Assembly (NCBI GenBank): GCA_963674705.1
Contig: OY771506.1
Location: 2,272,001 to 2,336,000 of the forward strand
Source of the DNA: Phycisphaeraceae bacterium
GTDB lineage: Bacteria; Planctomycetota; Phycisphaerae; Phycisphaerales; Phycisphaeraceae
Direction: 5' to 3'
Length of the DNA: 64,000 nt
Below, one piece after another: positions 1 to 64,000 of this stretch. Positions within the stretch are counted from its first letter, which is position 1. Every line of letters begins with the position of its first letter. The notes under the pieces were generated by a model that searched no databases, was not told the origin of the DNA, and saw nothing but the letters and a program-made list of their open reading frames with translations. Both the position numbers and the translations under genes were made by a program.

Positions 1-1409
1 ACGCTGTACCAGTAGAGCAGGCCGATGAGCCCGGCGGGCCTGAAGCGTGCGGTTTGTGTCAGGCGTGTACGCGGTGGTGTGCTATTTCCCGGTTGGTTTT
101 CGAGCGGTTCGATGTTGAACTCGAGCGTCGCTTTTCCGGGCAGTTTCATTTCGGCGATGAGCAGCAGGCGTTGCGGCGTGATCCGTGAGACGCGCCAGAA
201 GTCGAGTGCGTCGCCGGTGGACAGGTGTTTGGGGTCTCGACGTCCTCGCCGCAGGCCGGGCCCGCCGACGAGTTTGTCCATCATGCCACGCAAGCGCCAG
301 AGCCAGTCGGCCGCGTAGTAGCCATGTCCGCCGCCGACCAGGCAGACGGCGTCGAAGACCTCTTGGGGTGATGCGCTGACTTCGATCCGCCGTTCATCGA
401 CGAAAATCTTGCCACCCGCCCAGTCCGGGTCGCCGGGGATCGGGCCGGAGTCAGACCATGCGGTCTCGACCTGGTCGCGTTTGACTTTACCGACCGCGGC
501 GCGGATGGCTTGCTCGGTGGTGAGTAGTTCCTGCGGCATCAGACGTTGTGCCTCATCATTTCGACAAACCACACGGTTACGCAAGCCTTCGGCGAGTGGT
601 CTGGCCATGCGGTAGCTGACCGGTGTGACCAGGTGGATCCACATCGAGCTGAGCCTCGGTGTCAGAACGGGCACGGGCAATATCCACCGGCGGGGCAGGT
701 CGAGCGCCTCGGTCATGATGCGCATCAACTCACGGTAGGTCAGCACGTCGGGCCCGCCGATATCCAATGTTTTGCCGATCGTCTCAGGTGTTTTCAGGCA
801 GGCGACAAGATAGTGCAGCACGTTGCGGATGCCGATCGGTTGGCTTTGTGTTGTTACCCATTTGGGTGTAATCATCACCGGCAGGCGTTCGACCAGGTAG
901 CGCAGGATTTCAAATGAGGCGGAGCCCGAACCGATGATCATCGCGGCACGCAGGATGGTGACGGGGACGCCGGCACTTGCCAGCGCTTCTTCGACCTCCC
1001 GGCGGGAGCTGAGGTGTTCGCTCAGATCATCACCCAATTCCCCAAGCCCGCCGAGATAGATGATCCGCTGCACGCTCGCTTGTTTCGCGGCCCGTGCGAA
1101 AGTCTCAGCCATGATCCTGTCCTGCTCGGCGTATCCTTTACCGACCGCCTGCATCGAGTGCACGAGGTAGTATGCGGCAAAACAGCCACGCATCTGTTGC
1201 GTGAGATTTTCTTCATCAAGGATGTCTGCCTGCCTGCAATCAACGCGCGGGTCGTCGGTCCACGGCCGGGCTTGCAACTTGTCCACTGAACGCACGAGGC
1301 AGCGCACGTTATATCCCGCGTCCAGCAGGTGGGCGCCGAGCCGACCGCCAACGTAACCCGTCGCGCCGGTCAGGCAGATCGTGTTTTGGGTGTTTGAATC
1401 CTGCCCCAT
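1..1409 (-). CDS. SDR/NAD(P)-binding oxidoreductase with C-terminal DUF2867 domain (YbjT-like), truncated by window edge
   Basis: Manual translation from ATG at 1409: ICLTGATGYVGGRL Rossmann motif, YYLVHSM, IIGSGSASFEILRYLVERLP, GDALDFWRV, AEMKLPGKA. Absent from the ORF track because it runs off the window. Confidence 0.88.
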   Translation of the reverse strand, partial: MGQDSNTQNTICLTGATGYVGGRLGAHLLDAGYNVRCLVRSVDKLQARPWTDDPRVDCRQADILDEENLTQQMRGCFAAYYLVHSMQAVGKGYAEQDRIMAETFARAAKQASVQRIIYLGGLGELGDDLSEHLSSRREVEEALASAGVPVTILRAAMIIGSGSASFEILRYLVERLPVMITPKWVTTQSQPIGIRNVLHYLVACLKTPETIGKTLDIGGPDVLTYRELMRIMTEALDLPRRWILPVPVLTPRLSSMWIHLVTPVSYRMARPLAEGLRNRVVCRNDEAQRLMPQELLTTEQAIRAAVGKVKRDQVETAWSDSGPIPGDPDWAGGKIFVDERRIEVSASPQEVFDAVCLVGGGHGYYAADWLWRLRGMMDKLVGGPGLRRGRRDPKHLSTGDALDFWRVSRITPQRLLLIAEMKLPGKATLEFNIEPLENQPGNSTPPRTRLTQTARFRPAGLIGLLYWYS

Positions 1410-1491
1410 GATTTGAACCTGTCTGTAAGAGTATATTCGCAATGTCTGTGTGTTTGGATTCAGGAGGGGGAAGTTGTGGCGTGTATTGACA

Positions 1492-1522
1492 GAAAAGGCC
1501 CACGTTCGGCAAACGTGGGCTT
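1492..1522 (-). terminator. Intrinsic terminator downstream of trpG
   Basis: Stem GCCCACGTT/AACGTGGGC with an A-run on its left (U-tract on the minus strand). Confidence 0.75.
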
Positions 1523-1552
1523 CGTGGGGTGTATTTTATATGTGGCGGGTGA

Positions 1553-2167
1553 TTAGCCGGTTTTTTCGAGTTTGGGGGCGGGCAGGTGAAGGAAGTTGGC
1601 GAGCATGCGGGGGCCTTCGAGCGTGAGGAAGCTTTCGGGGTGGAATTGCACGCCCTCGAGCGGTGCGTCGCCAAACACGCCGGGCTTTGCACGCAGGGCC
1701 ATGATCTCATCTTCTTCGGTCCACGCGCTGATCTCGAAGCGTTTGTCATCGAAGCTGTCCTTGCGGATGACAAGGCTGTGATAGCGTGTGGCGGTGAAGG
1801 GGTTAGACAAACCTTCGAAGATGGTTTTGCCATCGTGGTGGATGGGGGATGTTTTGCCGTGCATCAGGCGGACGTTGCGTTCGACGATCATCCCGTGGCT
1901 GTGGCCGATGGATTGATGACCGAGGCAGACACCGAGCAGCGGCACCTTGCCGGCAAAGGTCGTGATGATGTCGCAACTCACCCCGGCTTCCTTAGGCGTG
2001 CACGGCCCGGGCGAGACGATGACATGGTCCGGCTTCATCGCCAGCGCCTCGTCCGCGGTGATCTTGTCGTTACGTATCACCCGCAGGTCCAGCGACGCAT
2101 CCAGCTCCCCGATCCGCTGGACGAGGTTGTAGGTGAAGGAGTCGTAGTTGTCGATGAGTAGGATCAT
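1553..2167 (-). CDS. trpG: Anthranilate/aminodeoxychorismate synthase component II (glutamine amidotransferase)
   Basis: [42 protein letters not shown]. TrpG and PabA cannot be told apart by eye. Confidence 0.92.
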
Positions 2168-2276
2168 GGGGATAGGGTATAGGGTTTAGGGTGTAGGGTC
2201 TAGGGTGAAGATCGGGTGTGGGGTTTGGGGTGTGGGGGTAGGAGATTTTTAATCGCTGATCGTTAATCGCTAATGA
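2168..2276. repeat. Degenerate heptamer tandem arrays (TAGGGTN/TGGGGTN, then TTAATCG-like)
   Basis: gggatagggtatagggtttagggtgtagggtctagggt...; ttaatcg ctgatcg ttaatcg ctaatga. Confidence 0.85.
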
Positions 2277-2285
2277 TTCTTTTCC

Positions 2286-2310
2286 ACGCCGGTCCTGAGC
2301 GAAGCGAAGG
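2286..2310. repeat. REP-like 25-bp element ACGCCGGTCCTGAGCGAAGCGAAGG
   Basis: Exact reverse-complement copy at 60020-60044. Confidence 0.85.
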
Positions 2311-2323
2311 GGCGGGTGCTGTT

Positions 2324-2710
2324 TCAATCAACTGTAAACACCGGGCTCCAGAATGGCATGATCATCGCAATGGAATAGGTGCATAGAGTCAGACTTACCA
2401 ACATGGCTACCACCACATTGATAATCAAGCTGGCGCCGTGATGCTTAGTAAGCACAAATTCCTTCACGATGACTACGGCCAGAATCGTTAGTGTGCATAT
2501 GGTTAATGGTACATACCAACCCAAAATGAACAGAGTTAAAGTAGGCACATCTGTATCAAAGTCTTCGTAGACATTGATGAATACCCGTGTGCGATAATAG
2601 ACAATCGCAGCCGTCGCTACGCATATAATCATCGCAAGCCCGCAGGTGATGTGAGACAATAAGGTAATTGTGGTAGCTGGGTCTGTTTTTTCGGGTGTGT
2701 TGCTCATCAT
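2324..2710 (-). CDS. Hypothetical membrane protein (about 3 TM segments)
   Basis: 128-aa ORF with hydrophobic segments, lower GC, co-oriented between leuS and trpG. Confidence 0.65.
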   Translation of the reverse strand: MMSNTPEKTDPATTITLLSHITCGLAMIICVATAAIVYYRTRVFINVYEDFDTDVPTLTLFILGWYVPLTICTLTILAVVIVKEFVLTKHHGASLIINVVVAMLVSLTLCTYSIAMIMPFWSPVFTVD

Positions 2711-2723
2711 GCCCCCATGTCTT

Positions 2724-2761
2724 CACCAACCACCAACCACTAACCACTAACCACTAACCAC
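2724..2761. repeat. Heptamer array (CACYAAC)x5 overlapping the leuS stop codon
   Basis: caccaac caccaac cactaac cactaac cactaac cac. Confidence 0.85.
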
Positions 2762-5626
2762 AATATTAATCAACCGCTTCGGCACCACGATCACTTTCCG
2801 CACCGTTTTACCCGCGAGGTGTTCGGCGACGTTTTCGTCGGCTCTGGCGGCGGCTTCGATCGCCTTATCGTCGGCATCCGCGGGGACGGTGACTTTGCCG
2901 CGCAGTTTGCCGTTGACCTGGACGGGGTATTCGATTTCATCATCCACAAGCAGGGCGGGGTCGGCCTTCGGCCAATCGGTGTTTGCGATGGATGAATCGT
3001 GGCCCATGCGCTGCCACAGTTCCTCGCAGACGTGCGGGGCGATCGGCGCGAGCATAGGGAGCATGTTCTCGGCGACTTCGCGCGGGATGGTCTTAAGTGA
3101 AACCAACTCGTTGTTCAATTCGATCAGCGCAGCGATTGCGACGTTGAAGGCCATGCCGTTCATCGAATCGGTGACGCGCTTGATCGTCTTGTGCAGCTTG
3201 CGTTTCAAGGCTTCATCAGTCTTGTCGGATGTTACCAGCAGCTCTCCGGCGTCTTCGTTGACGAAGTTACGCCACAAGCGTTGCAGGAATCGGTGGACAC
3301 CGACGATGTCGCGCGTGTTCCAGACCTTGGATTGATCGAGTGGGCCGAGATACATTTCGTAGAGGCGCAGCGTGTCGCAGCCGTACGATTCGCAGACTTC
3401 ATCCGGGCTGACCGCGTTCTTCAGGCTCTTACCCATCTTGCCGAACTCACGGTTGACGGGCTCGCCTTCGTAGAGGTATTTGCCGTCCTTGTCGTCGACC
3501 TTTTCGGCTTCGACGTAGACGCCGCGCTGGTCGGTGTAGGCATACGCCTGGATGTAGCCCTGGTTAAACAGTCGGCCGAACGGTTCGGGTGTACCGACGT
3601 GGCCGAGGTCGTAGAGGACTTTGTGCCAGAAGCGCGCGTAGAGCAGGTGGAGTACGGCGTGTTCTGCGCCGCCGACGTAGAGGTCGATGCCGTTCTTACC
3701 CATCCAGTAGTTTTCGGCCTCTTCACTGACGAAGCGGTTGCTGTTGGTCGGGTCGAGGTAGCGCAGGTAGTACCAGCATGAGCCGGCCCATTGGGGCATG
3801 GTGTTCAGTTCGCGCGTGTACTTCTTGCCGTTGTGTTCAACAACCTTCCAGCTTTCCGGGGCGCGGCTGAGCGGGGTCTGCGGCGGGGCATCGGGATCGT
3901 CGCTGGCGTGCGGCTTGAAGTCTTCCATTTCAGGAAGTTCGACGGGCAGGTCTTCTTCAGGCACGGGGACGATGTGGCCGTCCTCCGCGTGGAGGATGGG
4001 GAAGGGTTCGCCCCAGTAGCGTTGCCGGCTGAACAGCCAGTCGCGCAGTTTGTATTGGACGGTGCCTTTACCGAATCCGCGGCGTTTGAGCCAATCGGTG
4101 ATGGTTGATTTGGCATCGGGGGTAAGCAGGCCGTTCAGGCTGACCTCTTCGTTTTCGGAGTGGATGCCCGCGCCTGTGCCGGGGAATGCTGCGCTGAATG
4201 TGTCGGGGTGCAAGACGTAGTAGGCACGCAGTTCGTTGAGGTCTTCGGTGTTGCAATCCTTGGGTGCATGTTCCTTGAGCCAGTCGACGGTCGGCAGGAC
4301 GACGGGCTTGATATCGATCTTAAATTGCTTGGCAAAGTCGAAGTCGCGCTGGTCGTGTGCGGGGACGGCCATGATCGCGCCTGTACCATAGCCCATCATG
4401 ACGTAGTCGGCGATCCAGATCGGGATCTTGTCGTTGTCGACGGGATTCAGTGCGTACGCGCCGGTGAAGACGCCGGTCTTTTCCTTGTTTTCCGCCTGGC
4501 GGTCGACATCCGTCTTCGCGGCGGCTTCTTTTTTGTATTGCTTGACGGCGTCGCGCTGCTCGGGTGTGGTGATCGAATTCACCAGCGGGTGTTCGGGCGC
4601 AAGCACCATGTACGTCGCGCCGAAGAGCGTGTCGGGGCGCGTGGTGAAGACGGTGATGACATCTTCAGGGGATTCGGCTGAGCCGTAGGCGAGCGGGAAG
4701 TGGACCTCTGCGCCTTCGCTGCGGCCGATCCAGTTGCGCTGCATGAGCTTGATCGGCTCGGGCCAATCGACGAGTTCCAGGTCATCTGCCAAACGTTCGC
4801 AGTACGCGGTGATGCGCAACATCCACTGCTTCAAGGGGCGTTTGAAGACGGGGTGGTTGCCGCGTTCGGATTTACCTTCGTTCGTCACTTCCTCGTTGGC
4901 GAGCACGGTCCCAAGTGCGGGGCACCAGTTGACGGGGACCTCTGCCAGATAGGCGAGGCGATATTCATCGAGCAGACGTGCCTGCTGATCGGGTTGGAGT
5001 TCGGTCCATTTGCGTGCGCCGGGCACGACACCACCGAGCGTGTCCATGACGCCTTCGGCAGAATCGCTGACGAGGTCGCCGTCCGGGCCGATGTCGTAGT
5101 CGCCGGCTTCGAGCGCCTGGATCAGTTCATCGATCGGCTCGGCTTTGCCGGCGACAGGGTTGAACCAACTGTTGTAGAGCTGCAGGAATATCCACTGCGT
5201 CCACTTGTAGTAGCCGGGATCGGTGGTCGCCAGGCAGCGGTCCCAGTCATAACCCAGGCCGAGGCGTTTGAGCTGGCGGGTCATGTTGGCGATGTTCTTG
5301 TCGGTGGTAACGCGCGGGTGCACCCCATGCTCGACGGCGAACTGCTCGGCGGGCAGGCCGAAGGCGTCGTAGCCCATCGGGTGCAGGACGTTGTGTCCTG
5401 TCATCCGCTTGTATCGGGCGACGATGTCGGTGGCGATGTAGCCCAGCGGGTGCCCGACGTGCAGGCCGACGCCTGACGGGTAGGGGAACATGTCCAGGAC
5501 GTAGAACTTGGGCCGATCCGGCCTGAAGTTGTCATCGCTCGGATTGGGTGTTTTGAAGGTTTTGTCGTCGGCCCAGTTCTTCTGCCAACGGTCCTCGATC
5601 GCGGTAAAGTCGTAGTTATGGCTCAT
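2747..5626 (-). CDS. leuS: Leucine--tRNA ligase
   Basis: MFPYPSG-GLHVGH (HIGH motif), FTTRPDT and GTGAIMAVPAHD editing-domain motifs, KMGKS, C-terminal VQVNGKLRG. Confidence 0.98.
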   Translation of the reverse strand: MSHNYDFTAIEDRWQKNWADDKTFKTPNPSDDNFRPDRPKFYVLDMFPYPSGVGLHVGHPLGYIATDIVARYKRMTGHNVLHPMGYDAFGLPAEQFAVEHGVHPRVTTDKNIANMTRQLKRLGLGYDWDRCLATTDPGYYKWTQWIFLQLYNSWFNPVAGKAEPIDELIQALEAGDYDIGPDGDLVSDSAEGVMDTLGGVVPGARKWTELQPDQQARLLDEYRLAYLAEVPVNWCPALGTVLANEEVTNEGKSERGNHPVFKRPLKQWMLRITAYCERLADDLELVDWPEPIKLMQRNWIGRSEGAEVHFPLAYGSAESPEDVITVFTTRPDTLFGATYMVLAPEHPLVNSITTPEQRDAVKQYKKEAAAKTDVDRQAENKEKTGVFTGAYALNPVDNDKIPIWIADYVMMGYGTGAIMAVPAHDQRDFDFAKQFKIDIKPVVLPTVDWLKEHAPKDCNTEDLNELRAYYVLHPDTFSAAFPGTGAGIHSENEEVSLNGLLTPDAKSTITDWLKRRGFGKGTVQYKLRDWLFSRQRYWGEPFPILHAEDGHIVPVPEEDLPVELPEMEDFKPHASDDPDAPPQTPLSRAPESWKVVEHNGKKYTRELNTMPQWAGSCWYYLRYLDPTNSNRFVSEEAENYWMGKNGIDLYVGGAEHAVLHLLYARFWHKVLYDLGHVGTPEPFGRLFNQGYIQAYAYTDQRGVYVEAEKVDDKDGKYLYEGEPVNREFGKMGKSLKNAVSPDEVCESYGCDTLRLYEMYLGPLDQSKVWNTRDIVGVHRFLQRLWRNFVNEDAGELLVTSDKTDEALKRKLHKTIKRVTDSMNGMAFNVAIAALIELNNELVSLKTIPREVAENMLPMLAPIAPHVCEELWQRMGHDSSIANTDWPKADPALLVDDEIEYPVQVNGKLRGKVTVPADADDKAIEAAARADENVAEHLAGKTVRKVIVVPKRLINIVVSG

Positions 5627-5671
5627 GATGGAGATAAGGATATTCGCTGGTAGGGGTTATGGCCAGAAGGC

Positions 5672-5702
5672 AGCCGTTAGCCCTTAGCTGTTAGCCGTTA
5701 GC
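5672..5702. repeat. Heptamer array (AGCCGTT-like)x4
   Basis: agccgtt agccctt agctgtt agccgtt agc. Confidence 0.75.
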
Positions 5703-5713
5703 ACGGATTCAAG

Positions 5714-5862
5714 GCTCGGCGCGGGTCTCCCGACCCCGCCGGTATTTTGTGACCGAAGGTCTCCAAGCTTCAGAGCCAGCCAGGCCGTGACAATATTTAC
5801 GGTTCGCACCATGGAAACCTTCAGGCAGCCGTTTCGGCGGGGTCGGGAGACCCGCGCCGAGC
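5714..5862. repeat. 149-bp palindromic element (MITE/REPIN-like), copy 1
   Basis: 28-bp terminal inverted repeats GCTCGGCGCGGGTCTCCCGACCCCGCCG plus imperfect inner inverted repeat GACCGAAGGTCTCC; second copy at 6023-6171. Confidence 0.9.
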
Positions 5863-5863
5863 G

Positions 5864-5896
5864 AGGACATCTAATATAACTTATATTAGATGTCCT
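5864..5896. repeat. Perfect palindrome with 16-bp arms
   Basis: AGGACATCTAATATAA-C-TTATATTAGATGTCCT. Confidence 0.9.
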
Positions 5897-6022
5897 GCTT
5901 CAGGGGTGGCAAGGGCGTGAGGCAGGGGATGTTGGGATGTTCAAGGTTCAAGGTTCAATGTTCAATCGAATACCGAGCCGCCGTGGGCACACGGCGGACC
6001 GCGTCGGGGGCGACGCGGCTCT

Positions 6023-6171
6023 GCTCGGCGCGGGTCTCCTGACCCCGCCGGTATCTTTGGACCGAAGGTCTCCAAGCTCGAGAGCCAGCCCGACCGCGAC
6101 TATATTGAAAGTTCATACCATGGAGACCTTCGGTCAGCCGTTTCGGCGGGGTCGGGAGACCCGCGCCGAGC
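6023..6171. repeat. 149-bp palindromic element (MITE/REPIN-like), copy 2
   Basis: Same length and termini as 5714-5862, with a diverged central spacer. Confidence 0.9.
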
Positions 6172-6193
6172 GCAGTGAATGGAAGTGGTCGGG

Positions 6194-7573
6194 TTACCAG
6201 TTGGCGTGGCGGGCGGCGTGGGTGGCTCGGGCTATCTGGATGAGGTAAATCAGCAGGCCCAGCAGCAGGATACCACCGAGCCAGAGGAACAAGATCAGGT
6301 CCATGGAGATGTTGTATTGCAGACTGAAGTCCCAGAGCACACCCAGCTCGATAAGGATGATGAATAACGTCAGGTTGACGTGACAGACAAAAGCCCAGAA
6401 GACCATGAATCCGCTTTGGTAGCAGGCGGCGCGGATGGCGGCGGGCATGAGGTTTCTGCCATTGCGCCATCCCTCGAAGCAGCCGATCAGACTGGCGCCG
6501 AAGCCGGCGGTGGCGATGGTCGCGGCTACAAGCATGCCGCCGATGATCGAGCCAGCCAACATCGTGCCGTACATCATCTCTTCAAAATCGAAGTGGAAAC
6601 CTTCACGATGCCAGCTTTCAACGCATACAAGTACGATGTATATGACTGCGACGCCGAGAAACGAGCCGATCATCTGTCCGATGATGGTGTAGTTTAAGCA
6701 TCGGCGGTGGCCGAGGTCCGGGCAGAGCGTGTGCAGATTTTGGCCTAGTTTGGTGGGTTGGACACCGGAAAGGGTGGAACGCTTCAACCACCAGACCGGG
6801 CCTGCGGGTTTGTCCAAACCGGGGCGGGTGGTTGGGTCGAGTGATGGGCCGACCAGGTTCCCGCACTCAGGACAGGATTGATCGGGGCGGAGCCCAAGCA
6901 GTTGATAGCCGCACTTCATACAGCGGGCGGGCCAGCGTGACATCTCGGCGGGCGGGTCGTGCGTTAATGCCCGCAGGATGATCCACAACTGCCAGAGTCC
7001 CAAGCTGGTAAGTAACAGGAAACGACAGGCTTCGATCCGTTGATACCACTCCCAGCCAAGCCCATCTTGAAACTCTTCAGACAGCACGACAAGGATACTT
7101 GCGATCAGAAGGAGCACTGCGGCGTGAGGTGTTAACAGAAGCAAACGCTTGAGTGCACGCACGTAGCTGAAGCGGATTTTTTCATCCCGGGCGGAGAAAC
7201 CCATGAACATTGCCGCGGCAATGAGCCAGTCCACCTCGATAAACAGCCAGATCATGATGGTCAGCGCCCAGGCGAAGGGGTGGCTGAACTCGCGCATCAA
7301 GTTCGCAAAAGGAGCATGCATAACAAGGCCGAGGCTCTGGGGGGATGAGAAGAAGTAGTCGTAGTTGGCCACTACGTTTGCAACAAATAGAGCAAGTAAA
7401 CACATCACCAATCCGAACAGGTGCACCGCCCAGGCTTTGATCAGCGGCATATCATCGGCCCGTTTGACCGTCCTGACAGGCAGGAATAATCCCCACAGGC
7501 AGGCCTGGGTGACGGTGAAACATGTTTCAGGTTTATGATGAATACTTCCCACGGGTTGTCCGAATAGCTGCAT
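6194..7573 (-). CDS. Multi-pass membrane protein with central zinc ribbon
   Basis: 459 aa, many TM segments, CMKCGYQL...CPECG. Confidence 0.8.
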   Translation of the reverse strand: MQLFGQPVGSIHHKPETCFTVTQACLWGLFLPVRTVKRADDMPLIKAWAVHLFGLVMCLLALFVANVVANYDYFFSSPQSLGLVMHAPFANLMREFSHPFAWALTIMIWLFIEVDWLIAAAMFMGFSARDEKIRFSYVRALKRLLLLTPHAAVLLLIASILVVLSEEFQDGLGWEWYQRIEACRFLLLTSLGLWQLWIILRALTHDPPAEMSRWPARCMKCGYQLLGLRPDQSCPECGNLVGPSLDPTTRPGLDKPAGPVWWLKRSTLSGVQPTKLGQNLHTLCPDLGHRRCLNYTIIGQMIGSFLGVAVIYIVLVCVESWHREGFHFDFEEMMYGTMLAGSIIGGMLVAATIATAGFGASLIGCFEGWRNGRNLMPAAIRAACYQSGFMVFWAFVCHVNLTLFIILIELGVLWDFSLQYNISMDLILFLWLGGILLLGLLIYLIQIARATHAARHANW

Positions 7574-7682
7574 TTATTAGCGGTGTCGGGGTTTACTGTA
7601 CCAGATGTCGGGCCGGGGTCGTTGCGGAGTCGGGCGGTTTTGCTACCCTTGCAGGGCTGAATCCGACCTTGGAGATTTGCCC

Positions 7683-8825
7683 ATGCCCGACCGCGTAGAA
7701 GTAGCACGCCAGGCCGCACAAGGCCTGCGAAAACTCGCCGAATCCGCCGACCAGACGCCGGTGCTTATCGGTTTTGACGGATTCGTCGACTCGATCATCC
7801 AGATTGTGGATAAACGCACGAGCGTTGAGTCATACGAGCCGATCGGCACGATTGATCAGTTCGGCAAGCGGGTTTGTGCCGCGGCAGGCCATAGCTCGAA
7901 CTTCGAGATGGTCACGACGCTCGAAAAGCTGGGCGGCAACGGCCCGATCATGGCCAACGCGATGGCGACGGCGGGCGTGAACGTGACATACATCGGCGCT
8001 CTAGGGTTGCCGGAGTTGCACCACGTGTTCCAACCGCTGGCCGCCAAAGCGGATATCCATTCCGTGGCGAACCCGGGCCTGACCGATTGCCTTGAGTTCG
8101 ACGATGGCAAGCTGCTGATGGGCAAGTACGCGCACCTGATCGATCTGGACTACCAGGCGGTGGAGAACACGATCGGGGCGGAGACGTTCAAGCAGATCGT
8201 CAAGCGCAGCAAGCTGATCGGCATGGTCAACTGGACGATGCTGACGCGGCTGCAGACGATCTGGGAGCAGATGGCGGATGTGACCTTGCCGCAGATCGGC
8301 GGGGAGCGTCGGCTGGTATTTGTCGATTTATGCGATCCCGCGAAGCGCACGGATTCGGACCTGGATAGCGCTCTGAAGGTGCTTAGCCGAATGGACAAGC
8401 ACGCGGACGTGATCCTGGGTTTGAACCTGAGCGAATCGAGCCAGGTGGCGCGCGTGATGGGGATCGAGATCGATGGCGATCACGAAGCGGCGATCGAATC
8501 AACCAGCGCGCGGATCCGCGAGCAGTTGGATATCTATTGCGTCGTGATCCACCCTCGCAAATCCGCGGCCGGGACATTGCGGACGGCAAGCGGCACGGAG
8601 TCCGGCCGGTACGTCGGGCCTTTCACGCAGAAACCCAAACTCTCGACCGGCGCCGGCGACAACTTCAACGCGGGTTTCTGCTTGGGTCAGCTTGCGGGAT
8701 TGAACGTCCTGCAAAGCCTATGCTGCGGCACGCACACATCCGGTTTCTATGTCAGGAACGCGCACAGCCCGAGCCTGGAAGAGCTGGCCGCGTTTTTGGA
8801 TAACCCGCCGGCGGCGGAGGATTGA
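7683..8825 (+). CDS. PfkB/ribokinase-family carbohydrate kinase
   Basis: GGNGPIMAN and STGAGDNFNAG signatures; start moved to ATG 7683, which follows GGAG. Confidence 0.85.
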   Translation: MPDRVEVARQAAQGLRKLAESADQTPVLIGFDGFVDSIIQIVDKRTSVESYEPIGTIDQFGKRVCAAAGHSSNFEMVTTLEKLGGNGPIMANAMATAGVNVTYIGALGLPELHHVFQPLAAKADIHSVANPGLTDCLEFDDGKLLMGKYAHLIDLDYQAVENTIGAETFKQIVKRSKLIGMVNWTMLTRLQTIWEQMADVTLPQIGGERRLVFVDLCDPAKRTDSDLDSALKVLSRMDKHADVILGLNLSESSQVARVMGIEIDGDHEAAIESTSARIREQLDIYCVVIHPRKSAAGTLRTASGTESGRYVGPFTQKPKLSTGAGDNFNAGFCLGQLAGLNVLQSLCCGTHTSGFYVRNAHSPSLEELAAFLDNPPAAED

Positions 8826-8838
8826 TTGCCAGTAAAGA

Positions 8839-10446
8839 TCACCGTTCAAAGGCGAATGCCGAATCACGCTTGGCTGCGCGCGTGGCGAGGAAGAGGGCGA
8901 TGACGGCGAGGATTATCATCAGCATGAAGAACGGCAGAAAGTCTCTGCTCAGCCAGCGATCGATACCGATCTCTTCACGAGAACTAAGTGCCATGCCGAT
9001 TGATAACCAATGAAGTTTCGCTTCAATAATCGGAGGCAAGATAACAGCCATCACGATACCTCCGGTCATGATGCCTGCATAGATAGTGTGTCTTAGCAGG
9101 CAGGCCATCCAGACGGCAACGCTGTAGATCATCCAGTACAAGGTGGGCATGACACCCAGGTAGGCATCGCCTGGCAGGTATGCGACGTGGCCGGCAAGTA
9201 TTTGAGCAAGCAGCCAAGGCAACAGCATGGTCAGTTCGACAATCACCAAGCCGACGAGGTACTTGCTCCAGAACCATAAACGTGGATCGATCGGACGGGA
9301 CCGCCAGAACGTGAGTATCGCCTGTTGATAGTCACCGACGAAAGTGCCGACACCCACCACCATTGCCAGCACCACCCCGATTCTGGTGCTCCATTCTTCT
9401 ACCCAGACCGCGAGCCGTCCGGTCAGACCACTGGCGGGAAAATTATCAAAGACACAAAGAAAGTACACGAATATAACGAGCAGCGATAAGCTCAAAATGA
9501 TCATCGGGAAAGAATCGCGACACTGTTTCCATGCAATGGCAGTGAAAGGAGAACGTAGTGGTTTCGCAAGTTGGATAGGGGGATCGAGATTGGTTGATAC
9601 TGATGGCGAATGGTTATCCAAGCGTGACATGCTTGCATAACGCAGCAAAGTGTAAGTTATGAGAAGTGTGGCGACAGCTATCTGCGCACCTATTGTTAAA
9701 CGAAGTTGGTCATAGTGAATATTACAGGCGACAATAGGTCCAACGGGACTTAAAGCCATCATCGCGGATGTCAGGTGTTCTCTGAATTCCCACATGTTCT
9801 GGTGAAACTCAGGGACTATTGGCGCCAAATGAAATACAACCTGTTCCATGATCCAATCAAGTACGATCGGCAGGATTGCGAGCGGGATAATCACGCCGAT
9901 TCCCCATAGCCCTGCTCGTAACTCGGTCCGTTGTCGCAAGCCCACGGCAACCGTCCAGAGATAAACATTACAGCCTATGCAGATGGAAGCTATTGTTAAT
10001 GCAAGCATTTCTTGCTTATCAACACCGCCTATATCGCTGTCCAGCTTTAGCCAGTATTTGTCGATCTCGTAACCCATCCGGCTTAACTGATAAATGATCA
10101 GAAGCCAGATGGTGTAGATTCCAAGTACCAACACGATCGGGATCAACCAGGCGGCGGCGCCGAGGAGTAAACGGATTGCGGCTGCTTTGTATAGGCGAAC
10201 TGGCAGCGAGCGCAGCAGCTCGAGTGTTCCACCGGCTCTTTCGCCCGCGGCGACACCCATGGCGATGAACAACGCACCCACTAGTGAAAACACGATCGTG
10301 AGCCAAAGTGACACAACGTCTGCCTCGGACGGCTCAAAGATCAATGTGAACAAAATCACCGATAACCCGATCGCGCACAACGATGCGCAACGCCACTTCT
10401 GTTCGTGATACTCCTTGATAATCAGGCTGCGTATCGGGCCGCTCAT
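8839..10446 (-). CDS. ABC-2-type transporter permease (two tandem permease-like halves)
   Basis: Highly hydrophobic; LIIKE and IAWKQ half-starts; GERAGGTLELLRSLPV; downstream of an ABC ATPase. Confidence 0.8.
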   Translation of the reverse strand: MSGPIRSLIIKEYHEQKWRCASLCAIGLSVILFTLIFEPSEADVVSLWLTIVFSLVGALFIAMGVAAGERAGGTLELLRSLPVRLYKAAAIRLLLGAAAWLIPIVLVLGIYTIWLLIIYQLSRMGYEIDKYWLKLDSDIGGVDKQEMLALTIASICIGCNVYLWTVAVGLRQRTELRAGLWGIGVIIPLAILPIVLDWIMEQVVFHLAPIVPEFHQNMWEFREHLTSAMMALSPVGPIVACNIHYDQLRLTIGAQIAVATLLITYTLLRYASMSRLDNHSPSVSTNLDPPIQLAKPLRSPFTAIAWKQCRDSFPMIILSLSLLVIFVYFLCVFDNFPASGLTGRLAVWVEEWSTRIGVVLAMVVGVGTFVGDYQQAILTFWRSRPIDPRLWFWSKYLVGLVIVELTMLLPWLLAQILAGHVAYLPGDAYLGVMPTLYWMIYSVAVWMACLLRHTIYAGIMTGGIVMAVILPPIIEAKLHWLSIGMALSSREEIGIDRWLSRDFLPFFMLMIILAVIALFLATRAAKRDSAFAFER

Positions 10447-10477
10447 GGGTTCTTCCCGGGGAGGTGTGTATTTTGTG

Positions 10478-10533
10478 CGTTTAGCGGGGCAGTTTTACTG
10501 CCCCATACCGGCAGCTTGCTGGCGGGCTAAACG
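10478..10533. repeat. REP-like palindrome CGTTTAGC...GCTAAACG overlapping the ABC ATPase stop codon
   Basis: Terminal inverted repeat enclosing hairpin GGGGCAGT-TTT-ACTGCCCC; related half at 20867-20892. Confidence 0.6.
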
Positions 10534-11429
10534 GGGGTGGGTTCCGCCGCATTGGTGTTCCCGGCGACATAGGCTTCGAAGATTTCATCAAGATTCAGGT
10601 CGACGACGCGGTGTTGGGTGCCGGCGTGGCGCAGTTGTTCGATGTAAGGCTCGGGATTTTCGAGTGTGACGACCGCTTCGCCGTTGTTTCGGACAAGGTC
10701 GAGGATGTTGGGCGGGGTTTGTTGTTCGTTGTAGGTGTCGCGTGGCAGGACGATGCGCTTGACCTGTTCGCGCAGCGATTCGGTTGGGGCGTGCTTGATG
10801 ATCTTGCCGTCGTGCAGGATCGCGACCGTGTCGGCGATGGGTTCGACTTCGTACAGCAGGTGCGAGCTGTAGAAGATCGTTCTGCCTTCAGCTTGCAGGT
10901 GCGTGATCAGGTCGCGGTTAAATTGCTTACGCATGATCGGATCGAGCCCGAGGGCCGGGTCGTCGAGGATGACCAGTTCCGGGCGGTGCGCCAGCGCGAG
11001 CAGCAAGCCGAGGCGGACGTTTTGCCCTTTCGAGAGGGTGCGGATTTTGCTTTTTGCCGGCAGGTCGAACTGCTTGAGGTATCGGCTAGCAAGGTCGTGG
11101 TCCCATGTGCTGTAGAAGGGGGCGATGAAGCGGATGAGTTGTTCGACGCGCATCCAGCCGTACATCTGCTGGTCCTCGGCGAGGTAGCCGACCCGTCCCC
11201 GGACGGGGATCGGATCGACCTGCGGGTCCATGTTCAGGACATTGATGTTGCCGTGCGTGGGTTTGAGCAGACCCAGGAGCATGCGGATGGTAGTGGTTTT
11301 GCCCGCGGCGTTTCGGCCGAGAAACGCGAAGGTCTCACCCTGGTTGACGGTCAGGTCGACCTGCTTGAGCACCTGGTGGCTGCCGAAGGTCTTACCGACG
11401 TTGGAAAGTTGGATGGCGGGGGTGGTCAT
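10527..11429 (-). CDS. ABC transporter ATP-binding protein (YtrB-like)
   Basis: Walker A GRNAAGKT, LSKGQ signature, ILDDP, SSH switch. Confidence 0.95.
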   Translation of the reverse strand: MTTPAIQLSNVGKTFGSHQVLKQVDLTVNQGETFAFLGRNAAGKTTTIRMLLGLLKPTHGNINVLNMDPQVDPIPVRGRVGYLAEDQQMYGWMRVEQLIRFIAPFYSTWDHDLASRYLKQFDLPAKSKIRTLSKGQNVRLGLLLALAHRPELVILDDPALGLDPIMRKQFNRDLITHLQAEGRTIFYSSHLLYEVEPIADTVAILHDGKIIKHAPTESLREQVKRIVLPRDTYNEQQTPPNILDLVRNNGEAVVTLENPEPYIEQLRHAGTQHRVVDLNLDEIFEAYVAGNTNAAEPTPV

Positions 11430-11845
11430 GGCGTTGTCTCCGTCGATTCCGCGGCGGAAGGGTCACGTGTTTGTGACTGGATCACGGTTTCAAGCAGTTC
11501 ATGCAGAGCCTCGGCATTGAGCCCGAGCATCAGGCCTCGGCGGACGAGTTGAGCGAGTTCATCGTTGAGTTGCCGGCGTTGATTGTCGAGTTGAGCGGAA
11601 GCGGTGGGTTTGCTGCTGACGTACGTGCCGTCGCCGTGACGTTTTTCGAGCAGTCCCTCGGCGGTCAGCCGCTCGTAAACCCGGAGGACCGTGTTGTGAT
11701 TGACCGCCAACTCACGAGCTAACTCACGTATGGAAGGCATCTTATGGCCCGCATCGACGATCCCGACCATCACCAGGGCGCGAACCTGGTCGGCGATCTG
11801 CCTGGAGATCGGCACGCTGGACGCTTTTTCAATGCGGATGAACAC
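11426..11845 (-). CDS. GntR-family (YtrA subfamily) transcriptional regulator
   Basis: PSIRELARELAVNHNTVLRVYERL...GDGTYV; short C-terminal helix; first gene of the ABC operon. Confidence 0.93.
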   Translation of the reverse strand: MFIRIEKASSVPISRQIADQVRALVMVGIVDAGHKMPSIRELARELAVNHNTVLRVYERLTAEGLLEKRHGDGTYVSSKPTASAQLDNQRRQLNDELAQLVRRGLMLGLNAEALHELLETVIQSQTRDPSAAESTETTP

Positions 11846-11864
11846 GGTAGACTCCCGGGCAAAG

Positions 11865-11904
11865 TGACTACATATATATAACAGTAGTCAGTTGGGTTTG
11901 TCAA
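11865..11904 (-). promoter_or_regulatory. Sigma70-type promoter overlapped by a palindromic operator for the GntR operon
   Basis: Minus strand TTGACA-17nt-TTATAT; inverted repeat TGACTAC-N12-GTAGTCA at 11865-11890. Confidence 0.7.
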
Positions 11905-12079
11905 GACTTTTTGCCCACTTCAGGAGAGATATTCCGGGTGATCGGATGAACTTGAGATGAGTCACGCTACCGACAGATTCTCAACGCCTCTTCACGAGTG
12001 TCAGTGATGCATTAATGTGAACGTGTCTGGATGCTATGATTCAGTAATTCAAGGAAGATATCCCTCGGAAGTTGCCACT

Positions 12080-14530
12080 TTGAGTACCGCCCCCACACAA
12101 TCTGGTTCACGACGACGCCAGCCGATAGAGATTCGGCGGGTGGATGTGTCGAAGCTGTTCGACAAGCTGCCGCCGCACGCGCTGGAGGCCGAGTGTGCGT
12201 TGCTGGGATCGTTGATCCTGGACTGGCGTGTCTGCGGCGAGGTGATCCAGATCATCAAGAGCGCGGAGGATTTGTACAAGCCCGCCCATGCCGCGATCTA
12301 TGAGACGCTGATCGAACTGTACGACCAGGTGCAGTCGATCGATATGGTCCAGCTTAAGCAACGGCTCGATGATAAAGGATTGCTGGATCAGGTCGGCGGG
12401 CTGGATTACCTGATCGAGCTGGCGGAGTCGGTACCCTCGGCGGCGAGCGCATCATATTACGCGAACATCGTGCGCGAGAAAGCGGCGCTGCGTCGGCTGA
12501 TCGAGTCGGCGGGGCAGATCCTGGATGATTGCTACAACTCATCCGAGCCGGTCGGCGACCTGCTGGATAAGGCGGAGCGTGCGATTTTCGAGATCGCGGA
12601 AAGCAAATCGAGTACCGATGCGGCCGAACTCGGCGAGCTTTTGCAGGAAACTTACGACCACCTGCAAAGCGATGAAGGCATGCGCACCGGCCTGGAGACC
12701 GGGTTCATCGAGCTGGATGAGATGACCAACGGTCTGCAGCCGGGTGAAATGATCATCGTCGCGGCTCGGCCAAGTATGGGTAAAGCGCAGCCGCTGGATG
12801 CGAAGGTGCTGACGCCGGATGGCTGGGTTGAGATGGGGGCCCTTTCGGTGGGTGATGCGTTGGCATCGGTTGATGGCGAGCCGTCTCGTGTGCAAGGGAT
12901 ATTCCCACAGGGCCAGAGACAGGTGTACCGCATCACACTTTCCGATGGTCGATCGACGGAGTGTTGTGCTGAGCATTTATGGCGGGTGCATTATCGCGGT
13001 TGGGATGAGCCGAGGGTTATCGATACGGCCCGGTTAGTGCAGATGCTGGAGCGTAAGCGCTATCAAAACCGTTTGTGGATCGAGACATTCAGCGGTGAGT
13101 TCGGTTCAGATGAGAATCTGCCGATCGATCCATGGGTGCTGGGTTGCCTGATTGGTGATGGAACACTGTCGGGAACGTCGGTCCGCTTTTCAACGAAATC
13201 GCACACGGTTTTAGAGCAGATGGCGTCGCGTTTGGATTCGGCCATGACGATCAATCCGGCCGGGGGATACGATTACCGGATTGTCAGGAACGGCGGCGCT
13301 CACTGTGCGGGTGTACAGGGGGTGCAGGCAAACCCGGTGAAAGAAGTGTTGCAGGGGCTTGGGCTCTGGGGCTGTGACGCGACACAGAAGTTTATCCCTG
13401 CTCGATTTAAAACAGCTTCCCGTTCGTCACGTGCCGCATTACTCGCAGGTTTGATGGATACGGACGGATGGGTTGAACGTTGGGGGAGTATGCGTTTCTG
13501 CACGTCCAGTGTGCAATTAGCGCACGATGTGGTCGAACTAATCCGGTCGTTGGGGGGGACGGGCTCATTTACGCGTAAACAAACCACGTATAGTTACCGC
13601 GGCAAAACGCTCAACGGGCTACCTGCTTACGTGTGTAATCTCCAGCATCCCGATGCCGGCGAGTTTGTCACGATCCCGGAAAAGCAGACAAGAATTAGTG
13701 CCAGGATAAGACAACGCCGATTGAATATTGTTTCAATTGATCCGGTTCGGATTACACAGACTCAGTGCATCGCTGTCAGCCATCCGTCAAGGCTGTATGT
13801 GACCGATGACTTCATCGTTACGCACAATACGGCCTTCGCTTTGAACATCGCTGAACACATGGCGGCGACGACGCGGCAGCCTTGTGCGGTGTTCAGCCTG
13901 GAAATGTCGCGCCAGCAGTTGGCGCAGCGTCTGTTGTGCTCGCGGTCGGGCGTGGATTCGCACAAGCTGCGGCGGAACATGCTCAACCAGGATGACTTCG
14001 GCAAGCTCGCGCTGACGGTGGGTGAATTGTCCGAGGCGCCGCTCTACATCGACGACACGCCGGGGCTGTCGCTGTTGAGTCTGCGCGCCAAGTCGAGGCG
14101 TTTGGCGGCACGGCACGGGATCAAGGCGATCTTTATCGACTATCTGCAGTTGATGAGCGCGCCGGGATCGGAAAGCAGGCAACAGGAAGTCTCGAACCTG
14201 AGTCGAGGGATCAAGGCGCTGGCGCGTGAATTGAGTGTGCCGGTGGTTTGTCTGAGCCAGTTGAACCGTGCGGCCGAGCAGCGTGAAGGGCATCGACCGC
14301 GAATGAGCGACCTGCGTGAATCAGGTTCGATCGAGCAAGATGCGGACGTGGTGATGATGCTGCACCGCGAGGATTACTTCCACCGTGGTGAAGAGGATTA
14401 CGAAGACACGAACACCGCTGAGATCATCCTGGCTAAACAGCGTAACGGCCCGACGGGCACGGTGAGACTGCACTTCCACGGTTCCACGACCCGCTTCCAC
14501 AACCTGGCGACGCAACCGGGCGGGTATTGA
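12080..14530 (+). CDS. dnaB: Replicative DNA helicase, intein-containing (start codon uncertain)
   Basis: PPHALEAE N-terminus, AARPSMGK|T Walker A split by an intein, [34 protein letters not shown]. Confidence 0.97.
12785..13828 (+). mobile_element. 348-aa intein with LAGLIDADG homing endonuclease in the DnaB P-loop
   Basis: Begins [14 protein letters not shown] and ends FIVTHN followed by Thr+1; [10 protein letters not shown] and [10 protein letters not shown] motifs. Confidence 0.95.
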
Positions 14531-14715
14531 TCACATTTTTAGCCCCCGGCTTGCAGGGGGTGGCTGTGATGCGTTATTCAAGTTTAGCACGCAGGGTCGC
14601 GCGGGCTGGCAGCCCGCGGCTATTGGGGGTTCTATTGTTTGGTGAAGTGGGGGACAGTGATTGCACAATCCGTTACACTTCCGTCTCCTAACCCTGAGAC
14701 GGAGAATGTTCACCC

Positions 14716-15708
14716 ATGCTAGCTACCCCTGAATTTAAAACCGCGGTCACGGCTGTTCGTTTGGCGGCGACGGTGACGCAGGCTGTCCAGCAGAACCTCG
14801 TAACCGAAGACACGCTTCAGAAGAAAGACCGCAGCCCGGTGACGGTGGCGGACTTCGCCAGCCAGGCGGTGGTGTGCAAGGCCCTGATGGATGTCTTCCC
14901 GAACGATCCGGTGGTTGGCGAGGAGGATGCCAAGGAACTGCGTGAGCCGGGCAACGCCGCCCTATTGGAAAACGTGGTGAATCATGTGATCAAGGCCAAG
15001 GGCGCGGCATCACCTGAGACGGTATTGAGTTGGATCGATCGTGGTGGAGCCACACCGCCTGCTGACGGCTCGATGAAGCGGTACTGGACGCTGGACCCGA
15101 TCGACGGGACGAAGGGCTTTTTACGGGCTGAGCAATACGCGATCGCGCTGGCGCTGATCGAGGATGGGAAGGTCGTCTTTGGCGTGCTGGGTTGTCCGAA
15201 CCTGCCGGCGATGGATGGATCGGGCACGGGTGTGCTGATGGTCGCGGCGAAGGGTAAGGGGGCAGTCGCCCTGCCGTTGGATTCGGCATCGTTTGATGGC
15301 AAGCCGATCAAGGTCAGCGATATCACTGATCCGGCCAAGGCGCGGTTCTGCGAATCGGTCGAGAGCGGGCACTCCAGCCATGATGACGCGGCGAAGATCG
15401 CGGAATTGCTGGGTATCACCGAAGAGTCGGTCCGGATGGACAGCCAGGCGAAGTACGCGGCGGTTGCTCGTGGTGAGGCGTCGATTTATCTGCGTCTGCC
15501 GACCAGCGCCGAGTACCGCGAGAAGATCTGGGACCACGGCGGCGGTTCGATCGTGGTCGAAGAGGCCGGCGGCACGGTGACGGATGCGTTCGGCAAGCCG
15601 TTGGACTTCACGCACGGGCGTAAGCTCGAGCAGAACCGCGGGATCATCGCAACCAACGGCGCGATTCACGACAAGGTCGTGGAAGCGGTTGGGAAAGTGA
15701 TTGGTTAA
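14716..15708 (+). CDS. 3'(2'),5'-bisphosphate nucleotidase (HAL2/SAL1-like inositol monophosphatase family)
   Basis: KDRSPVTVADF, GEED, WTLDPIDGTKGFLR, MDSQAKY, YREKIWDH. Confidence 0.92.
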   Translation: MLATPEFKTAVTAVRLAATVTQAVQQNLVTEDTLQKKDRSPVTVADFASQAVVCKALMDVFPNDPVVGEEDAKELREPGNAALLENVVNHVIKAKGAASPETVLSWIDRGGATPPADGSMKRYWTLDPIDGTKGFLRAEQYAIALALIEDGKVVFGVLGCPNLPAMDGSGTGVLMVAAKGKGAVALPLDSASFDGKPIKVSDITDPAKARFCESVESGHSSHDDAAKIAELLGITEESVRMDSQAKYAAVARGEASIYLRLPTSAEYREKIWDHGGGSIVVEEAGGTVTDAFGKPLDFTHGRKLEQNRGIIATNGAIHDKVVEAVGKVIG

Positions 15709-15787
15709 TTTTGAAGTGTGAATGCTGAATTCTGAATAATGCAGTTATAGGACTGCTTTGTTGAGCCATTCTGATTCAGCGGTGTTA

Positions 15788-16000
15788 TCAGGCTTTGACG
15801 TCGAGTTGCGTGCCCATGTGCGGATCTGCGCTGGGCACGGTCTGCTGTTGAATTTCCGCGGCCGCCTGCAAGAGAGAGATGGCGGCATCGCCCTGTGCCC
15901 GTGCGGCGTCGAGGGTCTTGGCGGCGACGCGCATGCCGACTTCCTGGGCCAGTTGGGCCTGGCTGAGGCTGGATGCACCGCTAGCTGAGATACTGGACAT
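15788..16000 (-). CDS. Small YjfB-like putative motility protein
   Basis: 70 aa: QEVGMRVAAKTLDAARAQGDAAISLLQ...PHMGTQLDVKA. Confidence 0.75.
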   Translation of the reverse strand: MSSISASGASSLSQAQLAQEVGMRVAAKTLDAARAQGDAAISLLQAAAEIQQQTVPSADPHMGTQLDVKA

Positions 16001-16070
16001 AGTTTTTATATCGACCGATCGGCGTTTGAGGTTGAATGGTATCCGGTTGCCGCGTTTGGAGATGGATAGA

Positions 16071-16106
16071 AAAGAAAAAACCCCCGGGCGTTGTTGCCCG
16101 AGGGTT
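16071..16106 (-). terminator. Intrinsic terminator of the porin gene
   Basis: A-run followed by stem AACCCCCGGGC/GCCCGAGGGTT. Confidence 0.75.
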
Positions 16107-16139
16107 CGGAGTTTGTACGAGATTCTGATTGCTAGTTGC

Positions 16140-17462
16140 TTAGAAGAGCAACTGGAACTGCGAACGTACGGCCATTTCGTCTTCGGTGCCGGTGATCACG
16201 CCGAGCATGTTGCTGGTCGGGCTGGCGCCGAAGGGATTGGCGGTCGGTACGTCGTCGTTCAGGTAAACAACATCGGTGGTGAACCGGGCACGACTACCAT
16301 TGATGTAGTAGTTGAAGCCGGCGGTCCAGGCGCTGAAGTCATCTTCGCCATCGACGTCGCCATCGATGTATTCCCAGCGTGCGAAGATTTCGAATTTATC
16401 CGGGACGAGGTCCAGGCCGCCTTGCACCACGACACCGGTCATGTCGCGATCGGAGGCGGTGGATTCGTCGGGATCGATGTTCGCGCCGATGTAGGCGGCG
16501 AACAGGTTCACACCTTCATTCTCGTAGGACACGTCGACGGTCCAGGCGTTGTAGTCGGAATCGCCGCCGTTGCGGCCGTCACCCAACTCGTAGTGGTATG
16601 CACCACCGAGGACGATGCTGGTGCCTTCGCCATCCCAGCCGGTGAAGTCCTTGGCCTGCTTGAGATCGCCTTCCAGGGCGATGTCGCCGCGGACGGTCAG
16701 GGCCAGTTCGGATGTGTCGTTGTCGAATTCGCTGACGTCGGCGTTGGCGCCGTCGCTGAACATACCGCGGACCATCCAGTTATCTTCGCTGTAGGTCAGC
16801 AAGACACCTTCGGAGCGGTTGAGTGTGAAGAATTCGTTCATGATCGAGCGTTCAGCGGTGAGCTGGCCGGCGAGGCCGACGAGTTCTTCGCGGTTGAACG
16901 GCAGCTTGATGACGCCGCCGGCGACCTTGAGGTTGTCGCTGATCTGATAGCTGATGTCGTATTCGAGCAGGTTGGTGTCGCCACCGTCACGTGTATGCTC
17001 GAGCACGACGTGGTAGCCGATCTTCGGATCGGCGACGTGACCGTCGAGTTTCAGCCAGACGGCGCGGCTCTGGAATCCGCCTTCATCTTCATCACCAGTG
17101 TTGGTGTCCTGGTTGTTGTAGATGTAGCGGAAGTTCAACTGACCGCTGAAGTACATGGCAAAAGCGCCATCGGGGCTAGCGATGAAGAATCGCTTGCCGT
17201 CGTGGCCGGCGACCGCGCCGTCGTTCAGAAGCGACGCACGTGTGTCGGCATCAGAAAGCACTTCCATGATCAGGCCCTTCACCTCTTCAGCGCGACGCTC
17301 GTTGAGCCAATTGTCGCCCTGTTCGGATTTGACCTGGGTCAGTTCGGTACGCAGGGCGTCGATCTGAGCTTGCATATCAGCAATCTGATCGCCCTGTGCC
17401 GGGGACAACAATCCCAGCCCGGCAATGGTAAACGCGGCAGTGGTCCATTTGGTTCGTAACAT
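16140..17462 (-). CDS. Outer-membrane porin (OprO/P-like beta-barrel) with N-terminal coiled coil
   Basis: Signal peptide, heptad-like segment, amphipathic beta-strands, C-terminal Phe (QFQLLF). Confidence 0.8.
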   Translation of the reverse strand: MLRTKWTTAAFTIAGLGLLSPAQGDQIADMQAQIDALRTELTQVKSEQGDNWLNERRAEEVKGLIMEVLSDADTRASLLNDGAVAGHDGKRFFIASPDGAFAMYFSGQLNFRYIYNNQDTNTGDEDEGGFQSRAVWLKLDGHVADPKIGYHVVLEHTRDGGDTNLLEYDISYQISDNLKVAGGVIKLPFNREELVGLAGQLTAERSIMNEFFTLNRSEGVLLTYSEDNWMVRGMFSDGANADVSEFDNDTSELALTVRGDIALEGDLKQAKDFTGWDGEGTSIVLGGAYHYELGDGRNGGDSDYNAWTVDVSYENEGVNLFAAYIGANIDPDESTASDRDMTGVVVQGGLDLVPDKFEIFARWEYIDGDVDGEDDFSAWTAGFNYYINGSRARFTTDVVYLNDDVPTANPFGASPTSNMLGVITGTEDEMAVRSQFQLLF

Positions 17463-17875
17463 GATGATTAAGCTCCGTTCCGTGGAAAAGGAATCTCTCG
17501 TACTTAAGGGTCTCTATCGGGAGGAACCCGTCGACATGCTGAATTTTGTGGCAATTTCCACGCGATGATTCTCGCCATTTCTCTGATAGAAGGCAAATCG
17601 CTGTGGAAAAGTCGCTTATGAACAATAATCGAAGATGGTCCGATAACCACGATGCCCTGTAAAGCATCACTCAGGGGCGACTTTCCCGGACAACGCGCAA
17701 AACATGCGCGAGCAACTCTCCAACTCGGGCGAGTGCCTTAGATCTGCATCGGAATTTTGTGGTAAAACCCGGTTGAGAAGTCGGGAGGCGATCCATTATC
17801 GGACATGGCCTTGCCGATGGAGCTGTCAGATCTATCTATATATAGATACGGTGTTTGCGGGCTAGCCGATGGACG

Positions 17876-18949
17876 TCAATCTTCATCTTCAAAGTCATCG
17901 TCGTCCTCTTCTTCCCACTCATCGAGCTCGTCGATTTCATCTTCCAACTCGTCTTTGTCGTCATCCTGGGAATTAGGCTGGGCCTCGGGGTTTTCGGCTT
18001 CATCGTTCTTCGCGCGATTGGCGCGTCGGTTGGCGCGGCGTTCGGCCCGTAGACGCGATGCTTCGTCCGGCCAGTCGTATTGCATCTCGCCGGTCTCCGG
18101 ATCACGCCAGTCTGTGGCTTCTGCATCTGAAGTGATGCCGGTCGGGTCTATGTGATCGGATTCAGGGCGGAGTATGAGGCGGATATCGCCGCCGGCTTTG
18201 TCCTGCTCGACGCCGACCCGGCGGGTACGGACCAGTTCGAGTACAGCCAGGAAGAGCCCCACCATCTCGCCACGGCCTTTTCGGCCGATAAAAATCTGCT
18301 GCAACGTCATCGGGCCGTCTCGCTTGAGCCGGTCGGCGATATCCTCGGCGTGCAGGGAGATGGGGGTATCGTCGTAGGTGACCTCGACCTGCGGTTTGTG
18401 GCCGATCGAATCGAGGATGCGGCCGAATGCCTCGCACAGGTCCATGATGTTGGCGTCTTCGAGGTCGATCTCGGCCTCTTCGGCGTTTTCCGACTCGTCG
18501 GGCTGGGCTTTTTTCTTTTCGTCCTTGGGCCGGGCGGTGGGATGAGCGGCGAAACGGCTTTCCCAGTCGCGCTGACGGTCTTCCAGACCGATCGCGGCCT
18601 CCTTGAAGCGCTTGTAGGCCAGTAACTGCTGGACCAGCTCGTAGCGCGGGTCGGTCGGGTCCTCGATGGCGTCGGTTGCGACTTCGTCCTCGGTCTGCTC
18701 GGTGACGTAGGGGACGAGCATCTGGCTCTTGATTTCAACGAGGGTCGCGGCCATGACGAGGAATTCGCCGGCCAGATCGACATCGATCTCCTGGATCACT
18801 TTCAGGTGATGCAGGTACTGCTCGGTGAGTCTGGACATGGGGATGTCGTGCAGGTCGATTTCGTGACGTTTGACCAGGTACAGCAGCAGGTCCAGCGGCC
18901 CGGCATAGGCATCGAGCTGTACGCGGTAGTCCTGACTGGTGCCTGTCAT
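17876..18949 (-). CDS. scpA: Segregation and condensation protein A
   Basis: YAGPLDLLLYLV, AGEFLVMAATLVEIKS, DPRYELVQQLLAYKRFK, FLAVLEL; acidic tail. Confidence 0.93.
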   Translation of the reverse strand: MTGTSQDYRVQLDAYAGPLDLLLYLVKRHEIDLHDIPMSRLTEQYLHHLKVIQEIDVDLAGEFLVMAATLVEIKSQMLVPYVTEQTEDEVATDAIEDPTDPRYELVQQLLAYKRFKEAAIGLEDRQRDWESRFAAHPTARPKDEKKKAQPDESENAEEAEIDLEDANIMDLCEAFGRILDSIGHKPQVEVTYDDTPISLHAEDIADRLKRDGPMTLQQIFIGRKGRGEMVGLFLAVLELVRTRRVGVEQDKAGGDIRLILRPESDHIDPTGITSDAEATDWRDPETGEMQYDWPDEASRLRAERRANRRANRAKNDEAENPEAQPNSQDDDKDELEDEIDELDEWEEEDDDDFEDED

Positions 18950-19072
18950 CGGCTCACTCCATTAAGCCCGTCTGAGTTTGGCGTGCCAGGTCTGGGATTG
19001 CGGACCCTTGGCACGGGGTTGACCGCGGGTACGGTCTTGCACGATCATGGCACTTTAAGCAGGTTTTTCAGA

Positions 19073-20107
19073 ATGGACAAGGCTGCATTGAACTTAAGCG
19101 CACAATCCGACCCACGCCAGCAGGCCGACCTAGCCCGGCAGGTACTTGATGCAGAGGCTGATGCGATCCGTCAGATCGAGATCACCGAGGCATTTCACGC
19201 GGCGGTCGATGTCATATTGAAAGCCAAGGACGGCAATCTCGTCGTCTCCGGGCTGGGTAAGAGCGGGCTGATCGGGCAGAAACTGGCGGCCACGTTTGCC
19301 AGCACCGGCACGCCCAGCCACTTCATGCATCCGGTCGAAGCGATGCACGGCGATCTTGGCAAGGTCCGCAAGGGCGATGTCGTGCTGCTTCTATCGCATG
19401 GCGGGAATACCGATGAGGTGGTTTCGCTGGCGGAGTTGTTGATGCTCGACAACGTGCCGGTGATCGCGATGGTGGGAAAAGAAGATTGCGAGCTGGCGCG
19501 GATCGCGACGGTGACGCTACTCATCGGCGACATCACCGAAGCATGTCCGCACAATCTGGCGCCGACGGCGAGTACGGCCGCGATGCTGGCGCTGGGCGAT
19601 GCGCTGGCGCTGGTGGTCAGCCGCAGGCGCAACTTCGGCGTCAGTGACTTCCAGAAGTTCCACCCCGGCGGCGGACTTGGCAGGCAGTTGATGCCGGTCG
19701 TTCACGCGATGCGTTTCAAGGCCGGTGACAATCAGCCGTTGATCGGATTAGGTTTGAGCGTGCAACAGGCGTACGCCAAGGCCGAAGAGTTCGCCAACGA
19801 AGCGGGGCTGCGAAGAGCGGGGGCGCTATTGATCGTCGATGATGATGGCAAGCTGGCCGGCATCGTGACCGACGGCGACCTGCGATCTGCATTGATCAAC
19901 AAAGGTCCCGAAGTATGGGGCGGGCCGATCCGCGAACTGATGACGACAAACCCGACGACGTTGCCGCACACATCGTTGGTAAGGGATGCGGTACACATTG
20001 TGCGCGAAAGGCGTTTCGATGAGATTCCCGTGGTGGATGGGGAGGGTAAGCCTGTCGGGCTGATCGACGTGCAGGACCTGGCGGCGCTCAAGGTTATAGA
20101 AGGTTGA
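19073..20107 (+). CDS. kdsD: Arabinose-5-phosphate isomerase (KpsF/GutQ; SIS plus CBS domains), start approximate
   Basis: GLGKSGLIG, STGTPSHFMHPVEAMHGDLG, LAPTAST, FHPGGGLG, TDGDLR. Confidence 0.93.
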   Translation: MDKAALNLSAQSDPRQQADLARQVLDAEADAIRQIEITEAFHAAVDVILKAKDGNLVVSGLGKSGLIGQKLAATFASTGTPSHFMHPVEAMHGDLGKVRKGDVVLLLSHGGNTDEVVSLAELLMLDNVPVIAMVGKEDCELARIATVTLLIGDITEACPHNLAPTASTAAMLALGDALALVVSRRRNFGVSDFQKFHPGGGLGRQLMPVVHAMRFKAGDNQPLIGLGLSVQQAYAKAEEFANEAGLRRAGALLIVDDDGKLAGIVTDGDLRSALINKGPEVWGGPIRELMTTNPTTLPHTSLVRDAVHIVRERRFDEIPVVDGEGKPVGLIDVQDLAALKVIEG

Positions 20108-20250
20108 ACCACAGAGAAGACTATTGAAACAGGGATGAACACGGATGGACACAGATAAGAATTTAGATTGCTTAACTTCTTATCCTGTTCATCCGTGTTT
20201 ATCCCTGTTCATTTTATGCTGTCCTCTCTGTGCCTCTATGTCTCTGTGGT
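20108..20250. repeat. Nested inverted nonamer-type repeats filling the kdsD-kdsC spacer
   Basis: Outer ACCACAGAGA/TCTCTGTGGT; inner AACAGGGATGAACACGGATGGACA/TGTTCATCCGTGTTTATCCCTGTT. Confidence 0.8.
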
Positions 20251-20258
20251 AAAAACAA

Positions 20259-20771
20259 ATGTCCAAAGATATCCCTGATATTCAACTGATCGTATTCGAT
20301 GTTGATGGCGTCCTCACTGATGGTTCGCTGATCTATGACAATACAGGCAACGAATTCAAGCGATTCAATATTAAGGACGGCTTTGGTATCCGTGCGGCGC
20401 GGTTCAGTGGTTTGCAGGTGGGTATTTTGACGGCCCGTTCGAGCGAAGTTGTGAAGCGTCGTGCGGAGGAACTAAAGATCGACCATTACTTTGCCGGCTG
20501 CAAGGATAAGGCGGCGGGGATCGAAGCGATCGCGGAACGGGCGCATGTGTCGCTGGAGCAGACTGCGTTTATGGGTGATGACATTCTGGATCTGCCGGCG
20601 CTGAAAAAGGTTGCCTACCCGATGGCGGTTGCGGACGCGGCGATCGAAGTCCTGGAGGCCGCGAAGTTCGTTACAGAAGCCAAAGGCGGGCGCGGCGCGG
20701 CACGTGAAGCGGTCGAGCATATCCTGCGATCGCAAGGGAAGTGGGAAGCGGTGCTGGAAGCGTTTGGGTGA
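20259..20771 (+). CDS. kdsC: KDO-8-phosphate phosphatase (HAD family)
   Basis: FDVDGVLTDG, FNIKDGFGI, MGDDILD, GGRGAARE; adjacent to kdsD. Confidence 0.93.
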   Translation: MSKDIPDIQLIVFDVDGVLTDGSLIYDNTGNEFKRFNIKDGFGIRAARFSGLQVGILTARSSEVVKRRAEELKIDHYFAGCKDKAAGIEAIAERAHVSLEQTAFMGDDILDLPALKKVAYPMAVADAAIEVLEAAKFVTEAKGGRGAAREAVEHILRSQGKWEAVLEAFG

Positions 20772-21018
20772 ATAAGAAGTTTAACCGCAGAGAACGCGGA
20801 GTGCGCAGAGTAAGATAGATCTACTAATCTGATCAGTTTGGGGGATGAGATTGAAGCGCAACAATCCGTTTAGCGGGCGATCGCAGATCGCCGTGTTTTC
20901 TATGAATTACCCAACATATCGATGTGTTGATCTATTTGATTGAGTTCCAAGTGTTATATATTTAATGTCGAATGTCGTCAGATATGAAAAATCGAACAGG
21001 CCGGTTCATGCGCATGGG

Positions 21019-21912
21019 TCAGGCATGGAAAATCTCAAAGAAGAGTTCATAGTGTTCACCACGGTCGATGACAATGAACGAAACCGCTAATCCCATCAGT
21101 GGAATATCGTCTGCCTTTGGATCATTCGGCTCGGTGGTAAGGGGGATCTGAGCCATGAACCATCCTCGGCCGTTTTCATCCATTGGACTGTATTCCATGT
21201 TGGATTCGATCACACCGATCAGTCGATCGTTTGGGATGACGACAGACCATGGATCGTTACCCCCGAAGAAGGTCGTAACTCGCTTCTTAAGTTGATTCGC
21301 CTCCCATTCACTGCCCGAAAGGAAGGCTTTTGCCGCACGGTCGTAGCGATCATCGGCCATCATCGACACCCACTGCCAGAATGCTCCCAGGTAGTTTTCT
21401 TTTGTGTCAATGCGTGGGAAACGGATGAGTGATGATGTGTCTGAAATGTTTCGGTCTTCAAACACACGACTTCTTACGTTTGTGATGTCATTGGACCGCT
21501 TTGAGAATGATCGAAGCCTCGAACTTACCTCATCAACGATCGCATCTGTGATATGAAAACTTCCAAACAGAAGTAGGAACAGGGATATCGCTCCCATTGA
21601 GATAACTTCTGATCTTCTCAGGTCCGTTGACACTAAGACGGCTGTGACTGCCGTCCATGCAAGAATGCCGCCACATAGGGCCATGCCTGATGGCAGCATG
21701 GAATAGAATAGTACCTCTGCCGCATGGGTGGACAGACATACCCGACACACGATGATGGCTGTGATCCATACTGCCGCTAAGGCGAGCACCACGACAACCA
21801 CGTCAATGGGTAAGTAATAAATACCAAGGCCGGTGACTAGATATAGAACTGCGGTTGCGGGGGTCCACACCCATACACGCAGATTTCCTGTATTTTTTGG
21901 AACCTTCTTCAT
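21019..21912 (-). CDS. Hypothetical protein with N-terminal TM segments and a soluble C-terminal domain
   Basis: 297-aa ORF, lower GC than neighbours. Confidence 0.6.
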   Translation of the reverse strand: MKKVPKNTGNLRVWVWTPATAVLYLVTGLGIYYLPIDVVVVVLALAAVWITAIIVCRVCLSTHAAEVLFYSMLPSGMALCGGILAWTAVTAVLVSTDLRRSEVISMGAISLFLLLFGSFHITDAIVDEVSSRLRSFSKRSNDITNVRSRVFEDRNISDTSSLIRFPRIDTKENYLGAFWQWVSMMADDRYDRAAKAFLSGSEWEANQLKKRVTTFFGGNDPWSVVIPNDRLIGVIESNMEYSPMDENGRGWFMAQIPLTTEPNDPKADDIPLMGLAVSFIVIDRGEHYELFFEIFHA

Positions 21913-21950
21913 ACCGGTTTGAAGGTCTCATTCAGTGTGATCGAATAACT

Positions 21951-22262
21951 TCATTCGAATGAAGTCAGCAATTCATTCAACTCACTGATGGCCTTGCCAT
22001 CCCCGGCGGCGTTGGCTTTTTCCAGGCCTAGCTCAAGCGTCACCCTGGCGGCGGGGGTGTCGTCGAGGGCGTCCTGGGCTTTGGCTTTCTGGTAGTAGGC
22101 GTAGAGGTAGTTGGCATCGATCGCGAGGGTTTTGTCGAGCCAGGTGATGACACTCGGGTAATCCCCAGCTTTGACGTGTTCCATCGCGATCATGTAGGTG
22201 ATGTCAGCATCGGCAGGGTCGGCGGCGTGGAGTTTTTCGAGTTGTTCGAGTCGATCTGGCAT
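21951..22262 (-). CDS. Small tetratricopeptide-repeat protein
   Basis: DPADADITYMIAME...DANYLYAYYQKAKA TPR-like helices. Confidence 0.82.
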   Translation of the reverse strand: MPDRLEQLEKLHAADPADADITYMIAMEHVKAGDYPSVITWLDKTLAIDANYLYAYYQKAKAQDALDDTPAARVTLELGLEKANAAGDGKAISELNELLTSFE

Positions 22263-22276
22263 GTGGGGATTGTAGC

Positions 22277-22384
22277 GGGGGGTTGGGGATTCGGGGCTGG
22301 GGATTGGGGGAAATCAATAGAACAGTGATGGAATCTGATGCTCTGTGGCATCCCCCAATCCCTAAATCCCAACCCCCAATCCCC
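22277..22384. repeat. Inverted pair of heptamer arrays (GGGGATT / AATCCCC)
   Basis: G-rich block 22277-22310 and C-rich block 22352-22384 between divergent genes. Confidence 0.8.
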
Positions 22385-22428
22385 AAAATACTTGCGAAAA
22401 TCGTTCAATTTTCTCATACTTAACCCCC

Positions 22429-22914
22429 ATGAAAATAGGCGTCATCAGCGACACGCATGATCGGCTGCCCCCATTTCGACGGGCAATAGCATTATTCGAG
22501 CGGTTAGGAGTGGAGGCGATCCTGCACGCGGGAGATGTGATCGCTCCTTTTGCAGCGAAGTTGATCGCGCAAGATGCGGTGTCCGTGCCGGTGTATTGCG
22601 TCTATGGCAACAACGATGGTGAGCGAGCGGGATTGAAGAAAGTGTTGCCACAGATCGTCGATGGTCCTTTGCGGATTGAGCTTGGTGGCAAGACGATCGT
22701 GATGCATCACTGGATCGAATGGCTCAAGCCTGCCGACATTGCTCGGGCGGACATCGTCATCACCGGCCACACCCACGAAGTCGTCAACCAGACAAGCGAC
22801 GGCATCCTCTACCTCAACCCCGGCGAGTGCTGCGGCTGGGTCAACGACCGCTGCACGATCATGGTGCTGGACACGGAGCAGATGAAGGCGGATCTTGTGG
22901 AGATAAAGGGATAG
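22429..22914 (+). CDS. YfcE/MJ0936-family metallophosphoesterase
   Basis: ISDTHD, HAGD, GNND, GHTH, NPG. Confidence 0.92.
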   Translation: MKIGVISDTHDRLPPFRRAIALFERLGVEAILHAGDVIAPFAAKLIAQDAVSVPVYCVYGNNDGERAGLKKVLPQIVDGPLRIELGGKTIVMHHWIEWLKPADIARADIVITGHTHEVVNQTSDGILYLNPGECCGWVNDRCTIMVLDTEQMKADLVEIKG

Positions 22915-22931
22915 GGTGTGGGGCGGTTCCT

Positions 22932-23032
22932 ATTTATGATTTAGGATTGGAGATTTATGATTTGTTCAGATCGGTGTGACTAAGGCAATGCTGGTCTTTT
23001 AAATCATCAATCCTAAATCATAAATCCTAAAT
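22932..23032. repeat. Inverted pair of heptamer arrays (ATTTAKG / AAATCMT)
   Basis: atttatg atttagg attggag atttatg ... aaatcat caatcct aaatcat aaatcct; same unit recurs near 60088-60119. Confidence 0.8.
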
Positions 23033-23128
23033 TCCCTGCCCTTTCGCGGCTGCACCGCGAATGCTACACTGGCTCAAATCCGGTTCGGCTGCCGGATATG
23101 TCTACCCCTACCTAAATACACATAAACC

Positions 23129-26100
23129 ATGCCCAAACGTGACGATATCCGCACAATCCTCATCATAGGCTCGGGGCCGATCGTGATCGGTCAGGGCTGT
23201 GAGTTCGACTATTCTGGCACGCAGGCCTGCAAGGCGCTGAAGGAAGAGGGGTTCCAGGTCGTGCTGGTCAACTCCAACCCGGCGACGATCATGACGGACC
23301 CGCAGTTCAGCGACCGGACCTACATCGAACCAATCACGCCCGAGGCAGTGACCAAGATCATCGAGAAGGAGAAAGGCGGCGACTACGAGATCGACGCTCT
23401 GCTTCCGACGCTGGGTGGGCAGACGGCCCTGAACTGTGCGTGCGAGCTGTACGACACGGGCGTTCTGACCAAGCACGGCGTCGAGATGATCGGGGCGTCT
23501 CGTGAAGTCATCTACCGGGCGGAAGACCGCCAGCAGTTCAAAGACATCATCGAATCGATCGGGCTCAAGTGTCCGGATGCCGGGGTCGCGAATTCGATGG
23601 ATCAGGCGTACGAGATCCTCGACCGGGTGGGGCTGCCCGCGATTATCAGGCCGGCGTTCACACTCGGCGGGACGGGCGGCGGCGTGGCATACAACCGCGA
23701 AGAGTTTGCCGACATCGCCAAGCGTGGGCTTGATGCGTCGATGAACCACCAGATCCTGATCGACCAGTCGCTGCTTGGCTGGAAGGAATACGAGTTGGAG
23801 GTCATGCGGGACCACGACGACAACGTCGTGATCATCTGCTCGATTGAGAACTTCGATCCGATGGGCGTACACACCGGCGACTCGATCACGATCGCGCCGG
23901 CCCAAACCTTAACAGACAAGGAATATCAGCGGCTGCGTGACGCTTCGTGTGCGATCATCCGTGCGGTGGGCGTGGAGACGGGCGGATCGAACATCCAGTT
24001 CGGCGTGAACCCGGACAATGGGGATGTGGTCGTCATCGAGATGAACCCGCGTGTGTCGCGGTCCAGTGCGCTAGCCAGTAAAGCGACGGGCTTCCCGATC
24101 GCGAAGATCGCGGCGAAGCTGGCGGTCGGTTATTCGCTGTGGGAACTGCCGAATGACATCACGGGCAAGACGGTCGCGTGCTTTGAGCCGACGATCGATT
24201 ATGTCGTGACGAAGATTCCTCGTTGGACGTTTGAGAAGTTCCCTGAAGCGGACGAGACGCTGACGACGCAGATGAAGTCGGTCGGCGAAGCGATGTCGAT
24301 CGGTCGGACGTTCAAGGAGAGCCTGCAGAAAGGCATCCGCTCGATGGAGGTCAAGCGGTTCGGGCTAGGTCTTGATGCGAATGATAAATGGCTCAATGCC
24401 AAGCGTGGTGTGAAGAACGCGGACGGCTCGAATGTAGAATGGCCGATCGAAGAGATGAAGCTCAGTCGCAAGCTGACGGTACCTTCGCAGGGCCGGATGT
24501 ATTACCTGCGGTATGCGTTCAAGATGGGCTGGTCGATCGACCAGGTCTACGCAGCCACGAAGATCGACAAGTGGTATCTCGATCAGATCAAGCAGCTCGT
24601 AGATTTTGAGGAGGTGTTGTGCGGTTTCGAGAAGCTCGAAGATTTGCCGCGCGAGGTGCTTTTCAAGGCTAAGCAGTTGGGGTATTCCGACCCGCAGTTA
24701 GCGAACCTTTACCTTGGCAAGATCAGCACGGACACGATTTTAGCAGTGCGTGCTTATCGTAAGTCGCTCAAGGTAGAGCCGGTGTACAAGCTGGTGGATA
24801 CCTGTGCTGCGGAGTTCGAGGCGGCGACGCCTTATTACTACTCGACGTATGAGACGCCGATCAAGCAGATCGAGAACGGCGCCGTTACATCGGTGTTAGA
24901 TGATGAAGTCCGCGTGACGGATAAGAAGAAGGTGATCATCTTGGGCGGTGGACCGAACCGGATCGGGCAGGGCATCGAGTTCGACTATTGCTGCGTGCAG
25001 GCCGCGTTCGCTGCGGACGAACTGGGCTATGAGTCCGTCATGATCAACTCGAATCCGGAAACGGTATCGACCGACTACGACACATCTGATTTGCTGTTTT
25101 TCGAGCCGTTGACGCTGGAAGATGTGTTGAACATCTGCGAAAGGCTGAACGGCGGGGCGTTCGGGGATGAAGATTCGGCTGGGAATGTCCATGGCGTGGT
25201 CGTGCAATTCGGTGGGCAAACGCCGTTGAATCTGGCGCACGGTCTGGAGAAGGCCGGCGTACCGATCATTGGGACGTGTGTGGATTCGATCGATTTGGCG
25301 GAAGACCGCGAGCGATTCAGCGAGCTGATCAAGAGCCTGGGGATCAAGCAGCCTGCCAACGGTATTGCGTACGATGTGGATGAAGCGATCAAGATCGCAA
25401 ACGACATCGGGTATCCCGTGCTGGTCCGACCGAGCTTTGTGTTGGGCGGGCGTGCGATGGCGACGGTGTTCGATGATGAACAGTTGCGTCACTACATGGC
25501 GATCGCGCTGGGCGCCAGCGACCTGGCGGGCCAGCCGATCCTGATCGACCAGTTCCTGGCCGAAGCAGTCGAGTGCGACGTGGATGTTGTGGGTGACTTC
25601 TTTTCCGATACCCGAAACCCGAATCCCGATACCCGCGCTCTCGTTTGCGGCGTGATGGAGCACATCGAGGAAGCCGGCATCCACTCCGGTGACTCGGCTT
25701 GTGCGATCCCTCCTTACTCCTTGCCTGCGGATGTGGTGGAAGAGTTGAAGGATTTGTCGCGGAAGCTGGCCGAATCGCTGAACGTGCGGGGGCTGATGAA
25801 CGTGCAGTGGGCGGTGCGTCGGCCCGGTGATGCTAGAGATAAGCACGAGATCTACGTGATCGAGGTGAATCCACGTGCGTCGCGGACCGTGCCGTTCGTG
25901 AGCAAGGCCTGTGGTGTGCCTTGGGCGCTCAATGCCGCGAAGGTGATGATCGAGAAGCAGCTCAGTGATTTGGGCATGACCGAAGAGGTTGTGCCGAAGC
26001 ACACGTCGGTGAAAGAATCGGTGTTCCCATTCAGCAAGTTCCCGGGCGTGGATGTGATCCTTGGGCCGGAGATGCGGTCGACAGGCGAATGCATGGGTGC

Positions 26101-26599
26101 GGATACGAACTTCCCGGTCGCGTTTGCCAAGAGCCAGATGTCGGCCGGCGTGTCGCTGCCGTTGAGCGGGAAGATTTTCCTGTCGGTACGAAACAGCGAT
26201 AAACCTGCGTGTGAACCGATCGCGAAACGGCTGATCGACATGGGCTACGAGGTCTACACCACAGGCGGCACGTACTCGCACTTGGCGGATTGTGGTATCG
26301 AAACGAACCGGTTGCACAAGATCAGTGAAGGCAGGCCAAACGCGATCGACATGATTAAGAACGGCGAGCTTGGTCTGCTGATCAACACCCCGACTCGTAA
26401 GGGACCGGCCACGGACGAGGGCAAGCTGCGTGCGACGGCGGTTCGGTTCAACGTGCCTATGATCACGACGCTGACGGGTGCGAGTTGTGCGGTCGATGCG
26501 ATTGCCGCGTTGCGGGCTGATGCCTGGACGGTGCACGCCTTACAGGACTACTTCCCACATACGGCCAGGCGTGTCGTAGATACGGTTGTGTCCAGCTAA
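23129..26599 (+). CDS. carB: Carbamoyl-phosphate synthase large subunit
   Basis: [22 protein letters not shown], two ATP-grasp halves, MGS-like C-terminus. Confidence 0.98.
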
Positions 26600-26610
26600 G
26601 GCTGCTTATT

Positions 26611-26702
26611 GCCGCGAATGAACGCCAATAAACGCGAATGATTGGGGATGTGATACTGAAGGATCAAGTGATTATTTGCGTAGATTTGCGTTCATCCGCG
26701 GC
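26611..26702. repeat. Inverted nonamer repeats downstream of carB
   Basis: GCCGCGAATGAACGCCAATAAACGCGAAT ... ATTTGCGTAGATTTGCGTTCATCCGCGGC. Confidence 0.75.
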
Positions 26703-26721
26703 TCAATACCATTTTGGCAAT

Positions 26722-26747
26722 AAAAAACCCCGCGACGAGCGCGGGGC
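26722..26747 (-). terminator. Intrinsic terminator of the small lipoprotein gene
   Basis: AAAAAA CCCCGCG-acgag-CGCGGGG. Confidence 0.7.
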
Positions 26748-26779
26748 GTGTGGTTCACATTAACGTATTGTTTAAAAGA

Positions 26780-27040
26780 TCAAGGCACCGGGTAGGGGGT
26801 AAGGCGGCTGTTGCGGTGCATGAGCATGAAGCGATCCAGATCATCCCATGCGGCGCGGAGGTTATTGTCGAAGATCCGGGCCTTGTCGTTGGCGTACATC
26901 TCGCTACTGCGAGTACTAGTCGCCAATTCCGGGGTCATATTGTGGCGAACCTGGCCGGCGGTCACTCGGCCGCAACCGGTCATTGACGCCAGGGACAGGC
27001 CAAGCACCAGAAGGCACAACATCTTGGTCATGTGTCGCAT
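26780..27040 (-). CDS. Small putative lipoprotein
   Basis: Signal peptide with lipobox-like MTGC; AGGTGG RBS; own terminator. Confidence 0.75.
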   Translation of the reverse strand: MRHMTKMLCLLVLGLSLASMTGCGRVTAGQVRHNMTPELATSTRSSEMYANDKARIFDNNLRAAWDDLDRFMLMHRNSRLTPYPVP

Positions 27041-27135
27041 GAGATACCACCTAAATACTGGTCAGGAATGAAGGTGCATTGTCCGGATTTGGGGGCCGGT
27101 TGTCAAACGGATTCTTGCAATCCCGCTGGGATTGA

Positions 27136-27960
27136 TCAGGGTTCAGTCTGGTCGGGATTATCGGGCGTCTCAGGTGCCGGGGGGCTCTGATTGGCCCCCG
27201 GAAGCAGTGTCTGGGCCTCTTCCAGGGCATTCTCCTGTCCTGAATCCAACTTGGGCTTTGGGATTTTGATCCGCAGGGTCAATTCCGAGCCGTAGGGGGG
27301 GATCGCCTCTTTATTGATCTGCAGTTGCTGGAAGTCGGTGTCCTGAGTGGTATCGGTCTTGCGGACGATCAAATCATCTCCGAAGTTGACCAGAGATACG
27401 ATCGTGCCTGCCTCGTTGGCCATGTAGTATTCCCTGCCCTGCCATTCACGGAAGTCCGAGCCGGTAAAGAGCCATTTGCATGGTTCGATCGGCTCACCGG
27501 TTTCTTTGTCCAGTACCCAGTCGTAAGCGGGGACTTCCACTTCCTTGCCGTCTTTTTCGTAGACGAAGCTAAGCATGAGCTCGGGGCCGGTCGGCGGATC
27601 GGTGAGGATCTTGTCCTCTACCAGGCGGTTTTTCTGGGGTGAGCCGGGTTCCAGGCCCAGCTTGATCAGTTCCAGGTGGATCAGGCTGGGTTCGATATCG
27701 ATGGTGACGATGGCCTCGTGCTCTCGGCCTTTGGGCCCGGGCGTGGTCGCGACCAGTTCCAGCCATTGCGGTTCAGCAGGGACCATCTTTGCTTTCAGAT
27801 CGATGACGCGGTTTTCGCGATCGACGGTCATGATTTGTTCTGCTTCGTCGACCGGTGCGGATTCGGCATCGTTCACAGCAGGGGGCTCGGCTTGCAGCAC
27901 GCTTGCAACCGCCAGGCATGCGGCAGTGGATGTAAACCATCGTTTCAGTCGTTGGGTCAT
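27136..27960 (-). CDS. Secreted YdjY-domain-like protein
   Basis: Signal peptide; LELVA...REHEAIV...PSLIHLELIKLGLEPG...WLFTGS...IVSLVNFGD. Confidence 0.75.
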   Translation of the reverse strand: MTQRLKRWFTSTAACLAVASVLQAEPPAVNDAESAPVDEAEQIMTVDRENRVIDLKAKMVPAEPQWLELVATTPGPKGREHEAIVTIDIEPSLIHLELIKLGLEPGSPQKNRLVEDKILTDPPTGPELMLSFVYEKDGKEVEVPAYDWVLDKETGEPIEPCKWLFTGSDFREWQGREYYMANEAGTIVSLVNFGDDLIVRKTDTTQDTDFQQLQINKEAIPPYGSELTLRIKIPKPKLDSGQENALEEAQTLLPGANQSPPAPETPDNPDQTEP

Positions 27961-28092
27961 CGGAACCTCCTGCGAGGTATAGTTGGGGGCGCGGGCTTAG
28001 GGTAAACTGACGGTTGACAGAGGGCGGTTACTGACGAACGTCTGACCAGTTGAGATACAATCATACCCGGGCAGTAGTCAGGAGGCAGATCA

Positions 28093-29151
28093 GTGGGCGA
28101 AGACATGATTGGCATCGGCTTCATCGGGGCGGGTGGGATCGCCAGGCATCGCCATATCCCTGGATTGAAGGCTGTGCCCGGCGTAAAACTGGTCGCGGTC
28201 TGCAATCGAAGTGAAGTCAGTTCGCGAAAGGCGGCCGCGGAGTTCGGTTTTGCAGAGATAGAGCAGGATTGGCTAGACCTGATCGCACGGGATGATGTGA
28301 ATGCGGTGTTCATCGGGACCTGGCCTTACACGCATTGCGAGATGTCGATCGCTGCGCTCGCGGCGGGAAAGCATGTGTTCTGCCAGGCGCGGATGGCGAT
28401 GAACCTTGCGGAAGCCGAGCAGATGGTGGCCGCCGCACAGGCCAAGCCCGAACTGGTAAACATGTTGTGCCCTCCGCCGCACCGTATGCCGTATGAACCG
28501 TTTGTTCGGACTGCGATCCGCAAAGGGGTGCTGGGTGAACTGCGCGAGGTCGAGGTGGCTTGTCTTGATGCGAGCTGTGACAAACCGGATGTGATTTCCT
28601 GGCGGGAGCGGATCGAGTATTCGGGCAAGCAGGTGATGCAGGTCGGTATCTGGGCGGAATTGCTCAACGCCTGGGTTGGTGAGTACGAGATGCTAAAAGC
28701 GACGTGCCACACACCCGTGCCCTCGAAAACCGGTCCGGATGGCAGGTCCTACACCATCCAGATCCCGCAGGTGGTGCTCATCGAAGGGCGTTTGGTTAAC
28801 GGGGCGTCGATCAATGAACAACATTCCGGTGTCAGCCAGGAACCGCCGATGAATTCGATCACCATCTACGGCTCGGCGGCACGCTTGCGTTACCACATCG
28901 GCGGGCAGTTGCTGTTCGGCAAGACCGGCGAGCCGCTGAAACCCGCGGAGGTGCCCGAACAATTGATGTGTTCCTGGCAGGTGGAATCGAGCTTCATCGC
29001 CGCGGTCCGTGCGGCTCGGGCCGGGGTGCCGCCCCAGCAACGCCGGGTCAGCCCGGATTTTGTGGAGGGTTTGAAGTACATGAAGAAGGTGGAGGCGATT
29101 CATCTGTCGGCCCAGACCGGTCAGGCTGTCAAGGTGTGTGAAGCTGGATGA
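28093..29151 (+). CDS. Gfo/Idh/MocA-family oxidoreductase
   Basis: IGFIGAGGIA, VAVCNRS, AGKHVFCQARMA; GGAGG RBS. Confidence 0.92.
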   Translation: MGEDMIGIGFIGAGGIARHRHIPGLKAVPGVKLVAVCNRSEVSSRKAAAEFGFAEIEQDWLDLIARDDVNAVFIGTWPYTHCEMSIAALAAGKHVFCQARMAMNLAEAEQMVAAAQAKPELVNMLCPPPHRMPYEPFVRTAIRKGVLGELREVEVACLDASCDKPDVISWRERIEYSGKQVMQVGIWAELLNAWVGEYEMLKATCHTPVPSKTGPDGRSYTIQIPQVVLIEGRLVNGASINEQHSGVSQEPPMNSITIYGSAARLRYHIGGQLLFGKTGEPLKPAEVPEQLMCSWQVESSFIAAVRAARAGVPPQQRRVSPDFVEGLKYMKKVEAIHLSAQTGQAVKVCEAG

Positions 29152-29516
29152 GTGAACAGCCATCTTCCGATACAGGCGAGCCGTTGGATGCGGACAAGCT
29201 GACGTGGTCGGTGTTGCTGGGTCGATGGATCGAGTTTGCCCGCGGTGCGTTGGCCTTGCCGGATAACGCACAGGGGCGGGCGTTACGCGATAGCGTGGCT
29301 GACATCATCGCACTCCAGGCGGTATGGTTTGCGTTGCAGCACATCGATGAGCTGGATGCGGATGAAAAAGCGTTGGGTCTGGATCGTGCGGAAGTGTTGA
29401 TCGAACGACACACAGCGTTCATCAACAAGCGGTGGGAAAACCGTGAACTGCCTTCAGAGTTGACATCGCTTATAGCAGATGCGCACGAAGCGATAGCTAA
29501 GTCGCGTTCATCATGA
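29148..29516 (+). CDS. Hypothetical protein
   Basis: 122 aa, ATGA overlap with the upstream stop, host-like codon usage. Confidence 0.75.
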   Translation: MSEQPSSDTGEPLDADKLTWSVLLGRWIEFARGALALPDNAQGRALRDSVADIIALQAVWFALQHIDELDADEKALGLDRAEVLIERHTAFINKRWENRELPSELTSLIADAHEAIAKSRSS

Positions 29517-29632
29517 TCTTTAATTGTTCTAAGTAACATCATGGACTTCGATGTTGACGAATACTGCATAAAAATAAGGTAAAAACGCGAAATAGGCCTT
29601 ACATTTTCCTCTGACTTTGTTATATTGTTCCG

Positions 29633-29793
29633 ATCATCCCATTTGGTACGGAGGCCATGAATCGGATGCAATCACTTCGGACTTCTTTTTCTTTTAGTGA
29701 ACGGGTTCTGTCGACGAGGCAGTCGGCAGTTGTGGAGGACATCATCGTAAGAGGTTAATTGTTTACTGCGCGTAGTTGCGCAGCGTTTTTATT
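29633..29793 (+). ncRNA. Candidate small RNA 1 (GGA-containing)
   Basis: Upstream TTACAT..TGT-TATATT extended -10; five GGA motifs; ends in CTGCGC/GCGCAG hairpin plus T-run. Confidence 0.35.
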
Positions 29794-29829
29794 TATTTGA
29801 TGGGCGCTGATCGTGCCCGACAATCCCAT

Positions 29830-29989
29830 ATAAGAGCCAAGCCCGGATACCGTCTGCTGGAGGGGAGAGCCAGGAGGGAGAGGAATCGTGGCCGGTCCCC
29901 GGGCAAGGATGTGGTGGCAGTGTTGTCACCACGGGACGGGGAGAAAGATACGCACCCCGGTAGAAACCGGCCGGGGTGCTGTTTTTTTT
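29830..29989 (+). ncRNA. Candidate CsrB/Rsm-like small RNA 2
   Basis: TTGATG-16-GACAAT promoter; nine GGA motifs in about 100 nt; strong plus-strand terminator. Confidence 0.45.
29952..29989 (+). terminator. Plus-strand intrinsic terminator
   Basis: GCACCCCGG...CCGGGGTGC followed by TGTTTTTTTT. Confidence 0.8.
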
Positions 29990-30063
29990 GTACTTGTAGC
30001 GGCCGTGTATTTTGAAACGTCAATCAGCAACGGGGCGCGACTAATGGTTGCGGCCTTGCACGG

Positions 30064-30810
30064 TTATGTGTTTTTGAGGATGTCCAGATAGGCCTTGACG
30101 GTAGCAGTCATTCCGAGTTCAAGCGCATCGGCGATCAGTGCGTGGCCGATGGATACTTCCATGATGTTGGGGATGGTGACGAATCGGCCGAGGTTATACA
30201 GGTTCAGGTCATGTCCCGCATTCATGCCCAGTCCCAGATCGGTGGCGCAGGCGGCCGCCTCAGCAAATTTTTTGTATTCATTTTCCAGAACGTCGCCGCC
30301 TTGCTCATATGCGACGGCGTAGCTCTCCGTGTACAGCTCGATCCGATCGGCGCCGGTCTGAGGAACAAGTTTAATCTGCTGCGGATCCGGGTCCATGAAC
30401 AGGCTGACCCGGCAACCTAGTGACTTCAGTTCATCTACGATCGGTTTGAGACGCTCGAGGTTGGATGCGATGTTCCAGCCGTGGTCCGAAGTGGACTGAT
30501 CCGGTGAATCAGGCACCAGCGTGCATTGGTCGGGCTTCACGTTACGGGCGTGGTTCATGAATTCGCCTAGAAACGGGTTACCTTCGATATTGAATTCCCG
30601 GCCGTGGTATTCCGGTTCGGCCAGGAGTTTGGCGATGTCCCCGACATCGTGATGACGGATATGTCGCTCATCTGGTCTGGGGTGCACCGTGATGCCGGCG
30701 CTACCGGCTTGCAGTGCGAGTCGGGCCGAATGGACGACGTTGGGAGTGTCACCTTGCCGTGCATTACGTAAAAGTGCGACTTTATTGACGTTTACGCTCA
30801 GGAGAGTCAT
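30064..30810 (-). CDS. pdxJ: Pyridoxine 5'-phosphate synthase
   Basis: LSVNVNKVALLRNAR, ITVHPRPDERHI, RIELYT, NAGHDL, EVSIGHALI. Confidence 0.97.
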   Translation of the reverse strand: MTLLSVNVNKVALLRNARQGDTPNVVHSARLALQAGSAGITVHPRPDERHIRHHDVGDIAKLLAEPEYHGREFNIEGNPFLGEFMNHARNVKPDQCTLVPDSPDQSTSDHGWNIASNLERLKPIVDELKSLGCRVSLFMDPDPQQIKLVPQTGADRIELYTESYAVAYEQGGDVLENEYKKFAEAAACATDLGLGMNAGHDLNLYNLGRFVTIPNIMEVSIGHALIADALELGMTATVKAYLDILKNT

Positions 30811-30992
30811 GTATTGATTACCAGTGGACCAAGAATGTAGAAAATAACTGAATTATAAAGGGGGGTGGACTTGTAAACCTGTATTTAAGTCCTGTTATCG
30901 TATCGTGATGGTACGATTGTGTCTCAAACGTTAGAAAATCAGATTGATTTATCTTTACTTTTAGTGGGACCCGGGATAGAGTGATATCAGTA

Positions 30993-31247
30993 GTGTAGAG
31001 GCCGACCGGGATGACCGGCCCCCGTGGTGCGGCTTGCTGATGCGAGCCAAACGGTGAGGTCGACCGGACCGGGCCAGCGAGACGGCCCAACGCAACGAGC
31101 GAAGGGCTGAATGGTGAAGCCGGCCGTGTAGTGCCGAGTGGTTCCTGCCGATAAGGGGTTGCGTCAAGCAACAGGGACCCAACCGACGCTGTGCGGCCGG
31201 TCCTTATTGGCAACGACCCCCTTCAATCAATCATCCCGATCTATGCG
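30993..31247 (+). ncRNA. Candidate ~250-nt structured RNA or leader of unknown family
   Basis: GC-rich multi-stem island in an AT-rich spacer; paired ends; upstream TTTACT-17-TAGAGT promoter. Confidence 0.45.
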
Positions 31248-31327
31248 ATACAAGTACGGGTGCGATTTGTTGAACGTTGTAGTAACTGATTCGAGGTAAA
31301 ACGTTTCTGGCAGATCAGGGCGAAGTT

Positions 31328-31729
31328 ATGACCATCATTTGGAAACAGGGATATACCACGGGTTCACCGGAGTTGGATCAGCAGCACCGGGAAATGTTCG
31401 ACATGCTCAACAAGCTGGAGGACATGATTGCTCAGGGGGTCTATGAAGGGCCGAAGGTCGACGCACACCTCAAATCATTGGGCACGTATGTCACGCGTCA
31501 CTTCAGCGACGAAGAGTGCTGCATGGAAAAAGCGCAATGCCCGATGGCCCAAAAGAACAAGCAAGAGCACGAACAGTTCCTTAACAAGTATGTTGAATTA
31601 ACTTCAAAATTCAGCAAGCATCGATCATTACAATCGCTCAAAGAAGTCCATAGCTGGGCGGAATCCTGGACCCATGAGCATATTGCCTTTCTCGACATTC
31701 ATCTGAGAACGTGTATCAACCGGGGATGA
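31328..31729 (+). CDS. Single-domain bacteriohemerythrin
   Basis: W...LDQQH, HFSDEE, EH, W-HEHIAFLD. Confidence 0.88.
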   Translation: MTIIWKQGYTTGSPELDQQHREMFDMLNKLEDMIAQGVYEGPKVDAHLKSLGTYVTRHFSDEECCMEKAQCPMAQKNKQEHEQFLNKYVELTSKFSKHRSLQSLKEVHSWAESWTHEHIAFLDIHLRTCINRG

Positions 31730-31918
31730 GGGTAATCCCTCGCATTTGGATGAAGTCGGCTAGCCAGAACCACGATATAGGTTAGGGTCATCGGACGGTT
31801 GGCGTCCGATAGTACGTGATGGCTGTACGCCTTGCGTTGCGTGCCGCTTGGGTACTTCTACTACTTTGTACATGGTGAATTGGGCCAATCGTATACGGAC
31901 CTGTGCAAGGGGTAGCTG

Positions 31919-34720
31919 ATGTCTGTGCTGGATAGTTACAGATTAAATTCGCTTGGCAGGTTCATCGTGCGCTGGCGCGCGGCATTGCTGGTCGCATTGC
32001 TGTCACTGGGCGCCACGTCGTTTGTCAGTTACTTGGCATGGCGAAACCAAGTCAAAGATCATCATCGTCAGGTCCAGGAACGTGTGACTCAACTCACGCT
32101 TGAAGTCTCAGAACGCCTCAATGATTACGAGATCGCGTTGGAGATGGCGCGTGGTCTATTCATGGCAAGTGATGAAGTCACGGCGGAGGAGTGGCGAAAC
32201 TTTTGCACCTCTGAACGGTTCTTCAAGAATATCCCGGGGACTTACGGGTTTGCATACGTGGACCGTGTCAAGGCACAAGAGCTTGATGGATACGTGCGGG
32301 AAGTCCGTTCACGGTCTGATCCTGACTTCGACGTGTTTGACACGACGCTTTATGAACCCGTTCCGTACGATGATTACTGTGTGATCCGATACAACGAGCC
32401 GATGTTTCGTAATGCCAATACGATCGGCTTGAATGTTGCGTCGATCCCCGCATCTCATGACACCATGAGACGCAGTGTTTTAGACGACCGTGTTGCGGTC
32501 TCGCAAGGATTCAGTCTGCATCAGACGGGGGCGGCGAAAGTTGGGGTCGTTCTTTATCTGCCGCTTTTTGAGCATAATGCCGACACACGGACGGCTGAGT
32601 CACGTTTGGAATCCGTTTCGGGGTGGGTCGCGATGTCGGTTGAGATGTCCGCCTTTATGGCCGGTATCTGGCCTGAAGACTGGGAGGGGGTCAGTAGCGC
32701 CCTGGTTCAGCGGGCATCGGGCAGTGAAGATCGGTTGCTTTATCGGCATTCGATGCAAGACCAAGGCACCGACTGGATGAAGGATAAGCGGGGCGGGGGG
32801 CTGTATCAGGCTTCCTTGCCCGTCAATGATTGGCAGTGGGTGCTTTACGTACATGAATCCAGCCCAAACGCACGAATCGCGTGGTCGCGTGTGTTTCTTG
32901 TGGGCGGTGCCAGCAGCGTGATCAGCTTGTTGCTGGTGTTGCTGGTCTGGTCGCTGACCAGGACGCGTGATCGTGCCAAACAACTGGCGGATGCGTTGAC
33001 CCTATCACTGCGTGAATCTGAACAGCGGTATGCGCTGGCGGTGCACGGCTCGAACGACGGCTTGTGGGACTGGGACCTTGCTACGGGCAGGGTTTACTAC
33101 GCGCCGCGGTGGAAAGAACTTCTTGGTGTGCCGGATGATGAGGTTATTTACACACCTGAAGCGTGGTTCAGCCGAATCTCCTCGGGGTGTCTGGCACGTT
33201 TCCATGCCAAGCTGACCGACCATATCCAAGGCAAGTCCGAACGGTTTGATATCGAATTGGAAATGCATCACGCCGACGGCTCAACGCGTTGGATGCTGTG
33301 TCGGGCGGCCGCGGTCCGTGATGACGACGGTAAAGCGATGCGTATCTCCGGATCACTGGCGGATATTTCCGAACTCAAGCAGGCACAGGATGAACTGCGT
33401 GTCCTGGCGCATCACGACCAACTCACGGGGCTGGCAAACCGTTCGTTGTTCACCGATCGACTCAATCATGCGATTGCACGGGCCAAACGCAACAGCTCGT
33501 ACCGATACGCGGTGTTGTTCCTCGACTTCGACGGTTTCAAAATCATCAATGACAGCTTGGGGCACAGCCTGGGTGACAAATTGCTGTCCGAAATGGCGGA
33601 ACGCATACGTTCATGTGTTCGCGAGGTTGATACGGTTGCGCGGTTCGGAGGCGATGAGTTCGTGGTCCTCATGGATGGGATTCATTCTGCGGACGATGTT
33701 CAGGTTTTATCGCAGCGTCTGCTGGACCACCTGGCGGTGCCGTTCAAATTCGAGACATCCGAAGTCATTTCGACGGTGAGTATCGGGGTGGTGGTCGGTA
33801 CTGAGAACTATGAAGATGCCGACGAGGTGATCCGCGACGCGGATGCGGCGATGTACCAGGCGAAGGCCGGAGGACGTGCGCAATATTGTCTGTTTGACTT
33901 GCAGATGCACACGCAGGCGGTCAGGCGGATGCGTCTGGAACAGGACCTTCGTCAATGCAGTTTTGATGAGCAGTTCCAGGTGTATTACCAGCCGATTGTT
34001 GATCTGGAATCGGGAACGACCGTGGGGTTCGAGGCGCTATTGCGATGGGATCATCCCGAGCACGGGCGGATCGAGCCGGATGAGTTTATCGGGATTGCCG
34101 AGGAGTCGGGCCTGATTGTTTCGCTTGGTGAATGGGTTCTTCGGGAATCGTGCAAGCAGATGGCGGCCTGGCGAGCACGGTTTGATGATGTGTTAGAGAT
34201 GAGCATCAACGTCAATCTTTCCCGGCGACAGATGCTCAGCGCGGAGATATTTGACGTCATTGACCGGGTGCTGGTTGAGACCGGTTTGCCGGCACAGGCA
34301 TTGAAACTGGAGGTGACGGAGAGCGCGGTGATGGATAATCCGCAGGCCATCGTCAGCGTGATGCAGCGCATCCACAAGCTGGGTGTGCGGTTGGCGATGG
34401 ATGATTTTGGCACGGGGCATTCATCACTAAGTTGCTTACATCAGTTCCCCATCGATCAATTGAAGATCGACCGCAGCTTTATTGAGAACATGCAGGAGCA
34501 TCGTGAGTTTGCAGCGGTGATGGACGCGATCGTATCGCTTGCACACTTCCTGCGTTTAGAGGTCGTTGCGGAGGGGATCGAGAACGCCGAGCAATTGTCA
34601 CAGTTGCAGGCGATGGATTGCCAGTACGCACAAGGCTTCTTCTTCGCCAAGCCCATGGCCGCGTCTGTGGCGACAAATTACCTGGCAGGTTTCAGGGATG
34701 ACGCGATCGAGGCGGCCTGA
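31919..34720 (+). CDS. CHASE-PAS-GGDEF-EAL diguanylate cyclase/phosphodiesterase
   Basis: TM-flanked CHASE-like region; GSNDGLWDWD PAS; RxxD (REVD) plus GGDEF; EALLRW; DDFGTG. Confidence 0.94.
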   Translation: MSVLDSYRLNSLGRFIVRWRAALLVALLSLGATSFVSYLAWRNQVKDHHRQVQERVTQLTLEVSERLNDYEIALEMARGLFMASDEVTAEEWRNFCTSERFFKNIPGTYGFAYVDRVKAQELDGYVREVRSRSDPDFDVFDTTLYEPVPYDDYCVIRYNEPMFRNANTIGLNVASIPASHDTMRRSVLDDRVAVSQGFSLHQTGAAKVGVVLYLPLFEHNADTRTAESRLESVSGWVAMSVEMSAFMAGIWPEDWEGVSSALVQRASGSEDRLLYRHSMQDQGTDWMKDKRGGGLYQASLPVNDWQWVLYVHESSPNARIAWSRVFLVGGASSVISLLLVLLVWSLTRTRDRAKQLADALTLSLRESEQRYALAVHGSNDGLWDWDLATGRVYYAPRWKELLGVPDDEVIYTPEAWFSRISSGCLARFHAKLTDHIQGKSERFDIELEMHHADGSTRWMLCRAAAVRDDDGKAMRISGSLADISELKQAQDELRVLAHHDQLTGLANRSLFTDRLNHAIARAKRNSSYRYAVLFLDFDGFKIINDSLGHSLGDKLLSEMAERIRSCVREVDTVARFGGDEFVVLMDGIHSADDVQVLSQRLLDHLAVPFKFETSEVISTVSIGVVVGTENYEDADEVIRDADAAMYQAKAGGRAQYCLFDLQMHTQAVRRMRLEQDLRQCSFDEQFQVYYQPIVDLESGTTVGFEALLRWDHPEHGRIEPDEFIGIAEESGLIVSLGEWVLRESCKQMAAWRARFDDVLEMSINVNLSRRQMLSAEIFDVIDRVLVETGLPAQALKLEVTESAVMDNPQAIVSVMQRIHKLGVRLAMDDFGTGHSSLSCLHQFPIDQLKIDRSFIENMQEHREFAAVMDAIVSLAHFLRLEVVAEGIENAEQLSQLQAMDCQYAQGFFFAKPMAASVATNYLAGFRDDAIEAA

Positions 34721-34871
34721 TTCCAATCATACAAGCACGTCGGCAACAAAGCATGGCCGGGTCTTATGATCCGGGCTTGTTCCGCTGTTTGTTGTTGATT
34801 TCGATGTGCTGTCCGACATTATCGTCAAGTCTTTCTATAATGCCGGGCTCAACATTCAGAGGAGCAACACT

Positions 34872-36188
34872 ATGGCAGAACAAGATTACAAACTTGCAAC
34901 CAAGGCTTTGCACGCAGGTCAGGAGCCCGATCCGGCGACCGGCTCACGAGCCGTGCCGATCCACGCGACCACCAGCTATGTTTTCCGGGATACCGACCAT
35001 GCAGCGGCGCTGTTCGGGCTGCAGGAGTTCGGCAATATCTACACCCGGCTGATGAACCCGACGACCGACGTGCTCGAAAAGCGTCTGGCAGCGATGGATG
35101 GCGGGGTGACCGGACTGTGCTTTGCCTCCGGGCAGGCAGCGATCACCGCGGCGATCCTGACTATCGCCCATGCCGGGCAGAACATCGTCTCCGCGACAAG
35201 CCTCTACGGCGGGACTTGGACGCTGTTTACCCAGACCTTTAAGAATCTCGGTATCGAGGTGCGCTTCTTCGACCCGAACGACCCATCCAAGATCAAGAAC
35301 CTGATCGATGACAACACACGTTGTGTGTACATGGAGTCGCTGGGCAATCCGAAACTCGATGTGCCGGACTTCAAGGGCATCTCCGATGCGGCGCACGCCT
35401 GTGGTGTTCCTGTTATCTGCGATAACACGGTGATGACGCCTTACCTGTTGAGGCCGATCGAGCACGGCATCGATATCGTTGTGTACTCGACAACCAAATT
35501 CATCGGCGGGCATGGCACGCACATCGGTGGGGCGATCGTCGACAGTGGTAACTTCAAGTGGGCGGACAACCCGAAGAAGTGGCCCGAGTTCTGTGGCCCA
35601 TCGCCTTCTTATCACGGTGCGGTCTTCGAAGAGCATCTGCGTCCAATGGGCAACATCGCTTACAACATCCATATCCGCACGCACTGGCTGCGTGATACCG
35701 GTGCTGCGATGAGCCCGTTCGCCGCGTTCCTGTTCCTGCAGGGTATCGAGACACTGCACCTGCGTATGCCCCGGCATTGTGAAAACGCGCTGGCGGTCGC
35801 CAAGCATCTGGAAGCGCACCCGAAGGTTGCTTGGGTGAACTATCCCGGCCTTGCTTCACATAAGGATAACGCTCGCGCTAAGCAGTATCTGATCAACGGC
35901 CAAGGAGCGATCCTCGGCTTCGGAATCAAGGCGGCAGACAACGACAAGGCCATGGCGGCCGGCAAGGCGTTCATCAACGCGACCAAGCTCTGCTCGCACC
36001 TGGCGAACATCGGCGACGCCAAGACCCTCGTCATTCACCCGGCTTCGACTACCCACCAACAATTGACCCCGCAGGAGCAGGCCTCGGCCGGTGTCACCCC
36101 GGACTATATCCGCGTGTCCGTCGGCATCGAGGACGTCGACGACATCATCGCCGACATCGACCAGGCACTGGCCGCTGCGGTGGGCTGA
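34872..36188 (+). CDS. metY: O-acetylhomoserine aminocarboxypropyltransferase / sulfhydrylase
   Basis: [21 protein letters not shown] (PLP lysine), [30 protein letters not shown] before ATG 34872. Confidence 0.93.
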
Positions 36189-36220
36189 TCCGCACGACTG
36201 GTTACATATTGACATGATTG

Positions 36221-36252
36221 AGCCCCACCCGGGGAGGGTGGGGTTTCTTTTT
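36221..36252 (+). terminator. Intrinsic terminator after metY
   Basis: CCCCACCC-gggga-GGGTGGGG then TTTCTTTTT. Confidence 0.7.
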
Positions 36253-36270
36253 GGTTAAGATATAGCTCTG

Positions 36271-38034
36271 ATGACAGACGCCTTCGAAAGTACTGACGAT
36301 ATCCGTTCCGGCTCACCGCTGAAGCATCTTCAGTCGGTGACGTTTGATTCGCTGTTTAAGATGAGGCTGGGTGGGCAGTTGCCGAGGGTGGTCTGTGCCT
36401 ATGAGACGTATGGCAAGCTGAATGCTGAGAAGTCCAACGCGGTGCTGGTTTGCCACGCGATCTCGGGGGATTCGCATGTTGCCCGGCATGATCCCGAGGA
36501 TGATCCGGGCTGGTGGGATACGATGGTCGGGCCCGGTATGTCGGTGGATACGGACAAGTTCTTTGTGATCTGCCCGAACATACTGGGCGGCTGCCGGGGT
36601 ACGACAGGCCCCGGTTCGATCGATCCGAAGACGGGCAAGCCTTACGGCCCGACGTTTCCGGATGTCACGGTCGAGGACATGGTAGATCTTCAGGCGATGC
36701 TGCTGGATCATCTGGGGATTGAGAAACTCGCGGCAGTGTTGGGTGGCTCCTTGGGCGGACACCAGGCGATGAGCTGGGCGATCCGATACCCCGATCGCGT
36801 CGCGGCTTGTTGTGCGATCGCTACCAGCGCGAGGCTTTCCAGCCAGGCGCTTGCGTTTGATGTGGTTGCACGCAACGCGATCCAGACCGATCCCGACTTC
36901 CACAAGGGGCTCTACTACGACCAGCCGACGCATCCGGATACCGGCCTGGCGATCGCGCGGATGCTCGGGCATATCACGTATCTTTCCAGTAAGGGTATGT
37001 CGGATAAGTTCGACATCGACCGCCATAAACCTCGGCAACTGGACACCGAGTTTGAGAGTAAGTTCAGCGTCGGTTCGTACCTGGCGCACCAGGGTCAGCG
37101 TTTCGTTGAACGGTTTGATGCCAATAGCTACGTGACATTATCGATGGCGATCGATCTTTTCGATCTGGGTCAGACGCATGAGATGCGGGTCGAGTCTCTG
37201 AGGCCTGCGACGTGTCGGTGGCTGGTTGTTGGTTTTTCCAGTGACTGGTTATTTCCGCCAAGGCAGTCGCGTGAGATCGTGGCCGCGCTAACTGCGCGTG
37301 ACCAGCCGGTGACTTATTGCGAGGTGACGACCGAAGCGGGGCACGATGCGTTTCTGGTCGCCAAGGATATTGAGAAGTATGGGCCGCTGGTTGAAGCGGC
37401 GATCGATCCACCGGCGCCTTGTTCACAGCCGCAGCAGCTTGGTCTGATAGATGAACGGATTGTGGATTTTGTAACCTCTGGCGAGTCGGTGCTCGACCTC
37501 GGTTGCGGTGACGGCCACCTTTTGGATGCACTGCGCAAACGTGGAGCGGGGCGGTTGTGTGGCGTGGAAGTAAAACAAGATGCGATCCTCGCTACCGCGA
37601 AGCGAGGCCTTCCCGTGCTGGATTACGACCTGAACAAAGGTCTGCCCGAGTTCAGTGATCACAGTTTTGATGTTGTGGTGCTGTCTGCCACGCTGCAGGC
37701 TATCGAAAATATCGCTGAATTGTTCGACGAGATGCTACGCGTCGGCAAACGCTGCATCATCAGCTTCGCCAACTTCGCGTACCGCGACCTTCGTTATATG
37801 TATGCCGAGCTTGGTCGCAGCCCCAAGGCCAAGGGTGAATATAGCTACGAATGGTACGACACCCCCAACCGCCGTTTCTGTTCCATCGCAGATGTGCAGG
37901 ACCTGCTGGCAAGCAAAGGGGCGATGATCCACACGGGCATCTACCTGAACACGCATGAAGGTGTGTGTATTTCAGAAGACAACGATCCAAACCTTAATGC
38001 GGATACAGCGATATTGGTGGTGAGTAAGCGTTAG
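36271..38034 (+). CDS. metX: Homoserine O-acyltransferase fused to a MetW-like methyltransferase domain
   Basis: CHAISGD, GGSLGG nucleophile, FDANSY, GHDAFL; then VLDLGCGDG, YEWYDTPN of MetW. Confidence 0.92.
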   Translation: MTDAFESTDDIRSGSPLKHLQSVTFDSLFKMRLGGQLPRVVCAYETYGKLNAEKSNAVLVCHAISGDSHVARHDPEDDPGWWDTMVGPGMSVDTDKFFVICPNILGGCRGTTGPGSIDPKTGKPYGPTFPDVTVEDMVDLQAMLLDHLGIEKLAAVLGGSLGGHQAMSWAIRYPDRVAACCAIATSARLSSQALAFDVVARNAIQTDPDFHKGLYYDQPTHPDTGLAIARMLGHITYLSSKGMSDKFDIDRHKPRQLDTEFESKFSVGSYLAHQGQRFVERFDANSYVTLSMAIDLFDLGQTHEMRVESLRPATCRWLVVGFSSDWLFPPRQSREIVAALTARDQPVTYCEVTTEAGHDAFLVAKDIEKYGPLVEAAIDPPAPCSQPQQLGLIDERIVDFVTSGESVLDLGCGDGHLLDALRKRGAGRLCGVEVKQDAILATAKRGLPVLDYDLNKGLPEFSDHSFDVVVLSATLQAIENIAELFDEMLRVGKRCIISFANFAYRDLRYMYAELGRSPKAKGEYSYEWYDTPNRRFCSIADVQDLLASKGAMIHTGIYLNTHEGVCISEDNDPNLNADTAILVVSKR

Positions 38035-38340
38035 CTACAAAAAGCAACTGAATAATTCGAGGATAACTCTCAAGATACTCAATACCGCATCCGTAACCGC
38101 CCAAATCAACTCTAAAGCGACTTCAGCCAAGCCTGTGTATATCGAGCATAGTACGGCACAAATGAAGCATGTCGCGGCAACTGCGGCATAAGATGGCCAC
38201 CATGTCGCGCCGCAGGCTACACAGATTAATGAGATTATCAAGCCCAAGAACAAACCCGCGATCGCACCAACTATGGCGCTTGTGATTCGACCGAGGGCTT
38301 TGAAGAATCCGCGCCATCGTTGTTTTGGCTGATTATCCAT
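38035..38340 (-). CDS. Hypothetical small membrane protein
   Basis: Hydrophobic ORF; ATG 38340 preferred over the longer track start. Confidence 0.55.
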   Translation of the reverse strand: MDNQPKQRWRGFFKALGRITSAIVGAIAGLFLGLIISLICVACGATWWPSYAAVAATCFICAVLCSIYTGLAEVALELIWAVTDAVLSILRVILELFSCFL

Positions 38341-38778
38341 AAAGGCCGGCATCCCAAGGTGTTTTGCGATAGCAATCATACACCGACGGCAGCGTTTACT
38401 GGTCCGTTTCATCGCGTCCCATGCGAATAACACATGTCGTACGTGCGCGATGATGAGAGTGAAGTGAGGCACTCACAACGTTCGGATCGAGACCGCTTTT
38501 CTCGTGGGGTGGCCATGTCCGCCCCCTCCCTCCGTTTTGGGGCCGAATCTTCGCTATCCACTTGTCAAAGAACAAATTGCGCGATGTCCGCCAATCGGGG
38601 GCAGGACGTCCGCCCCTGCTTTAATGTCCGTTAAGGCCTAAAGCGGACATGGGGCGGACACCGGTCGGACACGGGTGCGTTCACACGTGACGCGATCAAA
38701 AAAAGCATCCTCCCTTATAGGAGGCAACGACGGATTGGTGGGCGCAAAGGGGACGACAGTGAATTGCAACCCCTTACT

Positions 38779-38853
38779 GTCATCTCCGCGCAGGAAGGTA
38801 TCTACGTCATTGGATTCATTGAGCGCGTGGATTTCCGCGTGCGCGGGAATGAC
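38779..38853. repeat. Degenerate REP-like palindrome (GTCATTCCCGCG...CGCGGGAATGAC type)
   Basis: GTCATCTCCGCGCAGGAAGGTATCTAC ... GTGGATTTCCGCGTGCGCGGGAATGAC. Confidence 0.7.
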
Positions 38854-38962
38854 GAGGTTTGTTACTTCGCGTTGAGACGTGATGAAACTGACCATCAATC
38901 GCTACGCTTGGATTGAGATCGCTCTAATGATTGTTGGTCAAATAACGGTGGATCGCCCCAAT

Positions 38963-38996
38963 AAAGAAAAAGCCCACGTTCGATGAACGTGGGCTT
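38963..38996 (-). terminator. Intrinsic terminator of acs
   Basis: A-run then AAGCCCACGTTC-GAT-GAACGTGGGCTT; same stem as at 1498-1520. Confidence 0.8.
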
Positions 38997-39032
38997 CGGG
39001 GGGGTTGGTTGAGTTGTCGAAGCGATTGGATT

Positions 39033-41024
39033 TTAACCCTGTTGCAGTTTCTCGACGATGCTCTTGTCTTCGAGGGTGGTGATGTCGCCCTTGATTTCGT
39101 TGCCTGCGGCGATGTCGCGGAGCAGGCGACGCATGATCTTGCCGGAGCGGGTCTTGGGCAGGGCGTCGGTCAGCTTGATCACATCGGGCTTGGTGAACGG
39201 ACCCAGTTCCTTGGCGACGTGAGCGGCGAGTTCCTTCTTGAGTTTCTCGGCGGCTTCACCGTGCGGGATCGGGATACGCAGGATGACGAACGCTGCGATG
39301 GCGTTGCCCTTGAGCTCGTGCGGGAAACCGACGACAGCGGCTTCCGCGACGGCCGGGTGGCTGACCAGGCCCGACTCGACTTCCATCGTGCCGATATTGT
39401 GGCCGGCCACGACGATGACGTCGTCGATACGGCCCATGATCCAGAAGTTGCCATCCTCATCCTTACGCGCGCCGTCGCCGGCGGTGTACATGCCCGGGAC
39501 CTTTGACCAGTAGGTATCGATGAACCGGTTACGGTCGCCGTAGACGCCGCGGAGCATGGCGGGCCAGGGCTTACGGATGACGAGGATACCGCCGGTGTTG
39601 GTCGGAACCTCTTCACCTTCGGAGTTAACCACTGCCGCATCGATCCCGAAGAACGGGGTGGTGCAGGAGCCGGGGGTGGTGGTGGTGGCGCCGGGCTTGG
39701 GCACGATCATGTGTCCGCCGGTCTCGGTCTGCCACCAGGAGTCGATGATCGGGCACTTGCCAGCACCGATCTTCTCGTGATACCACATCCATGCCTCGGG
39801 GTTGATCGGCTCGCCGACCGTGCCGAGGATTTTGAGGCTGGAGATGTCATGCTTGTCGACATGCTCGTCGCCCCACTTCATGAAGGAGCGGATGGCGGTC
39901 GGAGCGGTGTAGAACTTCGTGACCTTGTGCCGTTCGATGATGTCCCAGAAGCGGTCTTCGGCCGGGTAGTTCGGGCCGCCTTCGTACAGGATCGAGGGCA
40001 CGCGGTTGGGCAACATGCCGTAGACGATGTAGGAGTGGCCGGTGATCCAGCCGATGTCGGCGGTGCACCAGAACACGTCATTTTCATCCGGCTTCAGGTC
40101 GAAGCTGATCTTCGAGGTCAGGTAGGTGTAGACGCTGTAGCCACCGGTGGTGTGCATGATGCCCTTGGGCTTGCCGGTGGAGCCTGAGGTGTAGAGGATG
40201 AACGCGAGGTCTTCGGAGTCCATCGGTTCGGCGGGGCAATCCTCGGAGACGTCGGCGAGCACGTCGTCCATCCAGACGTCGCGACCTTCCTGCATATTGA
40301 CATCGATGCCGGCGTGCTTGACGACGATGCATGTCTCGATGCGGTCGGTCAGCTTCATGCCGTCGTCTGCGTTACCCTTGAGCGGGACGGGCTTGCCACG
40401 GCGCCAGCCGGCGTCTGCGGTGACGAGGAACTTGCTTTCGCAGTTGTCGACGCGGTCGCTGATGGCCTGGGCACTGAAACCGCCGAAGATGATCGAGTGC
40501 GGTGCGCCGATACGCGTGCAGGCGAGCATGGTGATCGCCAGTTCGGGGATCATGGGCATGTAGATGGTGACGACGTCGCCCTTCTTGACGCCGATCTTCT
40601 TCAGGCCGTTGGCGACCTTGCAGACCTCTTTCTTGAGGTCGTTGTAGGTGAGTTTGATGACGGTGGGCTTGCCGTTGTCGTCGACACCCTCCGATTCCCA
40701 GATGATGGCGACATTGTCGCCGTAGCCGGCCTCGATCTGGCGATCGATGCAGTTGTAGCTGATGTTGGTCTTACCACCGACGAACCACTTCGCGTCGGGG
40801 CAGTTCCATTCCAGGACCTTGTCCCACTTCTTGAACCAGTGCAGGTCTTCTGCGACTTCGGCCCAGAAGCCTTCGGGATCCTCGATGGACCGCTTGTACA
40901 ACTGCTCGTACTGTTCGGGACTTCCGATGTGCGCCTTGGCGGCTAATTCGGCCGGCGGCGGAAACTTACGGGTTTCCTGCAGAACCGAATGCATCTGATC
41001 GGAGTTACTGTTGGTAGTCGACAT
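39033..41024 (-). CDS. acs: Acetyl-CoA synthetase (AMP-forming)
   Basis: YTSGSTGKPKG, WCTADIGWITGHSY, VGEPINPEAW, WWQTETGG, LPKTRSGKIMRR. Confidence 0.97.
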   Translation of the reverse strand: MSTTNSNSDQMHSVLQETRKFPPPAELAAKAHIGSPEQYEQLYKRSIEDPEGFWAEVAEDLHWFKKWDKVLEWNCPDAKWFVGGKTNISYNCIDRQIEAGYGDNVAIIWESEGVDDNGKPTVIKLTYNDLKKEVCKVANGLKKIGVKKGDVVTIYMPMIPELAITMLACTRIGAPHSIIFGGFSAQAISDRVDNCESKFLVTADAGWRRGKPVPLKGNADDGMKLTDRIETCIVVKHAGIDVNMQEGRDVWMDDVLADVSEDCPAEPMDSEDLAFILYTSGSTGKPKGIMHTTGGYSVYTYLTSKISFDLKPDENDVFWCTADIGWITGHSYIVYGMLPNRVPSILYEGGPNYPAEDRFWDIIERHKVTKFYTAPTAIRSFMKWGDEHVDKHDISSLKILGTVGEPINPEAWMWYHEKIGAGKCPIIDSWWQTETGGHMIVPKPGATTTTPGSCTTPFFGIDAAVVNSEGEEVPTNTGGILVIRKPWPAMLRGVYGDRNRFIDTYWSKVPGMYTAGDGARKDEDGNFWIMGRIDDVIVVAGHNIGTMEVESGLVSHPAVAEAAVVGFPHELKGNAIAAFVILRIPIPHGEAAEKLKKELAAHVAKELGPFTKPDVIKLTDALPKTRSGKIMRRLLRDIAAGNEIKGDITTLEDKSIVEKLQQG

Positions 41025-41487
41025 GCTCAATACTCCAAGCGTTAAAATGTTGACGGGGTACGTGATACGCCAATAAAAACGGGCGTCCGGTCAGACGGGA
41101 GTCCGGGACCGGAACGTCCGAATATATCACAGCTTAATATCATCTCAGAGATAGTACAAGGCACCGCCAAGCCCCCGATTTGCAGCCCTGTTGGGTAAGG
41201 CATTGTTTTGCTAAGAGTTTACGTGATACCAACACCTATCTTGGTCATTACTTATGTATTTTATTAGGGACCTTATCCGTGCGATACCTTCTGCCGATAT
41301 CAAAATGGGTTAATCGCCTGGCGCGTGATCTGATCGATTCAAGGCAGCAAGTGTCCCGTTTTCTTTGGGTTCCATACCGTCTTGAAGCGCTACACGGGTC
41401 ATGAATGTGTTGGATTGTGAATATCTGTCGGCAACCCAGTCCGGGAGATGTAAAGATGAATTGGGCTGGGGGTGGAGGCCAAACAAC

Positions 41488-43719
41488 ATGCTATTCAATC
41501 GCTTCAAGATGAAGACCAAGTTGGTCGCACTGTCACTATTTATCGGCCTCAGCTGTCTGACAGCCGTGGGATTGTTGAGCATCACACAGAGCCGTAAAGC
41601 TTTGCTGCACGCCAATCAGGATGCTTTGACCGGCATCAGAACCGCACGTGAAGAACAGATCGAGTCTTACTTCAACTTCATCCATGAGCAGATGTTCAAC
41701 TTCGCTCAGGATCGGATGATCACTGAAGCCGCGTCCAGGCTTATCGAGGCATTTCATTCCGTGCCCGACCAGGTCGGATTGGATGCGACCGAGGGTAGCG
41801 AGGTCTATCGTTCGGTGATGGGCTATTACACCCAGCAGTTCAAGCCCCGGCTGGAAGATGCGAACCAACCCTGGCGTGGTGACAAAACCTACATCCCTGC
41901 ATCGGCGTCCGGCAGGATCCTTCAATCGTTCTACATCGCCAACAATCCTAATCCCGTGGGAGAGAAACTGAAACTTGATCGTGCCGATGCGGAGTGTGAT
42001 TACAACACCTATCACGCGATCTACCACCCGAAGATCCGTGACTATCTTGAATCGTTTGGCTACTACGACATTTTCCTTTTCGATCTGGAAGGCAATTTGG
42101 TCTACTCGGTCTTCAAGGAGACCGATTACGCGACTAACTTTGTTTCCGGTCCTTACCGCGACACGAACTTTGCGACGGTTTACCGCAGGGCCCGTGACGC
42201 GTCATCGCCCGGTACGGTCGTGATCGAAGACTTCAAGCATTACGAGCCCAGCTACGGTGCTGGAGCCAGCTTCATAGGTTGTCCCGTTTTTTATGAGGGC
42301 AAGAAGATCGGCGTCGCGATATTCCAGATGCCCCTGGATAACATTAACGCAATCATGGGTAGTGGCGCCGGATTAGGCGAGACCGGGCAGACCTACCTGT
42401 TCGGCAGCGACGGTTTACTGCGTTCCAACAGCCGGTTCTGTGAAGAGGGCGAAACCACCATCCTGAATCAACGGACCTGCCAGGCGGCAATCGATTCGGC
42501 AAGTACTGGTGAATCAACGAACATTATCGCGGATGACTACCGGGGGGAGTCTGCGTTGATGTCGGTCAGCCCGCTGCACATAGAGGGTTTGGACTGGTCG
42601 ATTGTGGCTGAGGAGCAATTGTCGGAAGTCTATGCTTCTGCGAATTCTTTGCGCAACGCCATATTGTTCGGGGCCGGGCTGATCGCCCTGGTGGTCACCG
42701 GTATTGGTCTGCTGTTTGCGCGGTCGTTGACTAAACCAATCCAGGCCCTGGTTGATCGCCTAAAAGATATCGCGGAGGGCGAGGGAGACCTGACCCAGCG
42801 CGTTGATCAGGACCGAGCAGATGAATTAGGAGAGTTGGGCAAATGGTTCAATGTCTTTGTTCAGAAGATACATGAGGTAATCAGTGAAGTTAGAGATGCG
42901 GCTCATGAGGTAGCGGGTGCTTCTACGGAAATCGCGGCATCAAGCGAAGAGATGGCGACCGGCATCAGCGAGCAGAACACGCAGCTGATGCAGATCACCG
43001 CCGCGATCGAAGAGATGTCTACTTCCGTCGTGGAAGTGGCACAGAAGAGCGTAGACGCGGCAAACAATGCCAGCGAATCAGGCCGCGTGGCGGAAGAGGG
43101 CGGCAAGGTTGTTGCCGAAACGATCAGTGGTATGAACCAGATCAATGAAGCCGTCAGTGCCAGCGCCGCAAGTGTGTCTGAACTAGGCAAGCGTGGTGAA
43201 CAGATCGGTCAGATCATCAGCGTCATCAACGATATCGCTGACCAGACGAATTTGCTTGCGTTGAATGCGGCGATTGAAGCAGCACGTGCCGGCGAGCACG
43301 GGCGGGGATTTGCGGTGGTGGCGGATGAGGTGCGTAAGTTAGCCGATCGCACAACCAAGGCGACGGAAGAGATCGGCGAATCCATTACCGCCATTCAGTC
43401 GGAGACAAGCCTTGCCGTTGAGCGTATGACCACCGGAACGCAGCAGGTCCGGATTGGGGTTGACAAAGCTACGGTGGCGGGACAACGTCTTGAAGAGATC
43501 GTCACCAAGGCCCAGGATGTGGCCGGGATGATTCAATCCATTGCCGCGGCGGCGGAAGAGCAGTCCGCCGCGAGCGAACAGGTTAGCCAAGGTGTGCAAT
43601 CCGTCAGTGAATCCTCTAGTCAGAGTGCACAAGGCGCCAGCCAGGCGGCTCAAGCAGCCGCGCAATTGTCGGGCAAGGCCGAGCAGTTACAAATGCTCGT
43701 TGAACGTTTTAAGTTGTAA
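41488..43719 (+). CDS. Methyl-accepting chemotaxis protein with Cache-type sensor
   Basis: Two TMs, [16 protein letters not shown] Cache region, [41 protein letters not shown]. Confidence 0.95.
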
Positions 43720-44132
43720 GCAATGTCGGGGCATAATGATCCGGTATAACCCGTGTCCGGTGAGCGGGTTGTAATTCAGTAGAACGGTTGGGCTAACCAA
43801 GAGGCGGATACGTAGAAATACTTAACTTTCGCATGTACAAGACATAGCCGTTTCCTCATACATCATCTCTGCTTTGTTCATCTCGATGAATGACCAATTC
43901 GAGCCGGTTTTCAATTTGTGTTGTTGCCAATAAATGCATGTGCTTTCACTACATCCACACCGGCAAACGGACGATACCGCTTTGTGGCAGATCGTCGTTT
44001 GCTGCACTGTGGGATCCGGGGTAGGTCCCGCATGGTCAAGTGAATAAGTAGTAATAAGGTCATTCGCTTGAATGGTCGGCTATCCAATGCACTGCAGGAT
44101 TAAGTGAAGTTTGTAAGCAAAGGTATTTAAAG

Positions 44133-45836
44133 ATGAAGATTGCACAGAAGATGTTGGTTTCTACCCTGATCGCGTTTGTGGGTGCGGGTACGATCGCCGG
44201 GTTCGGTACCTATGGTATGTTGCAGCAGCGGAACAGCTCTGAAAACCTCGTCAATGAGCAGTTTGTTCCACTGGTTAATGTGGATTTAAAACGAATCATT
44301 GACCTGGAACAAAGTATCGCGCTGATCTTGAATGCGGACCGCGATGCTTACCAGGCAGTACTTAGTGAGCAATTGGTGACAGCCGGCGAGCACACGGATG
44401 TATATGATCAGCAGTATGCCGACCATCAGGAGAATATACAGCAGGTCAGTGATCGCCTGGCAAAGGCTTCTGAAGCGTTGCCCGAAGCTGCGAAGCCGGT
44501 ATATGACCGCTTTGTCAAGGAACTCGAGGCCTGGCGGCAGAGTTCCAATAGGGTATTTGAACTTGTGAAGCAACCGGATGGTTTGGCAGAAGCAAGGCGC
44601 CTAAGTGATGGTCAGGCCATGGAAGCCTTCAACACCATGCGCGACACGATCAACGAGCTGACCGAATTTCAGGAAGCAGAGATCGGGAAAACTGTCGAGA
44701 ATATTAACAAGCGACGAGATGATGCGATCGCGGCGGGGCAGGTGGCTTCGTCATTCGCGTCGAAGATCATCGGCCTGTTTTCTACCGTCGCCATATTTGT
44801 CATGGTGACCGCTGTGGTGGCGAACCTTCTCACGACTAAAACGATCCTCAAACCGATCAAGCTTATGGTTGATCGCTTAAAGGACATTGCTGAAGGTGAG
44901 GGCGACCTGACACAGCGTGTCGATGAAGATCGCAAGGACGAGCTTGGTGAACTGGGCAAGTGGTTTAACCTCTTTGTCAAAAAGATTCATGGCGTGATCT
45001 GTGAGGTGCGTGATACGGCCCACGAAGTCGCCGGCGCGTCGACGCAGATCGCTGCTAGCAGTGAAGAGATGGCTCAAGGCATCAGCGAACAGAACCAGCA
45101 GGTGACACAGATCTCCGCAGCGGTAGAAGAGATGTCTACCTCAATCATTGAAGTGGCTCGTAAGAGTAGCGAGGCGGCGAACAATGCCCGTGAATCGGGC
45201 CGCGTAGCGGAAGAGGGCGGGCAGGTCGTTGCGGACACGATCAGTGGTATGAACCAGATCAGTGAAGCGGTCAGCGCCAGCGCTGCGAGCGTGTCCGAAC
45301 TGGGTAAGCGGGGTGAGCAGATCGGTCAGATTATCGATGTGATCAACGACATCGCGGACCAGACAAACCTGCTGGCGTTGAATGCGGCGATCGAAGCGGC
45401 GCGGGCCGGCGAGCACGGCCGAGGTTTTGCGGTCGTCGCCGACGAGGTGCGCAAACTGGCGGACCGCACGACCAAGGCGACCGAAGAGATCGGCGAGTCG
45501 ATCACAGCCATCCAGACGGAAACGGAGCAAGCTGTTCAGCGTATGACAGCGGGTACCGAACAGGTGCAGATCGGTGTAGAGAAGGCGACCCAGGCCGGGC
45601 AGAGCCTGGAGCAGATCGTATCCGGCGCTCAAGAGGTGGCGACAATGATCCAGTCGATCGCCGCCGCTGCGGAAGAGCAGTCATCAGCGAGTGAAGAAGT
45701 CAGTAAAGGTGTGCAGGCGGTGAGCGCTGTGACAAGTCAGAGTGCCGAAGGTGCCAACCAATCAGCTCGTGCAGCATCACAGCTTTCGGGGAAAGCTGAG
45801 CAACTGCAGGCATTGGTGGGGCGGTTCAGACTCTAG
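44133..45836 (+). CDS. Methyl-accepting chemotaxis protein with helical-bundle sensor
   Basis: TM-helical periplasmic domain-TM, HAMP, MCP signalling motif. Confidence 0.95.
44880..45680 (+). repeat. 801-bp near-identical direct repeat, copy 1 (MCP HAMP and signalling region)
   Basis: Ungapped match to 47730-48530 at offset 2850. Confidence 0.95.
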
Positions 45837-46249
45837 AACGATATTAACTCATGGCGTCGTGGTGCCTGTGAGTATTCTGGCATAGCACGACTCTGCGAAG
45901 ATCATGCTTTCCGGCTGCCCACCTCGTGGCCGGTGTGTTGTACCGATAAATGTTTGATGTCTGTTAACCACGTTTATTCAGATTAACCCGGAAACGACAT
46001 AGACGGTATGAACTCACAACGTTTGGTATTGCAGCAGGTATTGTCCTGTATTTGTCTGAATACTACGTCGATGAATATATAGGCAACTACCCCAGTTCGT
46101 TTGTGTGGGGTGAAAAACAACGTGATGTTTTGGTAATGAAACAAGTCAGAGTAACCCGTAGTTGATGTGGATCAGCGTCGATCCCAACGGGTGTACAGGC
46201 CATTGACCTCGTCGGTCTGGCCCCGAGCTACTTGCTGTGGAGATTGCAC

Positions 46250-46873
46250 ATGAAACGTATGAATGTCAAGAAAATGTGGATGGCCGTGCTCGCCTCGGCG
46301 ATGATGCTTATGTCCGCGACCAGTGCTTCAGCGGATGAGGCCAAGATCAAAGAGGCTCTGTTGAGTGGTATTGATGGCAACGAACTGTTGAGTGACACGG
46401 CAAAAACATTCGTCAAGGAACAACTGCTTCCGCAGTGTACAAACAAGGTATTTATTGCCGAGACCGAAGCTCAGAACAAAAAGGATGAGTCGTTAGACAC
46501 GATCAAGAAGATCGATGCCGAGTGGCAGGCGGCGGAAGAACCGCTGGAAATCCAAGAAGAGAAGCTGAGTAATACCACTGCCCAGGAGATCAAGAAGATT
46601 GTTGCCAAGCAACAGATCATCGTTGAATCTTTCGTGATGGACAACAAGGGGGCGGTTGTCGGCGAAAACCTGCTTACCAGTGATTACTGGCAGGGTGACG
46701 AGGCCAAGTGGAGCAATTCCTACGCGGACGGCAAGGGCGGTGTTGATGTCGGCAAGCCCAAATTCGACAAGTCCGCCAATGCAAACCTTCAGCAGGTTTC
46801 GTTGCCCATCATCAATGCTGATGGCAAGGTGATCGGCGCGGTGACTTACGGCCTGAACATCGACAAACTCTAA
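46250..46873 (+). CDS. Stand-alone periplasmic PDC/Cache-like sensor-domain protein
   Basis: Signal peptide; IDAEW, ESFVMDNKG, TSDYWQGDEAKW, QVSLPI...VIGAVTYG. Confidence 0.8.
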   Translation: MKRMNVKKMWMAVLASAMMLMSATSASADEAKIKEALLSGIDGNELLSDTAKTFVKEQLLPQCTNKVFIAETEAQNKKDESLDTIKKIDAEWQAAEEPLEIQEEKLSNTTAQEIKKIVAKQQIIVESFVMDNKGAVVGENLLTSDYWQGDEAKWSNSYADGKGGVDVGKPKFDKSANANLQQVSLPIINADGKVIGAVTYGLNIDKL

Positions 46874-46886
46874 ATGTTTATTCCAG

Positions 46887-46915
46887 AGCGACGCGGTTGA
46901 CACCGCGTCGCTTTA
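46887..46915 (+). terminator. Hairpin/terminator after the PDC gene
   Basis: AGCGACGCGGT-TGAC-ACCGCGTCGCT then TTA. Confidence 0.65.
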
Positions 46916-46973
46916 TTGACCCTGATAGATATCGATCCACGACATCTTATCCAGAAAGTTAGAGGCTTCAGCC

Positions 46974-48686
46974 ATGCGCGTGATGACAAAGATCGGACTA
47001 TTGGTAGCGGCTCCTCTGCTGAGTCTTACGATAGTGGGAGGTCTGGGGTGGTACGAGATCGATAAGCTGAATGACGGCAGCAAAGAACTGGTTCATGAGC
47101 AATTTCTACCGTTAGTTAATGAAGATGTCGCTCATCTGACTGAAGACCTGCAATCCAGTATTGCTCAGATCACCGAAGCCAGTCGAGAGACATTCAGGGT
47201 GGTCGTTGCGGAAAAGATGAGCCTTGTTGCCAGTAGTGATGAAGAGTTCAAGGCCGCGGGTGCGATCCACGATCAGGGGATCAGCCGGGCGCGTGAATTA
47301 TTGGCAGAGGCTAAACATGCATTTGAGACCGAAGAGACCAAGCAACTGTACGCCACACTGATGGAGCAGATTGATTTATGGGAGGAGAAGTCGCAGAAGG
47401 TTGTAACCGGCGCGATGGATCCCGCTCGCGTGACGTTCAGCCGACGGATGAGTAACGGCGGGTCAGCCGAAAAAACATTCCAGGCAATGCAGGAAACACT
47501 GGCCGCTCTGGAGCAGGCCCAGAAGGCGCAAACCCAACAGTTGCTGGCAAAAGTTAACAGCAAAAAAGAAACAGTTGAGAACCAGGCGATTGAGGCTGAA
47601 CAACAGGCCAAACAGTTGATCGCATTCTTTGCCGGTGTGGTTGTTATTTCGTTCGTGGTTACGATTCTTTTAGCCGGTTGGATCGGCCGTGCGCTGGTCC
47701 GCTCCATCAACGCGCTGGTTGTCAGTCTTAAGGACATTGCTGAAGGTGAGGGCGACCTGACACAGCGTGTCGATGAAGATCGCAAGGACGAGCTTGGTGA
47801 ACTGGGCAAGTGGTTTAACCTCTTTGTCAAAAAGATTCATGGCGTGATCTGTGAGGTGCGTGATACGGCCCACGAAGTCGCCGGCGCGTCGACGCAGATC
47901 GCTGCTAGCAGTGAAGAGATGGCGCAGGGCATCAGTGAACAGAATCAACAGGTGACGCAGATCTCCGCAGCGGTAGAAGAGATGTCTACCTCAATCATTG
48001 AAGTGGCTCGTAAGAGTAGCGAGGCGGCGAACAATGCTCGTGAATCGGGCCGCGTAGCGGAAGAGGGCGGGCAGGTCGTTGCGGACACGATCAGTGGTAT
48101 GAACCAGATCAGTGAAGCGGTCAGCGCCAGCGCTGCGAGCGTGTCCGAACTGGGTAAGCGGGGTGAGCAGATCGGTCAGATTATCGATGTGATCAACGAC
48201 ATCGCGGACCAGACAAACCTGCTGGCGTTGAATGCGGCGATCGAAGCGGCGCGGGCCGGCGAGCACGGCCGAGGTTTCGCGGTGGTCGCCGACGAGGTGC
48301 GCAAACTGGCGGACCGTACGACCAAAGCGACGGAGGAGATCGGCGAATCGATCACCGCCATCCAGACGGAAACGGAACAAGCTGTTCAGCGTATGACCGC
48401 CGGGACGGAGCAGGTGCAGATCGGTGTAGAGAAGGCGACCCAGGCCGGGCAGAGCCTGGAGCAGATCGTATCCGGCGCTCAAGAGGTGGCGACGATGATC
48501 CAGTCGATCGCCGCCGCTGCGGAAGAGCAGACGGTTGCCGGCGAAGAGGTGAGTCGTGGTATTCAGCAGGTGAGTGCGGTGACCAACCAGAGCGCCGAAG
48601 GCGCCAGCCAGTCGTCGCAGGCGGCGAACCAGCTATCGGCCAAGGCCGAGCAATTGCAGCTTCTGGTGGGGCGGTTCAAGCTGTAG
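46974..48686 (+). CDS. Methyl-accepting chemotaxis protein with helical-bundle sensor
   Basis: Paralogue of 44133-45836 with the same MCP signalling motif. Confidence 0.95.
47730..48530 (+). repeat. 801-bp near-identical direct repeat, copy 2
   Basis: Matches 44880-45680. Confidence 0.95.
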
Positions 48687-48691
48687 AACTC

Positions 48692-50035
48692 TCAACCCGA
48701 ACTGGGCAACTTGATGTTGACTTGCGCGGTTGATCGCGGTTTATCGGATGCGGATTGTCTGCCCGTCTTCCCGTGTCGGATGCGGAAGTGCCCCGTGTAA
48801 TGCCATTTTTCCAGCGACGGGTACGGCACCGTTAGCAGGAACATCAGCACAAACATCGTGATTGCCGGTACCAATGAGATCGGCGTCAAGCGCATTGATA
48901 GCAACGCTTCGGTGATAGCTATTACCGTTATCAATATCAGGATCGGTGCGATAAAGACCCGGTCGTATCCCGGGATAATCCACCGGCCTGTCGCGATCCG
49001 ACCCCGCAGGCTGATGGGGGGGTGGGTATTCTTGGTGTACCGCCCCAACTTCGCAAAAGCGCAAGCGAGGGCCCCGAACAGCACAATAAAGCGATACATC
49101 CAAAGCAACGCTTCGGGTTTCATACCTTCGTTTTGCTCATGAGCGATAAAGTCCGTAAAGCTTAGTTGGCTGTCTCCGATATCCAATAGAAAGTTTGATT
49201 CAACCGTATGCAAAATGGCAAATGTCCACCAAGCCATGATAGCGCTGGCGGCTAACGAACTCACAACAGTTATATGTTTGTTATTGCCAACCGCCGGACC
49301 CACTTCGCGGTACGGCCAGCCGAGAATCCCGGTGTTGATGATGTCTTTGAGCATCCGTTGCCGTGGACTTTCAGTCCATTCGGGTCGATTCCACGGGAAG
49401 TTGCCGAGTGTGCGTTGCAATCCGAGTAATACCAAGCCATAAATAACAACAAGCACCCCAAACCCGATCCACACGTTATGGTGTGGGTAAGCGGTCAGGG
49501 GGACCAATGCCAGCACAAACCACATAACCACCTCATCGTCACTGATCATAAAAATGAGGCTGATGACGTAGACCACAAAGTAAACCATGCCCAATGCGAT
49601 TGCAGCCTGCCACGGTATAACATCTTCGAAGATTGATTTTGAGTTGGTGCCGATCTGGTGACATAACCAGAAACCCAAAGCCGCAATCCCGCCACTGATC
49701 AATACAAAGATCAAGTCATTCCACTTCAAATGAATACTACCAAGCGGTAACGGCTTGCCATACGACCATGGCGTATACGCCAGCCATTCCCGATACCGCT
49801 TGTTTGCGTAAGGATGCCGCCCTGCGCCCCGACCAATCGCGACGATGACAGCCACGAGAAACGGCAACAGAGCGAGAGTGAGGGAGATCGCTAATGTGGC
49901 CAGCTTCAGCGTAAGTTTGAGTATCGGCAAGCCTATCAGGTATGCCATTCCAATCATGATTAGTACGAATGGGAGGACACCGGCGATCACGACCCATGGA
50001 CGCAAAATTGGTTGTGTTTTGTCCTGAGTATTCAC
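48692..50035 (-). CDS. Multi-pass membrane protein, probable partner of the adjacent ABC ATPase
   Basis: Many TMs; start overlaps the ATPase stop codon. Confidence 0.75.
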   Translation of the reverse strand: MNTQDKTQPILRPWVVIAGVLPFVLIMIGMAYLIGLPILKLTLKLATLAISLTLALLPFLVAVIVAIGRGAGRHPYANKRYREWLAYTPWSYGKPLPLGSIHLKWNDLIFVLISGGIAALGFWLCHQIGTNSKSIFEDVIPWQAAIALGMVYFVVYVISLIFMISDDEVVMWFVLALVPLTAYPHHNVWIGFGVLVVIYGLVLLGLQRTLGNFPWNRPEWTESPRQRMLKDIINTGILGWPYREVGPAVGNNKHITVVSSLAASAIMAWWTFAILHTVESNFLLDIGDSQLSFTDFIAHEQNEGMKPEALLWMYRFIVLFGALACAFAKLGRYTKNTHPPISLRGRIATGRWIIPGYDRVFIAPILILITVIAITEALLSMRLTPISLVPAITMFVLMFLLTVPYPSLEKWHYTGHFRIRHGKTGRQSASDKPRSTAQVNIKLPSSG

Positions 50036-50811
50036 TACTGACTCACAGTCTGGAAGTATTTTTCCAGGTTCTTTTTGCCCTCAGGATGCAACAACTGCTC
50101 CAGGGCTTCGCTCAGCGTGTCAGTGTTGGTCTGTTGTTGAAGGATGTCCGGGGTATTGCAGTCAAGAATCTGGCCGTCCTTGATAATTGCGACACGGTCG
50201 GCCAATCCTTCCACCAACTCCGGGACGGGTACGGCCATCACGACCGTGACATCATCACGGTCAGCCAGGTATTTGAGTACCTGCTGAAGTGCGAGCAGGC
50301 CCGAAGAATCCAAGCCCCCTGAGAACGGCTCGTCAAGGATCATGATCGGTGCATCCGTGATGAGCGCGGAGCAGAGCCCAATTTTTTTCTGTTGGCCCGT
50401 GGAGTAGCTGCTGATTGCTCGGTCGCCTTTTTCCGCAAGGTCGAACAGGTCCAGTAGTTTCTGTGCATGGTCGAACAGTCGATCTTCATCGACGCCGTAT
50501 AACCTGCCGACACCGAGGATGAACTCCCTGCCTGTGTTGCTCGTCGGCAGCCATGGTGTATCGGGCAGGTAAACAACCTGTTCGCGGATATTTTTTTCGT
50601 TATCGATCGAGCTGCGTCGACGTAGGCCGTTGATCTCGACATAACCTTTGATCGGCGCGAGGATGCCCGCGATGACGCCCAGCAATGTGCTCTTACCCAT
50701 GCCGTTAGGCCCCATCACGCAGAGCAGTTCTCCCGAATCAACCGTAAGATTGATATCGCGCAGTGTCGGGCGGATGCCGTAGTGATGCCAGATATTTGAG
50801 AGCGTAATCAT
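50035..50811 (-). CDS. ABC transporter ATP-binding protein
   Basis: GPNGMGKS, YSTGQ, ILDEP. Confidence 0.93.
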   Translation of the reverse strand: MITLSNIWHHYGIRPTLRDINLTVDSGELLCVMGPNGMGKSTLLGVIAGILAPIKGYVEINGLRRRSSIDNEKNIREQVVYLPDTPWLPTSNTGREFILGVGRLYGVDEDRLFDHAQKLLDLFDLAEKGDRAISSYSTGQQKKIGLCSALITDAPIMILDEPFSGGLDSSGLLALQQVLKYLADRDDVTVVMAVPVPELVEGLADRVAIIKDGQILDCNTPDILQQQTNTDTLSEALEQLLHPEGKKNLEKYFQTVSQ

Positions 50812-50939
50812 CCCGGTCCCCGTCAGGTGTTTATTGTGGGTGGACCCTGTCTGCTTTTCATCAATTGTACTGGATTACCCCATCGTAGAAACGCAACCAC
50901 AGGGCATATTGGTCGCAGTATTGGGAAGGGTTTACCAGT

Positions 50940-52370
50940 TCAATCTTCCGGTTTTTCTCCGGCCGGCGCCATCTTGACCAGTTTGGGATCGAATCGGGCG
51001 ATCGGTTCGACCAGGTCCTGCTGCCATGACATGACCTCGTCGATATTTTTGTAGACAACCGGGGCCTCGTCGATGCCTGCGCTGAGTAGTGTTACGCCTG
51101 CCTTTTCAAGCATCGGGCGGATGCTGTGCCAGCGATAGGTGTTGCGGGCCTTGGTCCGGGACATGACACGACCCGCTCCGTGTGCGGCCGAATTCATCGC
51201 GTCGGCCGAACCCTTGCCGCGCACGACATAACACGCGCTGGCCATCGAGCCGGGGATGATGCCTAGCACGTCTTTGCCTGCGGGGGTTGCGCCTTTACGG
51301 TGAACGATGACTTGTTTAAGTTCGCCATCCACTTCGTGTTTTTCCTGCCACGCGAAGTTGTGGTGGTTTTCAATGGTCGTGATAGCTCGGGCGCCGAGGC
51401 GTTTTACGATTGCGTTGTGAATGCAAGCATGGTTGGCCGAGGCATATCGACCCATCAGTTGCATGGCCTGCCAGTATTCCTGCCCTTCGTGGCTGTCCAT
51501 ATCGAGCCAGGCCAGGTGGCGTGTTTCCTTGTTCAATTCCGGGTGCAGCGTCATGGCGATCTGCGAGTAGTGGCTGCATACCGCGGCGCCCGTGCCCCGG
51601 CTGCCGGAGTGTGACAGGATTGCCAGGTATTCTCGTTCAGCTTCCAGCCCTAACTCACCGGCATCATCGCCCGGCTTGAACACGCCGAATTCCACGAAGT
51701 GATTGCCTGATCCGCTGGTGCCGAGCTGGGTAGCTGCCTTTTCACGGTTGTTTTTCGTGATGGGAGATACACCCCAGTCCTCATCCATCACCTCGTGTTC
51801 TCGCAACCGGCCTTTGAATTCGGCGCCGATCCCGAAGCGTGTTTCTTCTTCCAACGACTTGATTAAACGGTCCCTGTGTGATTCGAGCGACTTGGCGGGC
51901 ATGTCGAGGACGGTGAGTTTAACTCGGCAGGCGATATCCACGCCAACCGCGTAGGGGATGACCGCGTTGTGAGTAGCCAGCACGCCGCCGATCGGCAGGC
52001 CGTAGCCGACGTGTGCATCGGGCATCAATGCGCCTCGGGCCGCGACATTAAGATGGCAAGCGGCATGCATCTGCTCGACGCTCTTGGTGTCCAGATCATC
52101 TCCCCATTGTTTGTAGGGGGCGGGCTTTTCACGCGGAACGTAGCTGGCTTTAGCAGCAGCTTCGACTTTCTGATGCAATGCAATCTGCGCAGCTAACTCG
52201 CCAAAGTGTTCGTCGTCTCGATACTTGTCAGGATTTTGCCCGATATCACGCAGCGTCTGTTGAGCGACTTCACGGTCAACCCCCGCTTTACGCGCAGCCT
52301 GGGCGGTCCACTTGGCCATCTGGGCCAACTGCTTGGGGATACCGAGCTGTTCCAGTTGCCTAGCTTTCAT
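50940..52370 (-). CDS. rtcB: RNA 3'-phosphate/2',3'-cyclic phosphate ligase
   Basis: MPDAHVGYGLPIG, VGVDIAC, LGTSGSGNHF, HSGSRG, HHNFAW, HRKGAT, PGSM, HGAGR, DEAP-VYK. Confidence 0.95.
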   Translation of the reverse strand: MKARQLEQLGIPKQLAQMAKWTAQAARKAGVDREVAQQTLRDIGQNPDKYRDDEHFGELAAQIALHQKVEAAAKASYVPREKPAPYKQWGDDLDTKSVEQMHAACHLNVAARGALMPDAHVGYGLPIGGVLATHNAVIPYAVGVDIACRVKLTVLDMPAKSLESHRDRLIKSLEEETRFGIGAEFKGRLREHEVMDEDWGVSPITKNNREKAATQLGTSGSGNHFVEFGVFKPGDDAGELGLEAEREYLAILSHSGSRGTGAAVCSHYSQIAMTLHPELNKETRHLAWLDMDSHEGQEYWQAMQLMGRYASANHACIHNAIVKRLGARAITTIENHHNFAWQEKHEVDGELKQVIVHRKGATPAGKDVLGIIPGSMASACYVVRGKGSADAMNSAAHGAGRVMSRTKARNTYRWHSIRPMLEKAGVTLLSAGIDEAPVVYKNIDEVMSWQQDLVEPIARFDPKLVKMAPAGEKPED

Positions 52371-52413
52371 ATGAGTATTCTAGATAAAGATCAGAGATGT
52401 GCCGATTGATTGC

Positions 52414-53016
52414 TCACATTATTTTGCCATGAAGCGATCGTTGTTCCGCGACAGACCGGACAAGCTGATACTGACTGATGGGTTCGCCACACTCCGGACA
52501 ACTTGTCCCGCGTGCTTTGAGTGTGCCGATCAGGTTATAGCCGCAGTTTCGGCAATCAGTGTATGGGGCTTCCGGGGCATTCCCGCGGTTCTCCAGATAG
52601 TAGTGAAGAAGAAAGTGGATGATTGGGAACAACAGGATGCCCAGGATGGCAAGTGCCTGAAACCACGGATGCTCATCATGATAATTCAGCAGCATTCGTA
52701 TCGTTTCAAGCATCTGAATTACCAGGATTGTTAACAATACAAGCCAACGGCGCGAATCAACACGAAGTAGTGCAACCACTTCGAAGGCGATCAACATATA
52801 GGCTAAGAATCCCCAAAGCTGAAAGATGCCGGCTACAGCTATAAAGAACCAGATAAAGAAGATCAACCACGACAATCCAATACTGTCCTGGTCCACGATC
52901 AATCCGCCCAGCACACACCCCAGTGTCAGGCTTAAGATAAGCCCGGCCACGAGCGAGATCGCCAAGCCGACGCCGTCCATGCAATAGCCAAGTAATGTGT
53001 GATGGTACCCGGGCAT
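52414..53016 (-). CDS. Membrane protein with C-terminal zinc ribbon
   Basis: Several TMs, then CRNCGYNL...CPECG. Confidence 0.72.
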   Translation of the reverse strand: MPGYHHTLLGYCMDGVGLAISLVAGLILSLTLGCVLGGLIVDQDSIGLSWLIFFIWFFIAVAGIFQLWGFLAYMLIAFEVVALLRVDSRRWLVLLTILVIQMLETIRMLLNYHDEHPWFQALAILGILLFPIIHFLLHYYLENRGNAPEAPYTDCRNCGYNLIGTLKARGTSCPECGEPISQYQLVRSVAEQRSLHGKIM

Positions 53017-53145
53017 AAATATAGTTTATCAGGAGGAGGCAACCATAGGCGATAATATTATTTGTAGTCTTCCCTGAAACGTGAATATGAATCGAATACC
53101 CGGATTTTCATCCTCAAAATCCGTACTGGTTGCTACACTTCTGAC

Positions 53146-53213
<68 letters not shown>

Positions 53214-53801
53214 ATGCCCCTGATCATCGATTGCTACAACGTGTTGCACGCGGATAAGCCCATGCCCTTGGCTGGGCTGGGGGAGGCGTCGTTGTGCTCG
53301 TTACTCATGGATAGTCCTTGGGCGCGTGGGGGCGTGACAGTGGTGTGTGATGGGGCGCCGAAGCCGCACTCGCCTGACCCGCGTGATGTAGAACCTGTGG
53401 AGTTGCTGTTCTCCGGCGCCGGCCGATCGGCGGACGATGTGATCATCGGGCTGATCGATGTGGCATCTGCCCCGCGAAGACTCACAGTCGTATCCAGTGA
53501 CCGCACGATCCGCAAAGCCGCCCGGCGAAGGCGGGCCCGGGATGTCACCGCGGAAGCATTTCTGGAAAAACTTGCTCATGTGCTCCGGCAGGGAGGGGCA
53601 AGTGGGGCGATCGCTCCCGGTAAGCCCAGCATCGGCCCATTGCCGGATAACCACGTTGAACGCTGGCTGGATTGGTTCGGCATCGACGCAGATAACACGT
53701 CGGGTTCAGGAAGCCCGCCCACTGATCCCTACGGCCTGGCGGACATGGATCTGGCAGATATCGCGGATCTAGACGATCTGGACGACCTCAAGGACCTGTA
53801 A
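53214..53801 (+). CDS. NYN/YacP-like PIN-fold nuclease
   Basis: LIIDCYN, VVCDG, SADDVI, VVSSDR acidic motifs. Confidence 0.85.
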   Translation: MPLIIDCYNVLHADKPMPLAGLGEASLCSLLMDSPWARGGVTVVCDGAPKPHSPDPRDVEPVELLFSGAGRSADDVIIGLIDVASAPRRLTVVSSDRTIRKAARRRRARDVTAEAFLEKLAHVLRQGGASGAIAPGKPSIGPLPDNHVERWLDWFGIDADNTSGSGSPPTDPYGLADMDLADIADLDDLDDLKDL

Positions 53802-53900
53802 ACCCCATACGGGCCAAGTCTTGATAAGTTTTGTAGGATACCCCTCCGGAGCGATGGATATCTCCGGGTGGACCACGAGACGTTTTTTCAGGAATACCCG

Positions 53901-54662
53901 ATGCCCCAGACAAGCGACGACAAGGATTCGAAGCCTCAGACCGGTCAGCCGGTGTACAAGCGTGTGCTGCTGAAGATCAGCGGTGAAGCCTTCTGTAAGC
54001 CCGGTGGTTTTGGGATCGATGGGCCGGAGCTTGATGTCATCGCCAAGGAGATCGCAGAGGCGGCGAAGGTCGGGGCGGAACTGGCTGTTGTTGTCGGTGG
54101 GGGGAATATCATCCGAGGCGCGACGTTGGCCGAGGAAGGCAATATCAAGCAGGCGACCGCCGACCAGATGGGCATGCTCGGGACGGTCATTAATGGCTTG
54201 GCTCTAAAAGAGACTTTAGAGAAACTCGGTCAGCCGGCGCGAGTGCTCAGTGCGTTGAACCTGTCATCGGTTGCTGAGACGTTCATCCGGGGCCGGGCGC
54301 ATCGGCATCTGGAGAAGGGGCGTGTCGTCATTTTCGTCGCCGGGACGGGAAATCCGTTCTTCACGACGGATTCGGCTGCTTCCCTGCGTGCCGCGGAAAT
54401 CAACGCGGATGTGTTGCTCAAGGCCACGAAGGTCGATGGTGTCTACGATAAGGACCCGATGAAGCACGCCGACGCCAAGCGATACGAAAAACTCACTTTC
54501 CGGGAAGCGATCAGCCAAGACCTGAAGGTGATGGATGTGACGGCTTTTGATATGTGCCAGAAGCGAGGCATCCCGATCATCGTGTTTAATATGAAAGAAC
54601 CGGGCCACATCGCTGAGGTGGTTTCGGGCAAAACGATCGGGACGAAAGTCGTGGTAGAGTAA
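53901..54662 (+). CDS. pyrH: Uridylate kinase
   Basis: KRVLLKISGE, VVGGGNI, GTGNPFFTTDSAA, KATKVDGVYDKDP. Confidence 0.97.
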   Translation: MPQTSDDKDSKPQTGQPVYKRVLLKISGEAFCKPGGFGIDGPELDVIAKEIAEAAKVGAELAVVVGGGNIIRGATLAEEGNIKQATADQMGMLGTVINGLALKETLEKLGQPARVLSALNLSSVAETFIRGRAHRHLEKGRVVIFVAGTGNPFFTTDSAASLRAAEINADVLLKATKVDGVYDKDPMKHADAKRYEKLTFREAISQDLKVMDVTAFDMCQKRGIPIIVFNMKEPGHIAEVVSGKTIGTKVVVE

Positions 54663-54761
54663 TTGGGATTTTCAATAATCGATGCTGAATGTTCAAGCTT
54701 GATCTTTTTTTGACATATTGAACAATGTACATCGCATATTGAGCATTTGGGAGCTTGCACA

Positions 54762-55328
54762 ATGGATATTGATGAGTGCCTACTTACCTGTGAAGAATCG
54801 ATGGACAAGACGGTGGACTATCTCAAGAACGAGCTGCGCGGTGTTCGTACAGGACGCGCTTCCACGGCTCTGGTCGAGTACATCAAGGTCGATTACTACG
54901 GTGCACCGACGGAGCTGCGTCAGCTTGCCATGATCAATGTTCCTGAACCGACGCAGATCCTGATCAAACCCTTCGATGCCTCCTGCACGAAAGAGATCGG
55001 CAAGGCGATCGAAGCGTCCGGCTTGGGTCTGAATCCGACCGTCGAGGCTAAGCAGGTCCGGTTGAACCTTCCTCCGTTATCCGGCGAACGGCGCACCCAA
55101 CTGATCGGTTCGATCAAGCAGATGGGCGAGCAGGCTAAGGTCGCCATCCGAAACGCCCGTCGTGATGCGAACAAACACATCGACCAGGCGATCAAAGACA
55201 AGAGCCTGCACCACAGCGAAGATGACGCCGAAGCTGCCAAGAATGATGTGCAGGAGCTTCTGAAGAAGCACGAGGGGCTAGTCGACGACTTAATCGGTGC
55301 AAAGACTAAAGAGATCCAGGAAGTCTGA
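54762..55328 (+). CDS. frr: Ribosome recycling factor
   Basis: VRTGRAS, VDYYG, LGLNP, PPLSGERR, KVAIRNARRDAN; follows pyrH. Confidence 0.97.
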   Translation: MDIDECLLTCEESMDKTVDYLKNELRGVRTGRASTALVEYIKVDYYGAPTELRQLAMINVPEPTQILIKPFDASCTKEIGKAIEASGLGLNPTVEAKQVRLNLPPLSGERRTQLIGSIKQMGEQAKVAIRNARRDANKHIDQAIKDKSLHHSEDDAEAAKNDVQELLKKHEGLVDDLIGAKTKEIQEV

Positions 55329-55418
55329 CACTCATCGCTGTGTCTGCCTGGATTGACTATCTATAACGCCCATGGATGGGGGTAGATCGGCAAAGGAATC
55401 TTGCCGGGGAGGCCGACG

Positions 55419-58400
55419 ATGGGGCGGTATCCATTTTGCTATGTGTTGTGTTGCCTGTTGTGTACCGCTTTGTTGTTGCAGGCAACGTGTTTGCATGCCG
55501 ATGTCGCAAGTGACGCTGCTTCGCGTATCGACGCTGCGTTCGAGCAACTCATTAACGAGGCGAACGACCTCGGTACGGTCAAACAGCCGGAGCACCGTGC
55601 GAACTTCAAACGCCCGCACCGCGCCGTTCGTGCATTAAAAGCTCAAGACGGTCCGGTCATTCTTGAACGCATGGCCGGCAAGCTTGCCGGTGATGATTAC
55701 GGCGACACATACATCCGTTGGCACCTGATGCCTGCTATTGAAACTTGGCTCGGATCACGTGCAACTTCCGCAGATGAATCTTCTGATGCTTCTCTAACTG
55801 TTCAGCAAGTCAAAATCATTCAGGACTTGTTCCGCAGCATGCCGCCCGAAGCGGAACCACGGTATGTTTCGCCGTACAGCGACGAGGGCAAAGAGATCAA
55901 TAAACGTCTTGCTCAGCTTCGAGCCAAGACACGTATCACCGTAGGTGTACCGCCATTTGAAAAGACCTATTCGGGTCGGGCGGCGTTACCCCACATGACG
56001 CCTGCCGCTCGAAAGAAAGCCGAACCGATCGTTGAAGAAATCGATCGCTTGCAGGATCAGGTCAAGGGGATGCGAGATCGCGACATCGAGCAAGTCAACG
56101 AACGCTACCGTGAAGTTGCCAAGGCAATGCGCGAGTATCGTTTTGACCTGGGCTACATGATGGTTCAGAGCGGTAATCAGAAGCTATTGAATGATGTTGG
56201 CTCAGCCGTGGGTACGTTGATACGCCGGCGTCAACGTGCAGGCTTTGATGTGACGCAGGCGATCTATAAGGCGATGCATGACGGGTATCTGAACCAATAC
56301 GACGATCGGGCGTTGGCTTCCTTACGCGAGAATCTGATGAAGACTGCCGCCTCGACGCGGTCATATGAAACCTATCTGCGTGGCAACGAGCCGATGCCTT
56401 ACTACATTCAGCCTGAATTGCGCTGCTACGCCGGTTATGTGTATCAGTTGACCGATCTATTGGCGGAGCCTACACGATTACGTGCTTTCCGGACTGTCGC
56501 AGAAGAAACCGAGCCGGATATACCTCCGCTTCCCGTTGGGCCTTTTGAACCCGAGTCACTTTCAATCGATGATATCCGCGCCGCGATACGTGCCGCGGTG
56601 CATGAGCTATACACAGCAAGCCGTCAGCCGCAGCGCGATGAGGAATACGCGCCCGGGCCGGTTTTGCCAAATGAATTCATTCGGCATGACAGTTATTACT
56701 TCTATCTGAATCGCTATCGCCAGAAGGACCCGGTCTATCAGGAAGTGATTTATGAAACAGGCAACCATGCGCTGGTCGCGTCCGCGATGCTTGCTGCGGG
56801 TGAATCCTATCAGGACCCAAGGCTTAATCGCCGCATCAGCTGGGTACTCGCCAGCGACACACCTTTTACCTACGACCGCGGGATGCGGTTGATGATGTTA
56901 TCTCGCCTGCCCACCGGTATGTTCGCCGAAGCAGCGAAACGCGATGCAGCCTGGCTCGGTTCGGCGGTCACCGATATGGGCAACTTCAATGAATCGTACT
57001 ACTACGGCCAAAGCACCGGTTTCGGCGATCACGGCAGCGGATTCTATGGCGTACTCGGTCTGTGGGGTGCGGACCGTCTCGACATCGAACTAAACGAAAA
57101 GAAAGTCTGGAGCCCGATCGATAAACACTGGCGACTGACTCAGCAGAAAACACCCGGCGACCAACCAGCCGGTTGGGCGGTCGGCATGCTGCACGAGTTT
57201 GCCATGCGCGATGCGGATCAACCCATCACGACGAACTCGCGCACAACGGTAACCGGCCCGATGACTGCGGCAGGTGTCGCCTCGCTCACCCTCACCGAAC
57301 GTTATCTCAACGGCCCAACACTTACCGAGCCCGGCAAGGACAATGTCTCGGTCGAATTACGCAAGGGTCTGCGCTGGTTGGATGAAAACTTCGATCCAGC
57401 CCAGAGCCCCGGCGCGGACTGGTTCTATTACATGTGGACCATTCAGCAGGTAGGCAAAGCAAGCGGCCGACGCACGTTTAACGGGGTCGACTGGTTCCGC
57501 ACGGTTACCGCCGAGATGCTTAACCGCCAGGGGCCGGACGGCCTATGGGAAGATCCGAACGGTCAACAAGGGAAGCTGCTATCCACCGGTTTCGCGTTGC
57601 TCTACCTGGCCAACGCACTTGAACCGATCGCTGTATCCAAGCTGAAGTTTGATGGGGCATGGAATAATCGTCCCAACGATCTTTGGAACTATGCCGAGTA
57701 CGCATCGGATGTCTTCGAGGTCGATACCGCCTGGCAGATCGTAGACTTGGATCAGACCTTGTATGAGTTGGCAGATACGCCGCTGATTTACCTGGCGACA
57801 CACGAACCGTTTTCACTCAGCCGGGACCAGGTCGATCGTCTGCGTCAATATATCGATATCGGTGGCATGCTTCTGATCAATCCCGAGGCTCCGATCGGTC
57901 GATTGCAGGCAAGCATCGATGCGCTGATCGCAGAGTTATATCCGGATAAGGCGCTTGAGCCGGTTGCTGAGTTCCATCCGTTTTATGACCTGCATACAAA
58001 GCTGCGGCCGACCGTGCAGATGCAGATGGTTCACAACGGTGTTCGTCCCTTAGTCGTGGTGTTCAATCGTGACATCAGTCGTGGCTTACAGACCAACGAT
58101 ACAAAACGACAAGCCGATAGTTTCGCGGCGTTATCGAATATCTATCTTTACGCAGTTGGTACACAGGCCCAACGCACACGGCTGTCATCCAATTACATTC
58201 TTCCAACGGACGAACGCCCAAACGACAGCATCGCTGTCGCTCGCATCCTACATAATGGCTCGTTCAATCCTGAACCGGCTGCGCTAACGCAACTCGATGC
58301 TTTCATGGCCCGCGAGCATGGAATCGATCTGGACATTCAGATTCTGGAGCCAGGCCAACTCAAGGACCAGCGTATTGCCTTCCTGACCACATCGGGTGAT

Positions 58401-58832
58401 GGCGAACTATCGGATGCACAGGCGAAGGCCTTGCGCGATTGGGTTGAGGCCGGCGGCACACTTTGGCTCGATGCGGCGGGTGGCACGACCAAGGCGGTCC
58501 AGGCCGCCAACGCCATGCTCATGAAAGCCTTTCCCGACTACCCAGTGCTACCGCTTGAGCAAGATTCACCGATCATCACCGGAGAAAATCTGTTCTTCGG
58601 TCCGCACGACGTCAGACGCGTGTCTTACAGCAGGTTCGCACAACGTCAGATGGGCCAGATGACTACGCCGCGTCTGCAGGCGATCAAGATCGATGGACGC
58701 GTTGCCGTGATCTTTTCTCCCGAAGACCTGACCGCCGCCCTCGCCGGCTGCGAACACTGGGGTCTGTTCGGCTATTCTCCGCAATCCGCAAGAAAACTAA
58801 TCGCCAACGGCATCCTGGCAACGGTGCAATAG
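55419..58832 (+). CDS. Large secreted protein with prenyltransferase-like helical region and tandem DUF4159-like domains
   Basis: Signal peptide; QGPDGLW and YYMWTIQQVG repeats; WNNRPND, GGMLLI and GGTLWLDAAGG; GGAGG RBS. Confidence 0.78.
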   Translation: MGRYPFCYVLCCLLCTALLLQATCLHADVASDAASRIDAAFEQLINEANDLGTVKQPEHRANFKRPHRAVRALKAQDGPVILERMAGKLAGDDYGDTYIRWHLMPAIETWLGSRATSADESSDASLTVQQVKIIQDLFRSMPPEAEPRYVSPYSDEGKEINKRLAQLRAKTRITVGVPPFEKTYSGRAALPHMTPAARKKAEPIVEEIDRLQDQVKGMRDRDIEQVNERYREVAKAMREYRFDLGYMMVQSGNQKLLNDVGSAVGTLIRRRQRAGFDVTQAIYKAMHDGYLNQYDDRALASLRENLMKTAASTRSYETYLRGNEPMPYYIQPELRCYAGYVYQLTDLLAEPTRLRAFRTVAEETEPDIPPLPVGPFEPESLSIDDIRAAIRAAVHELYTASRQPQRDEEYAPGPVLPNEFIRHDSYYFYLNRYRQKDPVYQEVIYETGNHALVASAMLAAGESYQDPRLNRRISWVLASDTPFTYDRGMRLMMLSRLPTGMFAEAAKRDAAWLGSAVTDMGNFNESYYYGQSTGFGDHGSGFYGVLGLWGADRLDIELNEKKVWSPIDKHWRLTQQKTPGDQPAGWAVGMLHEFAMRDADQPITTNSRTTVTGPMTAAGVASLTLTERYLNGPTLTEPGKDNVSVELRKGLRWLDENFDPAQSPGADWFYYMWTIQQVGKASGRRTFNGVDWFRTVTAEMLNRQGPDGLWEDPNGQQGKLLSTGFALLYLANALEPIAVSKLKFDGAWNNRPNDLWNYAEYASDVFEVDTAWQIVDLDQTLYELADTPLIYLATHEPFSLSRDQVDRLRQYIDIGGMLLINPEAPIGRLQASIDALIAELYPDKALEPVAEFHPFYDLHTKLRPTVQMQMVHNGVRPLVVVFNRDISRGLQTNDTKRQADSFAALSNIYLYAVGTQAQRTRLSSNYILPTDERPNDSIAVARILHNGSFNPEPAALTQLDAFMAREHGIDLDIQILEPGQLKDQRIAFLTTSGDGELSDAQAKALRDWVEAGGTLWLDAAGGTTKAVQAANAMLMKAFPDYPVLPLEQDSPIITGENLFFGPHDVRRVSYSRFAQRQMGQMTTPRLQAIKIDGRVAVIFSPEDLTAALAGCEHWGLFGYSPQSARKLIANGILATVQ

Positions 58833-58899
58833 GTCGCTCATAGACATGTGGTAACAGAGAGCGGGTATCGACGGTAGAATACCTTTTCGTTTCTCTTTA

Positions 58900-58931
58900 C
58901 CCTACACCCAACACCCTAAACCCTACACCCT
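58900..58931 (+). repeat. Heptamer array (CCCTACA-like)x4 before a start codon
   Basis: ccctaca cccaaca ccctaaa ccctaca ccct. Confidence 0.75.
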
Positions 58932-58936
58932 CCCAA

Positions 58937-59935
58937 ATGAACTTCTTCAGCCAACCACGAGAACGCTTTGCCACCTTGCCCACGCCGTTAGAGTTTCTGC
59001 CACGCCTGACGGAAAAACTCGATGGGCCGCGCATCTACATCAAGCGCGATGACCTGACCGGTCTTGCCTTCGGCGGAAACAAGACACGCAAACTCGAATA
59101 CCTGATCGCGGATGCTAAACGCAAAGGCGTGACACACTTCATTACCGAAGGCGGTTGGCAATCCAATCACGTGCGCCAAGCCGCGGCCGCCGCACGTTTG
59201 GCGGGGATGCAGGCTGTGCTGGCGTTGAACTGCCCCGAGCAGCAGCCACCTTTGCAGGGAAACCTGCTGATCGATGACTTGCTCGGTGCGCATTGTCATT
59301 ATGTTGCGACGGGTAAGGACCGTAAGCCGAAGATGAAAGAGCTTGCTGCTGAGATCGCGGCCGAGGGCGGCGTGCCATACGTCGTTGTGGCCGGCGGATC
59401 AGACGCCATCGGCGCACTCGGTTACGTCGGCATGGTCCTGGAGATGAACAGCCAACTTGTCGAGCAGCAGGTCAGCCCGCGCTGCGTGTATGTTGCCAAT
59501 GGCAGTGCCGGCACACAGGCGGGCATGGTCCTGGGGCAATCTATCTTCGGCGGGACGTATACCATCAAGGGGTATTGCGTCGTGCCCGGTGGTGCTGAGG
59601 AAATTACGCAGGATACATTCACATTGGCAAACCAGTGCGCGGCGCACATCGGCGTCGATCCGGTCGATAACTCACAAGTGATCTGCGATGACTCGCAATT
59701 CGGCGAAGCCTACGGCATCCCGACCCCTGCTGCGCTGGATGCTATCAAGTTGCTCGCCGAAACCGAAGCGATCCTGCTCGATCCGGTCTACACCGGTAAA
59801 ACATTCGCCGGCATGCTCGCTGACATCGAGGTCGGACTCTACGGCAAAGACGACACAATTGTCTTCGTTCACACAGGTGGCGCACCGGCCCTCTTTGCAA
59901 AAGTGGATCTGTTGCAACCGATTTTATCCAGGTGA
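58937..59935 (+). CDS. D-cysteine desulfhydrase / ACC deaminase-family PLP enzyme
   Basis: IKRDDLTGLAFGGNKTRKLEY, QSNH, GSAGTQAG, LLDPVYTGK, FVHTGG. Confidence 0.92.
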   Translation: MNFFSQPRERFATLPTPLEFLPRLTEKLDGPRIYIKRDDLTGLAFGGNKTRKLEYLIADAKRKGVTHFITEGGWQSNHVRQAAAAARLAGMQAVLALNCPEQQPPLQGNLLIDDLLGAHCHYVATGKDRKPKMKELAAEIAAEGGVPYVVVAGGSDAIGALGYVGMVLEMNSQLVEQQVSPRCVYVANGSAGTQAGMVLGQSIFGGTYTIKGYCVVPGGAEEITQDTFTLANQCAAHIGVDPVDNSQVICDDSQFGEAYGIPTPAALDAIKLLAETEAILLDPVYTGKTFAGMLADIEVGLYGKDDTIVFVHTGGAPALFAKVDLLQPILSR

Positions 59936-60019
59936 GGGAGAAAGAAAACTAGAAAACTAGAAAGCTAGAAATGCGGGAATACTATCCTTCGATCCCCGAT
60001 ACCTATGAAGAGGCCCGGA

Positions 60020-60183
60020 CCTTCGCTTCGCTCAGGACCGGCGTTGGGGGGGAAGAGCCATTAGCCTTTAGCAATTAGCCATTAGCACAAATCCTAATCA
60101 TCAATCCTAAATCATAAATACAATTCCCCACACCCCACACCCCACACCCCACACCCCACACCCCACACCCCACACCCCATCCC
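60020..60183 (+). repeat. Composite repeat: REP-like 25-mer plus three heptamer arrays ending in (CCCCACA)7
   Basis: ccttcgcttcgctcaggaccggcgt; cattagc units; aaatcat units; ccccaca x7, then ATG at 60184. Confidence 0.9.
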
Positions 60184-60507
60184 ATGCTCAATCCTCCCTC
60201 CATCACCCCGACCGAACTCAAAGCCATGCTCGATCGTGGTGATGAGGTCGAATTGATCGATGTCCGAGAGCCTAAGGAACTCAAGATCGTGCAGATACCC
60301 GGTGCTATGCACATCCCGCTTGCCAGTCTACCGGACCATGTCGAAGAGCTTGACCCGGACAAGCAATGTGTTGTCTTCTGTCACCTCGGCCAACGCAGCG
60401 CCGCGGCCGTCGCTTACCTGATCGAACGCGACTTCGAGGCCCTCAACCTCGCCGGCGGCATCCACGGCTGGGCCCGTGAGGTCGATCCATCTTTGCCGAT
60501 GTATTGA
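60184..60507 (+). CDS. Rhodanese-domain sulfurtransferase
   Basis: IDVREP, HIPL, FCHLGQRS, NLAGGIHGW...DPSLPMY. Confidence 0.9.
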   Translation: MLNPPSITPTELKAMLDRGDEVELIDVREPKELKIVQIPGAMHIPLASLPDHVEELDPDKQCVVFCHLGQRSAAAVAYLIERDFEALNLAGGIHGWAREVDPSLPMY

Positions 60508-60563
60508 AGCATGCCACCTCTCTACTTGTGACGATCGACCATCATGGGCCTACAATCCCTCCT

Positions 60564-62027
60564 ATGACTACGATGCATTCGACGGATGGCGGGATACTGG
60601 CCAAGGAACTGGACATCGACGCGGTGATTGCCGGCGAGGGGAGGTTGTCGCCTGAGCAGGCGGTACGACTGTACCACGAGGCTTCGATGCACGACCTGGG
60701 GCGTTGGGCCTCGGCGGTGTGCGATCGTATTCACGGCCCTGAAAAGCGCACTTACGTCATCGACCGCAACGTCAATTACACCAATGTCTGTTCCGCCCGC
60801 TGCACATTCTGTGCGTTCCGTCGAGATGGTGATGAGAAAGATGCATACACCCTCAGCACAAAGCAACTGCATCAGAAGATTCAGGAGCTGGTGGATATCG
60901 GCGGGACGCAGGTGCTGCTGCAGGGCGGGATGCATCCGGACCTGCCGATCGAGTTTTATGAGGATATGCTGGTCGGCATAAAAACCAAATTTCCGGGGGT
61001 GCATGTGCATGGATTCAGCCCGCCGGAGTTTGTTGAATTCGTCGCGGTTTTTGAGTTGGACGGCTTCCCCACCACGAAGCCGGGCAAGAGCCACGAATTG
61101 CCTGCAGATGTCTGGAACGAGAAGCTGGATGTCATCCTTAAGCGGTTGGTGAAAGCGGGGCTTGACACGATACCGGGTGGCGGCGGAGAAATTTTTCCTG
61201 AACATGTCCGTCGACGTATCGGCATCGGCAAAGCGACCGCCAAGCAATGGCTTGATGTCATGGCGGCCGGGCATCGGTTGGGCATGCTCACCAGTGCGAC
61301 GATGATGTTTGGCCACATTGAAGGTATTGCCGATCGCATCATGCACATGGCAATGATCCGAGACCGCCAGGACGAGGCGATCCGCAGCAACGGGTCGGGC
61401 AAATACATCAGCTTCATCAGTTGGCCCTTCCAGCGTGAGAACACACCGCTTGGCCGGGTGCCTGATTACGATCTGGCAAGCGATGAGCCGTTTCCCGGCG
61501 ATGTCCTGGCGGACATGGTTTTTGCCGGCAAATTGGATGGCTTTGATAAAGCGGCATGCGACAAGGCTGTGTCCAAGGCCGGCAAGCTCGTACGGATGGC
61601 TGGAGCGAGTGAGTACCTGCGGATGCAGGCGATCAGCCGACTTTTCCTCGACAATATCCACTCGATCGGTGCTTCGTGGGTCACGATGGGTCCGAAAATC
61701 GGCCAACTCGGCCTGTTCTACGGCGCCAACGACATGGGCAGCGTGATGATGGAAGAAAACGTCGTCAGCGCCGCCGGCACGACGTATTGCCTCAATGAGC
61801 CGGTGCTTTGTCAGTTGATCCGCGACTCCGGTTTCACACCCGCTCAGCGCGACAACGGCTACAAACTCCTGAACATCCACACCGGCCCGGATTCACCCGA
61901 TCTTCAGGTTACTGACTGGTCGGAGCACCGCGTGCAGAAGCTGCACATTGAGAAAGGCGGATGTACGGAACATGCATCACCCGGTGATGAAAGTGTAACC
62001 GTGCCTTTGACGATAACACAGGATTAA
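60564..62027 (+). CDS. mqnC: Cyclic dehypoxanthinyl futalosine synthase (CofH/MqnC radical SAM)
   Basis: IDRNVNYTNVCSARCTFCAF, LLQGGMHP, ATMMFGH, SWVTMG, GANDMGSVMMEENVV. Confidence 0.85.
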   Translation: MTTMHSTDGGILAKELDIDAVIAGEGRLSPEQAVRLYHEASMHDLGRWASAVCDRIHGPEKRTYVIDRNVNYTNVCSARCTFCAFRRDGDEKDAYTLSTKQLHQKIQELVDIGGTQVLLQGGMHPDLPIEFYEDMLVGIKTKFPGVHVHGFSPPEFVEFVAVFELDGFPTTKPGKSHELPADVWNEKLDVILKRLVKAGLDTIPGGGGEIFPEHVRRRIGIGKATAKQWLDVMAAGHRLGMLTSATMMFGHIEGIADRIMHMAMIRDRQDEAIRSNGSGKYISFISWPFQRENTPLGRVPDYDLASDEPFPGDVLADMVFAGKLDGFDKAACDKAVSKAGKLVRMAGASEYLRMQAISRLFLDNIHSIGASWVTMGPKIGQLGLFYGANDMGSVMMEENVVSAAGTTYCLNEPVLCQLIRDSGFTPAQRDNGYKLLNIHTGPDSPDLQVTDWSEHRVQKLHIEKGGCTEHASPGDESVTVPLTITQD

Positions 62028-62148
62028 CACGCAATCGCAAGATTCTTCGGTAAAATAGGTTAATTAGACAGGGTTCAAGAAAAGACTAGAATATCTCATC
62101 TGCAGTCCCCCCCTGGTTTTTCTCACCCTCAACATATTGGATATCCCC

Positions 62149-64000
62149 GTGAGTATCCGCAACTTAGATGCCATTTTTAAGCCTAAACGTGTAGCTGTTA
62201 TCGGTGCAAGTGATTCGCCTTCAGGCGTCGGCTACGCGGTCCTTCGAAATATGGTCGGCGCAGGGTTCGACGGTGTCGTGTATCCGGTTAACCCCAAGCG
62301 CGAGAGCGTTCAGGGGATCGCCGCATATAAGAGCGTCAAAGAGGTGCCTTTCACGCCTGACCTGGCGGTGATCTGCACGCCGTCAGCGACGGTGAAGCCG
62401 CTCGTTCAGGAGTGTGCCGACGCCGGCGTCAAGGGTGTGGTGATCATCACCGCCGGTTTCCGTGAGACGGGCGAGGAGGGCTTGAAACAGGAACTTGAGA
62501 TCGCTGAGATCGCCCGTAAGGCCGGGATGCGTGTGGTTGGTCCGAACTGCCTGGGTGTTATCACACCAAGGCTCGGGCTCAACGCCAGCTTCACAGTCGG
62601 CATGCCGAAGGACGGCAACATTGCATTCATCTCGCAATCCGGGGCACTAGGCACAAGCGTATTAGACTGGGCGGTCCGCAAGGGTATTGGTCTGTCGTAC
62701 TTCGTGTCCGTCGGTAACATGATGGACGTCGGCTTCCCGGCCCTGATCGACTACTTCGGCCAGGACCCGCGCACCCGATCGCTGATCCTTTATATCGAAT
62801 CGATCAAGGACGCCCGCCGTTTCGTCTCGGCGGCACGTGCGTTCAGCAAGAAGATGCCGATCATCGCCTACAAGGCCGGCCGATTCGCCGAATCTGCCGC
62901 CGCCGCCGCGTCGCACACCGGTGCCCTGATGGGGGCTGACGATGTGCACGACGCCGCGTTCCGGCGTGCGGGTATCGAACGTGTGTATGAGATCGACGAC
63001 CTGTTCGATTGTGCCGAGTTGCTTGCCAGGCATCAACCGCCCAAGAGCAGTCGACTGGCGATCGTCACGAATGCCGGCGGCCCGGGCGTCATGGCGACCG
63101 ATGCGCTACTGGCTCACGGTGGCGAACTGGCCAAACTCCAGCCGGAAACCATGGAGAAGCTCAACGCCTGCATGCCTGCCGCATGGTCGCATGGCAACCC
63201 GGTCGACGTACTGGGTGACGCGACCAGTGCCCGTTATGCCGACGCCGTCAAGATCGTCAGTGAAGACCCGAACGTCGACGCGATGCTCGTCATCCTTACG
63301 CCCCAAGCCATGACTGACGATCAGGAAACCGCGCGTGTACTCGGTGAAACCTGTGGCAACATGAGTAAACCCGTCCTCGGCGCCTGGTTGGGTGGTACAT
63401 CGGTCATCAAGGGCCGCGAAATCCTCAACCGCTACAACATCCCATCGTATCCAAGCCCCGAGCGTGCCATCCGCGGGTATATGCACTTGGTCAATCACGC
63501 CAAGAACATCGAGACGCTTTACGAAACCCCATCGGCTGTCCCGATCCACGATACCGTCAGCAAAGACCTGGCCGGTTCTTTGAGAGATATGCCGAACCTG
63601 ACGCTCAGTGAGATCGAATCCAAGCAACTGTTCAAGGACTTCGGTATCCCGGTCGCGATGGCTGAACCTGCATCGAGTGCGGATCAAGCGGTGAAGATCG
63701 CAAAGGAGATGGGCTACCCCGTCGTTATGAAGATCCGGTCACCACAGATCACGCATAAGACCGATGTCGGCGGCGTGGCGTTGGGTCTTGAAACCGATGA
63801 GGAAGTTCGAGGGGCTTACGAACGCATCACCGAAGCTGCTGCGAAGCTGAGGCCGGACGCTGATATCCAAGGCGTTTCCATCCAGCCGATGATCAGCAAC
63901 CGCGACGGCATCGAAATGATTCTCGGTGTTAAGAAAGACCCGGTCTTCGGAACCGTGCTGCTTGCAGGTATGGGTGGCGTGACCGCTGAACTCTTGCAGG
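62149..64000 (+). CDS. NDP-forming acyl-CoA ligase / Pat-type acetyltransferase family protein, truncated by window edge
   Basis: Manual translation from GTG 62149: NLDAIFKPKRVAVIGAS, VVGPNCLG, SQSGALG, SHTGAL, TNAGGPG, NPVD, HKTDVGGV. Confidence 0.9.
   Translation, partial: MSIRNLDAIFKPKRVAVIGASDSPSGVGYAVLRNMVGAGFDGVVYPVNPKRESVQGIAAYKSVKEVPFTPDLAVICTPSATVKPLVQECADAGVKGVVIITAGFRETGEEGLKQELEIAEIARKAGMRVVGPNCLGVITPRLGLNASFTVGMPKDGNIAFISQSGALGTSVLDWAVRKGIGLSYFVSVGNMMDVGFPALIDYFGQDPRTRSLILYIESIKDARRFVSAARAFSKKMPIIAYKAGRFAESAAAAASHTGALMGADDVHDAAFRRAGIERVYEIDDLFDCAELLARHQPPKSSRLAIVTNAGGPGVMATDALLAHGGELAKLQPETMEKLNACMPAAWSHGNPVDVLGDATSARYADAVKIVSEDPNVDAMLVILTPQAMTDDQETARVLGETCGNMSKPVLGAWLGGTSVIKGREILNRYNIPSYPSPERAIRGYMHLVNHAKNIETLYETPSAVPIHDTVSKDLAGSLRDMPNLTLSEIESKQLFKDFGIPVAMAEPASSADQAVKIAKEMGYPVVMKIRSPQITHKTDVGGVALGLETDEEVRGAYERITEAAAKLRPDADIQGVSIQPMISNRDGIEMILGVKKDPVFGTVLLAGMGGVTAELLQ

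Follow-up and report, generated by a model that had tools for sequence, protein, structure and literature searches.

On the plus strand of the window, by which we mean the whole 64,000-nucleotide stretch of DNA analysed here, positions 29633-29989 are taken, with somewhat better than even confidence, to hold a conserved non-coding RNA gene whose product likely serves as a decoy (sponge) for small RNAs that share the seed CUUUCUCCCCUCCG. The partner of this RNA is more likely to be RNA than the protein CsrA. Transcription of the RNA, the production of small RNAs from the seed loci and the pairing of both in the cell are what we infer from the sequences compared below.

In the proposed mechanism, as many as three small RNAs carrying the seed would be bound by base-pairing to one molecule of the RNA, and two of the partner small RNAs would arise from the 3'UTRs of the mRNAs encoding hsp20 and an M48 (HtpX-like) protease. 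Pairing would keep the small RNAs off their probable mRNA targets, or promote their decay before they reach them, the presumed targets being the GGGAGAAAG-N3-AUG type of ribosome-binding site in front of genes for PEP-CTERM surface proteins. Sequestration or destabilization of the small RNAs would in this way relieve the repression of the PEP-CTERM genes. A second RNA, located at 941 kb and containing about nine GGAGAAAG repeats, and at least two further RNAs with purine sites would do the same job.

Extent, parts and fold of the RNA

The unit is probably larger than first described and amounts to about 357 nt (29633-29989, +); its homologues, counted from the predicted start, are 334-365 nt long. 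A promoter scan called CTTACA, a spacer of 17 nt and a TG-extended TATATT at 29598-29626 of the plus strand, from which transcription is predicted to start near 29633. All 11 homologues have the -10 core TAnAnT without variation, most of them in the form TGGTATAGT (TGTTATATT in the present genome, at 29618-29626). In most homologues a conserved GTAAAAAATAG element is also seen some 45-60 nt upstream of the -10 element (window 29560-29600), and it may represent a regulator-binding or UP-like site. A sequence-only reading had begun the RNA further downstream, with the promoter TTGATG-16-GACAAT (29797-29824, +). These letters are present on the plus strand (TTGATG at 29797-29802, GACAAT at 29819-29824), but they agree with the consensus at 8 of 12 positions, were not called by the promoter scan and are not conserved, being common only to the present genome and a 97%-identical sister genome.

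The 5' domain (29633-29765, +) comprises a hairpin at 29644-29657 with the loop ACGGAG (29648-29653), a U/C-rich tract and a non-conserved frame of 33 codons (29657-29758). The hairpin motif UGG(U/A)A(C/U)GGA, which comes after the -10 element, is invariant in all 11 homologues. As a peptide the 33-codon frame was discarded, its only tblastn match being in the sister genome and the frames of other genomes being different, and so was a 10-codon frame in clade B, whose peptide is not conserved. The earlier statement that no credible plus-strand gene is present holds across the 11 homologues, among which no plus-strand open reading frame is conserved and the longest frames (44-86 aa) differ in start, start codon and length. 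The domain is followed by a terminator-like element (29766-29796, +), a hairpin of 7 pairs and then the T-run CGTTTTTATT. This form is found only in the present and in the sister genome, the other nine having the hairpin followed by an A-rich linker; in the present genome the internal terminator may split the 5' from the 3' part, and the 3' domain may come from read-through, RNA processing or a weak promoter of its own.

In the 3' part, the RNAalifold consensus (29841-29904, +) pairs 29841-29845 with 29900-29904 in a helix, P1, that encloses a second one, P2, formed by 29854-29857 with 29888-29891. The terminal loop of P2, 30 nt long (29858-29887), is a purine tract. A third hairpin, P3 (29911-29932, +), has nine pairs in the single-sequence fold, and its sequence differs in every lineage while the hairpin itself is kept, three of its four modelled pairs changing on both sides. 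Changes on both sides are likewise found in six of seven P1 pairs and in three of five P2 pairs (model-fitted alignment, 11 sequences). For the whole model, compensatory change occurs in 13 of 26 pairs, the paired cells reach 91.9% as against 31-46% when the partners are slid (11 sequences), and none of 500 shuffles reaches any of the observed measures, figures that are to be read as those of a test favoring the structure, because the model itself guided the alignment. For the 164-nt stretch 29826-29989 a folding energy of -74.8 kcal/mol was calculated, which beats 200 of 200 dinucleotide shuffles (z -4.24).

The unit ends in an intrinsic terminator (29952-29989, +), recognized both by a terminator call and in the alignment, with CACCCCGGUAGAAACCGRCCGGGGUG forming the stem and loop and a U-run after it. 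The strong plus-strand terminator described in the sequence-only reading is thus borne out, with 10 pairs (29952-29979), 8 of them G-C, and then T8. Across the 11 homologues neither the loop nor eight of the ten pairs show any variation, an unusual degree of invariance for which the decoy reading does not account. The terminator loop, together with the purine tracts, is far more conserved than the flanks.

Distribution and genomic setting

The RNA is single-copy in its own genome. A blastn search detected it in 8 of the 10 other members of the genus that were compared, against 0 of 30 genomes from outside it. A covariance model built on nine sequences (R1) and run over 100 family genomes added one further genus, represented by genome G074 (82.6 bits); matches of R1 near 24 bits, in the present genome as well as in family genomes, align over the terminator only. 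Two members of the genus, G001 (76% complete) and G008 (93% complete), gave no R1 match. An exact scan for the terminator pattern over one genome per species (185,579 species) returned 11 stretches in 9 assemblies, the carriers being titled Phycisphaeraceae, Phycisphaerales, Planctomycetota or uncultured bacterium. The assignment to a probable planctomycete, made earlier from the letters, is consistent with these titles, relatives with the same RNA being named as Phycisphaeraceae, Phycisphaerales or Planctomycetota. The same kind of exact-pattern scan, applied to metagenome contigs, yielded 117 stretches. Among the 80 that were retrieved, only L109 is a true homologue (137.7 bits), and the others were set aside as chance hairpins or terminators.

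The order of genes around the RNA is fixed: a GFO/IDH/MocA oxidoreductase, a gene for a protein of 122 aa, a spacer of about 320 nt, the RNA and a convergent pdxJ. These are the conserved neighbors, and the nearness to genes for c-di-GMP and for oxygen sensing (hemerythrin), which the sequence-only reading had mentioned, carries no weight. The 122-aa protein (window 29148-29516, +) belongs to no Pfam family; its gene overlaps the stop of the oxidoreductase, and it is 58-92% identical across the genus.

The fixed order also bears on the question whether there is an independent gene at all, since the stretch could be the 3'UTR or terminator of an operon of the oxidoreductase and 122-aa genes, or a terminator shared with pdxJ, with the purine tracts being incidental. 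The RNA does always lie 3' of the 122-aa gene and in the same orientation, and a metatranscriptome contig crosses the terminator. This contig, the single one obtained from one RNA sequencing run with a relative (10% of sampled words), is 252 nt long with a depth of 3.1 and covers 29870-30120 with 35 differences; as it runs across the terminator into pdxJ, it is uninformative on a discrete RNA. By contrast, all 11 homologues share the invariant -10 element that separates the RNA from the 122-aa gene, the conservation of the purine tracts and the terminator loop stands far above that of the flanks, and the tracts match a seed that is conserved separately. We therefore consider an untranslated region or shared terminator very improbable and regard a gene of its own as the likelier reading.

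Purine tracts, seed loci and candidate targets

Three purine tracts of the RNA are complementary to the seed. Site A, GGAGGGGAGAGC (29859-29870, +), lies in the P2 loop and has a calculated duplex energy of -23.0 kcal/mol with the seed; its GGAGGGGAGA is identical in 10 of 11 homologues. In the same loop, site A2, GGAGGGAGAGGAAU (29873-29886, +), gives -20.0 kcal/mol, and in genome G009 this site reads CGGAGGGGAGAAA, which is a perfect 13-nt complement of the seed. Site B (29934-29952, +), in the linker before the terminator, contains GGACGGGGAGAAAGA (29934-29948) and gives -23.4 kcal/mol. Within it, GGGGAGAAAG (29938-29947) is a perfect 10-nt complement of the seed, and 29938-29952 are a perfect 15-nt complement of the sibling in the hsp20 3'UTR (C1:5104651), at -32.3 kcal/mol. 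Site B consists of purines only in all 11 homologues.

In all, the duplexes of seed and tract lie at about -18 to -25 kcal/mol. Three sites at or below -17.8 kcal/mol are present in 10 of the 11, G074 having two, and for ten homologues 0 of 100 shuffles equal the energy of the best site, the remaining one being equalled by 2 of 100. Folding of the 3' domain by itself predicts that the loop sites are 44-94% unpaired and site B 19-57%, the low accessibility of the latter being due to the U-tail, which pairs with it. Within the genome (both strands), two or more complements of seed 9-mers per 250-nt window are found in 5 windows, including those of this RNA and of the 941-kb RNA.

The way in which the tracts match the seed is informative as to the kind of partner. 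Site A corresponds to seed positions 4-14 and site B to positions 1-10, so that the two, covering different registers, together tile the seed. The conserved blocks are runs of 10-13 purines, including AAAG and GGGG, and are longer than GGA. Substitutions in them are purine-for-purine opposite U, and in M109 one pair of site A has been lost and an AAAG extension gained. Judged on the sequences, such tiling, U-facing substitutions and extended blocks are what base pairing predicts and not what a protein recognizing GGA would require. The seed itself is invariant across genomes and so offers no covariation with the tracts. In a cross-species table of duplexes, pairs of small RNA and decoy taken from one genome are no stronger than those combined from different genomes. 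An extended pairing of 25 bp with the sibling in the htpX 3'UTR reaches -45.9 kcal/mol and is equally strong with other clade-A genomes, and is thus no evidence of lineage-specific co-evolution. A further caveat is that some complementarity to any anti-Shine-Dalgarno-like seed is to be expected of purine tracts that look like ribosome-binding sites. Seed pairing also fails to account for the invariant ACGGA loop of the 5' domain in the six clade-B sequences, which have CGGAC or CGGAU there.

The same complementarity would be expected if the RNA were itself the regulator, its tracts pairing with pyrimidine-rich mRNAs, or if it were the regulated party, with small RNAs controlling its stability and the 5' domain being the functional part. 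The sequence gives no direction to the pairing, and the 5' domain of 200 nt has conserved motifs for which a pure decoy would have no need. However, a molecule with three sites, or with about nine as in the 941-kb RNA with its variable number of repeats, is typical of decoys and not of regulators with a single seed, and we regard a role as regulator or regulated party as rather unlikely.

The 14-nt seed CUUUCUCCCCUCCG stands directly 5' of a terminator at four places (C1:+3196618, +5104651, -4073597 and -234321). Its last 12 bases, TTCTCCCCTCCG, recur across the order: they were found in 14 of 15 genomes and in 5 of 6 families, with 0 matches for the reversed control, and the layout of seed plus terminator is repeated at most of the fetched places. 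At C1:5104651 (+; locus L203), seed and terminator lie 25 nt after the stop of an Hsp20 gene, and at C1:234321 (-; locus L204) 27 nt after the stop of a Peptidase_M48 (HtpX-like) gene; by their position, these two loci are candidates for small RNAs derived from the 3'UTRs of stress genes. At C1:4073597 (-) the seed is part of a free-standing RNA of roughly 75 nt, and at C1:3196618 (+) of a fused RNA. The fused RNA (L172:590-612, C1 about 3196.5 kb) carries CUGCUUGGAGGGGA, 14 nt identical to the start of the purine hairpin of the present RNA in genome G002. Part of the fused RNA may thus be a copy of the present one.

Further candidate RNAs with comparable sites are found elsewhere in the genome. 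A genome-wide scan of GGA density led to the 941.5-kb locus, a second candidate for an intergenic non-coding RNA (C1:941545-941797, +; L158:946-1197), in which a closing helix of 10 bp surrounds about nine GGAGAAAG repeats; a strong terminator is present, and so is a promoter-like region that is conserved. The locus occurs in 10 of 10 genomes of the genus, where the number of its 16-nt repeats varies, and its repeat unit, in the form GGGGAGAAAGA, equals the conserved linker of the present RNA. Another RNA-like locus ending in a terminator (C1:1321650-1321800, +; L206), at 1.32 Mb, has three seed-complementary sites, one of which, GGAGGGGAGA, sits in the loop of the terminator hairpin; this locus is also among the five 250-nt windows mentioned above.

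As for the targets, GGGAGAAAG occurs 38 times in the genome, and 8 of the occurrences sit 3-4 nt before the ATG or GTG start of a frame with 212-613 codons (C1:2803505, 3914798, 5004883, 4120380, 3454135, 3086719, 1691107 and 396468). Six of the eight encoded proteins, 212-297 aa in length, contain a PEP-CTERM sorting domain above the cut-off, and the ribosome-binding sites of the PEP-CTERM genes share the GGAGAAAG-type motif of the 941-kb RNA. A cruder test, counting 8-mer sites before the start codon, showed no excess (84 of 533 vs. 64 of 394 for the reversed-motif control), and for this reason the target set is a lead and not a result. Inside the window, the only other copy of the 9-mer is at 59936 (+), where GGGAGAAAG is followed by AAAACTAG repeats. 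Many tandem arrays of the 7-mer GGGGATT (C1:2811467, 2617700, 1409312, 1143039, 4156600 and others) and one array of the 8-mer GGAAAGCT (C1:3487479) are scattered over the chromosome.

Taken together, these loci allow a wider picture to be drawn, which is tentative and in our opinion possible rather than probable. In the Phycisphaerales there would be a layered RNA-RNA circuit, in which order-wide small RNAs with the 14-nt seed, derived in part from the hsp20 and htpX-like mRNAs of heat and envelope stress, shut down the synthesis of PEP-CTERM surface proteins, and in which one genus evolved at least four decoys as a buffer (this RNA, the fused RNA at 3.20 Mb and those at 941 kb and 1.32 Mb). 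The invariant ACGGA hairpin could tie the orphan CsrA, described below, into such a circuit.

CsrA and the comparison with known systems

The sequence-only reading had proposed the RNA as a candidate Csr-titrating small RNA, citing its GGA motifs. The nine GGA that it reported in about 100 nt are indeed there, across 98 nt (29845-29942), starting at 29845, 29859, 29864, 29873, 29877, 29882, 29907, 29934 and 29940 of the plus strand, and the motifs that it named are found as CAGGAG at 29871-29876, AGGGAG at 29876-29881 and AAGGATG at 29905-29911. Windows of 130 nt with at least nine GGA make up 0.039% of all windows in the 5.54-Mb genome. Over the whole RNA the enrichment in GGA is modest, with P of 0.05-0.46 against dinucleotide shuffles (4 homologues computed) and of 0.00-0.36 against mononucleotide shuffles (all 11 homologues). 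Five of the nine (29859, 29864, 29873, 29877 and 29940) are retained by every one, or almost every one, of the 11 homologues, but AAGGAUG is not, being confined to the present genome and its sister. As to their exposure, four of the conserved GGA are located in the single 30-nt loop and one in the linker, and not in separate short hairpins.

If the RNA were a sponge of the CsrA/Rsm type, its exposed GGA would bind one of three CsrA proteins and titrate it off mRNAs. The genome does encode CsrA in three copies, with PF02599 scores of 91.3, 52.4 and 41.5 bits. The best-scoring one (86 aa) belongs to a flgL-fliW-csrA-flagellin cluster. In the corresponding arrangement of Bacillus (B. subtilis) it is the FliW protein, and not an RNA, that antagonizes CsrA, and the position of this copy beside fliW speaks against an RNA antagonist. 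An orphan paralogue of 71 aa, without an adjacent fliW, is present in 97 of 101 family genomes and could be a partner; since its occurrence extends far beyond that of the RNA, the distribution of this paralogue argues neither way. Canonical CsrA-type hairpins also exist in the genome, one, CCGCAAGGAUGCGG, in the leader of csrA (L001:1451-1464, C1 about 2265.4 kb, 6.5 kb before the window) and one, GACAAUC-AAGGAGG-AUUGUC, in the flagellin leader, where its AAGGAGG loop covers the ribosome-binding site (L001:1874-1893). The best remaining argument for a partner of the CsrA type is the 5' loop A(C/U)GGA, invariant in 11 of 11 homologues, to which may be added GCAAGGAUGU at 29903-29912 in the present genome.

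On the other hand, the GGA are for the most part gathered in a single large loop and in a linker instead of separate short hairpins, AAGGAUG is not conserved, and the AAAG and GGGG runs are needless for a protein that binds GGA and are needed by the seed. The comparison with known families points the same way. Rfam at the gathering score gave 0 matches in the whole window, and a search of 28000-32000 with E up to 10 gave only rnk_pseudo (22.9 bits, gathering 55) and rydB (18.7 bits, gathering 50), the best E being about 1. No match to CsrB, CsrC, RsmX, RsmY or RsmZ was obtained, as would have been expected of a member of these families, nor is there any Rfam match for the seed loci. The 941-kb RNA likewise matches nothing in Rfam significantly, its alignment with RsmY being weak and non-significant (12.1 bits, E 1.5), even if it goes in the direction of a CsrA sponge. 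Among the features tested for membership in the CsrB/Rsm group, the presence of csrA is the only one found, and we judge a sponge for CsrA to be quite unlikely. Of the earlier proposal, the sponge role thus appears likely, whereas CsrA as the titrated partner is unsupported, in view of the FliW-partnered best CsrA and of the 10-13-nt blocks that tile the seed.

As compared with CsrB/CsrC and RsmX/Y/Z of the Gammaproteobacteria, the present RNA is likewise non-coding, terminator-ended and rich in GGA, and its genome contains csrA; the 941-kb RNA shares with them a repeat architecture with variable copy number. Unlike them, the present RNA has no array of short GGA hairpin loops (one conserved ANGGAN hairpin is present in the 5' domain), its conserved unit is longer and complements an RNA seed, and the best CsrA of its genome is FliW-partnered. 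If the decoy reading is true, it would caution that GGA-rich RNAs beyond the Gammaproteobacteria are not necessarily CsrA sponges.

The partner small RNAs, and not the present RNA, invite comparison with CpxQ and others, the 3'UTR-derived small RNAs of envelope stress in enterobacteria. The seed-plus-terminator modules are situated 25-27 nt after the stops of stress genes (hsp20 and the M48/HtpX-like protease), and their processing and targets are putative. The likeness suggests by analogy that small RNAs cut from stress mRNAs might lower the synthesis of envelope proteins.

Full-text searches of the openly accessible literature found no description of a regulatory small RNA, RNA sponge or CsrA antagonist RNA for Planctomycetota. 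Closest by mechanism are RosA of B. subtilis and RsaI/RsaOG of S. aureus, stand-alone sponges of small RNAs with C-rich seeds, the latter for RsaG/RsaD/RsaE. RosA, about 229 nt long, acts as a sponge for RoxS and FsrA; two or three of its single-stranded stretches are rich in G and complement the C-rich regions with which its partners target mRNAs, and it is conserved only in a narrow taxon (PMC8216469). The present RNA resembles RosA in setting three purine tracts against one seed and in being nearly restricted to one genus. No Rfam family was matched, RsaOG included as far as the library covers it, and the RNA can thus be grouped with RosA and RsaI by kind and mechanism only. In contrast to RosA and RsaI, it occurs in another phylum, the seed of its partners is a 14-nt CU tract directly before a terminator, two of the candidate partners are 3'UTR-derived, at least one sister decoy with about nine repeats accompanies it, and it is known here from sequence alone. 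If true, the reading would provide a concrete and testable post-transcriptional circuit in a poorly studied phylum, and sponges of small RNAs with a C/U seed, so far described from Firmicutes and enterobacteria, would have arisen here independently.
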